Assembly (NCBI GenBank): GCA_010909165.1
Contig: MU008155.1
Location: 248,001-312,000 of the forward strand
DNA length: 64,000 nt
Direction of reading: 5' to 3'
Origin: Anthoceros angustus
Taxonomy: Eukaryota > Plantae > Anthocerotophyta
The notes under the pieces are model-generated. The model had not been told where the DNA came from. It worked only from the letters and a program-made list of their open reading frames with translations, and did no database searches. Positions 1 through 64,000 of the stretch are shown here, piece after piece. Each line of letters starts with the position of its first letter. Positions within the stretch are counted from its first letter, which is position 1. Position numbers and translations under genes: made by a program.

Positions 1-1063
1 CTGGCGCATGCGAGGCCAGGTTATCACCAAGGTGATCCACCTTGGTGGCGAGTTCAATGGACAATGATCCGGGCTACCGCCCTTACTCGGTATCCGGCGG
101 ATCGGATATCAACCATCCGTTGGTTGTCCGCTGCGTTCGAGCCTCGGCGCGGCGCTGGCCCTATCTTCCCCGCCCGCCTTAAGGGGCTCGCGCCCCTTCT
201 TCCTCCTTGGGCGGTTGTAGGCCATCCTCGGGACCTCAGGTCCATCGCCTCGGGTCCTCCGGAGGTTCTTGGATCGGACCTCCTTGTTGATCGCCCGCAT
301 CTTCCAAACTACTCCGGACTAGCGTCAAAGGTCCGGACCATTTGGAACACGTCGGATGCCACTCTGCACCAATTCCCTGCTTCCTCCGGCGGGGCCCGAA
401 GTCCGGATAGCGCGGGTCACAATGTTGCGCTCCACGGTCCATGGCTCCCAGACTCCGGCTTTTGGGTGCCATTGCTTTCTCCTCCTCTTGTTCTTTATGC
501 TGGCGAGTCCGGCGCGATGTTCCTCCGCCGCGCGTTCTGCTCCAACGCCAGCGTGGCGCCCAAAAAGCGCCGAGCCGGATTGCGGGCGCAAGGCTGTGAG
601 GATTGCAGGCTGCCGTGACCTCCCTCCGCGCTTGTGGAAATGCTGGCGGAAGGCGCCTCTTCGTTGTCCGTAGCGCGAGTGCATGGCTCGACCCTACGCT
701 TCCGCTTACTCGGCCGCCGCGCGGCGCGGGCGTGAATACTGCCTGCGGCCTCGGCAAGGTTCACGGTCTGACCTCTGCATGCCCGACCTCCACTCGGGGC
801 CGTCCGTGCCTCATCCTCACGCCTCCGCTCCTAGGTTACTTTCCTGGCGTATCCTATTTTGACACAGGTGGGTTCGGACTTATCCGTTACTCCGGCGTAG
901 TCGAGCTTGCCATAGTGGTGGTCCGTTGTTCACTCCAGTCGGAGTATACTCGAGCCTCGTCCGGCTACCCCAATTTATTCCTCCTTTTCCGCCTTATTTA
1001 TCCTTCAATCCTAAAAAAGCGAAACCCTACTTATTTCTTAACTCCCGAAGTGCATAGCCCACA
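1..1063 (-). mobile_element. 3' LTR (partial, runs off window start) of Athila/Tat-like Ty3/gypsy element A
   Basis: Direct repeat of about 10060-11182. Its right edge (...AGCCCACA, i.e. TGTGGGCT on the minus strand) abuts a polypurine tract. Confidence 0.85.
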
Positions 1064-1075
1064 TACTCCCTTCTC
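1064..1075 (-). other. Polypurine tract of element A (GAGAAGGGAGTA on minus strand)
   Basis: Lies between the integrase end and the TG-starting LTR. The identical 12-mer precedes the 3' LTR of element B at 62833-62844. Confidence 0.8.
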
Positions 1076-1084
1076 ATCATTGGC

Positions 1085-4000
1085 GTCTCCAACACTAAAC
1101 ATGATACTTCTTCACCGCCACCCGTTCCCAGTGGGCAGCGACTCTCCATCTAGGCGCCGTGGTGGGCCGGACCCGTTGTCATATACTTGCACCACTTGGT
1201 ACGGACCCATCCATCTCGGTGAAGTTTGCGAAAATGCATGACGACTATCATAAAGGAGGGCGGGTCCCCCCTTTACATACTCGATTCGCGATCGTGATCG
1301 TGCCAAATCTTTATTTGGTTTTGCACCAATGCATCTTCAATGAGCTTCTTCCCATCCTCGTGTCTTTGAACAAACCCCAAGAGTCGCTCGATGGCTTTCC
1401 TCTGTCAGTCTCCTTCCATCATTACTCGAAAAGTGGGCACTTCAAACTCCCGGCATTACGGAGAGTGTCCGTAGGTCAAGTAAGGGTCCGTTGTGTGGTC
1501 ACCTTCTGCTGTCCGGGCAGTCACGGATGGCGGCTTGGTATCCGATCATGGGCGTAGTTCCGTGAGTTTATTCGAGATCCTGCGGATGAGCCCATTTGTC
1601 TTCTCTGTCGGCCATTGGCCTTAGGATTGTAGGGTGCCGTCTTGCGATGATTGATGCGAAATACTCCGTCATGGCGGCCACCACATCATTAAGGAAATGG
1701 GTTCCCCTATCACTTACCAATGCGGACATCCGTCGGGGTTATGATGTTCTCGTGCGAGAATTTGGCCACGGTGTTTGCGAGTCCGTTCTTGTCATACCGC
1801 CTCTACCCACAGTGCGATGTCCGTTGCCACCGGGATGTATCTCCTTTGTGTGTGTTGTCTTGTAGGTGTATGGGTCCAACAAAGTCAATACCCCACTTTT
1901 CGAAGGTGCGGTGCCAATATCGGTACTAGCGGCCTTGTGTCGGGGTTGGCTTTCCGATCCGACAAGCATCACACTTCTTCTAAGCGGTGGGTGTCCCCAT
2001 ACATTGTTGGCCACCGGTATCCGCTTCAAAATCTTTTGGTGGTGACTGTCTTGCGTAGTGTCCTCCCCAATCCTTCGTGCATTCCCCGACCGCTCCTCTC
2101 TGCGGTTGTAAGTACCTTCGTTCTACTCCGTCGGCCCTAATTTGAACACACACCGTTGTACATTACGAAGGGTCGAGCATAGTGCGAATGCCTCCCTCAT
2201 CCCGAGTCGATTTTGAAGCTCCATTCCCAGGTACCGCTCCATTTCTTCGTGGGTCGGACGGCGGACCCTCCCTTCTCCGCTTACCTAATGCCGATTCTCG
2301 TAGCTTGGGGTTCGGTCGGGGGCTCCTCGGTTGTACTTTTCGGCAACCAATGTCTCATCCGGAGCATCTTCACGATCTCTCAACACCTTGTGTTTTCAAT
2401 CGTGGAAATCGCATTTTGGTCTGCCTCCCTTGTCTTGTTTCCACTTGACGTGAACTCCTGCAGCAACAATATCCACCTTGCTATCCGTCCGGACAGTCCG
2501 CCTTATTCACCGGATGCTTAAAGTGGTCTACATAGAACACAAACTCCTTTGGGTAGCGGTAGTGTCGAATTTCTTGACGCATATACCATACCCGGTGCTT
2601 GGCCTCTGGTTGTGTATTTTCGTTCAGCGTGGGTGGTGTCGTCCGGTAGTATACGGGATAATCCCGCGTCTTACGGCTCGGCACTACTCCGATAGCAAAG
2701 CGGACACGTCTACATACACATGAAATTTCTGCTCGATCCGGTCCTCTTAGAACTGCGCTTACCAAGGTGTTACGTAAATCCGAAGGCCTCCTCTCGCTCA
2801 CGTGACGGTCCAAACCTCCTCCTTCCGATAGTTACATCAACTTAGCCCTCTTCGCAAAGTCCTTAATAAACCGTAGTATCCCACCATTCGAAACCTCTCG
2901 GCTCCTTTAGGTTCGTCGGTGGTGGAGGCGGATGACCGGACCTTGTCTGGTCCACCTCGATTCCAGGCACCCGATGTCGACAAGATTCCCTCCGTCATTC
3001 CAAAGTAGCATTTCTCGGGTGTAGGCTCAATTGAGTCTCCGGCGCTCAAGCACCTTCTTAGATGTCCAAGGTGTTTGTCCTGCTCCCCATGCACACAAAA
3101 ATCATCCGGAATATCTCCATGAAGTCCCTCGAAGTCACGGAAGGCGTTGGTCACCATACGCATGAGCGACCACAGGCGCTCGGTCATCCCAAAGGCACTT
3201 CTCTTGTAGGCAAACGTACCCCACTCCGTAGTGAAGGTCGTCTTGTCGGTCCGACTCCCTTAGGTGCAATTGGTTGTATCCGGAGTAGCCATCCGAGGAA
3301 GGAGTAAGTAGTCCGTCCGACCACCTTGTCCAAAATGTCGTCTGAATGGCATCGGAAGTGGTCCTTCTCCGTTCGGCGTTGAGCTTCCTCCAATCTTGGC
3401 ATACCGAATTTGTCTGGCTTTCTTGGGAACCACCACACCTAGCGACCCACTGGACGATGGGGAAAATGATGTCTGCCTCCGGTACTTATCAAGGACCTCC
3501 TTCACCTTGATCGAATACTTGGGGTTGAGCTTGTATTGTCGGATTGAGCTCCGGCTTCAAATCGATCTTATGCTCTCCCACTTCTTGAATGCCCTTCATG
3601 TCCGTGACCTTGAAGGCGAACACCTCATAAAACTCCCCAGCTTTAGTCCTTCCTTGGTCCGAGGCATGCCTTTCTTAAACTTGAGAATTTGCTGGCGGAC
3701 CTCCACTTCTTCCACGTCGTCCGGGTTCACCGTCTCCGTTCGTCTTTGCCTCCTGCGTCAAACCCCTCGTCCTCCTCTCGGGATCGTCCTCTCGCATCCC
3801 CATTCTCTGAAGAGCTCGTCGGAGGTGAATCGTGTTACTCCTTGATGTCCGCTTTTCCTTGGTCCGACTCTTGTTGTCTCCCCTTGTCTTTGGTCCGACC
3901 TCCTCTTCACTTCCTTCCTCCGGCCCGTTGTGGCGTTTACTCAAAACAATCAACCACTTCCGCCAAAGGCATCCATGATAGTCCATCTCCTCCTCGGACC

Positions 4001-6660
4001 GGCGGATCTTGGCGAAAGTCGCCTCCTCGGAACTATCTTGTTCGTCGCCCGAGTCCTCCGAGGTATACCCCGGTAGTGCTCACGGTTTCCCCACAATAGG
4101 TGTCCTTGCTCCGGTGAGCAACCCTCCCTTCGCACCTTAGGGTCCCATCCACCGGCTTGAAGTGAATCTCCTTCCTTCCAAAGTGTAGCTTTATGCAGGC
4201 CAACCATGGCCGCGACAACACCTCATACCCTAATGGTCCGGCGGTTTGATCACAACAAAATCCGGTTTGTAGGGTGCGGCTATGGTGGCCAAGACTCGGT
4301 TAACTCCCCGCGGATCTCTTCTTGACATATACGCCATTCTCGAGTCTTCGTTGAGGTTGAAGGATGTGAAGCCCAATTTTTCGTGCTTGTGATGAGGTTG
4401 ACTCGGACCCGTGTTCAGCAGTACATCCTTGATGATACATCCAATCTCCACTTGTACCACTGGCGCCCCAGGTCCGTATGGGACACCACCCTCACTTCCA
4501 CTGCTACCCTTCACGGCTTTGGTGCTCCGGTGGGTTTCCCCTAACGGCCCCGGACCTCTTGTCGGTATTTGGGTTATCCCTCGGCGGTGTCGAAAGGACA
4601 CAAGGTCTGCGATTCATCATCGGTCCGCCACATTAAAGGCGAGGCTTCTACCCCCAATCGAGGATCCTGCTGCTGCGTCCTCATCCTCTCCCCCGGGTCA
4701 CTTCGTGTTCTGGTATTCTCCGGATGCTTGCGCATTTCCTCCTGCAACATCTCAGTCACCTCCCGGACTACGTCCGGTGGAAACTGCGTCGCCGTCGCGG
4801 GAGGCACCGTTCCCTTCTCCCTGTCCTGTACCGGAGAACTTCCTTCGGGTAATCCCTCCGGCAGAGCTGCCCGTCCCAGCCCTCCTTCATCGGTCGGATC
4901 CTCTGCTGGTATTTCCGTTTGATTGCCTTCCTCGGCGTCCGTGACGCTTCCTCCAGTCTTGTTCTTCTTCAACTGGCGCCTTTCTCGTCGCTCCTTCCTT
5001 GACTACAGTAGACACCTCAAGATTTCCACGCGACTCCTTCCTTTCGACACCCCCACCGTACCTTCTTGTTCTTTTCCATCTCGCGTACCTCAGAATCTCT
5101 TCCCTCCATGGCCAGAGCATCTTGACTTGCCGTGCAGTAGTCTTAGGAGGTGGCGTTGGTGGTCGGGTTCTCCGCTTGGTGTGGCATATCGTACCGTCCT
5201 TGTCGGGGTTGGGACATAGCGTCTTGCACTGTATGCCCTTGCGATCGCCACACGGCTCGAAGTCCCCATTACCACCTGCCTGGGTGAGTACGGACACGTT
5301 GGAGTAATGGCGAGATTCCCGTTCCAAGACCACCGTCGGAGGATACGAAGGGCTCCCATGCGGTCTTTGCATCGGTGGGGCTCGTTGTATTGACGGACCT
5401 CCGGTTGGCGGATACATGGTTTTGGGATATCGCGGCCCGGAGGGCTTCACATGACATAGGCCTCTTCCCATTGCTCCTCGGCCTCCTCCTCGTGTCGTAG
5501 TCCACTTGATGCACCGGCCTTGAGGCGGTTGGACTTCGAATGGCGTGTTCTTGGCACGGCACACGAGATGCGTTCGCACCGTGGTCGGTGTTTTCCGCGC
5601 TCTCGGTCCTTAACACAGTTTATCGCTGGTCCTCTACTCTCTTTATCACTTTTCCGGGTCCTCCCGGACACACTACCTCCTTTGAGGGAGTCGGGTCGGT
5701 GAGCTTCTCGGACGGTCTTGGTGTCACCACCTCCTTCTTACCCTGCTTCTTTTTAGCCGGGGCTTTCTTGCCCTTCTTCTTGCGGGGATACTCTTCCTCG
5801 CTAGAGACCTCCGTCTCTTCTTCGGACGACTGCTCCTCCTCCGAAGACACCTCCGATTGGTCTTCCTCCTCCTCTGAAGACTCTTCCTCCTCGGAGTCTG
5901 AACCCCGTTTCTTCTTCTTCTTCTTGCCTCCTTGAGCGGATTTCTTTATCCTCTGATGTAGCGATTCCTCGTAGTTTTCGGCCGCTCGACCGCCTTGCCC
6001 ACGTCCTTCTCGGCTAGCGGCGGGGCGTGCAGCCATGGGTTTGGCTAGACCGGCCGAACCACCGTACGCTTGCATCGTGGTATGGGTTGGATGCCGATCC
6101 TCGGGGCATAGAACCGCTCGATGTCTGAGCCCGGCTTCTCCTTCTTCCTCGCTTGATTTTCCAACTTTGATAATACATACCCCTCTGGTCGATCCCTCGA
6201 AACCGTTCTAAGAAGGCATTTTCAAAGCTTCAAGCGAGGCGGGTGGGGCATTCTCCGGTGGTCGGTACTTTCTCCGATACCATTGAGCGTTGTCCTCGGA
6301 GAACCCCTTGGAAAATGGATGAGCTGCGGCTCCCTCTCCGTTGAAGTTGGCTTTGGACATGAAGTCCTCCACAAAGGTCTCGCATCCGCTCCTTCTTCCC
6401 TCCGAATATGGAGTCGCTTGTTTGGTCGAGGTAGGGGCCATGGCTGCCATCGATTGGGTTAGGCGTGGTCCTACCTTCTTCCGTTGGCGTCCCTTGTACC
6501 CGTACTCGTCTTGGTCCGACAATTCGACCACGTTCTCCCTCCTCGATCGGCGGTGCTCTCGTTGGGTTTGGCGTCTCTCTCTCCACGGCTCGGAGGCGCG
6601 AGGTGACCACGTCCGATCCTCCTGACGGTTCACTCTTGACCGTCGACCACGCATTCACTT
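1085..6660 (-). pseudogene. gag-pol of non-chromovirus (Athila/Tat-like) Ty3/gypsy element A, frameshifted
   Basis: Minus-strand fragments in PR-RT-RH-INT order: integrase C-terminal RWMGPYQVVQVY and core APFEKWGID, RNase H DYPVYY and KEFVFYVDH, RT motifs near 2.9-3.4 kb, gag QYRRKYRPPENAP with an acidic/basic low-complexity linker. No chromodomain seen. Confidence 0.85.
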
Positions 6661-6702
6661 ACCTTCTCTTCCTAAGGGCGCGCTGCACCACAGACCGATT
6701 TC

Positions 6703-6717
6703 ATTCCCGGCAGCGCC
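6703..6717 (-). other. Primer binding site, tRNA-Asp type (TGGCGCTGCCGGGAA)
   Basis: Follows the LTR end ...GTCGCGCCA + TTTTT on the minus strand. Degenerate match to TGGCGCCGTTGCCGGG, the tRNA-Asp PBS typical of Athila-like elements. Confidence 0.75.
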
Positions 6718-6723
6718 AAAAAA

Positions 6724-9700
6724 TGGCGCGACTTTTCGATGGCCGGCGCGCACAATCCGTGTCGTTGTAGGAAGAAGTCCGTTCCCAAAGGGAATGATAG
6801 GCCCGTTCGCGTTTGGTGATTCTTACCGTCCTTAGCGCTCGTTCGACCTCAACACACACATACTCCTAACTACTCACGTTCACCGTCTGGGCCGGTATGG
6901 CCAAGCGTTTAAGACCCGTTGCGTCCGTATCGTTCACATCCGTCCTCACGCATCCGTCCTTTCCTCTCTCTCTCACGCTACACTCTTGGTCTTAGAAAAA
7001 GCCGGGTTACGGACCTCCTCCGTCGTTCGCGGGCCTCTCCGTCCGGGCTCTACACGCCCTCCGAGTTCCTCCGGCTCACACGTTCAGTCCGTTCGGTGCG
7101 GCGCGGCTCGGGACCGCGGGTCGATCACCCTTCCACGCACACACCACAGCGCGTTAAGTCGTCACGGGACCTTGATCAATCTCCCGGGCCGTGCACCTTT
7201 CGGTGACTCGGGACTCACGTTAGCAAGAAGACTCACAAAGGTGCAAGCGGCATCAACACCAAGAGAAAGATGCTTTACTAGGCGACCTCGGCCCTCTTAT
7301 CTGCGCCCAAGGTGGCGTCTTTATTACACCCCTATTACGGTGATAGCCAGCGGTATACCCTAATCGACGCCTACCATCCTATTTTCCCCTATCTCCTTCG
7401 CCCGGTGGGGGAAGGTCACAGGCCGCCTCGGAATGGGTGGTCCAATCCCCGTCAGCGGTTGTGGCGCCAATCGGATGATCCGTGAGGCCCCTCCTCTCCC
7501 GGAATCACAGGTTGGGCTCGTGATCGACGCCGTTACCACGCGTCATCCTCCCCACAGCCTCCACAGGTCCTTGCCGGTGGGGCCACCCTATCTGCTCCCC
7601 TAAGCGTAAGTCGAAGGGGCTCCTCCTTCTTGCCGGCCGGTCCTCGAGGTCTGTCTCGACTCACGAACTTGAGTCCGGCTTATTCGTCCGGCCGGCTAGG
7701 TCCGACCTTGTCTGGGTCCGGACCTCGGGGTCGGACTTATTACGAGTCCGGACTTGAGTCCGGACTTATTCTGGTCGGACTTGAGTCGGCCTCCCTCTGA
7801 GTCCGGACAAAGTCCGGACTCCACCGGGTTTCCTCCCTCACGGGACTCCTCCGTGGCTCTCCTCGAAGTCCTCCATGTTCCCGATCGCCCGGTGACTCCC
7901 GTTGGCCCCTCCTTCCATGGTGAGGTGCGGGTGCTTACCTCGATCGCATCCGCTCGCTCCTCGTTCGCTCCTCCGGTTGCTCCTCTCCGCGCTCCGTCAT
8001 CTCCAAGCAGGGCCACTAGGGTCCTGTCTTGTCCCGTGGCCTTCATCTCCTTGAGCCTTCCGGTCCGTCCGTTTCTGTGGTCGAGGCTTCGCCTTGGGAG
8101 CTCGGCGTGGTAATAGGCAAAGTCAGATCGACTTGTTGAATTGCCTCTTCCACGTGTGCGGGCACCGATACTCCCTCCGCCATAAGTGTTAGGGAGGCGT
8201 CTTTGCCCGGCTTGTTGGGCCACCTCTGCCGGTTGTGGTGGGGCCGGGCGTATCACGCGAGGCTACAAGGCGGCCTCGGTCACCTCCCCAGTGCCACGCT
8301 CACTGCTCCGTCGTTTCTCTCCATTGCCCGGCTTACCGCCATGGCCTTCCGCCTTTCTCTGGACGGCTTCTTTCGCCCCGATGCTCGCTCCTCCGTTCAT
8401 TACGGCCTTTAGCTCCGGCTCCTCTCCAGGCGGTCGGATACCTCCTCGCTCGGACTTCCTCCGGCTCATACAGCGCAGCAGCGTCCAACTCCTTGGATAG
8501 TCGCGATTTTCCTCCGTCTTGAGGCGGGCTACTCTATTTCGTGCTCGGTCGTGGATTCTCTCGTTGAGAATCACTGCTTCTCAAGCGCATCTTGGGTTGT
8601 AGCTCCAGCGTGTCCTTCATCCTCCATCTGCGCCTCTCCTCTACTTCCTGCAGCTGTACTCGGAGATCTCCTATCTCCCGAGTTCTGGCCTCCATCTCCT
8701 CCTTCCTGGCCTTGCACGCTCCATAGCACTTTGTCGGCCTTGAGTTAGCCTCAGTGCGACTCTCTCCACCGGTTCCGATCACGTCTGTAGTGATCCCGGT
8801 CGCTCTTTGCCGCGGCTTCCGACTCCTTCGCCGCCTTTACCTGGGCTTCGCCCACTTGGCGCTGCTCTAGCCGGGCCGCCTCCGCCAGGTCCCGAGCTCT
8901 CTCTGCTTGTGCCCGGGCCTCTTCCGCCTCCTGCTGCGCTTCCCCCCTTCGCAGCAAGGTCCTCCGCCGCGCTTGGCCTCTGAGCTTGCTTGGTGCTGGT
9001 GAAGAACCTTAACCAGTCTGCTTGAACGCCGGGCCTCGCGCTCCGCCACCCGGCGTTTCCCTTCCTCGATCCGGCGAGGGACTCCGCCTTTCCTTTGCCC
9101 CACGGCCGCCTTCACTTGCTCTTGGGTTCCACCATCCTCCTCGGGTGGCCTCCACTTCAGGTCTTCTTCCATTGTACCACGAGACCCCAAAGCATTCCGT
9201 CCATGGCGGTAGCAGACTCGCCGTGTTTCTTCCACGGCCGGTGAGGCCCCACAAAGTCCGTAGTGGGGCCGGCATTTCTCGGTCCGCCAGGACCTCCATA
9301 TGATCCGGAGTAAGTCGGGGTTGGGTTCTCGGACCTAATCGGGACCCTCGGGTCACAGTGGTGAGTCGAGTCTCACCCTCTTGGCCCTCTTGGCCTCTAA
9401 CTCCTTTGTGCCCTCTTTCTCACAGGGCTCGGAGGAGGTGAGGGGTCGGGAGCAAGCTCTTTTGCCCCTTCACAGCCGGGGCAGGGGCCGGCTCAGTGGG
9501 GCTGCGATGACCTCTGCTCCTTGGGCCACGTCCCTTTCCCTCCTTACCGCCTCTTGACCTCTTGCCACTCCGTGGGCGGGGTAAGTCGGCACCTTCGAGG
9601 TCTGCGTTGGTAAGCGGCACCGTCTTCCGCCTCTTGGCTCCCGTTGAGTTCGTCGGGGCTCGGCGTCGTGGTTGTTGGCTGTTGTCTGCCGGTGCGGGCC

Positions 9701-11182
9701 GTACGCCCTCGGCATCGGCTCCCTCTGTCGCTCGGAGGGCACCAAAAGGAGGAAGGGGAATCGCCTCCCAAACTTCCACAGGTGGTGAGGGGTTCGCTCA
9801 GACGTATGGAGTCAGGAATCCCCGATCGTCCTCCTCCGAGTCCGCTTGGTCTTGAAGGGCGACCCCCACCTCAGGCGCCCTTGCACGCTCTACTTGGCGG
9901 GGCCTCCGGCCCGGCGCCCGTTCAAGCTCTCCCTCCTTGAGAGCTCGAAATGTCCCCATACATGAATCGGTATGGGGTCGGATGGCGAGGCTTCGCTCCT
10001 TAGCTTCGTGCCTCACTGGCAGGCGAAGATAATCCTTCCCGTCCGCTCTCTTCCTTGGGCGCATGCGAGAATACCAGCAGTTATCACCAAGGTGATCCAC
10101 CTTGGTGGCGGTTCAATGGACAATGATCCGGGCTACCGCCCTTACTCGTATCGGCGGATCGGATATCAACCATCCGTTGGTTGTCCGCTGCGTTCGAGCC
10201 TCGGCATCGCGGTGGCGGCCCTATCTTCCCCGCCGCCTTAAGGGGCTCGGCACCACGCCCCTTCTTCCTCCTTGGGCGGTTGTAGGCCATCCTCGGGACC
10301 TCAAGGTCCATCGCCTCGGGTCCTCCGGAGGTTCTTGGATCGGACCTCCTTGTTGATCGCCCGGCATCTTCGGGCAAACTCCGGACTAGAGTGGCGTCAA
10401 GGTCCGAGACCATTTGGAACACGTCCGGATGCCACTCGCACCAATTCCCACCTTCCTCCGGCCGGGGCCCGAAGTCCGGATAGCCGGGTCACAATGTTGC
10501 GCTCCACGGTCCATGGCTCCCAGACTCCGCGGCTTTTGGGTGCCATTGCTTCTCCTCCTCTGCTGGGCTGGCGAGTCGGGGCACGATGTTCCTCCTTCGC
10601 GCGTTGCTCTCCAACGGTGAGCGCGCTCTAAGGTGGCGCCCAAAAGATAGCGCGAGCGGATTGCGGGCGCAAGGGCTGTGAGGATTATGCAGGCTGCGCG
10701 GCGACCTCCCTCCTTGGCGCTTGTGGAAGTAACTGGCGGAAGGCGCCTCTTCGTTGTCCGTGCGCGAGTGCATGGCTTACTCGACCCTACGCTTCGCTTA
10801 CTGCGGCCTTCGCGCGCGCGCGGCGTGAATACTGCCTGCGGCCTCGGCAAGGTTACGGTCTGACCTCTGCATGCCCGACCTCCACTCGGGGCCGTCCGTG
10901 GCGCCGCCTCTCGTCATCCTCACGCCTCCGCTCCTAGGTTACTTTCACTGGCGTACTTATCCTATTTTGACACAGGTGGGTTCCGGACTTATCCGTTACT
11001 CGGCGTAGTCCGGAGCTTGCCATAGTGGTGTAGGGGTCCGTTGTTCACTCCAGTCCGGAGTATACTCGAGCCTCGTCCGCGCTACCCCAATTTATTCCTC
11101 CTTTTCCGCCTTATTTATCCTTCAATCCTAAAAAAGCAGAAACCCTACTTATTTCTTAACTCCCAGGAAGTGCATAGCCCAC
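6724..11182 (-). mobile_element. 5' LTR of element A (about 4.46 kb)
   Basis: Bounded by the PBS at 6723. At 11182/11183 similarity to 1-1063 stops exactly where the PPT lies in the other copy. Confidence 0.8.
7696..10850 (-). pseudogene. Frameshifted long ORF inside the LTR (globular N-terminal part, basic linker, coiled-coil part), same sense as gag-pol
   Basis: Chain of minus-strand ORF fragments: WHPKA, EWHPDVFQMV, RAVARIIV..NSPPRWITLV, then heptad-like AEEARAQAERARDLAEAARLEQRQ and ARKEEMEARTREIGDLRVQLQEVE. The N-terminal part is conserved in all four LTR copies in the window. Confidence 0.6.
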
Positions 11183-13494
11183 GGCCGCAGTCTTGAGTGC
11201 AATTCTTGACCCACCCATGTTGCTGTGTGATGAGACTGCTCCATGATGGAACAGTGAACCCACGCAAGCTTAGTGCGGTGGTCCATAGTCTTCTTCATCC
11301 TCACTTGGCATAGGAACAAGTGCGGCTGCTCCTCTGAGCTTGGACGCTGCAGCTGAGGCACCAGAGTTAAGGCTAGCAATGAGTGTACCCATCTGCGTGG
11401 TGAGGCTGCAATGGATGCCTCCAGGCGACCTTATCAGCACTTGCAGCCACCTTGGCCTTTGCCTTGTCACGCTGCTGCTTGCGTGAAACTCCAGTGCGCC
11501 GCTGATGAGGCACTGGCAGAAACTGTGTTAGTGCCCTTTTCGTCATTGGAAGCTCCTCCCGCTGGCTCCGGCTCCGGATGCTTTTGGAAGCACTGCGTTT
11601 CAAGGTGGCCCGTCTTGTGGCAATGGGAGCACACTAGTCCCTCTGGGGACACTTGCACGCTGGTGCCATGTGCTCGGGACTCCCAGCGATTACATGTGCC
11701 TTCCACAGTCGCTGCAGCACCTGCTTAGCCGGTTTAGCCTGGTTACTCCGACTGATCCTGAGGTCCGCCCCAGTGATCACCCCTTTGCTGCTGAACATGG
11801 TCTGGTAGTGGTGAATGCCTTGGAATGCCGGGAGGCATAGGCGAAAAGGCAATTTCCTTGCGCTCTGCCTCCTCGTGCACCTGTTCAAGGGTGTACCGGT
11901 CTCCGTACTTGTCCACCAGAGAGGTGACAAGCTGGAAATGGAACAAGGAGTCCCTTCCAGCGCTGTAAGGAACTTCTCCGCGCCTCCTGATCTGTGAGCA
12001 TTCCGGTCCCTTCACGCAACCTCGGAAGGTCATCTCGGACTGATCCTGAGGTCCGCCCCAGCAGTCACCCCTTTGCTGCTGAACATGGTCTGGTAGTGGT
12101 GAATGCCTTGGAATGCCGGGAGGCATAGGCAGAAAAGGCAATTTCCTTGCGCTCTGCCTCCTCGTGCACCTGTTCAAGGGTGTACCGGTCTCCGTACTTG
12201 TCCACCAGAGGTGACAAGCTGGAAATGGAACAAGGAGTCCCTTCCAGCGCTGTAAGGAACTTCTCCGCTGCCTCCTGATCTGTGAGCATTCCGGTCCCTT
12301 CACGCAACTTCTGCAGCCTCCGGAAGGTCATCTGGACTGTCTCCCCTTTCTTGCGCGCAAAGCTAGCAAGCTCACCGATTTTCTCCGGCGTCTTGAGTGG
12401 AAACGCCTTCTCCAGAATCTGCAGAAACTCCTCCACCGGATTGGCATGTTTGGGCGTGTGAATGAACTCATCCACTCCCAAAGTGGCCGCTGTTCTTCTC
12501 CTGCAGTCAAGCTGGTGACTGTGGGTGGAGGCTCTGTGGGCAGATCCATCAGCGATCCCAGCCTGATGCGCAATGATCCCGAGGCCAACTTTGCATTGTA
12601 GGCCAGCTGCAACGCATTCTGAAAGATCGGGTTAGGAGTGGCTGCTGTGGACAGCAACTCAACCTGGTGGACCTCATACAAATCCAGCGCTTCATCATCA
12701 AGTAGCTGGACAACTGCTCGAACATGTACGATGATTGTCGCGTTCCATGCTTGAACTTCACTCGGCTGATCATGCTGTTGACAAAGCGCTTGAAGTCCGC
12801 AATGGTTGTGTACCAGGCCTTCCTGAAAAGCGCTCCTGTAAGAGGTTCCTCCTCCCTCCATAGCGTCTGAATCTTGGATAGATCTTGGTCCAAGTGGAGT
12901 TGGAGTTGAGACTGTCCCAGTATGGTTGAGCCTGGGACTGTGTAGCACTTGGGACTGTCCCAAGTGTGGGTGCCCAGGACTGTCCCAAGTGTGGTGCCCC
13001 TGGGATCCCAGTATAGGTGCCAGGGTGCCCAAGTATGGTGCCCTGGGACTGTCCCAGTATGGGTGCCCCTGGGACTGTCAGTATAGGTGTTCTGGGACTG
13101 TCCCAGTAGGGTGCCCCTGGGACTGTCCGAATATGGGTACTTGGGACTGTCCCGAGGATGGCCGCGCTTGGGACTGTCCCAGCTGTAGCTGCGCTTGGGA
13201 CTGTCCCGAGTATGGACGGGCCTCCTCCTCCTCGGAATCAAGGTTGTCCCACACCAGCGATGTAGGGAGCTCGGTCAAGGGAGACCAGCTGTCCACAGAT
13301 CTTGAGGTAGAGGGTGGTGTCCCGGGCCTGATGTTATCCTCCACCTCCTCTACCCAATGCTGTTGTCGCCTTGCTGTCCTCCTCCTCCTAGGGCAGGCGC
13401 TCGGGGTGACTCGGCTGGAAATGTGGCGAGTTCGAAGCCTGTAGCGTGGGCTTGTATCCTCCTCCTCAGTGCATCCCCATGAAAGCACGTACAA
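11183..13494 (-). pseudogene. gag fragment of a different retroelement, interrupted by element A
   Basis: CCHC knuckle CSHCHKTGHLETQC near 11.6 kb, a capsid-like helical region (VEEFLQILEKAFPLKTPEKIGELASF) and N-terminal GQSQ repeats. Contains an internal duplication of about 310 bp (11740-12300). Confidence 0.7.
12910..13208. repeat. Cluster of about 10-12 copies of the quasi-palindrome GGGACTGTCCC at about 24-27 bp spacing
   Basis: Directly visible. Translates on the minus strand as (L/S)GQSQ repeats in the gag frame. Confidence 0.85.
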
Positions 13495-14740
13495 GAAAAG
13501 GGATCAGCTAGCTAGGCTGGAAGAAAAAGCACCAAGCCAACTGCAGACTAAGAGCCAGCTAAGATGTGACAGAAAATCTAAGACGTCAGCCTTAGGACCA
13601 CCGTGAATGAGAAGACCGGAAATGCTCAAGCAATCCCTCTATTCCCACCTAAAACAAGCGATCTAGGCTACGTGTGAGAATGCCAAGGCGCAAGGACTTG
13701 GGACTCTGCTAGCAGATCGGTCCAAGACACAAAGCTTGAAACCCACTTAGGTTAATCCCGGCAAAGGGGTCTAAATGATTTGGCTAAACACTTGATCTCA
13801 CGATCCGTGTCCTTCCAATAAGTCGCTCTCGAGGCGGATCGAATCGCAATGCCCTCCTTCTCCCGAATCAAAATGGCGAGGCTCAATGTGAATGTCGGAC
13901 TTTCTGCAGGCTCTAATGTGGCGGCTGCTCACTTCTCAGGTCAAGGCTGTTGTGGTGCTCGATCCTGCGCTTGTCGGGATCTGCTTGCTGTGTTCTGGGC
14001 CTCCACGGCTCCCACGCTCAGCTCTCCAGAACTCGCAATCCTTGGTTGTTGAAGTAAGAAATCGCGCCTGCTGTTGAACAGCATCGCTGCTGTTGAATGT
14101 AGCGGGCCTCACACGATTGTGAGGCTGGCGGTCTGGAAATCGCGCCCACACGCTGCGGATCGCCCTCACAAGTTCGATCCCAAGGAAAACATCACACATT
14201 CCACACAAAATTCCCAGAATTGCAATGCTTCCTTCTCCTTACAGCGCTCTGGCGCGACTTCAACAACACCTACAATGGGCGCCCTCCTCCTTTTGTCAGC
14301 GTCCATCTCAATCTCCACGCTCAGATTCACTTGGCGGTTGGTCCCTTGCTTGCCCATGATTTCTACAGCCTCAGCACCCTTGGTGTGAGTCATCATGGGT
14401 GTCCTTCACCTGCAGCACTTCTAGGGTACCTCTACGGCCAACCTAGGTCAACTCCTAGGTGTTGTTAATGAAACAAACCCTAACTAAACACACCTGAAAC
14501 AAATGGGAATGTGTTAGTTTGGTTGGTCAAATATATGTACCCTTCAAGCAAATATCCTAGCCTATTTCAACAAAAGGAAAATATGGCTAAGGTAAGTAAG
14601 TAGTAGGTCCTAAGATGCCTCAAGTTGCTCGGGGTGAGAGTGTCCCGGACGTTGGGCTGAGTGAGTCCGGGGACGTCGGGTGGGAGGAATCCGGGGCCTT
14701 GCCCGAGCCCACCTCTAGTCACCCTACACATCCGCTGTCT

Positions 14741-15366
14741 CTAAGCTGTTGTTTGCACGACAACTATCAACATGGGACCTTTGGAAGATAGACCTGATTT
14801 GAGGAAGGAGCTTGGTGAATTCTTGAGAACCTTGAGGGATGAGGGGGAATGCGGCGGTCTCACTTCCTCGTGTCGTGACGACGATGAATCTTCAGGCGGT
14901 TGAGGCGGATGATCGGCGGGAGACTGCTGCTTCGTCAGCCTCTCCTTACGCTTCTCATTGACCATCTTGTGCACTCTCTAGTCACTCGGAGGAATGGACT
15001 ATGCTCTGATACTACTAGAGTAACACCCCTCACTGCGCAGCTAGTAAGGAAGCGACAAGTGCTGGCTTCTCAGCGGTCTAGGACCTCGCCAATTCACTCC
15101 ACAAGAGACTTGCACGATTCTCAGCGCTCTCAACCTCACAACACAAAGACTAGGCTCCGTAGCCCAGCAGTCGCGGCCGACTCGCGGGCCACCTCCTCGA
15201 GGTCTTGCTCTTTATTGCAAGAATACAACGATGGAATCGGCTATCGCCCAACGGCTACACGCCTTGATTCCATGACAAGCTCACTAGCCTGACTCTCTCA
15301 ACACAAGGCTTGCACGGTTTAGGCATTGCTCTCTCAAAGAGTGAGTCCCACTTGTAATTTGTTCCT
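14741..15366 (-). mobile_element. Truncated 5' end of a second chromovirus-like element (PBS, gag start, LTR fragment)
   Basis: CTATGCTCTGATACTA (Met-type PBS, 14999-15014) followed by AGTAACACCC at 15019, the same arrangement as 24371-24397. The outer end is tentative (TTTGTTCCT, 15358-15366). Confidence 0.55.
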
Positions 15367-15409
15367 CAAAGCCCTTCTGCGGGCCTCATTCTAAATTCTC
15401 GAATTTGCG

Positions 15410-16420
15410 CCCCTCTTGTCAATCAATGCCCCTCTTGTCCAACCCATCTTGAGGCATAATTCAACTAGACCACCTCAACTCATTGGAAGCAGACTTTCGA
15501 GGTTAGCATTGATTGGACAAGGAAGTTCATGAAAAAGGAACTCTCGTGGTCCTATCGAGCATGTACTACTGCAACTTCTGAGCTCCCGGAGACTTGGGAA
15601 GATGAAGGAAGGATGATGCCATATAGAGTAGCTTACCTCTCAAGAGCTTATAATATTCCATCGGAACTAGTTATCAATAGTGATCAAACGAGAATCCATT
15701 TGGTTCCTACAAAGGGAGAACGCACATGGGAGGTTAAAGGGACAAAAGATATCAAGGTGCTTGGGGTAGAGGACAAGAGGCAAATTATAGCGATGGTATC
15801 TTCATCATGATGAGTTACCTACCACTCCAAATCATCTTCAGAACAACAAGTAGGTTAGTACCCAAAGCTCATAGTGGTGCCAAGCTATGTGGAGAAGGAT
15901 TTCATTTAACATAAATACCACTCATTGGTCTACACGAGTCATCAAGGCATTTGTGAAGAAATTTTGATCCTCTACTATGAAAAAGGCTAGAAATCTTGAG
16001 GCTAGCCACAAGGCAAGATGATTTGGATTATAGATTGCTAGAGTGTTCACAAAAGCAAGGAATTACTAGACTGGCTGACAAGTACTTACCCTTTAACATG
16101 TGTGATCTTCATTTCTGCTAGGTGCACTAGCAAGTTGCAACCTGCGATGTAATCCTTCAGCGCCCTTTGAAGCATGCTTTCAAACAAGAATTCTGCAAGT
16201 GGATAGCCACTGCTATTCAAGAGAAACTCAAGGAAGAAGGAAAAACAGCTATTAATCTCAAACTGAAAAACTTGAAGCCCAAGGTGTGTGAATGATTATT
16301 CAATGCATGGATACATGTTTCAAATATGCAAGATATGATTAGACATGGATGGGAGAAGACAAGTATTCTAAGAGCATTCAACCTATATTTTCGGGATAGA
16401 GGCAATGGAAGCAAACACGA
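15410..16420 (+). pseudogene. pogo/Tc1-mariner-like DDE transposase remnant
   Basis: FEVSIDWTRKF, VINSDQTRIHLVP, EDKRQI, W.ID..SVHKS and CTSKLQP.DVILQRPLKH motifs; contains stops and frameshifts. Confidence 0.8.
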
Positions 16421-17884
16421 CAACATCCTTATTTTCTAGAACAATTGAAGACATAGAAGAAGGGCATGAATTTGAAAGAGAAGGAGATGATGAAGACTAC
16501 TTATAAGTAGTGAATGTGGTGAAGGAATGTTTGGCTACGCAGGCTTCAACAAGTGGATCAACACCAACATACAGCAAAAACAAAGCTAGAATGAAACAAT
16601 TAGCTAGGAAGAATAAACATCTACAAGATCTTTGGAACAATAATGAAAGCCTGGTAAATAGCCATGGGAATGAGACTAACTAGGGTTCCTAGGGACTGAC
16701 CCTAACTAGGGAAACCCTAGCCATGTTTACTAATTTTAATTAATTAACGTCGAATCACCCCTCGGGGTACGAACCTAGGTATTGTTATGACCGAGTTGTA
16801 CACCTAGTGTGACATGTAATTCGTCTACTGTAATCAAATATATACTTATGTATATTCCTAAATATAAAATAATTTTTAATTAGGAGTCATTACTCGGTGC
16901 TAGATTGCTTTAGTCCTATGATAGTCTCTTTATCCATGGTCACTTGAAGAGCAGCAGACTATCTACATAGTTTAAGACGTTTGCATAATTATCGGTATTG
17001 TGTCATTACTTTGTCATTTAGGAACTCTCTTATAAAAATGAATATAAGCCAACATTGCAACTCGATCTAATTTGATAGAAGTTGGTTTCTCAATCTAATT
17101 CAATGTTCATAGTCGCAATACAAAGTGATTATAAATGGAATTCTACCCAAATTGCAATACCAATAATTATGCAAACGTCTTAATAATTTGGATAAAATAA
17201 AAATAAAAAAAGTAAAAAACGTACAAAATTACTATAATAAGTTACTTACTAATAACATGTTGAACTTGATTGTTATTGACAAACTAAATCAAGTAGCATG
17301 TTACTTGATCAAACATATTACTTGATTAAGCATGTTACTTGATTAAGCTTAAAACCATCAAGCAATGATATATATATATATCATGATATTTATATGAGCT
17401 TGTTATATGCATGTGGAAAGAAGACTTTATTATAAAAGAGATGGGAAAAACCCATCCACCCCAAAAACAAAGGGAAAAACCCGAAGGCACCATGTCAAGG
17501 GACTAGGCTCCACGATCACACATTTCAAACCTACCAACCGTCCAAAGAACTTCGTGGTCAGGGATGTAAAAAGACCTACTTACCACCGGTGTCGAAGAAG
17601 CTGCATCTCCCCCGCTCGTTGTCGTTCTGTAAACTACGTTGGCCAATGCCCTTTGCATAGGTTGGGCGGCAGAAGGGTACGCGATCGGTTACAACCACAT
17701 CAACAATCGAAACCTGATCCCCCGGGTCAAAAATAGATCAGCCCTAAACGAAACCCCGTTGAGCAGGGTGTACGATGATGAACCTGTGAGACACAACATA
17801 ATCGCGAGGTCTTAAGTAAAAATCTAAGATTGTGACTTTTAAGTAAAGGTAAGCAAAATCTAACTTTGATGAAGTATGCAAATG

Positions 17885-18644
17885 GCTTAGGCCAAACAAA
17901 TGGACACACATTTTCTAACATAGATGAAGTATCTAGAGGGCTTTGGCTTAATGGCTTGGGCCAAATGGACACACATTTTTTAAATTAGATGAAGTATCCG
18001 GATGGCACAAAAGGAAACACATTTTCTAACTTAGATGAAGTATCTAGATGAAGAAGAAGAAGAAGAATTTTATTTAAGTCCACTAAGGATGGATTTCAGT
18101 CATGGGACTTAGTACTTAACAACTTGTACCATGGTGTGCCTAAGAAGAATTTTATTTCAGTGCACTAAGGACGGATTTCCGTCATGGGACTTGGTTCTTA
18201 ACAACTTGTACCATGGTGTGCCTAAGAAGAATTTTATTTAAGTCCACTAAGGCAGTTTCCATCATGGGACTTGGTACTTAACAACTTGTACCATGGTGTG
18301 CCTAAGAAGAATTTTATTTAAGTCCACTAAGGACGGATTCGTCATGGGACTTGGTACTTAACAACTTGTACCATGGTGTGCCTAAGGTACTTGCACCAAG
18401 AGCATCCACTCCCTTTAGGCACCCCATCTAAGTACCGATCTAAGCTCACGATGCTTAATCACGGCGTTCTGATAAATGTGTGTCCATTTGGCCTACTTGG
18501 TACTTAATTACTTATACCATGGTGTGCCTAAGGTACTTGCACCAAGAGCATCCACTCCCTTTAGGCACCCCATCTAAGTACCGATCTAAGCTCATGATGC
18601 TTAATCACGGCGTTCTTATAAATGTGTGTCCATTTGGCCTAAGC
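17885..18644. mobile_element. TIR-bounded non-autonomous element (MITE-like), copy 1, with internal tandem arrays
   Basis: Left end GCTTAGGCCAAA(CAAA)TGGACACAC, right end GTGTGTCCATTTGGCCTAAGC. No ORF. Confidence 0.55.
18063..18386 (+). repeat. Four tandem copies of an 80-82 bp unit (AAGAATTTTATTTAAGTCCACTAAGG...CCATGGTGTGCCTAAG)
   Basis: Unit starts at 18063, 18145, 18227 and 18307. A further copy lies at about 25027-25110. Confidence 0.9.
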
Positions 18645-18934
18645 TAGATGGCTTAGGCCAAATGGACACATATTTATAAGATCATTATTATTAAGCATCA
18701 TGGACACATATCTATAAGAAGTTATTGTTAAGTATCATGGACACACGTTTATAAGAATGTTATTTTTAAGCATTATGCACTTTGATCCATACTTGGATAC
18801 GATGTGAAGAGGGAGTGGATGCTTGGTGCTAGCATCTTAGGCACACCATGATACAAGTTGTCCAAGTACCAAGTTCTAGGACGGAAATAAATTCCGTCCT
18901 TTTAAAGTAAAAGCATTTTCCCACGCAGGTCGTA

Positions 18935-18962
18935 TGCGGTGAGCGTGGATCGAACACGCGAC

Positions 18963-18994
<32 letters not shown>

Positions 18995-18999
18995 CCCGC
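18935..18999 (-). tRNA. tRNA-Phe(GAA), nuclear plant type, lacking 8 nt (ATCTGAAG) after the anticodon
   Basis: Minus strand reads GCGGGGATAGCTCAGTTGGGAGAGCGTCAGACTGAAG-GTCGCGTGTTCGATCCACGCTCACCGCA. A- and B-boxes are intact and T-runs follow downstream. Confidence 0.9.
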
Positions 19000-19120
19000 T
19001 GTCATTGCAATTACAGTCCTAATATATTATATTAAATAGTTGGATTAGAAAGCAAATTTTCTTTTCTGTGCTATCCCCGCCACATAAACTAAATTTCATT
19101 TTGTGTTTTAGTATCCCATT

Positions 19121-19697
19121 AGTAACACCCCCTCAACGGGGTGGGGAATACCACGCAGTTAGAAGTAAAACCAAAGTAATAAATCAACAGACCTGACTAG
19201 GCCTCCAAGTAGCCGCCCTCCTCTTCTGGGAGGACTCATGAGACTCTTGCAGCTGCTCTTTATTCTTAGATCACGAGTCAACAAGAACATACAATGGAGG
19301 GCTAGAGAGAACTCCCCATCTTTGCCTAAGCTAGGAGCTTAGCTCTCTCTTCACTTGACCTCCTCCCAAAGCTCCTTCACGGCCTCCCCTTAGTGCTTCA
19401 CAAGTGCTCTCAAGGCAGCCCAAGCATCAAGTGCTCTCAAGGCATGCCCAAGCAACAAGTGCTCTCAAGGCAGCCCAAGCAACAAGTGCTCTCAAGGTTC
19501 GCTCTTTAGCCCAGGCGAGGTCTCCTTTATACTCAAGCCCTAGCTACAATCTTAGTAACTACTTACTTAAGCTTTAAGCTATTATTTACTACCACACACT
19601 TCCTAGGGCTGCATGCTTAACATGCTCTTAGTAAGCTCTTCTAAACATGCCTCTGCATGGAGCTTTCTTACAAAGCACTCAAGCCGACTTTGTTACT
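19121..19697 (-). repeat. 3' LTR of the chromovirus (577 bp), termini AGTAACA...TGTTACT
   Basis: Direct repeat of 24388-24973; contains internal CAAGCAACAAGTGCTCTCAAGG repeats. Confidence 0.9.
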
Positions 19698-22600
19698 TCC
19701 TCCCCACTAGGAAGAATCACGCCTCGGTGATAACCCGTGTAACGAGCAATCATCCAGAGCCTTTCGGATATCCTCTAATGTTACCCAAAGCGGTATTGAG
19801 ATCCACGCAACTTTACCATGTATTGTGGTAGAGTTCCACGTCTTAGCCACGCTACCTTGCAAGGAATTCTTCAATCTCCATGATCCTTGATCATCTTGCG
19901 AGGATCGTACTTCTTCCTGTCCATGTCCTCTTTCTCTTTGCCTGGCACAAATGGCTTCAGCATTGATACATGAAACACATTGTGTGCAAAAATCCAGTCA
20001 GGCAAGTCCAGCTTATAAGCGACTTCTCCAATGCGCTTCAAGACAACATAAGGACCTCCATACTTCGGCCTCAACTTTAGAGACAAACCTTGGGGCAGTG
20101 TGAAATGCTTCAATTTCACCCAAACCTTATCCCCAGTATTGAAGACAGTTTCTCTCCTTATCGATATCTCTTGGCGTGCTTGAGCCTTGGCTAATATCTT
20201 TTGGCAATCTCATGCCTAGCCTTCAAGCCTCAACAAATTGGCGTGGATCTCTGTGGTAGTATCGAAAACTTCAGCATTTAGCATGGATACTACATCCGGT
20301 GAGTTCCACTCATCTCAAAGGGACTATATCCCAGGAGCTATGTACGTGTTATTGTAACAAAACTCGCATCATCAAGATGATCAATCTCTCGATCAATGCA
20401 CATAGTGCCTCAAGTATTCTTCTTGGATTCGGTTGACTCGCTCATTGAGCCATCGATGTCTGGATGGTATGCGTACTCATGCATAATCGCACATTCAAAC
20501 TTCTCATCAAGTCTGCCAAAATTCTCCGTGAATCTTGGATCTCTATCACTCACAATGCCTGCGGGCAAGCCATGATACTTGTATACATACTTCTTGAACA
20601 AGTTGGCTGCCTCGAGCTCACTCGCTTCTTGGTGGGATGAAGTGCTTGTTTGGTGAACCTATCCACCACCGTCATGATAGTAGTAACCATTCTTTGGGAG
20701 GCAAAGGCATGATGAAGTCCATAGAAATACTTTTCCATGGCCCTCTTGGAATAGGTAGGGGCTGTAACAAACCTCTTGGTTTAGCCTGTTCTACCTTATT
20801 CTGCTGACAAACAGCACACGCGTTGACATAGTCTAATGTATCTTGATACATTCCTCGATAAAGCGACTTCTTCAACTTCTCATAAGTTGAATCACCTCCA
20901 CTGACGCAGCACATCATGACATTGAAAGCAACTTCTTCTTCAAGCCTACGAGTTAGGAATCACAACTCTCTTGTTTGTATATCAACAAACCATCTCGAGT
21001 TTGAACTTGCTTCCTTTCTCGCCACCCCATTCATCCGATCGCACTTGGATCTTGCGAGATAAGCTTCCTTAATCTCTTTGTGAGTATCCACAGGCTCAAT
21101 CACACTTGCCATTGCCTTATCCTGGCGACAAAAGACACATGCCTTGACATAGTCTAATGTATCTTGATACATTCCTCGATAAAACACTTCAACTTCTCAT
21201 AAGTTGAATCACCTCCACGGTGACGCACTTGGCACATCATGACATTCAAGTAACTTCTTCTTCAAGCCTACGAGTTAGGAATCACAACTCTCTTACATTT
21301 GTATATCAACAAACCATCTACGAGTTTGAACTTGCTTCCTTTCTCGCCACCCCATTCATCCGATCCACGCCGGATCTTGCGGATAAGCTTCCTTAATCTC
21401 TTTGTGAGTATCCAGGCTCAATCACACTTGCCATTGCCTTGATCCTTGACTCTTTTGCGACTCAACGATCAACCTTATTCTCCTTTCCGGTTTGTATTTA
21501 GTCACATCATACATAGCTAGGAATCACGCCATCTAGCTTGTCTGCATTCAACTTCTGGTTGGAAGTATGTTGTCGATATTATCGATATAGCACAAAAGAC
21601 CTACCAAGAGATAGTGCCTCCAAGCCTTGACAATGAATGGCGGCGGTCATTTCCTTCTCATAGGTGGGATACTTCATCTCATAAGGATGCAACTTCCTTG
21701 ACTCAAAAGCTAATGGCTTTTGGTCACATCAAAACTCCACCTATAGCCATGTCCGAGGCATCACAATACACTTCTACATCTTTCTTGGGGTCATACATTC
21801 CCAACAGGAGTAGTACTCAACTTCTCTTCAAGTATTCAAAGGTGCTTGACAATCAGATCCCACTTCCAAGCTTTTGATGTCTTCAAGAGGTCGATTATGG
21901 GGCTGCTATCTTAGCAAACATATGTACAAACCTCACATACCACGAAGCCAAACCCATAAAGCTCGTACCTCATGAATGTTAGGAGGTGCCAATCTTGAAT
22001 GGCTTTAACTTTATCGGGATCCATCACGATGCCCTCGAGAGACAATAAAACCTAAGAATGGAATCTCTGTCTTGGAAATCACACTTCTTGATTGCCAAGA
22101 ACAAAGAATTCTCTCTTAGCTTTTGTAACACTTCTCTTAAGTGTTGACATGTTCCTCAAGGTATGGCTAAAGATCAAAATGTCATCCGGATAGATTACAA
22201 CACACTTGTCCACGGATCTATGAATATAGTATTCATAAGTGTATCGAAATGTGGCGGTGCATTAGTAAGTCCAAATGGCATGACCAAATTCAAAAGCCCC
22301 ATACAGTCCTACAAATGTTTTGTACTCATGCCCTCGGCAATCACGATCGATAGTACCACCGCCATCGGATCCACTTGGTGAAATACTTGGCACCCTTCAA
22401 CTCAACATATCATCCATTCTAGGCAAAGGATATGCATTCTTGATTGTAATCGATTCGAGCTCGTAATCCACATGTCCTCCATTCTTTTTGCGCGTGAACA
22501 ATACAGGCGCACCAAAAGGAGACTTAGAAACTCTGACATATCCCTTTGCCAGCGGTTGGATAGTTGTCGCTTGAGTTCTTGCAACTCATCCTGACAATCT

Positions 22601-24387
22601 ATACGGTGCTCTTGAAGGAGGCGTACTCACGGCTTCAATTCAATCTCATGATCTACTACTGCGAGGCGGCAATGGTGGCAACTCATCGGCATCAAATCCT
22701 TGAACTCATCCAAGATAGCTTGTACTTCTTTTGGGATGTCTTTCACCTCTGTGGAATCTTCTTCTAGACCATCCTCTAGTCCTTGGAGTACTAAGTATAG
22801 CTCCTTCTTTTCCGAGATCCTTCTTAAGCTCTCTTTTGAAATCAGTCTTGATGGAGTCTCAAGCTTCGCTAACACTAGCACAACTCACCTTGTGCTTCTT
22901 GGATATCTCAATAGTGCGAGACTTAACATCCATATACACTTCATTGGATCTCATCCACTCCGGGCCTAAGATGATATCATGGTCATCCATCGGCACGTGA
23001 AACTCTCATTTCCTTGCCACGCTTCAACTTGCAGCTTTACTCCATGCAATTCGCCCAGAAATTGCAGAGTCCCTTTAGCTTGCTTGATTCCATATGGCGT
23101 GGAAGTTTATCCATTCAAGACCAAGCTCTCTTGCCTTACTAGGAGTTATAAAATTGTGGGTGGCTGCAGAATCCAACAACAACTCTACATCTAAGCCATT
23201 CATCTTCCCACATATATACATGAGGTCTCCACCTTCCTCATTATAGTGTCATCCTTGACACTAGATGACTCACCACATGTCTTCACAACATGTGGCCCGC
23301 GTCACACAGGCTCCTCGGGAAGTTCTTGAATCCGGCTCTTGGAGCAGTGGATTGGCAACAACCAAATTCAAGTTGGGAGCTCCAACATGTGGACAATTCT
23401 AGCAAAGTGTCCTGTTCTCCAGAACACACAGGCTAAACCTTTGTTGTCTCTTCGACCCTGTTATCTCCTCTAGCTCGGCCTCCGAGTCTCATTGGTTCCA
23501 CTATTCACGGTGGTGGTAGCTCGTCCTCTCCTCTAGATCTACCACGAGACCTAGGATATCTTCCTCTTGATACGGTGCCTCTTGAATAAACATATCCGGT
23601 ATAGCATCTGCTGCCATGGCCTCTTGCGTTTGAGGATTAGTCAAAGCTATCCTATTTTGAGCCCATCTCTTAAGGCCAGTGATAAACTTGTGGAGTTTGT
23701 CCTGCTCATGCATCTCTGGACATTGCAAGACAATAGAGCTAAACTCACTCACATACTCCCGCAAAGTTCCAAAGATGCTTGACATTGTCGAGCATCCTTG
23801 GCAAACTCACGTGCATTAGCGGGTTGGAAACGGAGTTGCGCTTGCTTGAAGTCCCCATGTGAAGATTGTGGCTCTGCGATTGCCTTGCCTTACGTTCTCA
23901 ACGTAAGTCCTCCACCAAGTAAGAGCATAATCCTCTAAGAAATTCGTGACGTGCTTCACGTACTCATCTTGCAAGCACTGCATGATTCGAGGTACGCCCA
24001 AAGAGAAAACCAAGAACTGATTTTCTCTCGTCACGCTCGCCTTTATAAGTCTTTGGGGCTGTATGCTCACCTCAACTTCTTAGACTTTTGATCGCCTCAG
24101 CTCAGCTCCACTTCTTGGCTCTTCTTCAACGAGCACCGCTTTTAATCTCGATCCATGGCATCAAGTCTCCTCATGATCTTTTGGAGCTGGTCCTCTATGG
24201 TGGTGCCGGTCCTCTGCTCCGAAGTTCCTTCCTCCATTGTTCTCACAACTTGCGGACTCGCTGGCTCTTCCAAAGCCAAAGCGGGCCTTATCTTCCGGGC
24301 GCATCCTTTCCACTCTACTTGGCTCACAGATCGCCATCTCCACTAGCGTACTAGTCAAAGATGCTTCAACCTATGCTCGATACCACA

Positions 24388-24973
24388 AGTAACACCCCTC
24401 AGCGGGTGGGGAAAACCACGCGATTAGAAGCAAACTAGGGTAATAAATCAACACTGCATAGACTAGGCCTCCAAGTAGCCCGCCTCCTCTTCTAGGAGGA
24501 CTCAGAGACACTCTTGCTGCTCTTTATTCTTAGATCACGAGTCAACAAGAACATACAGTGGAGGGCTAGAGAACTCCCCATCTTTGCCTAAGCTAGGAGC
24601 TTAGCTCTCTCTTCACTTGACCTCCTCCACAAAGCTCCTTCACAAAGACTCCCTTCCGCCCCAAGCAACAAGTGCTCTCAAGGCAAGCCCAAGCATCAAG
24701 TGCTCTCAAGGCCAAGCAACAAGGCGCAAAGCAACAAGTGCTCTCAAGGCCAAGCAACAAGTGCTCTCAACTCGAATCTTTTTAGCCTGTAGGTCTCCTT
24801 TATACTCAAGCCCTAGCTACAATCTTAGTAACTACTTACTTAAGCTTTAAGCTATTATTTACTACCATACACTTCCTAGGGCTGCATGCTTAACATGCTC
24901 TTAGTAAGCTGCTCTTCTAAACATGCCTCTGCATGGAGCTTTCTTGCAAAGCACTCAAGCCAGCTTTGTTACT
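24388..24973 (-). repeat. 5' LTR of the chromovirus (586 bp), termini AGTAACA...TGTTACT
   Basis: Adjacent to the PBS on one side and the TSD on the other. Confidence 0.9.
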
Positions 24974-25014
24974 CCATTGCTTCATTGCTTTGCATCCTTA
25001 AATTTCCATTTGCA

Positions 25015-25215
25015 AGAAGAAAAAGAAGAAGAATTTTATTTAAGTCCACTAAGGACGGATTTCCGTGATGGGACTTGGTACTTAACAACTTGTACCATGG
25101 TGTGCCTAAGCTACCAAGGGCATCCACTCCCTTTAGGCACCCCATCTAAGTACCGATCCAAGCTCAGGATGCTTAATCACGGCGTTCTTATAAATGTGTG
25201 TCCATTTGGCCTAGG
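25015..25215 (+). repeat. Right arm of MITE-like copy 2 (same family as 17885-18900)
   Basis: One 82-bp unit plus GCATCCACTCCCTTTAGGCACC...TGTGTGTCCATTTGGCCTAGG, inverted relative to 18651-18900. Confidence 0.7.
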
Positions 25216-26257
25216 CCATTTGGACAAGATTTGCCTTCGACTTCGCTATGCCTGCCCCACCTGGTAACAAATTCACCGACGCCAGAAGGGATCGCATCGG
25301 CTCCCCTATTCCGTAGCATCCGGTGCTGCTGACCCGCAGGGCTTGTCCGCTGCGGCATGCATTTGATTGCCATTAGGTTATTCCGAAGTTGGGCGATCAA
25401 AGCCATGTCCCCCAGCCGAGACGTGGGGAGTCCTACTCACTGGAAGGAAGCTGGCCCTCCTAAAAGGCGGTTAGACTGAGCAAGAGACGTTCAAGACCAG
25501 CCAGAGATTCGATATTACCCAGCAGATCTGCTACATGTCCCTATCAGGTTGTGGGCCTCCTAGAAAGAGGAGGGAGGAGTGGAGGAATGGGACGGAATAG
25601 TCTGGAATTCCACTCACATCTTCTGCTTAAGCGCAACAAGCAAGGAGGCTAAAAACACCCGGTTAAAGTCTGGTTGGGAGGATATCGAGCTGATGCTCAG
25701 CTCCGGATAGGTACCTTGGTGGTTTTGTCCTGCTAGGATCGGAAACCCATAACAGCATCGGTCAAGAGGATATTTACCCTGCTTTGATCTGCCTTTTGAT
25801 GTCCGACCAGAACGAGGTTCGGAAAGAAAATCCAGGATGCCAACGATCCTGAAGCATCCATAATATTCAGTGCGTTTCCACCGTTCCTCATCGATATTCA
25901 ATCAACTTGTGACCCTGGATCCCTCATCTGCATCCACCCAGTTCCACGATCTCCTCAAACGCTGAAAGCGCACCATAACGTAGTCATCCAGCCGGCCAAT
26001 GTATACGGAGCACAATCCACCTTCTCATAGCTTCCGAAGGAGGTTGCAACAACAGCAGTGATCAGCATAGGATCCCAGCTAGATTGAACAAGTGATCAGA
26101 TGCCTTGCAAGCTCGAAGACTTGAAACCGGGGGACCTAACTGCTTGCCTTGCCCTCAGGGGGCCAGCGACCTCAAGTGGATTACAAACATGGATCAGCAT
26201 AAGGGGAACGCCACTGGGCAATGAAGGAAAAGAGGCACCTGTGCCCAGAGTCGCCTG

Positions 26258-27487
26258 TCACTCACTTTGACCTTTCCCTGCACAGCCACACCTTTGATAC
26301 ATTTCCTCAAGTGCAGACCTAAGCATCGGGTCCGCATCCAGTCCTGCTTTGACGACCTGAGCGTGTGTCAGCTTGCCCTGATCTAGGTCGCGTAAGCTGC
26401 CACAAGCTCTGAGGACGGTCAGAAATGTAGTCCTATTGAGCCTAAGGCCGTCCTCACACAGCTTGTGAAAGAGCACCAAGGCCTCTTGGGGATGCCCACC
26501 CCACACATACCCTGCGAGTAATACATGCCAACATTTCAAATCCCTTCTGGGTGCTGCATCGAAGACCAGGCGAGCATCCTCCAGGCTTCCACATTTGATG
26601 TACATCTCAGTTAGGCTGCTCACAGCAGCTGCATTGAGGCTCAGCCCAAGCTGCATGGAGCTGGCGTGGATGAGCTTGGCCTGATCCAGAGCCCCAATCA
26701 GGCCACATGCTTTGAACGCGCTTACAAACGTAGCATTATCTGGCTTCACACCCATGCGGAGCATATCACCAAAAAGCTTGACCGCTTCCAGCCCACAACC
26801 ATTGTCAGCATAGCCTGCCATCAAAAAGTTGCAGGAAACCAAGTCGCGCTTCCGCAGCTGGCTATACACATTGGATGCATCATCCACGCTCCCAAACTTA
26901 ACGTACATCGAAATCAGGGCAGTGGCCACAAACAAATTCTGCTCATGCCCAGAGGCAGTAATATGGGCGTGCACTTCCCGACCTTGACGCACAGCCACTG
27001 CCATGGAACATGCTTTCAGGATTGCCACATACACATGCTCCTCCGGCTGCACACCTGCTTCCCTCATCTCTGCATACAACCTAATCGCATTTTGGCATTG
27101 AGCTTGCCTCACATGTGCTGTAATAATGGCCCTCCATGCCTCTACCGTGGGCGACTGAAGCTTGTAGAAAGCAGCAGTAGCATGCTCCAGATCCCCGCAG
27201 GCAGAGAAAAGTTGCATAAGCTGGTTCACCAGCACAGCATTGGAGTCAAGCCCGTAGTTGCCGATGAGGAGTTGCACCTTCCTCCCGGCTGTCAAGTCCT
27301 TTCTCTCAAGGGCCAGCTGCAGCAGGCGGCAGAGCAAATGGCTGGACAGCCGAACCTGGTGGTGAGCAAGAAGGTCCACAGCATGGAGGGCTTCCTTCAG
27401 CATGCCCTGCTCCACCAGCATGTTAAGCCTGGCCCCAGCACTTCCCAGGGAAGCAACTCCCCCCGTTCCCGTTGTTTCCTTGGCCAT
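26258..27487 (-). CDS. PLS-class pentatricopeptide repeat protein, 409 aa, no E/DYW domain
   Basis: Intact single-exon ORF with about 10 alternating L-S-P motifs (e.g. LFVATALISMYVKFGSVDDA, SSLTEMYIKCGSLEDARLVFD). Confidence 0.93.
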   Translation of the reverse strand: MAKETTGTGGVASLGSAGARLNMLVEQGMLKEALHAVDLLAHHQVRLSSHLLCRLLQLALERKDLTAGRKVQLLIGNYGLDSNAVLVNQLMQLFSACGDLEHATAAFYKLQSPTVEAWRAIITAHVRQAQCQNAIRLYAEMREAGVQPEEHVYVAILKACSMAVAVRQGREVHAHITASGHEQNLFVATALISMYVKFGSVDDASNVYSQLRKRDLVSCNFLMAGYADNGCGLEAVKLFGDMLRMGVKPDNATFVSAFKACGLIGALDQAKLIHASSMQLGLSLNAAAVSSLTEMYIKCGSLEDARLVFDAAPRRDLKCWHVLLAGYVWGGHPQEALVLFHKLCEDGLRLNRTTFLTVLRACGSLRDLDQGKLTHAQVVKAGLDADPMLRSALEEMYQRCGCAGKGQSE

Positions 27488-28157
27488 ACTGGATCACGGA
27501 GAATGTTAGGTCAGATTTTTTTGCAGAAGCAGCATAGCAGGTGAATGACGAGGGTGCGGTGCTCACACACGATCCCGTCCATCCCCTGCAGATTTCCACC
27601 AGCTGCGGATCCACAAGGACTCGCTCCCCTCGGTGGTGTGCACACAGCGCGACAACCTCGGAATCACCTGCAAAGAAAGATTTTTTTTTCAGAGATTGCA
27701 GCAATTCAGAATCTCTTGAGAGACTGCAGCAATTTTTGACAGCGCTGCACGTTTACCTGCCCGGCTGTGGTCGTGGTCGTGCTCGTTGCTGCAGCAGGCA
27801 ACAGTATCCTCCTCGCCGCCTTGCAGAGCATGCTACACAGTGCTAAGCTTCCACGAGCATGAGAGACCGTTGGGGTGCGAAACCTTCCTTCCTCCAGTAC
27901 GTCTTGAGTGCATCCGGAGCGGTGGATTTAGACACATACAACGATGTTTACAAGTAACATTACACAATGTCTGGTCGAGGACGTGGCATCCAGTAATTTG
28001 TACGCTTGAACGAGTCATCGCCTTCACCCGACTGCGCATGGCAGCCAACCCAAGAGTCAGGCGGTCAGAGCACGAGGCGACGCCCTGGCTCGCTATCCCA
28101 CGCGAGCACGCAACTTGGTGGCTTCCGGGCAAGCTCATCTGCATCTCCAGCTCGGGG

Positions 28158-28163
28158 TATAAA
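28158..28163 (+). promoter_or_regulatory. Candidate TATA box (TATAAA) of the PPO gene
   Basis: About 58 bp upstream of the ATG at 28221 in an otherwise GC-rich stretch. Confidence 0.5.
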
Positions 28164-28220
28164 TGGAGACGGCAATATCTTTGTCATCGCTCGCTCCCCA
28201 GGTGACCCCAGATCGCAGCT

Positions 28221-30787
28221 ATGGCAGCCATGGCAACGGCAACGGCATCCTCTGCTGCTGCAATGTTGCAGATCCGCCCGTCCACCGGCCCGCATCCTGC
28301 CTCCAGCGATGCCGCTCCCCAGCATCTCCGGGCATGCCTCTCCCGCGCCCCCTCCAGCCGCATCCGCTTCCCGGAACAGAAGCCACTCCAGATCCGGACC
28401 CGGGCTAGGCGTGCCGCTGGTCCGAGAGCTTCATCTTCCGCAGACGAGGAGGCGGAGCTCCCATTGCCGACCAGGTTAGCGAGCAATGCCGATCTGAGTC
28501 GGAGTGTGTTCCCAGTGCTTCTGTTGCTGAGTGAAGGTCTCTCTCTTGTTCGTGCAAGCTGTGAGGGAGAGTTGGACGCATGCTGTTGCTGCTGTTAGTG
28601 AGCAATGCGGATCGGATGTTCTTGTGCGTTTGAAGTGCCTAGTCGTGGAGGACAATGTTTGTCGTGAGGCTGTCAGTGAAGAGTGCGTATTGCAAGTTCA
28701 AGATTTTGCGTTCGAAGTACCGATGAGTAGAGGAAGATGAGTGTTGTCGTTGCTGCTCTACTGAGAAATGCGGATTGAAAGTTGAGGACGTTGTGCGGTC
28801 GAAGTAGGTAACGGTGGAGGACGATGATTGCCGCTCCTTAGTGAACGATGCGGATTGGAAGTTCTTCCATCAGTGCTTCTGCCGTGCTTGTTTGATTGGG
28901 GTTGTCGACAGTGTCAGAGCAACGCCGATCCAAAGTGATGCAGAAACCTAAATGCTCGTGTGCGGCTGCAGGGAAGAAGCAGTGCGTGTTGAACAGACGA
29001 GCAGCGGGATAGATCGGCGGCAGCTGCTGGTGGCGACATCAGTGTCAGCTGCTGCAGCCGCGGGCGTGCCGCTGTTCCTCGGCGAGGCGGGAGCGTCGCC
29101 TATCGTGCCCCCAACCTCGGCAAATGCGTGGCAGCGACGGTTCCCGGCGTGCAAGTGAACTGCTGCCGCCGCAGCCGACCAGGCCGGTGAAGGCCTTCAC
29201 CTTCCCGGCCCTGGGGCCAGTGCGAGTGCGGCAGCCGGCGCACCTGGTGAGCAGCGACTATGTGGCCAAGTACAACAAAGCCTACGAGCTTCTGCGCGCG
29301 CTTCCCGCGTCCGATCCCAGGTCCTACACGCAGCAGGCGAACGTCCACTGCGCGTACTGCGACGCCGGGTACACGCAGGCGGACGGGTGACGCCGCTGCA
29401 GGTGCACAACTCCTGGCTCTTCTTCCCCTTCCACCGCTGGTACCTCTACTTCCATGAGCGCATCCTGGCGTCGCTGGTGGAGACCCGAGCTTCGCGCTGC
29501 CCTTCTGGAATTGGGACAACCAGACGACGTCGGCGCCCCTCGCCAACACCCTGCCGCCGCTCTACGTCAACAACGCCAGCCTCTTCGACGCCAACCGCAG
29601 CCCGGCCCACCAGCCTCCCACCCTGGTGAGCTTCAGCTTCACGCCCCAGACCCTCACCGACGCGCAGCTCCGCGACGCCAACAACAACATCATGTACCAG
29701 CAGCTGGTGAGCGGCGCCCGCACCACCAGCCTCTTCTTCGGCCAGGCGTACAGGGCGGGCGACGCGCAGCCCGGAGGCGGCACCGTGGAGAACGTCCCCA
29801 CGGCGTCGTCCACGTCTGGACCGGCAACGAGAACAACCCCAACAGCGAGGACATGGGCAACTTCTACTCCGCCGGCCGCGACCCCATCTTCTTCGCACAC
29901 CATGCCAACATCGACAGGCTGTGGAGCGTGTGGAAGACGCTCCCCGGCGGCCGCCGCCGCGATCCCACCGACTCCGACTGGCTCAATTCCGAGTTCCTCT
30001 TCTACGACGAGAACGCCGATCTGGTCAGTCGTCACTTCCTTTCTTTCTTTCCATTCCATTCCATTCCATTTTTTCGCGGCATCACACTCCATGGACCAGA
30101 CAAAAGCCTCACCACAGACGGGAATCCGACTCTTGCTCAGGTGCGGGTGCGGGTTGGTGACGCCGTGACCACGGAGCGGCTGGGCTATACGTACCAGGCG
30201 GTGCCGGACGCGTGGAAGGACTTCAAGCCGGTGTCGCTGAGCGCCAGCGCGAGCGCCGCGGCGCCGGCGACCAGCTCCGCAGGAGCTGGCTGTTCGGGGA
30301 GAGCAGGCGGCGATGGCGGCATCGCCGGCGGTGGCGGACGGGCTGCCGGAGTTCGGCGACGGGGAGCGGAAGCTGGACAGGAGCCTGAGCTTCAAGGTGC
30401 CGAGGCCGCAGCGGCGGGTCAAGTCCAGGCCTGTTCCCGTCGCAGGAGGATGACGAGGAGGAGGAGGTGCTGGTGATCGAGGGGGTGACGGTGCCGTGCG
30501 ACCGCGTCACGCACTTCGACGTCTTCCTCAACCTGCCGGACGCGGACCAGAACACGCCGCTGAGCGCCGCCGAGTACGTGGGCAGCTTCTACAACATCCC
30601 ACACTTCGCCGGCGGAATGGCCGGCATGTCCGACCGGCAAGCCACGCTCCGCCTGGGCATCGGCGACACGCTCAAGGACCTAGGCATCAAGGACGTCTCC
30701 AACCTGGTCGTCACGATCGTGCCGCGAGGCGCTGACGCCCAGGCCAACCCCATCGTTGCCAAGGCCTTCAGAATCGAGTACGAGTAG
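28221..30787 (+). CDS. PPO: Polyphenol oxidase (plastid transit peptide, Tat signal, tyrosinase, DWL and KFDV-type domains); exons 28221-28474, 28972-30023, 30141-30787; apparent frameshifts
   Basis: Twin-Arg DRRQLL; Cu[12 protein letters not shown] and [22 protein letters not shown]; CuB HGVVHVW and [15 protein letters not shown]; [13 protein letters not shown]; HFDVFLN; GT-AG introns. The frameshifts I traced are mostly single-base losses in or next to C/G runs. Confidence 0.92.
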
Positions 30788-31417
30788 GCAGCTCAAACAC
30801 CAACGTCACGCACACATCATCCACTCCACGGACATCTACGTAATATTGTATAAAAATCAAGAACGCTTTCTACGAACTGTCACATCACGCTGTGACTCCC
30901 ATCATGACGAGTGTCGTGATGCAAGCAGCGAACTCCCGAGCGTTTTCACGATTCGGCAGCAAAGTAACTACCCACCTTTATACAATACTTATATGGTTGG
31001 TGCCAGTGGATACATACCCATTTTACTACACATTTATTTATTATTCCGTGGGAATCATAAACCGCCTGGCCTGGGAGCGGCAGGCGCGGGATCGAGGCGG
31101 CGTGGGCAACGGCCACTTGGACGGCCTCAGATATATATTAACACGGGATCCGTCGCCGCCGGCCGTCGTTCGGCTGTAGATGTATGTATGTGGGCATGGG
31201 CATGGGCATGTGCATCGGCGCGGCCGGGTGGATTCATCGGCAGCGATTGTCGGTAGAGGCAGCATAGTAGAGCAGCAGCAGCCGCCGCGGCCGCAGGCAG
31301 AGCAAGGACTTGCGGCAGGAGGCAAGGGAGCTGGAAAATTGGTACGGATCCGATTGCGGTGACAAGGCCCCGGAGGAGAGGAGAAGAAGGCAGTACTGTC
31401 TGTCTGCGGTTGCCGGG

Positions 31418-33323
31418 ATGGGGCGCAACAGCGTAGGTCACAGTCACAGTCACAGTCCCAGCCCAAACCACAGCGGCACATGGCAGCGGCGGACCGCTCC
31501 CCGCCATGCTTCCAAGCAGGGTGCTTTTTTGTGAGTGTTTTGTCTTGCTTTTGGTATGCTGTGCAAATTGCAGGCAGGCTTGGATCGGTTTGCCCGTCTG
31601 TCTGTGTGCTGGACCGGGGTTCTGAATGATTTCCATGTACGTCCGGGTCACCAGGGCTGCAGATCAGGAGCCGCAGAGCTTGCCGTCCAGCAGCCCCGCT
31701 TCAGGTATTAGTAGCAACTGGCTGGCATTGGCTGGCTGTGGATGCTGTCTCTGCTCTTATCTGTCTTGTCTCACAATTGGTGTTTCCTGCGTCCAGTGTC
31801 CGGGCAAGACCGGAAGAAATTAAGTGTTCATTTGGCTATGTGGGTAAGCGTCTTTCCGGTTGTTGGGCTCCAGTACTGCTGGTTGCAGGGTTTTGTCCTT
31901 GACGAAAATCTGCCGCTCGTGCATCTGATTTTGCAGGACTTTGGACAGTGTGATGCCAAGCGATGCACCGGCAGGAAGCTTGCGCGTTTGGGATACTTGA
32001 GGGTTTGTTTTTCCCCTGTGCTTTGTGCTGCGGTTCTTGCTTGCCCAGGATCTGGGTACCTGGACAAATTTTCCTTGGCGGATGGGAGCATGGTTTCTGA
32101 GCTTTTATCTGATCACCAGTGATGCTGACCTGGGCATTTTCCTCGTCTTCTTGCAGGAGTTGAAAGTCCAACAGCGGTTTGCAGGAGTTGTGCTCAGGTA
32201 ACTCTCACTTTTCTATACAGCAACAATTTTACGTGGCATGACGATGGCAAGAGCAGGATAAGCTGTTATGACTGCAAACCCCTGGAGCCTTTGTATGTGC
32301 AGCCTCTTGATTGGTGTTGGACCGTCTATGTATGTGCAGCCCCAGGGGACAGAAGTGTATATCCAGGGAGGATCAGCAACTGGTGCGGGATCGTGGGCTA
32401 TCTGTGATAGACTGTTCGTGGGCCATGTTGGAAGCTGTACCCTTTGCCCATATTCGATGCAATGCACCTCGCCTATGTAAAGTGTGCTTTTACTTCTGCG
32501 TCTTGTGTGTGGGTTTGTTTCTCCAGCAATTTCCAGATAGACTTAAATCATGGTGTCATTTGTTTTTTGCAGTACCATGGCTGCTGGCTGCCAACCCCGT
32601 AAACTACGGGCATCCCTGCAAGCTGTCATGTGTTGAAGCTCTGGCTGCAGCGTTGATTATCTGGTAACTTTCTAGTCCATGGACGTTCACGTTTTTCTAG
32701 CATGCAGGAACCCCATGCTCCTGAGTTGAGGACATGAGATTACACTGCAGATCGTTTGACTGGAGATTGTTCCTTGTTGTTGGCTCAGCGGCGAGGATGA
32801 TGCGGGAAATGAAATACTGGACAAGTTCAAGTGGGGCCACTCCTTTCTTACCCTCAACCGGTAGGTAATTCTATTGCCTTTCTAGTTCCCGGAAGTTGTA
32901 CAGACTGTGACTGCCATGGTTCCCCCTCACGTTTCTTGCCGTTGCCAGGCAACTGCTGAAGCTGTACGCCTCGTGCTCGTCGGGAATGGAAGTAGTAGCA
33001 GTGCAAAACAGCTGGCTAGCTTCTTCGACGAAGCCTCAGCCCAGTGTAGCTGGTAAGTTCAGGTGTTGGGGTGGGTGTGCTCTAGGTGTGTGTATTATGG
33101 TATGGTTGGTGTGAAAGTAACCCTCCTCCTCTTCTCCTTCCCATCCCCCGTATTGGCAGATGCTGAAGAAGAGGGCGGCAGTGATGAGGATGGATTACCA
33201 CCTCTGGTGCGGAACACCAATCGGGACTCTGATGAAGAGGATGAGCAGGAGGAGGGTAGCGGGGAGAGTAGTGATGGTAGCGAGCGTGTGGTTGACCAAG
33301 TGGAGCAGCAGCGAGTACAGTAG
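31418..33323 (+). CDS. TSR3: 18S rRNA aminocarboxypropyltransferase TSR3 (multi-exon)
   Basis: Spliced exons give LAMW|DFGQCDAKRCTGRKLARLG, DCSW, LPWLLAANPVNYGHPCKLSCVEALAAAL, KFKWGHSFLTLN and an acidic tail. The start codon and first exons are less certain. Confidence 0.92.
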
Positions 33324-35777
33324 TGGTGCTGGGGGGATGCCGGAGCCCTGATGGGCGATGGGTGATTTTGTTCATAGACTACGTTTTTTCTTTTTCTTTG
33401 TAAAGGAAAGTCAGCTTGTATAGAGAGGGGACGGTTGCGTTGTTGCCGTGGGTTAGGTTGGGCTGGGTTGGGCAATCGGGCTTGTATTGAATGACTGCGT
33501 CTTGGGCAGGCTGCATGTGAGCCGATGTATGGGATGCATGTGGCAGTGGTGGAGCCAGGAGGTGCCAGGGAGTCAGCTCGAGGTGCCAGCTTGCAGCACG
33601 CAGGACGTGGAAATGAATTTGCTGTCCTGGCCCTGCCCTGCCCTGCTCTGCCGGGTGGGCTGGCAGTTTGGATCCATCCCCCAGCCAGCAACCCAGTGGC
33701 GGTGACAGTTTGAACTGGTGGAGCGGACCGTTGGCAAGGTGGACACAGCAGGGGGCCCCCCCACTGGGGCGCGGCCCCGGCCTCGAGAGGCTGGCTGGCT
33801 GGCTGGCTGGGGGTGGCCCCGGCCCCACAAGCACCCACTGAAGGGCAGGCAGGCAGGCAAGCATGAGCGGCCGTGGAAGCTGAACATGGGGTGGAATGTA
33901 GCTCGGCTTCCTTCCTTCACTGTGCGCCTGCCTGGTTGTATAATTATAACGATGAGCTTGCTTGAAGAGGGAGCGCCTGCCTGGTTGTATAATTATAACG
34001 ATGAGCTTGCTTGAAGAGGGATCTGCTGATCAGAGGTTAGGGCAGGAGATGCACAGGTGTCGGGGCAGGAGCTGCACAGGGAAGGGAAGGTTGAAGGAAG
34101 ATGTGCATGGAAAGCTTGCAGTTACTTGCATTGCAGCTCAAGGTTGTTATGATGCTGTCCTTGCAGTAGTCGTGGGCAGGGAGGTAGGTGTCCTCTAGGG
34201 TTCTGCAGGTCTGGACTAGGTAATAACAGCAGCGGCTGGTTGTGGGCATTGTAGTAGGTGAGGGATGCAGTGAGAGGGACTAAAGGTAAAGAGACTCCTG
34301 ACCAACAAATTGCCACACACACGCTGCTTGGAAGGACTGGAAGCTGGAACAGTCCAGCCCCGGCCGACCCGAGCTGGGAGTCCAACTGCAAAATTGATGG
34401 CAGCTTACTGTGCGCTCCCCAACCAGAAAATAGATGGAAAGCAGGGCAGCCGAGCCATTTATGACCTCCCACCCACTCCGCTCCACTCCTAACGACACCC
34501 GGTCACACGGCCATTCCTAACATCCGCCTGCGTCCTCCATGGAACAAACTGATTAAGGGTGGAGAGCTCGATGTCCTCCATTTCCCGTAGTTGGTGATGT
34601 GCTTGTCGCGGTCGCGGTCATGGTCGACTGGTGGAGTCGTCGTTGGTGTAGACGCTCGCCAGCTTTGAGTGCTTTGTTTGAATCATAGCCATCTCCTCCT
34701 TCAAAAACTTCGTCCCTGCAGCTCGCTTGCAGCAGGCCCTGGCCCATGCTGTTTGCTTCTGCCTTGGTTTCCTCGCCCGCATCTGCATCAAGCCGACTCG
34801 CAGATTCACGTCTTCATGTAGTCTCGTCTCGGACTCCCAGCTGCCTCGTGTGGAAGTCGTCTCGTCTCGTCTCGTATTCTGGGTTCCTCTCTCTCTCATC
34901 AACATTGTTAGCTGTGCAAGTGTGCATTCCGATTCCCGCAGACTTGACGCTGCTGCCTTTGCCTTTGCCTTTGCTTTGCCTCGGCCTTGCCTTGCCTTTG
35001 CCTTTGCCCTGCCCTTCTCCGCCGGGTCGGGCCGGGCCGGGCCCTCGTCCGATTCTCCCTTGCCTGTCTGCCTGCCTTCTTCCTTCCTCCCTCGCTTACT
35101 TGCTCCCCTGCTTTTTCCGCCTCTTTCCACACTCGCTGCCGCTGCCACTTCTGTCTGCTGTCTGCGCGCACGCCTGGCCTGGCTGCCCTCAAAGACGCGC
35201 TCTTCTCCGCGTCTGCCTTTTGCTCTTAATTCTGCTGGACCACCAATGCAGCACGCGCTGTACCTCAGGGCCCCTGCTCCCGCTCGCTCACCTCCAGATC
35301 TGACCTCGCTGCCCCCCCGCCGCCTGCATTGCCTCTCCGCCTCCATGAATCTTTTCGCAGCCCGCTCCCGCTGCCTCTGGCTCACACAGCTGCCTCCTGC
35401 TTCTGCTCGCCTGGAGCTGCAAATTAGCGCTCAAGAATGCTGGCCAGCGGACACATTTTTTGAACTACGCTGCTGTTCCTGCTGCTGCTCTCTCTCAGAC
35501 TGCTGCTTCCCTCAACCTTCTGCTTCTTTGCGCTCAAGTCCGTAGGACATCGAAATATTTCCTCCCAGGCTCGGGCTCAGCGTTGCTCGCAGGTTCAAAT
35601 CTGACAAATGCGCTGTACCCGCACAGCAACCAAGAAAGGGTGGAGCGGGAGTCCTCCCTTCTGGATCTGCCACTCATCGAAGCGAGTCCTGGACCTGGAA
35701 CTGCAACTGCGACAGGGCGGCTTCAGGCTTGAGCAGCGAAGGAGCAGGAGAGGGAGGGACGACTGCCAGCGCTGGGG

Positions 35778-38223
35778 ATGGATGCAGCGGTTAAAACTGT
35801 GAGATCAGGCTGGGCTGCTGCTGCTTCTCCCGCGGCCTCCACTTCGCATCATCACAGGCTACAGGAGCTGCCAACGCCGGCGCCTTCGCTAAGAAGCAAG
35901 GAGATTCCGCACTTTCTGACCCCGGCCCCGGGCCAGCTATCCACGTCTTCCAGACATAGGACCTGGGTTGGAGATGGACGACTGCAGCAGGACTGCACCT
36001 CCCCGCAGGTTTGTGCCTGCACTTGCTCTTCAGCTGATTACAGGCTCGGGAACTGGTTAGAACACGATCTCGGCGCCAGCTTCTCGCCATTTTCTCGACA
36101 CCGGCACCACACATGTTCTCCATGCCTTCCAGGCAGATGCAGGCCAGATCTCTTCTCCAATTCAGCCTCCACTGATGGCTACGTCTCACACAACCGGACG
36201 CAACAAGAGCTCAAGACACCAGCCAACCGCGTTGCCCCAGCTCGTGAGGTGGTCAAGGATGCGCCTCCTCCTCGGGCTTACACTGGCAAGGTCAATGGGA
36301 CCAGCAACAGCAAGGCTGATCAGCAGCTGCACAATGGAGGTCCTGGACTGCACGCCGGTGCCGGAAGCTACGCAGGCGGCATCATTCCTCCTCCCTCGCC
36401 ACAAGCGCAGAAGCCTCTCACCAATTTTCTTGCCACTCTAGCCACTGTCATACTGGCCGTGGAAAAGCAGAGACGGGCAGATGAGGCAGCCCGGAGGACA
36501 CAGGTCTCTATCGATTCCTTGCGAAGGGGTCGTCTGGTGGATAACGACCTTGTCTATCGACAGCAGTTTGTCATACGATCTTACGAGGTCTCCTATGACA
36601 GAACTGCTTCTATCGAGACCCTGACCAACCTGTTTCAGGTGTGATATCATGCCTGTACCTGTAGAAGCTGTACTAAGATGTTGGCCTTTCTACACTCATT
36701 CATGACATGTAAGTGTCACGTTTATCAGCATGTATGTCAAATCTCATGCTCCTGCTAAGTGGAGTGGTTGTGGAAATGTATGGAAATCGCCCTTCTCTGC
36801 AGGAAACAGCCTTGAATCATGTAGGAATGTCGGACTTTGTTGGGGATGGAATGGGCACAACTCATGCCATGATGCGCCACAGGTTGATATGGGTCGTTAC
36901 CAGGATGCACATCGAGGTTGATCGCTATCCTGTATGGTAAGTGTTCTGCCAAGCCAAATGTTTCAGCCTTCTTTTTTTTATCTTTGGAATTGTGGCGTGT
37001 GGAATTTTATCTTTAAGTTGAAGCTTTGGAGTTGACGGTGGGCTCTCCAACTTATGCAGGGGGGATGTCGTTGAGATTGATTCATGGGTTTGTGGAGCTG
37101 GCAAGAATGGTATGCGTCGTGATTTTCTTGTCAGCGATTACGCAACCGGCAACATTCTAGCTCGCGCAACCAGGTACTTGAGCTGTTCCCGCTCTGTCTT
37201 ATCTTGTGCACGAGCTCCAGCAACAGGCGAGGTTTTCGTTTCTTCTCGTGCTATCACGTGCCTACCACGTCCCTGAAAAATCTGAGAGAGTACCTGAGAT
37301 TTTGATGTGGCTGAGCCGGTGAACACAGTACCTGGGTCATGATGAATCAAGACACGAGAAGACTATCAAAGATGCCAGACGATGTTAGGGCTGAGATTTC
37401 CCCCTACTTCCTGGATCGATCAGTGCTGGAAGATAAGCCAACACAGAAAATTCCCAAGCTGGACGACTCTGCACCATACATACGCTCTGATCTTGTGGTG
37501 AGCTTGTTTCGAAACACTTCAAATTTCCGCTCCTTGGCTTGGATGATACAACGAAGTGAGGTTTTCCCCTCACTCGATGGCCGTTCTACTTGTATGCAGC
37601 CACGTCTAAATGACATGGATATGAATCAGCATGTGAACAACGTCAAGTACATCGGATGGGTTCTTGAGGTGATGGCCCTTTGTCTAGAGACCAGTGAGTG
37701 GTTGTGGATTGTATACATTGTTGTGTGTTTGTGTGGCTGACTGGCACACTGAATCGTTGTGGTGCAGAGTGTCCCGCAATCTCTCCTGGTGGCACATGAG
37801 TTGACCAGCATGATTCTGGAATACAGGCGAGAATGCAGCCACTCAGATGTTGTTCAGTCCATGACATGCCCTGAACCAGAGCCATCTTCCACATCGCAGC
37901 GTCCTGGCACTTCTGGAACAAATGGGGCTTTAAATGGTTCGGCAAATGGGGCTTTGAACGGTTCGGCAAATGGGGCTTTGACTGGTTCGGCAAATGGGTC
38001 TTTGAATGGTTCGGCAAACGGGTCTGCAAATGGTTCTGTGAACGGTTGTGCCAAGGGTTCAACCAATGGTTCAGTAAATGGCCACAAGTCCAGCTTGCCC
38101 AGTCAACCATCCAGAAGCTCGGGCCATGTGCAGTATACTCACCTTCTACGCATGCAGTCTGATCTTTCAGAAATTGTGCGAGGAAGAACAGTCTGGAGAC
38201 TCAAGGGACGCTACATTCAGTAG
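35778..38223 (+). CDS. FATB: Plastid acyl-ACP thioesterase, FATB-like (multi-exon)
   Basis: FLATLATVILAVEKQ, YRQQFVIRSYEV, ETALNHV, IWVVTRMHIEVDRYP, TWVMMNQDTRRL, catalytic DMNQHVNNVKYIGWVLE, LEYRREC and EIVRGRTVW. Confidence 0.92.
37921..38082 (+). repeat. In-frame 24-nt tandem repeat encoding NGALNGSA-type octapeptides inside FATB
   Basis: AATGGGGCTTTAAATGGTTCGGCA-like units, about 6-7 copies decaying rightwards. Confidence 0.9.
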
Positions 38224-38763
38224 CAAGCGCATGACTAGTCTTCCAGATAAAAGCTGCTCTGTCCTCAGCAACAGGCTGCTCTTCCCATCAGCTGTCAGTA
38301 TTTTTCCTGACTCTCTTGACAGTGTAAGGCATGGCGCTCAACTCTCCTTGAACCCCCGATTTAATGGTCAACTTATAACAAGTGCTCTTGCTCCGAATCA
38401 GTGGTACCTGCTACCACACTTTAGCAGTTGTTGCTGCTGCTCTTATTTACACAACTCAACTCTGTACAGACCCGCATACGTCGGGTAATAAACTTGACGG
38501 CCTTCCCTCGCTTGCCGGAATTTGTGTCAATTTGTCAAGGTGACTCTGCTCCATGGATTCTGCCTCTGCCTGAGTCAGGCGAGAGATACCAGATCAACAC
38601 CCGCCATCAACGAACTTTGTTCAGACGTACAGGATATATGTATCTAGGTTCAACATACCAAACTGGAAAGTGCATTATTTGCCAACGACAGCGTCGTCTA
38701 GCATACAATACCTATGGTGATCTCAATCTCGTTCGGAAAGAGTTACTGATCGTTCTTTTTTCC

Positions 38764-39732
38764 ATGGATGCGGAAGAAAAGCTTCCCGCAATTCCTGAGC
38801 AACGGACAGTCTTTCTGGTAACATGCTTTCTTTCGTTGTGCCGCTGCGAGATCTGTTGTTCTTTCCACAGGCAATTCCAAGACTTAATGCTCGGGGTTGG
38901 TGTTTTAGGTGAACACATACGTTGTGCATACCGTGCAGCTTTTGAACAAGTTCTCAGCAATCTGCGAGCAGAAGCTTGCCGAAGTTCATAGGTATGTCGA
39001 GCTACTCATCCAAGGTTGCCCTGGTACCATGGCTTTAATGAGGCGTGGTTGCGGCTGCTTGATCTGCTGCAGAAGGGTTCAGAGGCTGGATGCCACCGTC
39101 ACACTTTTAGAGGCCAAGCTGAGAAGTGCTGAGGACGCTGATGGACCAGGCCAGGCATCTGCCCTTGACGTTACCACGCTGGCTGGTATCGGTCATGGAC
39201 CGGAGCAGCCTCTGGAGTCAGCTGAGGATGCTAGTCTCCATCTTGGGTAGTTTCGACACATGCCACTGCTGCAGCTGCGGCCTCAGGAAGCAATTAACAA
39301 TATTTCCTTCTTTGTATGGCAGTGTGAAAGGCAGTCAGCAAGACGTAGTGGCCAGTCCATCGGCGTCATCGAGTGCATCAGAGCGGCATTCCCGTCCTAA
39401 GGTTAACCTGACCGACCTCACGCGGGCAGCTGATGGGGTTTTAGGGTTGCTTATTTCGTTTGTTGCTGGTGTGCTGGTGGACAGATGAAGGACGACCCAT
39501 CCTACTCACGATTTTTCAGAATGCTGCAAGTTGGGGTTCCTGAAAGGGTCAGTATGTGGACTGTGCGCAGCCTCACTTGCTTACAGGTGGAATACGAGGT
39601 TTCGTGGTTTGTTCAAGAGCTCTGATAGTTGCGTGCTTGCCGTTGTAGGCTGTGAAGTTGCAGATGTCAGCAGAGGGCTTCGAACCGTCGCTATTAGACG
39701 CCCCCGATGCCCTCTCACCAGGTGCTGTCTAG
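38764..39732 (+). CDS. WASHC3: WASH complex subunit 3 (CCDC53) homolog, about 5-6 short exons
   Basis: Spliced reading: MDAEEKLPAIPEQRTVFL|VNTYVVHTVQLLNKFSAICEQKLAEVHR|RVQRLDATVTLLEAKLRS...MKDDPSYSRFFRMLQVGVPER|AVKLQMSAEGFEPSLLDAPD. Matches both CCDC53 conserved blocks as I recall them. Confidence 0.85.
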
Positions 39733-40389
39733 AAGGTTGTAATGAGAAGCTAGGAAACACGTAGCCGGTGGGGAAACGCGTCAAATTACTATCACACGGA
39801 CCTGCTCTCCGTTGTATCAGTAAAATGGAGCCCTAGGGTTGGACGGAAGAGGATCTCGGAAATTGTGAGAGTTCGAGGCGAAAGTATCATTTGGAGAAGG
39901 AAGAAATGAAGGTCTGCTACACATATATCAATTCAACTAGCTTGTCTCCATCTCTGCCAGCTCCTCTCTCACTTCCAATTGCAGTGCCGTACACGTCACT
40001 TCATGTACTTTGTTTTGTGCGAGTTGTGTGTCCGGCCCTGCCATCGGCCATGGCACTGTACACGTCTACGTTTACAGCCGGCATTATGATAACAACGAAC
40101 GATGATGAGGAAGGACATTGACCCGTATCCCGTATACCGGCATCTAACAACCACGGGTGTTGGACGTTGGAGCTGTGATTGTCCAGACTGTTTTTATCAA
40201 TCCACTACTTGGAGACAGATCCATCTACTGATTCAGGTTAGTTAGGTGCAACTAGATTGTACTCCACATATGGCAGGTCGCAAGATTGAGCCCTCAGCCT
40301 TGTGCTCAGATTGGTAGATGCCCCCGTGAACAGGTATGCGGCAGCTGCGAGTCCAGGTTGAATTCCTTGCTCGTGCGTGGAATAGGCCC

Positions 40390-40740
40390 AAGTTTTTTGA
40401 GATATCGTGAATTCAAAATGTTCATCGCAAATTGAAATGATCAACTGTTCAATACCTCTCGGACACTCCAATACCGGGATTCGAAAACGATCTTCTGTAG
40501 GTCTTTTTTATCTCAGCCCTCATTCGCTCCTTTTGTTATTCGATAGTTATAGGTTTGTAACCAACCCCTTCCTTAGTCGGAACCACATATGCAAGTTTCG
40601 TTGCGTGTGGTTCGTCTATTCCTCAAAAAAAAATGGTTCGTCTATTCCTCAACAGAAAAATGTTTATCACGAATTGAACTGATCAATTCATCTCGTACAT
40701 CCTGATACTGGGATTTGAATCCCCTTTTACAATACAATCT
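40390..40740 (-). other. Organelle-like insertion carrying group II intron domain V/VI
   Basis: Minus strand 40613-40580 GAACCACACGCAACGAAACTTGCATATGTGGTTC is a 34-nt DV-like hairpin with GAAA loop, followed by a DVI-like stem ending ...CTATAAC. The context is AT-rich. Confidence 0.55.
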
Positions 40741-41099
40741 TCAAATGCTGTATAGCACACACAGGTGAATGGTCAGTGCACACTTCTTTTGTTTGACAAG
40801 CAAACACGAGAAATTTTGAAGGGGGGAATATCCTCGATGGGGGTTTTTTGTGAATAAGCGCTGAAGGGGGTTGGTAATGGGTCTAAAAGCAGCGGTTTCA
40901 GATATTGTGTGGAAACTAGAGGGGAAAAAAGGGTTTGGCCCATAGATCATACCACTTTTCCGCAGTACATCTCGCCGCCGAAGGGTCTCCCTATTCCCAG
41001 ACCCGTTTGTTTCGGCCAAAACAAGACCCACAATGCACACCCTGTTTGCCGGTCGAGCAATACTGTTTTCTGTCATCTGCAAATCCAACGCCACTATGG

Positions 41100-43530
41100 A
41101 AGGGTATTGCAATCTCGCGGACAGGTTCAATCCATCATACATATTCGTGGGGAACAAAATTTCGTTTATCGTGCAGGTTTAATTTGTGATCCTTCACACT
41201 TTACCGGTACAGGATGAAAACAAGGGAGGGGGCGCCGGCTGATCGGCGCCCTTGCGCCTCTGTACAAGGGTACATTCAACATGTTTGCTATCCGCTTGGC
41301 CACCACTTCCTGGAGAATGACATAGAACAAGTCCCTGCAGTGGGGGAGTCATGTTGCATGTCGTGGTGTTTGAGACAAATTGTGTAAACTGCATATCTCA
41401 CGCAACATAATCACAGGACATAGTCCATCAATATTCACCAAAAGCAGTGGTACGTGTAACTCAATAAAATTTTCTTCAATTTGAACTCTAGTTATGTCGT
41501 CTGACAAGACCAAGAGAGGGTGGCCACCCTAGAGCCATCGAACTCGGTTTGGTTCTAGAGGATGGGCACAAGGGACAAATGAAGTGGGGACACACAAAAG
41601 AAGTCTCGTGTCGATCTATCCACCTTACAAGCTAAAATGAAGGCGGTTGGGCACGGCACCCATGACCGGGAAACCTTAACTCAGATACCCTCAACCGGCT
41701 GCTCCATACTACCCCTAACGACAATGGTTCAGTGGTCTTCTTCTGGACTCACATGAGTCCTCCGTAGTTCACGCCGTCATCACTTGGCTCAACAACATTA
41801 TCATATCGCTATCTTTTGCGATACTTTGACCGGGTTGGTCAGTATGAATCCTCGCAACTCGCTCAATTTGTCCCTGATCACCTTTTTGTACAAAAGGTCT
41901 TTGGTACGGGCACACCACCAACTTGTCTTGAGACATGTACACCTGCTTTTTCACCACAGTGTCATGTGCAATGACGGATCGTCCATTGTTAAAAGTCCCC
42001 TATGTAATATTGGGCGTCATAGCCGCCCTGGCTTCGAGCTGCCTTCCTTCACGCACCAGGCCACCGTTATGTACTCCACTGTCTCAAATCCACCCCTGTC
42101 ATTACTCATGTTCGTTTTGTCCCAAACGAAGGATACCATACCACCCTTGCCACATAATCCCCGCATGCACTCTCTCACGAGGTGAGCTTCTTCCACTCCG
42201 TGCATGACAATGAGCCTGAATTCGTCCGCCGCTCTTGGAAGCTTTGGAAAATCAGCTCATGCCCTCATCCAACCTATCCATGGGACCAATGTCAAAGCCT
42301 CTTGGGACATCCATAACCGAAGGGTATTGCAATCTAGCGTTCAATCCATCATACATATTCGTGGGGAACAAAATTTCGTTTATCGTGCAGGTTTAATTTG
42401 TGATCCTTCACACTTTACCTGAGGATGAAAACAAGGGAGGGCGCCGGTCTTTCACCTCTAAGGGTACATTCAACATGTTTGCTATCCGCTTGGCCACCAC
42501 TTCCTGGAGAATGACATAGAACAAGTCCCTGCAGTGGGGGAGTCATGTTGCATGTCGTGGTGTTTGAGACAAATTGTGTAAACTGCATATCTCACGCAAC
42601 ATAATCACAGGACATAGTCCATCAATATTCAGCCAAAAACAGGTGGTACGTGCAACGGTCATTGCAGCTTCTTCAATTTGAACTCTAGTTATGTACGTAC
42701 AGCGACAAGACCAAGAGGGGGCGCCGGCTGACCGGCACCCTAGAGCCATCGAACTCGGTTTGGTTCTAGAGGATGGGCACAAGGGACAAATGAAGTGGGG
42801 ACACACAAAAGAAGTCTCTGACTGGCTGTCAGTCTATCCACCTTACAAGCTAAAATGAAGGCAGTTGGGCACCGGCACCCATGACCTGGGAAACCCTAAC
42901 TGCATACCCTCAACCGGTGCCGTTCCATACTACCCCTAACGACAATGGTTCAGGCTGGTCTTCCTGGACTCCACAGCTAGTCCTCCCCAGAGTTCACGCC
43001 TTCGTCATCACTTGGCTCAGCGTCAACAACATTGTTATCGCTATCTTTTGCGATACTTTGACTGGCTGGCTGTATGAATCCTCGCAACTCGCTCAATTTG
43101 TCCCTGATCACCTTTTTGTACAAAAGGTCTTTGGTACGGGCACACCACCAACTTGTCTTGAGACATGTACACCTGCTTTTTCACCACAGTGTCATGTGCA
43201 ATGACGGATCGTCCATTGTTAAAAGTCCCTATGTAATATTGGGCGTCATAGCATGCTTGCCTTCCTTCACGCACCAAGCAGTTATGTACTCCTTTTGTCT
43301 CAAATCCACCCTGTCATTACTCATGTTTGTTTTGTCCCAAGCGAAGGATACCATTCCACCCTTGCCACATAATCCCCATGCACTCTCTCACGAGGTGAGC
43401 TTCTTCCACTCCGTGCATGAGCTGAATTCTTCATGTCGTCTTCTCTTGGAAGCTTTGGAAAAGCGTGCTCATGCCCTCATCCATCTATCCATGGGACCAA
43501 TGTCAAAGCCTCTTGGGACATCCATAACGA
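41100..43530. repeat. Tandem duplication, unit about 1.22 kb (41100-42319 / 42320-43530)
   Basis: Co-linear repeat of AGGGTATTGCAATC...GGGACATCCATAAC. The junction falls at the MTase DVPRG motif. Confidence 0.85.
41750..42320 (-). pseudogene. N6-adenine/N4-cytosine DNA methyltransferase fragment, copy A (5'-truncated duplicate of copy B)
   Basis: VMDVPRGFDIGPMD, LIVMHGVEEAHLVRECMR, VSFVWDKTNMSNDRGGFETVEYITVAW and VVCPYQRP. Confidence 0.6.
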
Positions 43531-43900
43531 GAAGGTATAAGCCCGTGTCAAGGAACGCATCTCCATAATGTTTCTTTTTCCACTTGATAGTAACATTCTT
43601 TCTCGCACTCGGAACAATGTGAAATGCCCTTCTCTCAAATCTGTCATTGCACGCCGCTCATCCTCAAGACTCTTCCAGCTTGTTAATCTCAAATATAAAG
43701 TTCTTGAAATCCTCGCAACTTTTGCAAATTCTCCACATCCTTTATGCCTGTCAAGAAAAACGTTAGAGCAGGACACCATTCCTATTGTATTCCACAACAA
43801 GGAGACGTTGCGAGGAGGGTGAAGGTCAGACCGCACGGCCCACGCCGCCATCGTGGTTCAGCCATGCCCCAACACGAGGGGCGGCCCGCCGGCCACTGGT
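42977..43900 (-). pseudogene. Beta-class amino-methyltransferase domain, copy B
   Basis: LLVMDVPRGFDIGPMD, MVSFAWDKTNMSND, EYIT.W, CPYQRP, then LYKKVIRDKL in a shifted frame. The motif X/I segment is missing. Confidence 0.62.
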
Positions 43901-44499
43901 GGTAGAGCAGGTCGGCCTACAGCGCCGGCCACCGCGCCCGTGACATGTGCAGCCGCATCCAAACAATCGAGTGGGAGGCCACGCACGGCCCCCACTATTC
44001 CTTCTTTAGACGTGAGCCGCCACCGCCCTAAGCAAAAACTAAAGTAAAACATTGTTAGGGTTTGGATCTCACCTTCCCAAAGAAAAGCCGCTTTGAAACC
44101 GAGCAATCATGTCGTCTGCTGAGTGTAGAGGATATTCCTTCCTCACTTCCTCGAAGATGAGCATCCAAATGTTTAGCCATGGCCACTTGATAATATGCGC
44201 TTTCTTGAAGTAATTTCGCCTCCATTCCTTTGAGATCGAGGATGCTCGCCAATACCTTCCTTGTTGTGAACAAGAATCGTTGTCCACATTCATCGTATAC
44301 CCCGGAATGATTTCGTGGTTTCATGAGCATGTCTTTCGCTTGAAATACACTGCTTCATGCTTGGGATCATATGACTTTCCTTTCCTTCCCTTTTTCTTGG
44401 TGCCGCAGTATGTGCTTCTTCCGCCTGTGTAACGCCCGCTTCCCACTTTGAAAAGATCTTATCAATATTATCCCATACCTTGCCCTCACCTTGAGATGC

Positions 44500-45340
44500 A
44501 CAATATGTGTGTCACATTATCCACTTTGTTACCTTGTACGTAATCTTCGTGACCTTCATCATCTTCAATTAATCCAAGAACCTTATAAGATTGAACTTCC
44601 ATGACATGGTCATCACACTCCATCCGGCCGCAATAAGAAGCTCATCCGTAAATATCTTACACTGTTCAATAAAAGACATTTTCTTCATCGGACATTGTGT
44701 TATGGTCGGTTGCAAGAACTCTCATCTCGGCACCGTAAGCCCCGGTATACATGCGCTTCAAAGCAGGACTTCCCGAACAATATCAGTGCTTCATAGCGAC
44801 ATATGTGTGGTTCCCCCAAGTACACCCATAATATATTTCTTGGCCACGAATTTCTTGGTCCAACTTGCTAATATCGTTGCACTCCCGGGGTCATCATGAT
44901 GGCGGAATGCCTTCTTCAATCCTTCCCTTCAAAATAACTCGGGCTAAGTAGTTTGCCCTCGTCCACCCTCTGATTTGGGCATCTGGTGTAATATAAGATG
45001 CGGGCTTCAAATTCTCAAGCTTTACCAATACTGTCTCCGGAACAACTTTCTTTGAATATGCAGAGTCCCTGATTCTTGTCAATGGGTCTGATTCCCGAAT
45101 GGCATCTTCAAGTCTTTCCTCATCTGTCCGCACATGGACAGTCGCTATGTTATCCTGATGGGCTTCACTCCCTGTATCCTTCTTGGACTTTTTCTTTCTC
45201 TTTGTGGAGCCTCGCTCTGTGATGGTACTATGACTGTTGCCGTTCCCACCATGCCTTCCTTTCCCACTCGAGTCCCCTGTCTCCATACCCTCGGATCTGG
45301 CGGATACTGCAGGGCCTTCAATGGGACCTCTCGCCCACAC
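44500..45340 (-). pseudogene. ParB/Srx-like domain upstream of, and co-oriented with, MTase copy B
   Basis: VLVKLENLKPASY...QIRG; GVLGG plus NHTYVAMK joined across a one-G homopolymer frameshift; then AHVYRGL, EMRVLATDHN and MSFIEQCK. Preceded by acidic and basic (KRKKKSKK) tracts. Confidence 0.55.
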
Positions 45341-46603
45341 GCTCGTCCACGTCTCTGTGCATGGCGTGTCAGGCTTGCCGGCCCCAACCCTTGATGTGCC
45401 TTAGGGAACCCGAGCAGTTGGGTGCAGTGTGGTCTCAACACCACGATCGCCCGGGGGCCATAGTTGGAACCTCCATTGAGGAGCCAGGAAATGGTATGTC
45501 TAACAACGGAGCATCCCTACCCTCCTCTGGCTCTTGAAAGTCCTCATCATTAGAGTGGCCAAGCACGTCGGGTATACGCCCATCCTCCTCATCAGATGGG
45601 CCGAGTTTACTATCTGCACTTCGCTGGTCGTCATTGAGCCCATCTTGGACACTCTGTCAAAGCTGGGCTCTGACTCGGCGTTGGGACATTTCCCTCCTAT
45701 GCTGGATAACAGATTCCGTAATCTTCCCGCATATGGTGCCCTTGCTTGCTGAGCATCCTGCAAAACATACAAAGGGTGGAGGAAAGGCAAGAAAGAATCC
45801 ATATGTTTTAGAAACCAACATACCACGATCTGCATCAAGGGACTTGAAAACCTTGTTAACAATTCATACTTACAGTTAACACCATAATATTCATACCGGC
45901 GGAATAATGTAAGCCGGTTATGAAAAAATTGCCGCCGCTTGGTACTTTTCATACAGTTACTAATTCACGACAAACACCGCTCTTCGAAAGCACCTGCGCC
46001 TGTGCCAAGCAATCATTCAGATTGGGATTTCAATTTTGTCTCCAAGTTGTTTGAAATGAGGGTGCTAAGGTGCAGGGATGCTGCCTGCGAAACGGCAATG
46101 CTCAGTTATAAGTAGAGTACGTCCGTTCAGATATATTCAAAATAGGCCTCATGGCGGACACATAACAATCTTGGAAGATCCGGGATGCGGCAACTCAAAA
46201 CGAGCACTCGACGGTGCGATAACGAAAATGTTTTGGCCACCTAAGGAAGTTCGAGATCCGAAGATTCAAGCGCACACAAAGCTACACTATCGGAACTAAG
46301 GTCACGTTTCTAAGGCGTTCTTTATGCGCCTCTCCGAAAGTGTCAACATCCATCATCGCGGCGTCATCATCTTCCTTCGTCAACGAGGTTGAGTACCATA
46401 TAGCGTCGATTGTGCTGCCCTCATCGAGAGGGTCTCGATCCTTTCTTTCATTCTCTTGACCCTAGCACAATTTGAGCCTTCCCAATATCCTTCGCTCACG
46501 CAAACCTCCTTGGCCCAGGTGAGATGGACCTCGGATGCGGCTCGTGTGTCGGCTCCTCCTCCGCAGCGTGCCATATCCATGTACATCTTTGTGGAATGAA
46601 TTA

Positions 46604-47263
46604 CGCACATGCATCCAATATCCATTCCCTTCCTTGGAGAATGTCTTGATAAGCTTCATCATCAAACCTAAAGGCCATAGGGTAGGCGGACAACAAGTTT
46701 GTCAAGTGAATGGTATACCGACTTTTTCAGCGTATGGTGGGCAATCATCGACCGACCATCATTGAAAGTGCCATGCAAAGCATTAGGTAACATGACAGCC
46801 CGCAACTCGAGCTTTTCTTGAGACCAACCGACAATGACATACTCCACGTGTCGAACCCACCCTTGTCGTTGTTGACATTTGTCTTGTCCCACACAAATGA
46901 AACAAGTCCACGCCTCTGGCACCACTTCCGCATAGGCTCCTGCACAATATGTGAATCTTCCACACCATGCATTATGATCATCCCAAATCCTCGCATTCGA
47001 TTAAGTATTGGAAGGAATGCAAAACATTACCACTTGCCAAGCATCAAACCTTCCATCCTTAGGGCCCTTATCGAATCCACGTGGGACATCCATCACAAGC
47101 AAAGAGTACCTCCTCTTCCTCACAAAACCTTGCATATCCCGGACATCTCGAGCATGAATGACATCGCACTTTTTCTCCGATGGATGGAATTGCAATCCCT
47201 CTTCTATGTCCCTATCTGCGAGCTCCGTTGCTCATCCTTCAAGCCCTTCCATGTGTTGACCTC
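46604..47263 (-). pseudogene. Beta-class N6/N4 DNA methyltransferase domain, copy C (diverged paralog, most complete motif set)
   Basis: DVIHARDVRDM...YSLLVMDVPRGFD (motif IV, 47090-47076), LVSFVWDKTN...HVEYVIVGW, then PLGLMMKLIKTFSKEG.WILDACA (motif X to start of motif I). Motif order IV-VIII-TRD-X-I matches the N6_N4_Mtase family. Confidence 0.7.
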
Positions 47264-47841
47264 ATAAATAAAGCTGAAAGTTTGCGTGGTACTTGGTGAG
47301 GACAATGTCTTTTGTTGCTGCACAAAAAGCAGGTTGTTTGTCGATTAATGGGAGAGGGACTTCAGCATGCCCTCCCGCAATAGGGCCTCCGGGTTTGTAG
47401 GCATGATGCGCCAGCAAGCGGAATATGGAAAATCGGGCGTGGGGAAGGAGGAAGGAAGAACAACATAATATTTTAAGCGGTGAATATACATCAAGCGACT
47501 TTTCGTGAATATCTGGCGAAGCAGGGGTTTCGATGGGCATTGAAATGCGTATTCATGCGAAGACCCTAAACACGCCGTAAGTGACACACCTAGGCGCGGC
47601 ATGCGGCGCCAAGTCATCTTAAGCGTTACGTGGCTTGGGCGCGCATGCCGGCATCCAAGATTCATGGCCTTTGGCAATGAATCTTTGGACGTCGGACAAA
47701 CACCCTCCTTCCGAAACTACCTAAGCTAATGGCTTCTTTGGCTCAACATCATTAGACACCTAGGCTAGTGGCTAAGAAACCACAGGTGATGGCTTCTCGG
47801 ATGGCTATTAAAACAAGGAGCATGGGGGCATAAGGGCATGA

Positions 47842-47873
47842 AGAAGAAGAAGAAGAAGAAGAAGAAGAAGAAG
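47842..47873 (+). repeat. (GAA)n microsatellite
   Basis: About 10 GAA units directly visible. Confidence 0.9.
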
Positions 47874-47974
47874 GGCGCATGAGCATGCCACGCCCTCACA
47901 TATAGTTTGTGCTTCCAATTGGTTGTGTGCAAGAAAGTTAATGAAGTGGTAACACTCGAAAGTTATGAACAAGA

Positions 47975-48115
47975 GGTCTTGGGTTCAAGTCTTCTTTTAA
48001 GGCGGCATGCCAGCGCCCTTTTTAAAACTTTCTTGGGTTCAAGTCTTCTTTTAAGGCGCATGCGCGCCCTTTAAAAAAAACTTTCCTTGGGTTCAAGTCT
48101 TCTTTTAAAGGCATG
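47975..48115 (+). repeat. Three tandem copies of an approximately 50-bp unit (TCTTGGGTTCAAGTCTTCTTTTAAGGCGGCATGC...)
   Basis: Directly visible. Confidence 0.8.
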
Positions 48116-49889
48116 CTTTAAAATAAACTTTCCCTATTGTGTAGGCTTTAAAGGTAGCTTTTCCTATTGTGTCGAATAGATAATGTGGATTGAAATGAGA
48201 GCCTGATAAAAGTGATAGATGATTGGTTTGGTTTAAAATTCCCTTATCTTTTCCTTTGATAGCACTAATCCATGAAGAAGGTGGGACTCGACAAGTACAA
48301 AACACACACCACCACATGCAAGCGGCAATTGCATTCCATGATTTCGAGAAGATGGAAGCAGGGACTCTCACCTGCATGTTGAATTTCCATTGTCATCTCC
48401 AATACTTATTACACCCCCTAAAACCGTTTTCCAAAACCATATACCCTTTATGTCTTGAATGAATAGCAAAGGCCTATCCGTGGCCTCTTCGCCACCAGCA
48501 GTGTCATGTATGGGCATCATTTCAAGGTAAATGTGTGCCTACCGAGGCTGTATATCCCCTTTTCAGCCCAACTCATGGCATGTTCCCGGCTTCCTACACA
48601 CATAGCAACCGTACTTTTAAAACATTTTTTGTGGAAACTGGCAGGAACAGGGGTTTCGTGCCCATGTTCCCGCCGGTTACCAGTATATTCATTGGAAAAG
48701 CCGCTTCCTGTTTATTCCGACGGTATGAATATTATGGTGTTAGTTGGCTGACGCATAGCATTTCTGAAAGCCTCCACCAGGTTTGGAGGACTACATTTCT
48801 TGCTTTGGAAGCCATGTAGGCTAACCTCATAAGCCTTGTACATGGTTTCGTCTTCAATTATCCGATCAAACACCAAAGGCTTTGTTGTGCAGAGCATTTG
48901 AAACACATCCATATCCACAGTCGCCCACATAACAACTTAGTACTGGAAGATCCGGGATGACAGCAACTCCAAAGACAGCGCCCCCTACGACATACAGTGC
49001 ACAGTAACACGAAAATGTTTAGGGGGGGGGCATACCGGGAGACGATGTGAATCGCGGCGAAGAGGATATGGTGGAGGATGACAGCGCGTGGTAAAGTCAC
49101 GTGCTGGGAGACATCGCCAAAGGTGCTTCATCTGCTGAGAGCAACGCCGACCGGCAAGCGCCGTCATGCTCGCTCAACGTCCTGGGTCTTTCTCTGGGTT
49201 ACTCTCCACTTCGAACTGAGAGTAGAACGCCCCATTCGGGTGACATCATATGCATGTGCTGGTAACCCTAACCATAATTGTCCATTAAAGCAATGGTTAC
49301 ATGGAAGTCCATTTAGAGGACTCTAGGTCAAAAGCCGTACATGGCAATAACAATGCCGAGAAAACAATGAAGAGGCGTTGTGCCGCGCAGCCGACAAGAT
49401 CTACCGGTGCAGATCCTTCGGCATATTTGCTCATAATGTCATTTCAATGTTTTTGGGCGGGCCTACTCATGTCACAAAGCAGTAATCGGGATGAGGGAGC
49501 ACAGATTTGTGATACAGAGAAAGCGGAGTCCTAAAGCCGGCGACAATGTTGCGCGCCACACACACATCAGACGTCGAAGAGGTCAGTCTTTTTCGTCAAT
49601 GAAGTTCATTGCGCACTTCATTTATACGTTCTGAAGGAACATGCACTTCAGAACAAGTGTTCGGTATGCAACATTCTCAGCGGCTCTGTTCTGTCGATGT
49701 AATGTTGTGTCCTTGATGTTGTTGTAGCGGGAACAGTGTGAGGAACAGGGGTCTTTTGATTTCCAGATGGCAGGAGACTCTTCTGTAAGGGGCCGTAGGA
49801 TGGCTGTGTTGAATGGGGCCCTCGCGCCCTTCCTGATCATGACCTCCGAAAACGAGTCCGAACTCCAGAAGCCCTACTAGAAATGGGCA

Positions 49890-50140
49890 CCCTATGTTAC
49901 ACTTTATGTTAAGATTTGGACCCCTGGATGTAACACTCATGTTGCAATTTTGGGGTCATGTAACACTTTTTGGGCCCCTTGTTACACTTTGGCTTGGAAA
50001 CCATACCACGGTCGTTGTTGCAATCATGTTGCAATGGTGTTGCAATTATGTTAAGATGAAGTGAGAGGTGGTTTTGCCTCTCAAAATTGCAACATGATTG
50101 TAACATCTAAAGTGTTACAAGAGAGGTCTTGTAACACTTT
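49890..50140. repeat. Cluster of TGTAACAC/TGTTACAC/TGTTGCAA motifs in both orientations (DNA-transposon subterminal-like)
   Basis: About 12 motifs within 250 bp. Confidence 0.6.
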
Positions 50141-52473
50141 TGGAGGCTTGGTACCGAACCTCCTCCCCATCCACCATTGCCCTTTTACTTTTGCCCTTTG
50201 AAATACGCTTACTTGGTAGTTACCAGATACGCCCTTCAATCCATATACCATCATACTACATCTCATATCATCATGTATCAATACATACTAGTAGTCTACT
50301 ATGATAAATGTAATGTATTATTCTAAGTGCTATCGTATTCAATTTCATATAAAATAAGTTTGTATATTACGTATTACATACGCATAATCGGTCCCATATA
50401 TTCATGGTACGATACTTTGTATTTACTATACGTGTAAATATACGGCCCTTTATACCCCTACTTTATAGCATGTGGCGGTTTGTCCTTCCCATCGCCAACA
50501 ATAGCCATCGGCTCGCCATGGCGCCCAAGAAGATATTGTCCCCACCTATCACCTTATTGTGACGCATCACGTGAGGTTATGCCCTACAAGATTGTCTTTG
50601 TCGGAGGAGATTTGGTGCTGACGTATGCTTACGCCTCCATGTAAGGCACTTCCTACTGGCCATCGTATGCACCTACGTGAAACTTCCGCCTCCTGCTCGA
50701 TTCAATTTTCTTCTTCCCTCCCACTGCTCTACCGAGGCAAGCTTTGCCACTTCCTCCGCTTCCTCCCCGCCTCGAGCACACATTGCACATACAAACCAGC
50801 ATGGCCATGAGTTATCCAACAGCACGGGTTTCCACAAAGTCGTCCATTTGCCTTACCTTCCTCCAGCCCCTCCTCTTTTCCGCCTTCTTGCTGACATTTT
50901 CCTCTTCCGTCCTCCTTCTTCGCCCGTGCCCTTGTCACTCACCCACCACCGCCGCCTCTACTCCTCCTCCTGCTTCCTCTTCGGCCTCCACCCTTTATCG
51001 GTGGCGTTGCCTCAACTGGGCTCCACTATGTGTCCATGCTCAAAGATCCGAAGGTATGTGTCTGCAAAATTAGGCACATCGCCCCCTCTTCAAGACTGCC
51101 TCCGCTCTCCTCTGCAGCCCCACGCCGCCCCCTCGGCCTCCATCTGCATTGGCCTTTTGCCGATATCAAAGGCACTCGCATGTTGCCCTCTTAGTCCTCC
51201 TTCATTCTCTCTCCTCGACATCCGCCTCATGCTAGTTACGCCTTTTGCCCCTCACCATGGCCTGGGTGATCCACTTGCCGCCCTCCGCCACCCGCCTCCT
51301 CCTAGTCCCCCGCGATTTTTGGCTGTCCATAGTGCACACAAGTGTGTTTCTTCCGTGACGGTGCCGCCCTCCGTGCTCCACCACCCGACCGCCGCCTCCA
51401 CACACCTTGTTCCCCGCCTCCATGCCACTCCATCTCGATCCCAACGGCCTCCACCTCCCCATACATGGTGCCACCGCGGTCTGGCACCCCTCCACCTCTT
51501 TTCCATTATTTGCTTGCTGCCCACCGACATGCCTGCCGCCCGCCTCCATCCATTCCTGTGCATGCAGCCTTCCCTAGGCGATCGTGGTGTCGCGGCACCA
51601 CAATATCGCCCACACACTGCTTCTCCGCCGCCTCCTCCCTCAAGCTCAAGCCTCCGCCTTCTCCACTTCCCCCGCCTCCTTGTTCATCGCCTTTCCCCAT
51701 TCAAAGTCCTGCTGTCCTCGCCCCCTCCTTCCTCCCAAGCCCCTTCCGCCATCCGCATTCCTTGATAGCCTCTCGTCCATGTCACCACCTCGTGCACCAT
51801 CGTTGCCTCCCACCCTTCCTTCCGCTGCCTCAAAGGCCACCATATCGTGATCCATCTTCAATTCAATGTCATACAAAATGGTCATTTCCTTGTTCTCCTT
51901 GCAATAGCCTCGAACCTCTAGGATCTTTTCACTCCCTATCTTACTGCTTGAAGGAACTCGGGGCAGAACCCCCTATCGCCCCTTTCACGATTTCCACCCT
52001 TTCCACTTCCACCCTGCTTGATCCTCGAAGGTTGCCTCCCTTGTCTCAAGCTTGAGCGCATGCCGGTGCACTGTGTTACCCGTTTGTCCACCATGCCCAC
52101 TCCGGCCGGCACTGTGCACACTTTACCGGCGTCACTTGCAGATTAGCGAGTTTGCGAAAACCCACCTCATCCATGAAATAGCTCTTCATCTATTTGCTCC
52201 ATTTCCTGCAATGCTCCAACTCCATCCGTCGGTGGGAGGTTCCACGTCTCAAAGTCAAAATCAAGTCGGGTTGTGACCCATGCCCTTGCCTCTTACCTCT
52301 CGGCGGCCGTCTTGACGAGGAGGTGCTTCTCCCTCAGCTGGATGTCTGGATGGGCCACGGGTGCGGTGGATGGCCAGATAGCCCGAGGCCATTTGGCCCC
52401 TCATCCTCCTCCCGGTCTGATCCGGTGTCCTGGCCCCGGCATTGTGGTGTTTGACGCCTTCATATGTGACTCC

Positions 52474-55400
52474 TGTGGACTCACGGACTTCCCAAGTTAG
52501 AAATTAGGTAGGGTTTTGTTTTTGTAGGAGTAAAGGATAAAATGAGGCGAAAAGGGAAATAAGCACAGTTAGCACTCGGACGGCACTCGGAGTATACTCG
52601 GACTCGGAGTGAGAGGCGTACCTAGGCCTACGATGGCGGGCACAGTAGCAGGATAAGTCCGGACCCACTCCGGGACCAGGCGGGATAAATCGCCGAAGTA
52701 ACTTAGAGTTGGTAGTGGGGCCGGAGCGGCGCCACGTGGGCGACCACAGTGGAGGGCGGGCATGCACGGGTCGGGCCGTAACCTTGCGAGGCCGTTATAG
52801 CGGTATTCACGCAGGCGGCGTAGCGTGCTGTGGCGTAAGGCAGTCTGGCGGAATAAGCCATGCGAGACCTCGGCGATTCTGGACGAGGCGCCCTCAGCCC
52901 AGTTACTCCGGCGTGGTCGCGGAAGAAGGTCATTTTACGCGACCTCGAGACAATTCTCGCGATCTCTTGCGCTCCGATCCGGCTCTCTGGCGGTATCTCG
53001 TGGGACACTCGGGCGTCTTCGTCTTGGCTCACGTTGAGGTCGGGCAGCGAAGAAGGCGCAGCGTGCGGTCTCACAAGCTCTGACAGGAAGGCGATGGCAC
53101 CCAAAAGCCAGCGGAAGTTTGGGAGCCATGGAACCTTGTGGGCGCAACATTGTGACCGGCGCTATCCGGACTTTGGGCTCACGGCTCCGAGGCGGGAGGT
53201 GGTGCGGGAGTGGCATTTGGATGTGTTCAGGTCGGACATTTGATAGTGTCACTCACAGTCGGGAGTTGCGGAAGATCTTGGCGGTCAATAAGAGGTGCGG
53301 TCCAAGAACCTCGGGAGGACCAAGGCGATGGACCTTGGAGGTCTGAGGCGACCTACCGCCCAAGGAGGAAGGGGAGTGGTGCGGGCCCCTCAAGGCGAAG
53401 GGAAGATAGGGAGCCCAGCCCGATGCTAAGGCACAGGGCCTTAGCGGACCTGCGGTTGGGCGATATCCAGGCTGTTGGACGGTCGAGTCGGGTGGCGGAT
53501 CATGTCACTGGAACCTACTCACCAAGGTGGATCACCTTGGTGATAATCTGTATTCTGCCTTGTGCTGCGGAAGAAGGCGGGGGGAAGGATTATCTTCGCC
53601 CGGTTTAGCGAGGCTCATAGCTCGGGGCAAAGCCTTCGCCATCAGGCATCCCCGCACGATCCATGTGGGGCATTTGAACTCCTCAGGAAGGCAGCTCGGG
53701 AAAGGCGGAGGCCGGAAGTGGAGGCGGGCAAGGCGGAGGAGGAGGCGGTCGTGAAAAGCGGACTCGGGAGGAGGCGGAGGATTCGGGACTCCATGCGTGG
53801 GCGGACCCCTCACCACCCGAGTATGGGAAGCAATTCCGCCTCCCTCCTCGGGTACTAACAGGCAGCCGATCCAATGAGGCGGCCCAGGCCAGCGGCCCAT
53901 GCCATCACTCCTGAGGCCCCGCGGACGGAGAGGCGAAAGCGCAAGACCCACGGCTACCAGCACCCGGTCGGTGCAGTACCTCTTCCCTGCGGAGTGGCAA
54001 GCGGAGAAGCGATGGGGAGGCGAGAAAGGGCCGCGAGGCGAGAGGACAGCGGCGCATCGAGGCAGTCTGTCGCCCGGCGGGAAGGGGCAAAAGGCGTGCT
54101 CCGGACTCCATCACCTCCGCCGAGCCCAGGGAGAAGAGGCGGAGAAGGCTCATGACCAAAGGGCCGAGGAGGAAGCTCGGGAGCTCTCGGGACCTAAGGG
54201 TCTGATTGGGTCGGAGAACCCAGTCCGGACTTACTCGGCTGCGGTATGGAGGTCCTTGGACCGTGAGATCTGCTCACTTCACGGACTTTGTGGGAGCCTC
54301 ACCGGCGGCCGTGGAAGAAACACGGCGGGTCAGCTACCGTCATGGGACGGTATGCTCAGAATGCATCTTGGGATGGCCGAAGACCCGGAGGTAAAGCCAC
54401 CGGGCGCATGGTACTCCTCCGGGGAGGCGGTTGGAGGGGAGGCGAGAAGGCCCGAGGTGGCACCGGGCGCATGGTGCTCCTCGAGGCGGTTGGAGGAGCC
54501 CGAGGCGAGGGAAAGCTCTCGGCGGATTGAGGAAGAGCGGGAGGCGAGGAGGTCTGGTCCATCCCCATGAGGCCGGACCAAATTCCTTTGGAGGCAGTGA
54601 CGAGGAGAGGCCCAGCGGGGAGGACTCTGCTGAGGCGTAGCCTTGGCGAGGCGAAGGGCCTTGGGCGCAGCAGGCGGGATCTGGGCCCGGACGAGCCAAG
54701 TGAGAGGCTCGGTGAAGGTGGCCAGGAGGCGGAGGCCACGCAGCCGATCGCGATCACTATGTGATCGGGCCGGTGGAGGGGCCGAGAGCCAGCCAATCGA
54801 AGGCCGAGCAAGTGGCAGCAGCGGGCAAAGCAGTCGAGCCGTGAGGAGCAGGAGGCCGGCACGGGAGATTGGGGACCTCGAGTGCAGTGCGGAGGTAGAA
54901 GGGGGCGGCGGAGGCTGGAGGCAAGGACACCTTGGGTTGCAACTCCAAGATGCATGGCGGCGGGGTTCTCAGCGAGAATCCAAGACTTGACGAGAGGTGA
55001 CGCCTCCGGCTCCGCTTGAGGAGGAGAAGCGGCGGTGCGAGGAGTTCGGCGTCGCAAGGTTGCGGCGGATGTGGCGGAAGCCGAGTCGGAGGATCAAGCC
55101 CCTGGAGAAGGAAGTGGGACCTCAGGAAAGAATGAGCGGAGGAAAGCCTTGGAGGAAGGCTACGGTTGCTCGTCCGGTTGCGAGGCGAAGGAGCTCGGCT
55201 CCATGGCCCATAAGCTGGCGGAGGCTGGGCAACAGGAGGAGAGCGTCGGCGGCGAAGGTTGCAAGAGTAGAGGAGGCGGCCTTGGCCTCAAGGAGTCCGC
55301 CTACGGTGGTAAGCTTGGCCCGGAGGCAGGCGGTGGCGATCTGCTCGATTCTTGGGAGCACCTCGGAGGAGAAGTCTGGGTGCTCGGGCTCATGTGGAGG

Positions 55401-56807
55401 CGATTGACAAGTCGATTGACGCCTACTACCTTGAGCTCCTCAAGGCTGGAGGTCCTGCGCCACCCTAGGCGGGAGGTGGACTTCGAGAAGGATGGAAGGA
55501 GGCGAGGGGCGGACCGGGGCAACTGTGGGAGTCCTAGGGGCTGTTGTGGCAGCGGCGTGGCGAAGGAGGCGGCGGAGGAGGAGGAGGAAGGTCGCCACAG
55601 GAGGTAAGCACTCGGCACCCTCGCATGGAGGAGAGGAGAGGAAGGGAAAGGTGCAGCAGGGCATTCGGGAACCAAGGAGAGGCTCGATGGATGAACCCGT
55701 GACAGCCGGTGAGGCATGCCGAGGCACGAGGTCGGACTTTGTCGGACTCACGAGAGCGGATCCGAGTCGGCCCCTGATCTGGACTTAGGGATCGGACTCT
55801 AGTGGCAGTCAGGACCACGAGGTCCGGACCCGAAGGGTTGGGTCAGAGGACCCGGAGGCAATCCGGTCCCAGGCCGGACTCGAGGCGGGCCGGAGGCCGG
55901 ACCCGGAGGAAGCCGGACCTAGAGGTCCGGACTCGAGTCGAGGCAGTCACGAGGTCCAAACTCGGGAGTGGGAGAGCCAGTCCAGTGGATCCACCCTTGG
56001 AGGCCCTTTGAGGCCGAGAGAAGAGGGAGGAGGAGACTTGGTGGTGGCCGTTGTCGGGGCCGTGGCGCACTGGCGGACCCTCGGGAAGAGGAAGGGGTCC
56101 GCCTCGCGGATCATCCGATTAGATGCGCCCGCGAGCTCGGCTTTGGGCGGTGCCAAGAAGGAATCGAGGCCATCCAGCCCACCAAGCGGCGATAGGCGGA
56201 ATAGGGAGGATAGTGGGCGGTTAGGGTGGTGGCCTCGGCTCGAGAATAGAGGTGTAATAAAGGCGCCGACCTTGGTAGTATAAGAGGGCTAAGGCATGAA
56301 TAAATCATCTTTCTCTTGGTGTTGATGCGTTCTTGCGAGACCTTTGTGTGTCTTCTGAGTCTGAGTCACTCGGGGGGAGATTGATCGGGGTCTGGTGGCG
56401 GACCTAACGTGTTGTGTGTGTGTGCGGGGAAGGGTGTGGTGACCCGTGCTCGGAGCGACCCGGCCGACGGGCCGGGCATGTGGCGGAGGAACTCGGGAGG
56501 CGTCTGAGCCGGACGGAGGCGGCGGGCAGCGGAGGTCGGGGCTGGCCAGCGTCTTTCCGGGTGGTGGCGTGAGTGGAGAGAGAAAGGGCTGGATGTGTGT
56601 GGCAGATGTGAGCATGGGAGCAGGTCCCTAAGCGTTTAGCCATCTGGGCTGTCACGGTGAACGTTGAGTAGTTAGGCGTATGTGTGTTGAGGGTGAGCAG
56701 GCGCAAAGTGAGTAGAATCACAAAGCAGCGCAAGCCTATCATTCCCTTGGGCGGACTTCTTCCTACAACGACACGGGATTGTCTTGGCTGGCCATCGTCG
56801 CGCCACA
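52474..56807 (+). mobile_element. 5' LTR of Athila/Tat-like element B (about 4.33 kb), containing a degenerate long ORF (about 52800-55950)
   Basis: Starts TGTGGAC, ends ...CGCCACA directly before the PBS. Its first 1.15 kb repeats at 62845-64000 and it is homologous to the reverse complement of 6724-11182. Confidence 0.82.
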
Positions 56808-56810
56808 TTT

Positions 56811-56821
56811 TGGCGCCGTTG
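56811..56821 (+). other. Primer binding site, tRNA-Asp type (TGGCGCCGTTG)
   Basis: Separated from the LTR-terminal CA by TTT. Confidence 0.8.
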
Positions 56822-56844
56822 AATGAAATCGTTCCGTAGCGTGG

Positions 56845-59800
56845 ATGGATCGTGGAGGGCGTGAGGTAGTTAAGGAAGAATTGCTAAGAGTCGGACGTTG
56901 TGGTGCGGCGCTCGGCGCGAACGTGAGGGCAACGAGCTCGGGCGGGGTCACGAAGCGGTGGTGGTTGTCGGATCGTGAGGAGGCGGCCGGTGGCGGTGAG
57001 GCGGTTCCTCCCACAGCCGGTTGCAGCGTCAACGACCAAACAAGCGTACTCTCTTTGGAGGAAGAAGGGCGGGATGAAACCTTTGTTGAGGATTTGTATG
57101 GGCAAACAGCGGAGAAGGTTCGGATGACTAATCCATTCAAGGGTCCTTGAGGACAGCGGCCCGGTGGCGAGAAATACCACCCGAGCGCTCCCCTGCGACC
57201 TTGAAGCATTGAAGGATGCCTTCTTAGAAAGATTCAGAATCGATCGAAAGCTATGTCAAACTTGAGAACCTAAAGAGGCAAGGCGGAAAAGTTGGGATCG
57301 GTACATGAGCGGTTCTATGCCCTCGGGATCGGCACCCCACCCACACGATGCGGTGCGTTGGTTCGGGCTTATCAAGCCAATGGCTAAGCATGCTTGCGAA
57401 GGATGTGAGTAAGGCGGTGCGGCGGAACTATGAAGAATCGATGCTGGCGAGCGACTCCTCAAGGAGGAAGAAGAAAGAAGAAGAAAAGCGGAATCGGACT
57501 CAAGATGAAGAGCCCTCGGAAGGAGGAGGCGGGGTCGGAGGAAGAGGAGGAGATTTCAGCGAATCCGAAGCCTCCACGGAGCGGAGGCCGTCGAGAAGTG
57601 GTGGAGCGGAGCGGAAAAGGAGGTCATGATGCTAGCTCGGTCTGAGGTCCTTGGACCAGCTCCTTTGAAAGAGTAGGCGGGTTGAGGAAGATCTAGAGAG
57701 TCATGAAAGGTGGAAGAGTTGGCGATCAATCGGTGAAGATAAGTGGCGGCCAAGGTACCTGCAGTGGGACTCATTTGCGGCATGAGCACTCGGCGGTGCC
57801 CTCGGACCCGTGAACCGGTGGAAATGCGACTATGAGGAGGGCAGAGAGCAGTGGGAGGATGCGCCAGTGCAAGCACCCCGGGCGCGATGGGAAGGCGATG
57901 TACCCCGGCGGAGGTCCATCCATACCGTCCTCGATGCAACCTCGAATGGGAGGACCTCGGGGAATTCTTGGGCGGTGGTGCTGTTGGGCCATGGGAACCC
58001 GGACACTACTCCAGCACTTTGTCCATACCCCACGGACAAGGTAGCGGAGACTTGATGTGTGGAGATGTAGCGGGGGCACATGGCGGTGCACGAATCCTCG
58101 CTCGAGGACGTGCGCTCACGCAACCCGGGGAGCCAAGACCACCGCCCCTCCTAAGGCGGTGCTACAATTGAAGGCCTGGGCGGAGTGGGAGGCGAGGCAC
58201 AAGCGAGGTGGTCAAGTTCGGCCAAGAAGAAGGCGGACTGGAGTGCTTGGAAGTGTCAACCGGGTCGAAAGGAGGCGGAAGGAGGCAGTAAGAGGAAGAA
58301 AAATGAGGATAGTCCACGGATACGGAGGGCGGAACACCCATGAAGAGCCAGAGGGCAGGTTAAGCGGGGCCACAGGAAGAAACCCCAGCCAGGAGTCTCA
58401 GACTCGGACTCACCTCAGCCGATTCCGGATGTGGTTGAGAAGTGGCCAAGATGCTTCAAGAAGAACTCAAGCGGGACCCAGTAGTCAAATGTAAGTATTG
58501 GAGGAGACAAAGCGAGCAGCGTGGAGAAGCCCTTTCAAGGTGGCCGACTTGATGATGGACCAACAACACTTGGTGTCCCTTAGGCGGTTGTTAAGGACAA
58601 GTATCGGCGGGAAGTCAGGAAGGCCATCGAAGCGCAACCACGTCGGAACTCCTTGGTGGGGGCGAAGCGTGGAGGTAAGGTCGTATCTCATACGGACCAC
58701 AGGCGCCCGATGGTGCGGTGGAAGTGCGGGGTGTGTAATTAAGCGTGCCTCTAGATCAGTCGGGAGTGAACCTCATCACAGAGGCCACAAGGCAGTGGGG
58801 TTCACCACCTTGAGCCATCCACCAAAACCCTCGGATGGCGGACATGTCGCGCCCAGGTTGTCAGGTCAAGCCACCATAGCGGGAGCCCCTATACATTAGA
58901 TTTTGTCATCGGACCCGGACCACAGGGTATGAGGTCTGTTAGGCGGCCTTGGCTGAGCCTCGCTCGAGACAAAACTACACCAGACGGAAGGAAATACACT
59001 TCAAGCCGGTGGGATCAGAAGGTGAGGAAGGGCGGTAGCGATTACAGGTAAGGACACGTGGAGAAAGCCGTCGGCACCAGAGGGTACACCTCCCAGAAGG
59101 CAGTGGGGGCGATGAGCGAGGATACGAATGAGGACTACCCTTTCCCAAAATCACGTGGTCGAGGAGGAGATGGATTGGGAGGCGCCTTTAGGCGGAGGTG
59201 GGCGAGGAGGTCATCGATTGTTTTAGGGTGGACTCTGTGGCGGACAAGAGCGGGGAAGGCAATCAAGAGGAGGTCCAGCGGAGGGCGGGGAGGTAGGCGA
59301 GAGTAACCCGTTTCACTTGGACGAGCTCTTTCGGGAGTGGGGAATGCGTGAAGATGAACCTCGGATGGAGGGCAGCCGGACGTGCAAGCGGCGAGAGGCA
59401 GTCAACGGACGATGTGGAAGGCGTGGAGGTTCGCCCGGAAATTCCTCAAATTCGCAAGGGCATCTTGGGAGGGTTAAAGCGAGACCTCACCGATTGTTGG
59501 GGTGAGGTGTTTGCTTTCAAGGTCACGGATATGAAAGGCATTCCAAGCGATTAGAACAGGATAGATCTGAAGCGAGGCGGTGCTGTTCGGATTAGGCGTA
59601 TAAAGCTGAATCCCAAGCACTCGCTCAAGGTCAAAGTCTGGATAAGTATACAGGCGGACATCATCTTCCCAATCAGTGAGTGGGTGGCGCCCATTGTGCG
59701 TGAAGAAGCGGCGAGGCGGTCAGTCTGGGAAAGCTGACGCCGCCACGGAAAGGACCATTTCCCATGCCCTTTGTGGGCGACATCTTGGACAAGGTGGCGG

Positions 59801-62800
59801 CGGAGTACCTACTCCTTCTTGGGCGGCTAAGCTACCGATTACACCTAAAGTCGGTGGGATAAGACAACATTCACCAGTGGGGGCGTTTTGCCTACAAGCA
59901 GTGCCCGGGATAGCGAGCACCGGATCATTTATGCGGATGGTGACCAATGTCTTAAAATTCTGAGGACTTCATGGAGGTGTTCTTGGGCGACTTACATGTG
60001 CGGAGAGGAGGACAAACACGTGGGACATTTGCGGAAGTGTTTGGAGCGATGTAGGAGACTCAAGCGTGCATCAGGAAGTGCTACTTGCATGAGGGAATCT
60101 TGTTGGGGCAGAGTGTCGGTAAGAGGATAGAGGTGGACCAAGACAAGGTGAAAGTCATCATCCCTGCGGCCACCAGAACTTGAAGGAGTTCTGAGTTCAC
60201 AGGCATGGTGAGTTACTATAGGCGTTTCATACAAGATTTTGCAAAGCGGGCCTCGAGCTATGAGCTACTCGGAAGGAGGAGGAATGGACACAGGCGCTTG
60301 AGAAAGGAGGCGGCATTCGAGACCTCCGGACCACTACAGTGTGCCCAGTACTCAAAGGGCCGGGGGAGGCGATTCCATGTGCGTGGATGTATTAGCCATC
60401 GGGGTGCTGCTCGATCAAAAGATGATAAGCGGAGGATCACCCAATCTACTACGGGAAGGCGGCTCACGCCTTGAGCGGAGGTACACTACTACGGGCGGGA
60501 GGCATTGGGTATGGTATCGCCGTTAAAATTCGAGACACTACCTTACATGAGTTTGTGTTCTATGTTGATCACTTGGCTCAAGCATTTGGTGAACAAAGCG
60601 GACTTGTCGGGACGGTGCGAGGTGGATTACATTGCTCTGAGGAGTTCACATTTGAGGTGGAGACTAGGCAGGGCGGCAACACAGCAGCGACTTCTTATCC
60701 AGTTAAAAGGCACATCTGCGGGATCAAGAGGGCCTTCCGGATGAGGAATTGGTGGCGGCGATAGAGGAGGTAGAGACGGTAGGACAAACCCGAAGGCGGT
60801 GAGCAGCGGACCCAGCGGAGAAGGGAGGGAGGCCGGGCGGCCCTCTTCTGAGTTGGAGCAGTACCTATGGGAGATGGAGCTACCCAGGGTTGGCGGAGCC
60901 TTTGTGCACTCGCTCGCCCTTTATATATGGTGCATCTTTAAGGTAGGGCCAGACGGTGTGGAGCAGTACCTCCAGCGGAAGCGGAGGTGGTAATAAAGGG
61001 GATGCCACGAAGGACTAGGTGGTGGACATTATCGCGAGTCACCACCAAGAAAATCTTGGAGGCTGAGTCTTGGTGGCCCACCATGTATGGGGAAACACAC
61101 CAATTTGTGAAGAAGTGTGATGCTTGTCGGCGGATCGGGAAGGAGGAGGAATGGACTGGGCCGAAAGGCGGCATTCGAGACCTCCGACCACTGTCGGTGC
61201 CCAGACTCAAAGGACCGGGGAAGCGATTCCATGTATGCGTGGATGTGTCGCCGCCATCGGGTAGTGCTCGATCAAAAGATGATAAAGCGGAGGGATCACC
61301 CAATCTACTACGGAAGGCGGCTCACGCAGCGGAGAGGTACACTACTACGGGCGAGAGGCATTGGGTATATCGCCGTTAAGAAATTCGAGACACTATACAT
61401 GAGTTTGTGTTCTATGTTGATCACTTGGCTCAAGCATTTGGTGAACAAGGCGACTTGTCGGGGATTGCGAGGTGGATTCTGTTGCTACTGAGGAGTTCAC
61501 ATTTGAGGTGGAGACTAGGCAAGGCGGCAACACCCGACTTCTTATCCAGTTAAAGACGGAGCCTCTGCGGGATCAAGAGGACGCCTTCCGGATGAGGAAT
61601 TGGTGGCGGCGATAGAGGAGGAGGTAGAGGCAGTAGGACAAACCCGGCGGTGACAGCGGACCCGCAGTGGAGAAGGGAGGGCCGGGCGGCCCTCTGAGTT
61701 GGAGCAGTACCTATGGGAGATGGAGCTACCCAAGCACCGAATCGGTGGCGCCTTTGTGCACTACGCTCGCCCTTTCCTATAACGGTTGCATCTTTAAGGT
61801 AGGGCGGTGTGGAAGCGAAGGTACCTCCAAGCGGTGACGGAGGTGGTAATAAAGGGGATGCACGAAGGACTAGGTGGTGGACATTGTCGTGAGTCACCAC
61901 CAAGAAAATCTTGGAGGAGTCTTGGTGGCCCACCATGTATGGGGAAACACACCAATTTGTGAAGAAGTGTGATGCTTGTCGTGGATCGGAAGGCGCCACA
62001 ACTCAATGGCGTTAGTGCCCATACTAGCACTAGCGCCTTTTGAGAAATGGGGCATCGACGTTGGACCTATCGATAGCGACCGGGCACACCTGAGCGGTAC
62101 ATCTTGGTGGCGGACTCACGGTGGGTTGGGCGGTCGCTACGAGCGGACTCTGCGAGCACGGTGGCCAAATTCCTCTCTGAAAACATCATCACAAGGTATG
62201 GGTGTCGTTGCGGTGGTGGCGATAGAACCCATTTCCTCAATGATGTGATAAGCGCAATATGGACTATTTGACATCACACATCACAAAGCGGCCCCTACAA
62301 TCAAAGGCCAGCGGGGAAGACCAATGGACTTATCTGCGCATCCTCAATAAGGCGGCGGTTAACTATGCTTGGGATACAAAGCCGCCATCTATGGGCGTTG
62401 AGCGGCGGTAACCACATAGCGAACTCCGTATTATCGACCTATGGGCACTCACCATGCGGTCGAGTTTGAGGTGCCAACACTCGGGTCATGATGGAAAGGC
62501 GCTTAACGGATGAAGAGAGCTGGGCGGTTGCTAGGGTTTGTCTGACATCTGGAGGGCCGGGAAGAGGCGCAGCGAATGCAAGAGTGCAGAATCAGCATTT
62601 GTGGCATGATAGGCGCCTTAGGAATCGGGAGTATGTGAAGGAGGAGATCGGCCCTCCTTTCGACGACATATGCACTTCGGGTAAACTCCACCTCGATGGA
62701 TGGGGCCTTACCAAGTCGTGCTGGTATACCCCAATGGGTCCGTTGACGGCGTTGGATGGTGAGCTGCGCCCCTCGGGTGAGCGGATGGCGGGTGAAAAAG

Positions 62801-62830
62801 TACCACGCTTAGTGTTGGCGGAGGCATGTG
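56845..62830 (+). pseudogene. gag-pol of element B, heavily frameshifted, with an internal duplication of about 850 bp (about 60295-61140 / 61155-61990)
   Basis: gag (DLYGQTAEKVRMTNPFKG), RT/RH (SYYRRFIQDFAK, HEFVFYVDH), integrase (WWPTMYGETHQFVKKCDAC, APFEKWGID). Homologous to element A. Confidence 0.85.
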
Positions 62831-62832
62831 GT

Positions 62833-62844
62833 GAGAAGGGAGTA
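62833..62844 (+). other. Polypurine tract of element B (GAGAAGGGAGTA)
   Basis: Immediately precedes the TG of the 3' LTR; identical to the element A PPT. Confidence 0.8.
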
Positions 62845-64000
62845 TGTGGACTACGGACTTCCACAGGGGTTAGAAATTAGGTAGGGTTTTGTTTTTGTGG
62901 GAGAAGGATAAAATGAGGCGAAAAGGAAATAAGCACGGTTAGCACTCGGACGGCACTCGGAGTATACTCGGACTCGGGAGAGGGGCATACCTAGGCGATG
63001 GCGGGCGGCTAGCAGGAGTCGGACCCACTCCGGAGGCGGGATAAAATGCGAGAAGTAACTTAGAAGTTGGGCGTAAGAGACGGACTGGCGGCGCCACGTG
63101 GGCGACCACAGTGGAGGGCGGGCATCGGAGTCGGGACCGTAACCTTGGGGCCCATCACGCTGCAGCGGCGGCGTATAGCAGCTGTGGCGGCGTAAGGCGA
63201 TGCAGCGGCGGCGTGGGGCGAGTAAGCCATGAGACCTCAGCGATTCTGAGACGGAAGGCGCCCTCCGCCCGGTGATTACTCCGGCGTGGTCGCGGAAGAA
63301 GGTCATTTATTGCACCTCGAGACAATTCTCGCGATCTCTTGCGCTCATGATCCGGCTCTCTGGCGGTATCTCGTGGGACACTCGGCGTCTTGTGCGGCTC
63401 ACCGTTGAGGTCGGAGCGTGGCGAGCAGCGTGCGGCGGTCTCAAAAGCGGCTCGGCAACCAAGGAGGAGAAGGCGTGGCACCCAAAAGCCAGCGGAAGTT
63501 TGGGAGCCATGGAACCTTGTGGGCGCAACATTGTGACCGGCGCTATCCGGACTTTGGGCTCGCTCCGAGGCGGGAGGGTGGTGCGGGAGTGGCATTTGGA
63601 TGTGTTCAAATGGTGCGGACATTTGATATGTCACTCTGGTCGGGAGTTTGCGGAAGATCTTGGCGGTCAATAAGGAGGTGCGGTCAAGAACCTCGGGAGG
63701 ACCAAGCGCGATGGACCTTGGAGGTCTGAGGCGGCCTCGCCCAAGGAGGAAGAGGGTGGTGCGGGCCCCTGGCGAAGGGAAGATAGGTCCGACCACGGCG
63801 ATGCTAAGGCACAGGGCCGGACCTGTGGTTGGTGCTCAGGCACTGTTGGACGGTCGAGTCAGGCGGTGGCGGATCATTGTCCATGGAACCTACTCACCAG
63901 GTGGATCACCTTGGTGATAATCTATTAGTGTTCACCTTGCAGCTGCGGCCGGGAAGAAGGCGGGTGGGAAGGATTATCTTCGCCGGTTTAGCGAGGCTCA
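62845..64000 (+). mobile_element. 3' LTR (partial, runs off window end) of element B
   Basis: Direct repeat of 52474 onward. Confidence 0.88.

Follow-up and report, generated by a model that had tools for sequence, protein, structure and literature searches.

The window, by which we mean the whole stretch of 64,000 nucleotides that was analysed, contains what is most likely the remnant of a dead gene that is repeated and probably transposon-carried, and whose C-terminal domain derives from a beta-class (PF01555, N6/N4) methyltransferase. The full-length copy, here called copy B, is a broken, partly duplicated, apparently silent member of a repeated gene family. A previous sequence-only reading had placed at 42977-46000 a candidate, intron-containing ParB-methyltransferase fusion gene; the gene does lie there, at 42980-45952, but that span omits a tandem duplicate at 41099-42317 and a third copy at 46612-47344. 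The features of the locus are listed below, with the basis of each in brackets.

42980..45952, minus strand: copy B, a full-length but decayed gene with N-terminal region, ParB-like block, linker and methyltransferase-like domain (three-frame reading)
45758..45873, minus strand: putative intron-like stretch GTAAGT...TTTTGCAG (sequence reading)
45498..45632, minus strand: acidic tract DDQRSADSKLGPSDEEDG...EEGRDAPLLD, in a frame that differs from the start ORF (three-frame reading)
45176..45202, minus strand: lysine-rich, NLS-like tract KRKKKSKKD (three-frame reading)
44617..45046, minus strand: ParB-like block, its identity without statistical support, split over frames into five pieces (VVPETVLVKLENLKPASY.., LKKAFRHHDD..GVLGG, NHTYVAMKH, ..VLATDHN, PMKKMSF..AAGWS) (three-frame reading)
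44909-45046, minus strand: LENLKPASY..QIRG (part of the ParB-like block)
44812-44919, minus strand: GVLGG (part of the ParB-like block)
44786-44812, minus strand: NHTYVAMK (part of the ParB-like block)
44699-44782, minus strand: LATDHN (part of the ParB-like block)
43741..44616, minus strand: linker, containing a 45-nt GT..AG stretch (three-frame reading)
42980..43740, minus strand: methyltransferase-like domain of copy B, nine in-frame blocks (composite; hhalign against PF01555 methyltransferases)
43502-43534, minus strand: motif IV equivalent LLVMDVPRGFD, with the string LLVMDVPRG (copy B block coordinates)
43325-43345, minus strand: FAWDKTN (copy B block coordinates)
43125-43142, minus strand: CPYQRP (copy B block coordinates)
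43043-43084, minus strand: motif I equivalent RGFIQPASQSIAKD (copy B block coordinates)
42319..43528, no strand assigned: tandem duplication unit 2, the upstream unit on the minus strand (blastn, repeat spacing)
41099..42317, no strand assigned: tandem duplication unit 1, copy A plus downstream flank, beginning exactly at motif IV (..YPS|VMDVPRG) (blastn, repeat spacing)
41843..42326, minus strand: copy A, a duplicate of the methyltransferase-like part that spans VMDVPRGFD to ..RGFI and is interrupted by 2 stops and 3 frame changes (three-frame reading)
46612..47344, minus strand: copy C, a methyltransferase-like relic, older and diverged, without the ParB-like part, with at least 4 frame changes and 54% amino-acid identity to copy A (three-frame reading)

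Copy B starts at an ATG at 45952-45950 on the minus strand, as read from the sequence, and three-frame reading showed it to be a pseudogene, interrupted by numerous frameshifts and stops: its methyltransferase block contains at least six frame changes, and its ParB-like block at least three, with two stops crossed. The peptide strings on which the sequence-only reading was built (LENLKPASY..QIRG, GVLGG, NHTYVAMK, LATDHN, LLVMDVPRG, FAWDK.N, EYIT.W, CPYQRP) were all recovered on the minus strand close to where it had put them, the EYIT.W string as EYITAW, and they are spread over several minus-strand frames with no single reading frame. The acidic and NLS-like tracts that it described were likewise found, at 45498-45632 and 45176-45202, and a Pfam search of the pieces gave no family match for the linker (43741..44616). 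As to the two proposed introns, GTAAGT at 45873 and TTTTGCAG ending at 45758 are both present, but removal of 45873-45758 brings T and GA together as a stop in the frame set by the ATG at 45952, the frame staying open through the stretch if it is not spliced (ORF 45500-45952), and no RNA contigs were seen; the shorter one (44072-44028) is indeed a 45-nt stretch with GT..AG ends, but nothing else backs an intron.

The two duplication units are 87.2% identical over 1270 columns (blastn), and repeat families D1-D9 recur at a spacing of about 1211-1230. A TAG stop after ..PNIT is common to copies A and B, while copy C has CAT at that place; therefore, inactivation preceded the 1.2-kb duplication. 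The order of events would have been the inactivation of copy B and then a tandem duplication of about 1.2 kb of its 3' part, from motif IV on and including some of the downstream flank; copy C, just upstream of copy B, is an earlier relic of the domain.

The family is repeated. A DNA run of the same organism yielded 76 contigs matching the stretch, in three identity bands and with word depth up to about 310, the summed depth peaking at the ParB-like block (44617-45046). The majority of these contigs differ from copy B by 1-nt indels at 44586, 44646, 44813, 44927 and 44930, at or near the inferred frameshift sites, so that most family contigs are without copy B's 1-nt indels; contig indels were also observed in copy C, at 46941-47196. 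One contig from a second organism showed colinear matches to the three methyltransferase blocks. No RNA contigs were seen on the stretch, though one RNA run has the neighbouring host genes (contigs show presence, not absence), and the relic is apparently silent. Because the family is multi-copy, it is probably mobile, as the sequence-only reading had proposed, and copy number together with the literature indicates that it is probably carried by a transposon.

The relic cluster sits in intergenic DNA beside two host genes, with host genes directly downstream of its 3' end. A Pfam scan over 33-52.5 kb detected no transposase and only an acyl-ACP thioesterase and CCDC53; it covered all stop-free segments that reach 75 aa in this region, as well as those of 40-74 aa within 39.25-41.1 kb and within 47.35-50.25 kb, and is blind to a decayed transposase or to one absent from Pfam. 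Neither terminal repeats nor a target duplication around the relic were found within 33-52.5 kb, and no long inverted pair brackets it. A cluster of short inverted motifs is present at 49.88-50.14 kb, and the window contains no partner for it.

Assignment of the methyltransferase-like domain required all three copies. Searched one by one, the stop-free pieces gave no match to PF01555, PF02195 or another family, whether in Pfam, in PHROGs, among PDB sequences or by phage tblastn; for PF01555, these pieces remained without a match in Pfam even at E 10. An exhaustive phmmer search of a 79-aa piece against 1.84 billion representatives returned a spurious repeat protein as its sole match, and in a protein-language-model atlas 88 of the 100 neighbours of the 79-aa piece fell in PF01555 clusters, which is a lead only. 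A composite query was then made by merging the three copies of the window, with X at each break and with frames picked by eye from conservation between the copies, not from the methyltransferase family. Compared by hhalign with 93 viral PF01555 (N6_N4) methyltransferases, it aligned over 165 columns (Prob 85%, E 6e-6); P was 0.011 against 54 viral PF01555 sequences and 1.4e-4 against the phage ParB_N+N6_N4 clade, the best-scoring single target family. The score of 47.4 lies about 13 sd above the shuffles, which averaged 14.7 (sd 2.5, maximum 22.9), column shuffles never matched the observed scores (0 of 200 and 0 of 80), and the motif register was identical every time; ten of the targets were verified as PF01555 by Pfam (E 1e-37 to 1e-48). 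In the alignment, DVPRG is paired with DPPY, FVWDKTN with I.W.K.N, CPYQRP with HPTQKP, and the next segment with GD.VLDPF.GSG, which is the permuted order of motif IV, HPTQKP-like element and motif I equivalent. The bacterial-type amino-methyltransferase call therefore holds, and these comparisons support the descent of the C-terminal half from a beta-class (PF01555-type) amino-methyltransferase fold of bacterial or phage kind, an assignment at the fold or superfamily level because identity to the phage enzymes is just 12-15%.

In this family the catalytic and AdoMet-binding motifs depart from the canonical forms of the class. At the protein level the three copies can be aligned along some 200 residues, and in all of them motif IV reads D-V-P-R-G-F and not (D/N/S)-P-P-(Y/F/W). 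As the equivalent of motif I (F-x-G-x-G), copy B has RGFIQPASQS and copy C has NGYWMHVRNSF; the glycine loop is absent from both of these decayed copies, and copy A departs from them after RGFI (RGFILTNPVKV). Copies A and B differ with a dN/dS of 0.79, that is, by neutral decay. Between copies A and C, over 155 codons with 54% identical residues, pS is 0.85 (saturated) and pN 0.32, and the family has therefore been under coding constraint; since two lineages with saturated synonymous sites have both DVPRGF and the glycine-free AdoMet loop, these look like a family trait. The proposed writing of 6mA or 4mC is consequently doubtful even for intact relatives. The family would have changed its catalytic motif to DVPRGF while its AdoMet loop lost the glycines, and in intact relatives binding of DNA or AdoMet may take the place of methylation. 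A tentative pseudo-enzyme reading would have both features kept by purifying selection in the lineages with saturated synonymous sites.

That the locus is a functional, intron-containing ParB-methyltransferase fusion gene able to mark DNA with 6mA or 4mC is very improbable. The motif strings do occur in the expected order and GT..AG signals resembling introns are present, but frame changes and stops run throughout, the first "intron" splices into a stop, and no RNA contigs were seen; moreover, the divergence between copies A and B is neutral and their shared stop is older than the duplication, so that the gene was dead before part of it was duplicated, most family contigs are without its indels, and motifs IV and I are non-canonical. 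At the opposite extreme, chance open frames in repeat DNA, to which one might turn because single pieces match nothing anywhere, are refuted by protein conservation with saturated synonymous sites and by an hhalign score so far above the shuffles; this explanation has practically no probability left. An origin from the MT-A70 branch (METTL3/IME4-like, DPPW) instead of PF01555-type N6_N4 enzymes is quite unlikely. The domain is compact, and its LLVMDVPRGF, FVWDKTN, EYITVAW and CPYQRP resemble the MT-A70 order (DPPW-like, ..lflWvtn, ..iiW.K, ..HS.KP), both being leads only; against this, the atlas neighbours are PF01555 and not PF05063, no piece has a PF05063 match in Pfam or any match in PDB (METTL3, METTL14 and METTL4 included), and the hhalign match to PF01555 is significant over its 165 columns.

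The nature of the middle block is a closer question, and it is possible, if on balance somewhat unlikely, that the methyltransferase-like gene carried there another or an unknown domain, with a merely chance likeness to ParB. The ParB/Srx assignment failed every statistical test run (Pfam, PDB, tblastn, atlas, hhalign, hmmsearch), tests of low power in that the query was one broken sequence. Against phage ParB_N, hhalign gave P 0.11-0.28, with 8 of 60 shuffles equal or better, and hmmsearch gave -1.1 bits, with 441 of 2000 shuffles equal or better; the pieces found no match in Pfam (PF02195), PDB, phage tblastn or the protein search, and the atlas offered no ParB lead. In addition, the candidate position of the GxxR(xR) nucleotide-binding box reads GVLGG-NHTYVAMK (GGNHTY), with its arginine absent. 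However, the spacings of RHHDD..ILASW..GG-NH..VAMK..VLATDHN are, by eye and post hoc, close to those of RTHSD..IAASI..AGHGR..AARK..VIADN in phage ParB-methyltransferases, the block lies upstream of the methyltransferase part, for which the phage clade with fused ParB is the best-scoring target, and published algal cargo genes are reported to have the fusion (PMC12477816). The middle block of the ancestral protein may have been a ParB-type DNA-binding domain, lying between an acidic and lysine-rich N-terminal region and the PF01555-type C-terminal domain.

The dead-relic reading can be compared with several described systems. The Ectocarpus transposon Sola1-1_Ec32 has an accessory gene encoding a ParB-like domain and a DNA methyltransferase (Dinatale et al. 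2025, PMC12477816), whose product is proposed by its authors to bind and mark its own element (PMC12477816). Like the relic, that gene is eukaryotic and repeat-borne, with an N4C/N6A-type methyltransferase of prokaryotic kind downstream of a putative ParB-like domain (PMC12477816), a likeness by description and not by sequence; unlike it, the Ectocarpus gene is intact, transcribed, 1104 aa long and opposite the Sola1 transposase in a 21.5-kb element (PMC12477816), whereas the relic is dead, part of it is duplicated, no transposase was found within about 10 kb, and its ParB part is putative; its host carries plant-type genes. Phage and prophage ParB_N + N6_N4 methyltransferases, such as the "putative DNA methylase" of Wolbachia phage WOVitA1 (HQ906662, 404 aa; ParB_N + N6_N4_Mtase by Pfam), have the same domain order if the ParB call is right, but they keep DPPY and a glycine-rich motif I, in place of which the plant family shows DVPRGF and a segment free of glycines (identity 13-15%), and they are without the plant gene's long N-terminal and linker regions of acidic and basic character. 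Marchantia DN4MT1a/b (bioRxiv 10.1101/2021.02.12.428880) and bdelloid rotifer N4CMT (PMC8885841) are also eukaryotic recruits of prokaryotic amino-methyltransferases; these are expressed host genes, single or in tandem, for which 4mC production has been demonstrated, and DN4MT1 has a canonical TSPPY motif, ParB being unmentioned in its paper, in contrast to the repeat-borne, dead relic with DVPRGF. Finally, PAG3 of Plavaka transposons in Bostrychia, a ParB-like domain with a 2OG oxygenase (bioRxiv 10.1101/2025.02.11.637652), is, like the putative cargo of the relic's family, a protein in which a ParB-like domain is fused to a nucleic-acid-modifying fold, although it differs in enzyme fold and in transposon superfamily; inverted-repeat arrays adjoin the PAG3 gene, and the link of the short inverted motifs at 49.88-50.14 kb to the relic is putative.

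Since ParB-methyltransferase transposon cargo has already been published for algae (PMC12477816), the relic is ordinary, and alone it matters little, being one more dead copy. A tentative and rather unlikely proposal from sequence is that its family represents a land-plant branch of this algal cargo, with a fold that is now a pseudo-enzyme and would recognise or shield element DNA rather than write 6mA or 4mC. What the analysis adds is independent profile evidence that a repeated family in this genome descends from beta-class amino-methyltransferases, and the presence of DVPRGF and a glycine-free motif I in two old lineages argues against assuming that such cargo writes 6mA or 4mC. Annotators would do better to class such loci as pseudogenes than as candidate plant DNA-modification genes. 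As such cargo is described in the literature for algae only, a plant host would extend its known range.

The locus at 42980-45952 (minus strand), which the sequence-only reading had proposed as a candidate gene fusing a ParB domain to an N6A/N4C DNA methyltransferase, is a dead, duplicated relic, broken by frame changes and stops, of a kind of element that is already known. In Ectocarpus, Sola1-1_Ec32 carries a 1104-aa ParB-like and N4C/N6A methyltransferase gene opposite its transposase (Dinatale et al. 2025, PMC12477816); Iyer et al. (PMC4738411) trace several clades of eukaryotic methyltransferases to ParB-terminase loci of phages, and also list chlorophyte fusions of ParB with HTH. The features discussed here are the following.

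36713-38220, plus strand: acyl-ACP thioesterase gene (exons at 36.7-38.2 kb), by Pfam
38909-39247 and 39434-39622, plus strand: exons of CCDC53 of the WASH complex, by Pfam
41843-42326: copy A, the tandem-duplicated methyltransferase-like part
42980-45952, minus strand: copy B, the main decayed gene
44909-45046, 44812-44919, 44786-44812, 44699-44782 and 44617-44691, minus strand: the five pieces carrying the ParB-like strings of copy B
46612-47344: copy C, immediately upstream of copy B and far more diverged, a relic of the methyltransferase part only

All the peptide strings on which the fusion had been proposed are present on the minus strand at 42.9-46.0 kb, spread over different frames and not in a single one. 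The longest stop-free stretch of copy B is 168 codons (44897-45400); joining the ParB-like pieces requires at least three frame changes and crosses two stops, and the methyltransferase-like part (42980-43740) is readable only as nine blocks. The signals of the two suggested introns were likewise found, i.e. GTAAGT at 45873 with TTTTGCAG ending at 45758, and a 45-nt stretch at 44072-44028, recognizable by its GT..AG ends alone. The former would not keep the frame open: reading from the ATG at 45952, splicing from GTAAGT to TTTTGCAG joins T to GA and creates a stop, while the unspliced frame across 45873-45758 is open.

Copies A and C lie outside the coordinates given in the sequence-only reading. 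Copy A originated by tandem duplication, 41099-42317 being a repeat of 42319-43528 (87% identity in an alignment of 1270 columns). In minus-strand order, the second unit starts exactly at motif IV (between ..YPS and VMDVPRG) and comprises the remaining methyltransferase part and about 700 bp of downstream flank. A TAG after ..PNIT is common to copies A and B, at a position where copy C has CAT; therefore, the gene was already dead before the 1.2-kb duplication. For each copy a composite was built from its in-frame blocks, with frames picked by conservation between copies and an X at every break, and the three composites align as protein over some 200 residues. The comparison of copies A and C (155 codons, 54% identical residues) gave a saturated pS of 0.85 and a pN of 0.32, and therefore the two lineages diverged under coding constraint. 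Between copies A and B, the ratio of 0.79 (dN 0.087, dS 0.11) is that of neutral decay.

A search of sequencing runs with the relic as query returned no run. With the neighbouring host genes as query, the DNA run of one sample contained 92% of the sampled words, and its RNA run 59%. In the DNA run, 76 short contigs matched 41400-47399, 23 of them at 99% identity or more, 20 at 95-99% and 33 at 90-95%, three bands which imply that many diverged copies exist. The ParB-like 600 bp (44400-45000) were far deeper than the methyltransferase and N-terminal parts, with a summed word depth of 120-170 per 200-bp bin (single sites up to about 310) against 0-60 elsewhere; the explanation is either that a derivative family of greater abundance includes this segment, or that divergence from the family majority exceeds 10% in the remaining parts of this copy. 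Relative to the window, most contigs over 44400-45000 have single-base indels, which lie at 44586, 44646, 44813, 44927 and 44930. Because those at 44813 and 44927/44930 coincide with the frame changes deduced for copy B, this copy is broken compared with most of its family. No contig from either RNA run fell on 41400-47399; contig data do not suffice to demonstrate absence. In a second organism, four short matches lie colinearly and at similar spacing on one 4.5-kb contig, three of them in the methyltransferase part (blocks c, b and a) and the fourth just upstream of block a; the family is therefore not confined to one organism.

As regards the identity of the methyltransferase-like domain, Pfam gave no useful match with ATG-ORFs or stop-to-stop pieces. 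No match was obtained with single pieces in PHROGs, with single pieces and three-row profiles in PDB sequences, with tblastn of the pieces against phages, or with block alignments in two metagenome scans, and 93 methyltransferases compared with the window by tblastn produced only noise. An exhaustive phmmer search with a 79-aa piece (42020-42256) against 1.84 billion representatives returned one spurious repeat protein and nothing else. In a protein-language-model atlas, this piece fell among clusters of the N6_N4_Mtase family, PF01555 (88 of the 100 nearest named clusters, score 0.88), a placement that is taken as a lead only.

Family members were then collected for profile comparison: YhdJ of E. 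coli K-12 with 80 related viral loci, ten of which were confirmed as PF01555 by Pfam, and the methylase of Wolbachia phage WOVitA1, assigned ParB_N and N6_N4_Mtase domains by Pfam, together with its relatives from viruses (71) and bacteria (80). No ParB domain was present in those viral loci that have a long N-terminal extension. A protein search with YhdJ retrieved close orthologues only, and hence a weak profile.

Comparison of the three-copy composite with methyltransferase profiles by hhalign
Close YhdJ orthologues: P 0.13
54 diverse sequences: P 0.011
ParB-fused phage clade: P 1.4e-4
Enlarged ParB-fused phage clade: P 1e-4
All 93 viral sequences: Prob 85%, E 6e-6, score 47.4, 165 columns

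Shuffling of the query columns gave a mean score of 14.7 (sd 2.5-2.8, maximum 23.4), and the observed scores were attained in 0 of 200 and 0 of 80 shuffles. The same register was recovered in each run, LLVMDVPRGF being aligned with the DPPY strand, FVWDKTN with I.W.K.N and CPYQRP with HPTQKP, and the helix after CPYQRP with LL.RII. On the strength of these alignments, beta-class amino-methyltransferase ancestry can be regarded as established at the superfamily level, at an identity of only 12-15%, and the original methyltransferase assignment was right as to the fold.

The ParB assignment is, at present, unproven. The pieces of the middle block had no match in Pfam, in the PDB, in phages (tblastn) or in protein databases (word-index search), and the atlas offered no ParB lead for it. 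Scores were within the range of shuffled sequences both in hhalign comparisons of the composite with phage ParB-methyltransferase families (P 0.11-0.28, with 8 of 60 shuffles scoring equally well) and in hmmsearch with a 99-sequence ParB_N model (-1.1 bits, equalled by 441 of 2000 shuffles). By eye, RHHDD..ILASW..GG-NH..VAMK..VLATDHN is spaced nearly as RTHSD..IAASI..AGHGR..AARK..VIADN of the phage clade, a post hoc likeness for which the query is one broken sequence. Considering that the methyltransferase part scored best against the ParB-fused clade, and that such fusions have been published for algal transposons, we lean towards a ParB origin of the middle block.

The surroundings were surveyed with Pfam using all segments free of stops, with a minimum length of 75 aa in 33-52.5 kb and a length of 40-74 aa in 39.25-41.1 and 47.35-50.25 kb. 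Only the thioesterase and CCDC53 were detected, and no transposase domain, in the segments tested; the relic cluster is therefore intergenic and convergent with CCDC53. On contig L155 of a distant relative (Logan SRR33208241), the two genes lie on the same strand in reverse order, with no methyltransferase relic. No inverted repeat pair bracketing the relic was found. The stretch 48712-48742 is a 31-nt, 97% inverted copy of 45877-45907 (the start of the first ORF of the relic), 2.8 kb upstream, with no homology beyond these 31 nt. Short inverted motifs are densely clustered at 49880-50140, with five exact occurrences of TGTTGCAAT/ATTGCAACA and four of TGTAACAC/GTGTTACA; elsewhere in the window, exact TGTTGCAAT is absent and TGTAACAC occurs once, at 22124. 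The cluster could consist of binding sites in the subterminal region of a transposon, or be an array such as those beside red-algal ParB-domain cargo genes; in the Bostrychia genome, inverted-repeat arrays are adjacent to a ParB-like and 2OG-oxygenase cargo gene (bioRxiv 10.1101/2025.02.11.637652). Upstream of copy C, the stretch 47840-48172, which has no protein-family match, contains (GAA)11 together with two short arrays of tandem repeats with periods of 54 and 30, and a 24-bp/12-bp tandem array is present at 37919-38081, within the thioesterase gene region.

The catalytic motifs of the relic are unusual. In place of (D/N/S)PP(Y/F/W), the norm in the family, each of the three copies has D-V-P-R-G-F, whereas Marchantia DN4MT1, in whose paper ParB is unmentioned, has TSPPY (bioRxiv 10.1101/2021.02.12.428880). 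Opposite GD.VLDPF.GSGTT (motif I), copy B has RGFIQPASQS and copy C has NGYWMHVRNSF, neither with a glycine loop, and copy A diverges past RGFI (RGFILTNPVKV). Since synonymous change between the B and C lineages is saturated, DVPRGF and the glycine-free motif I seem to be family traits and not products of decay, judging from three copies that are all pseudogenes. These motifs would make the writing of 6mA or 4mC less likely even in intact relatives.
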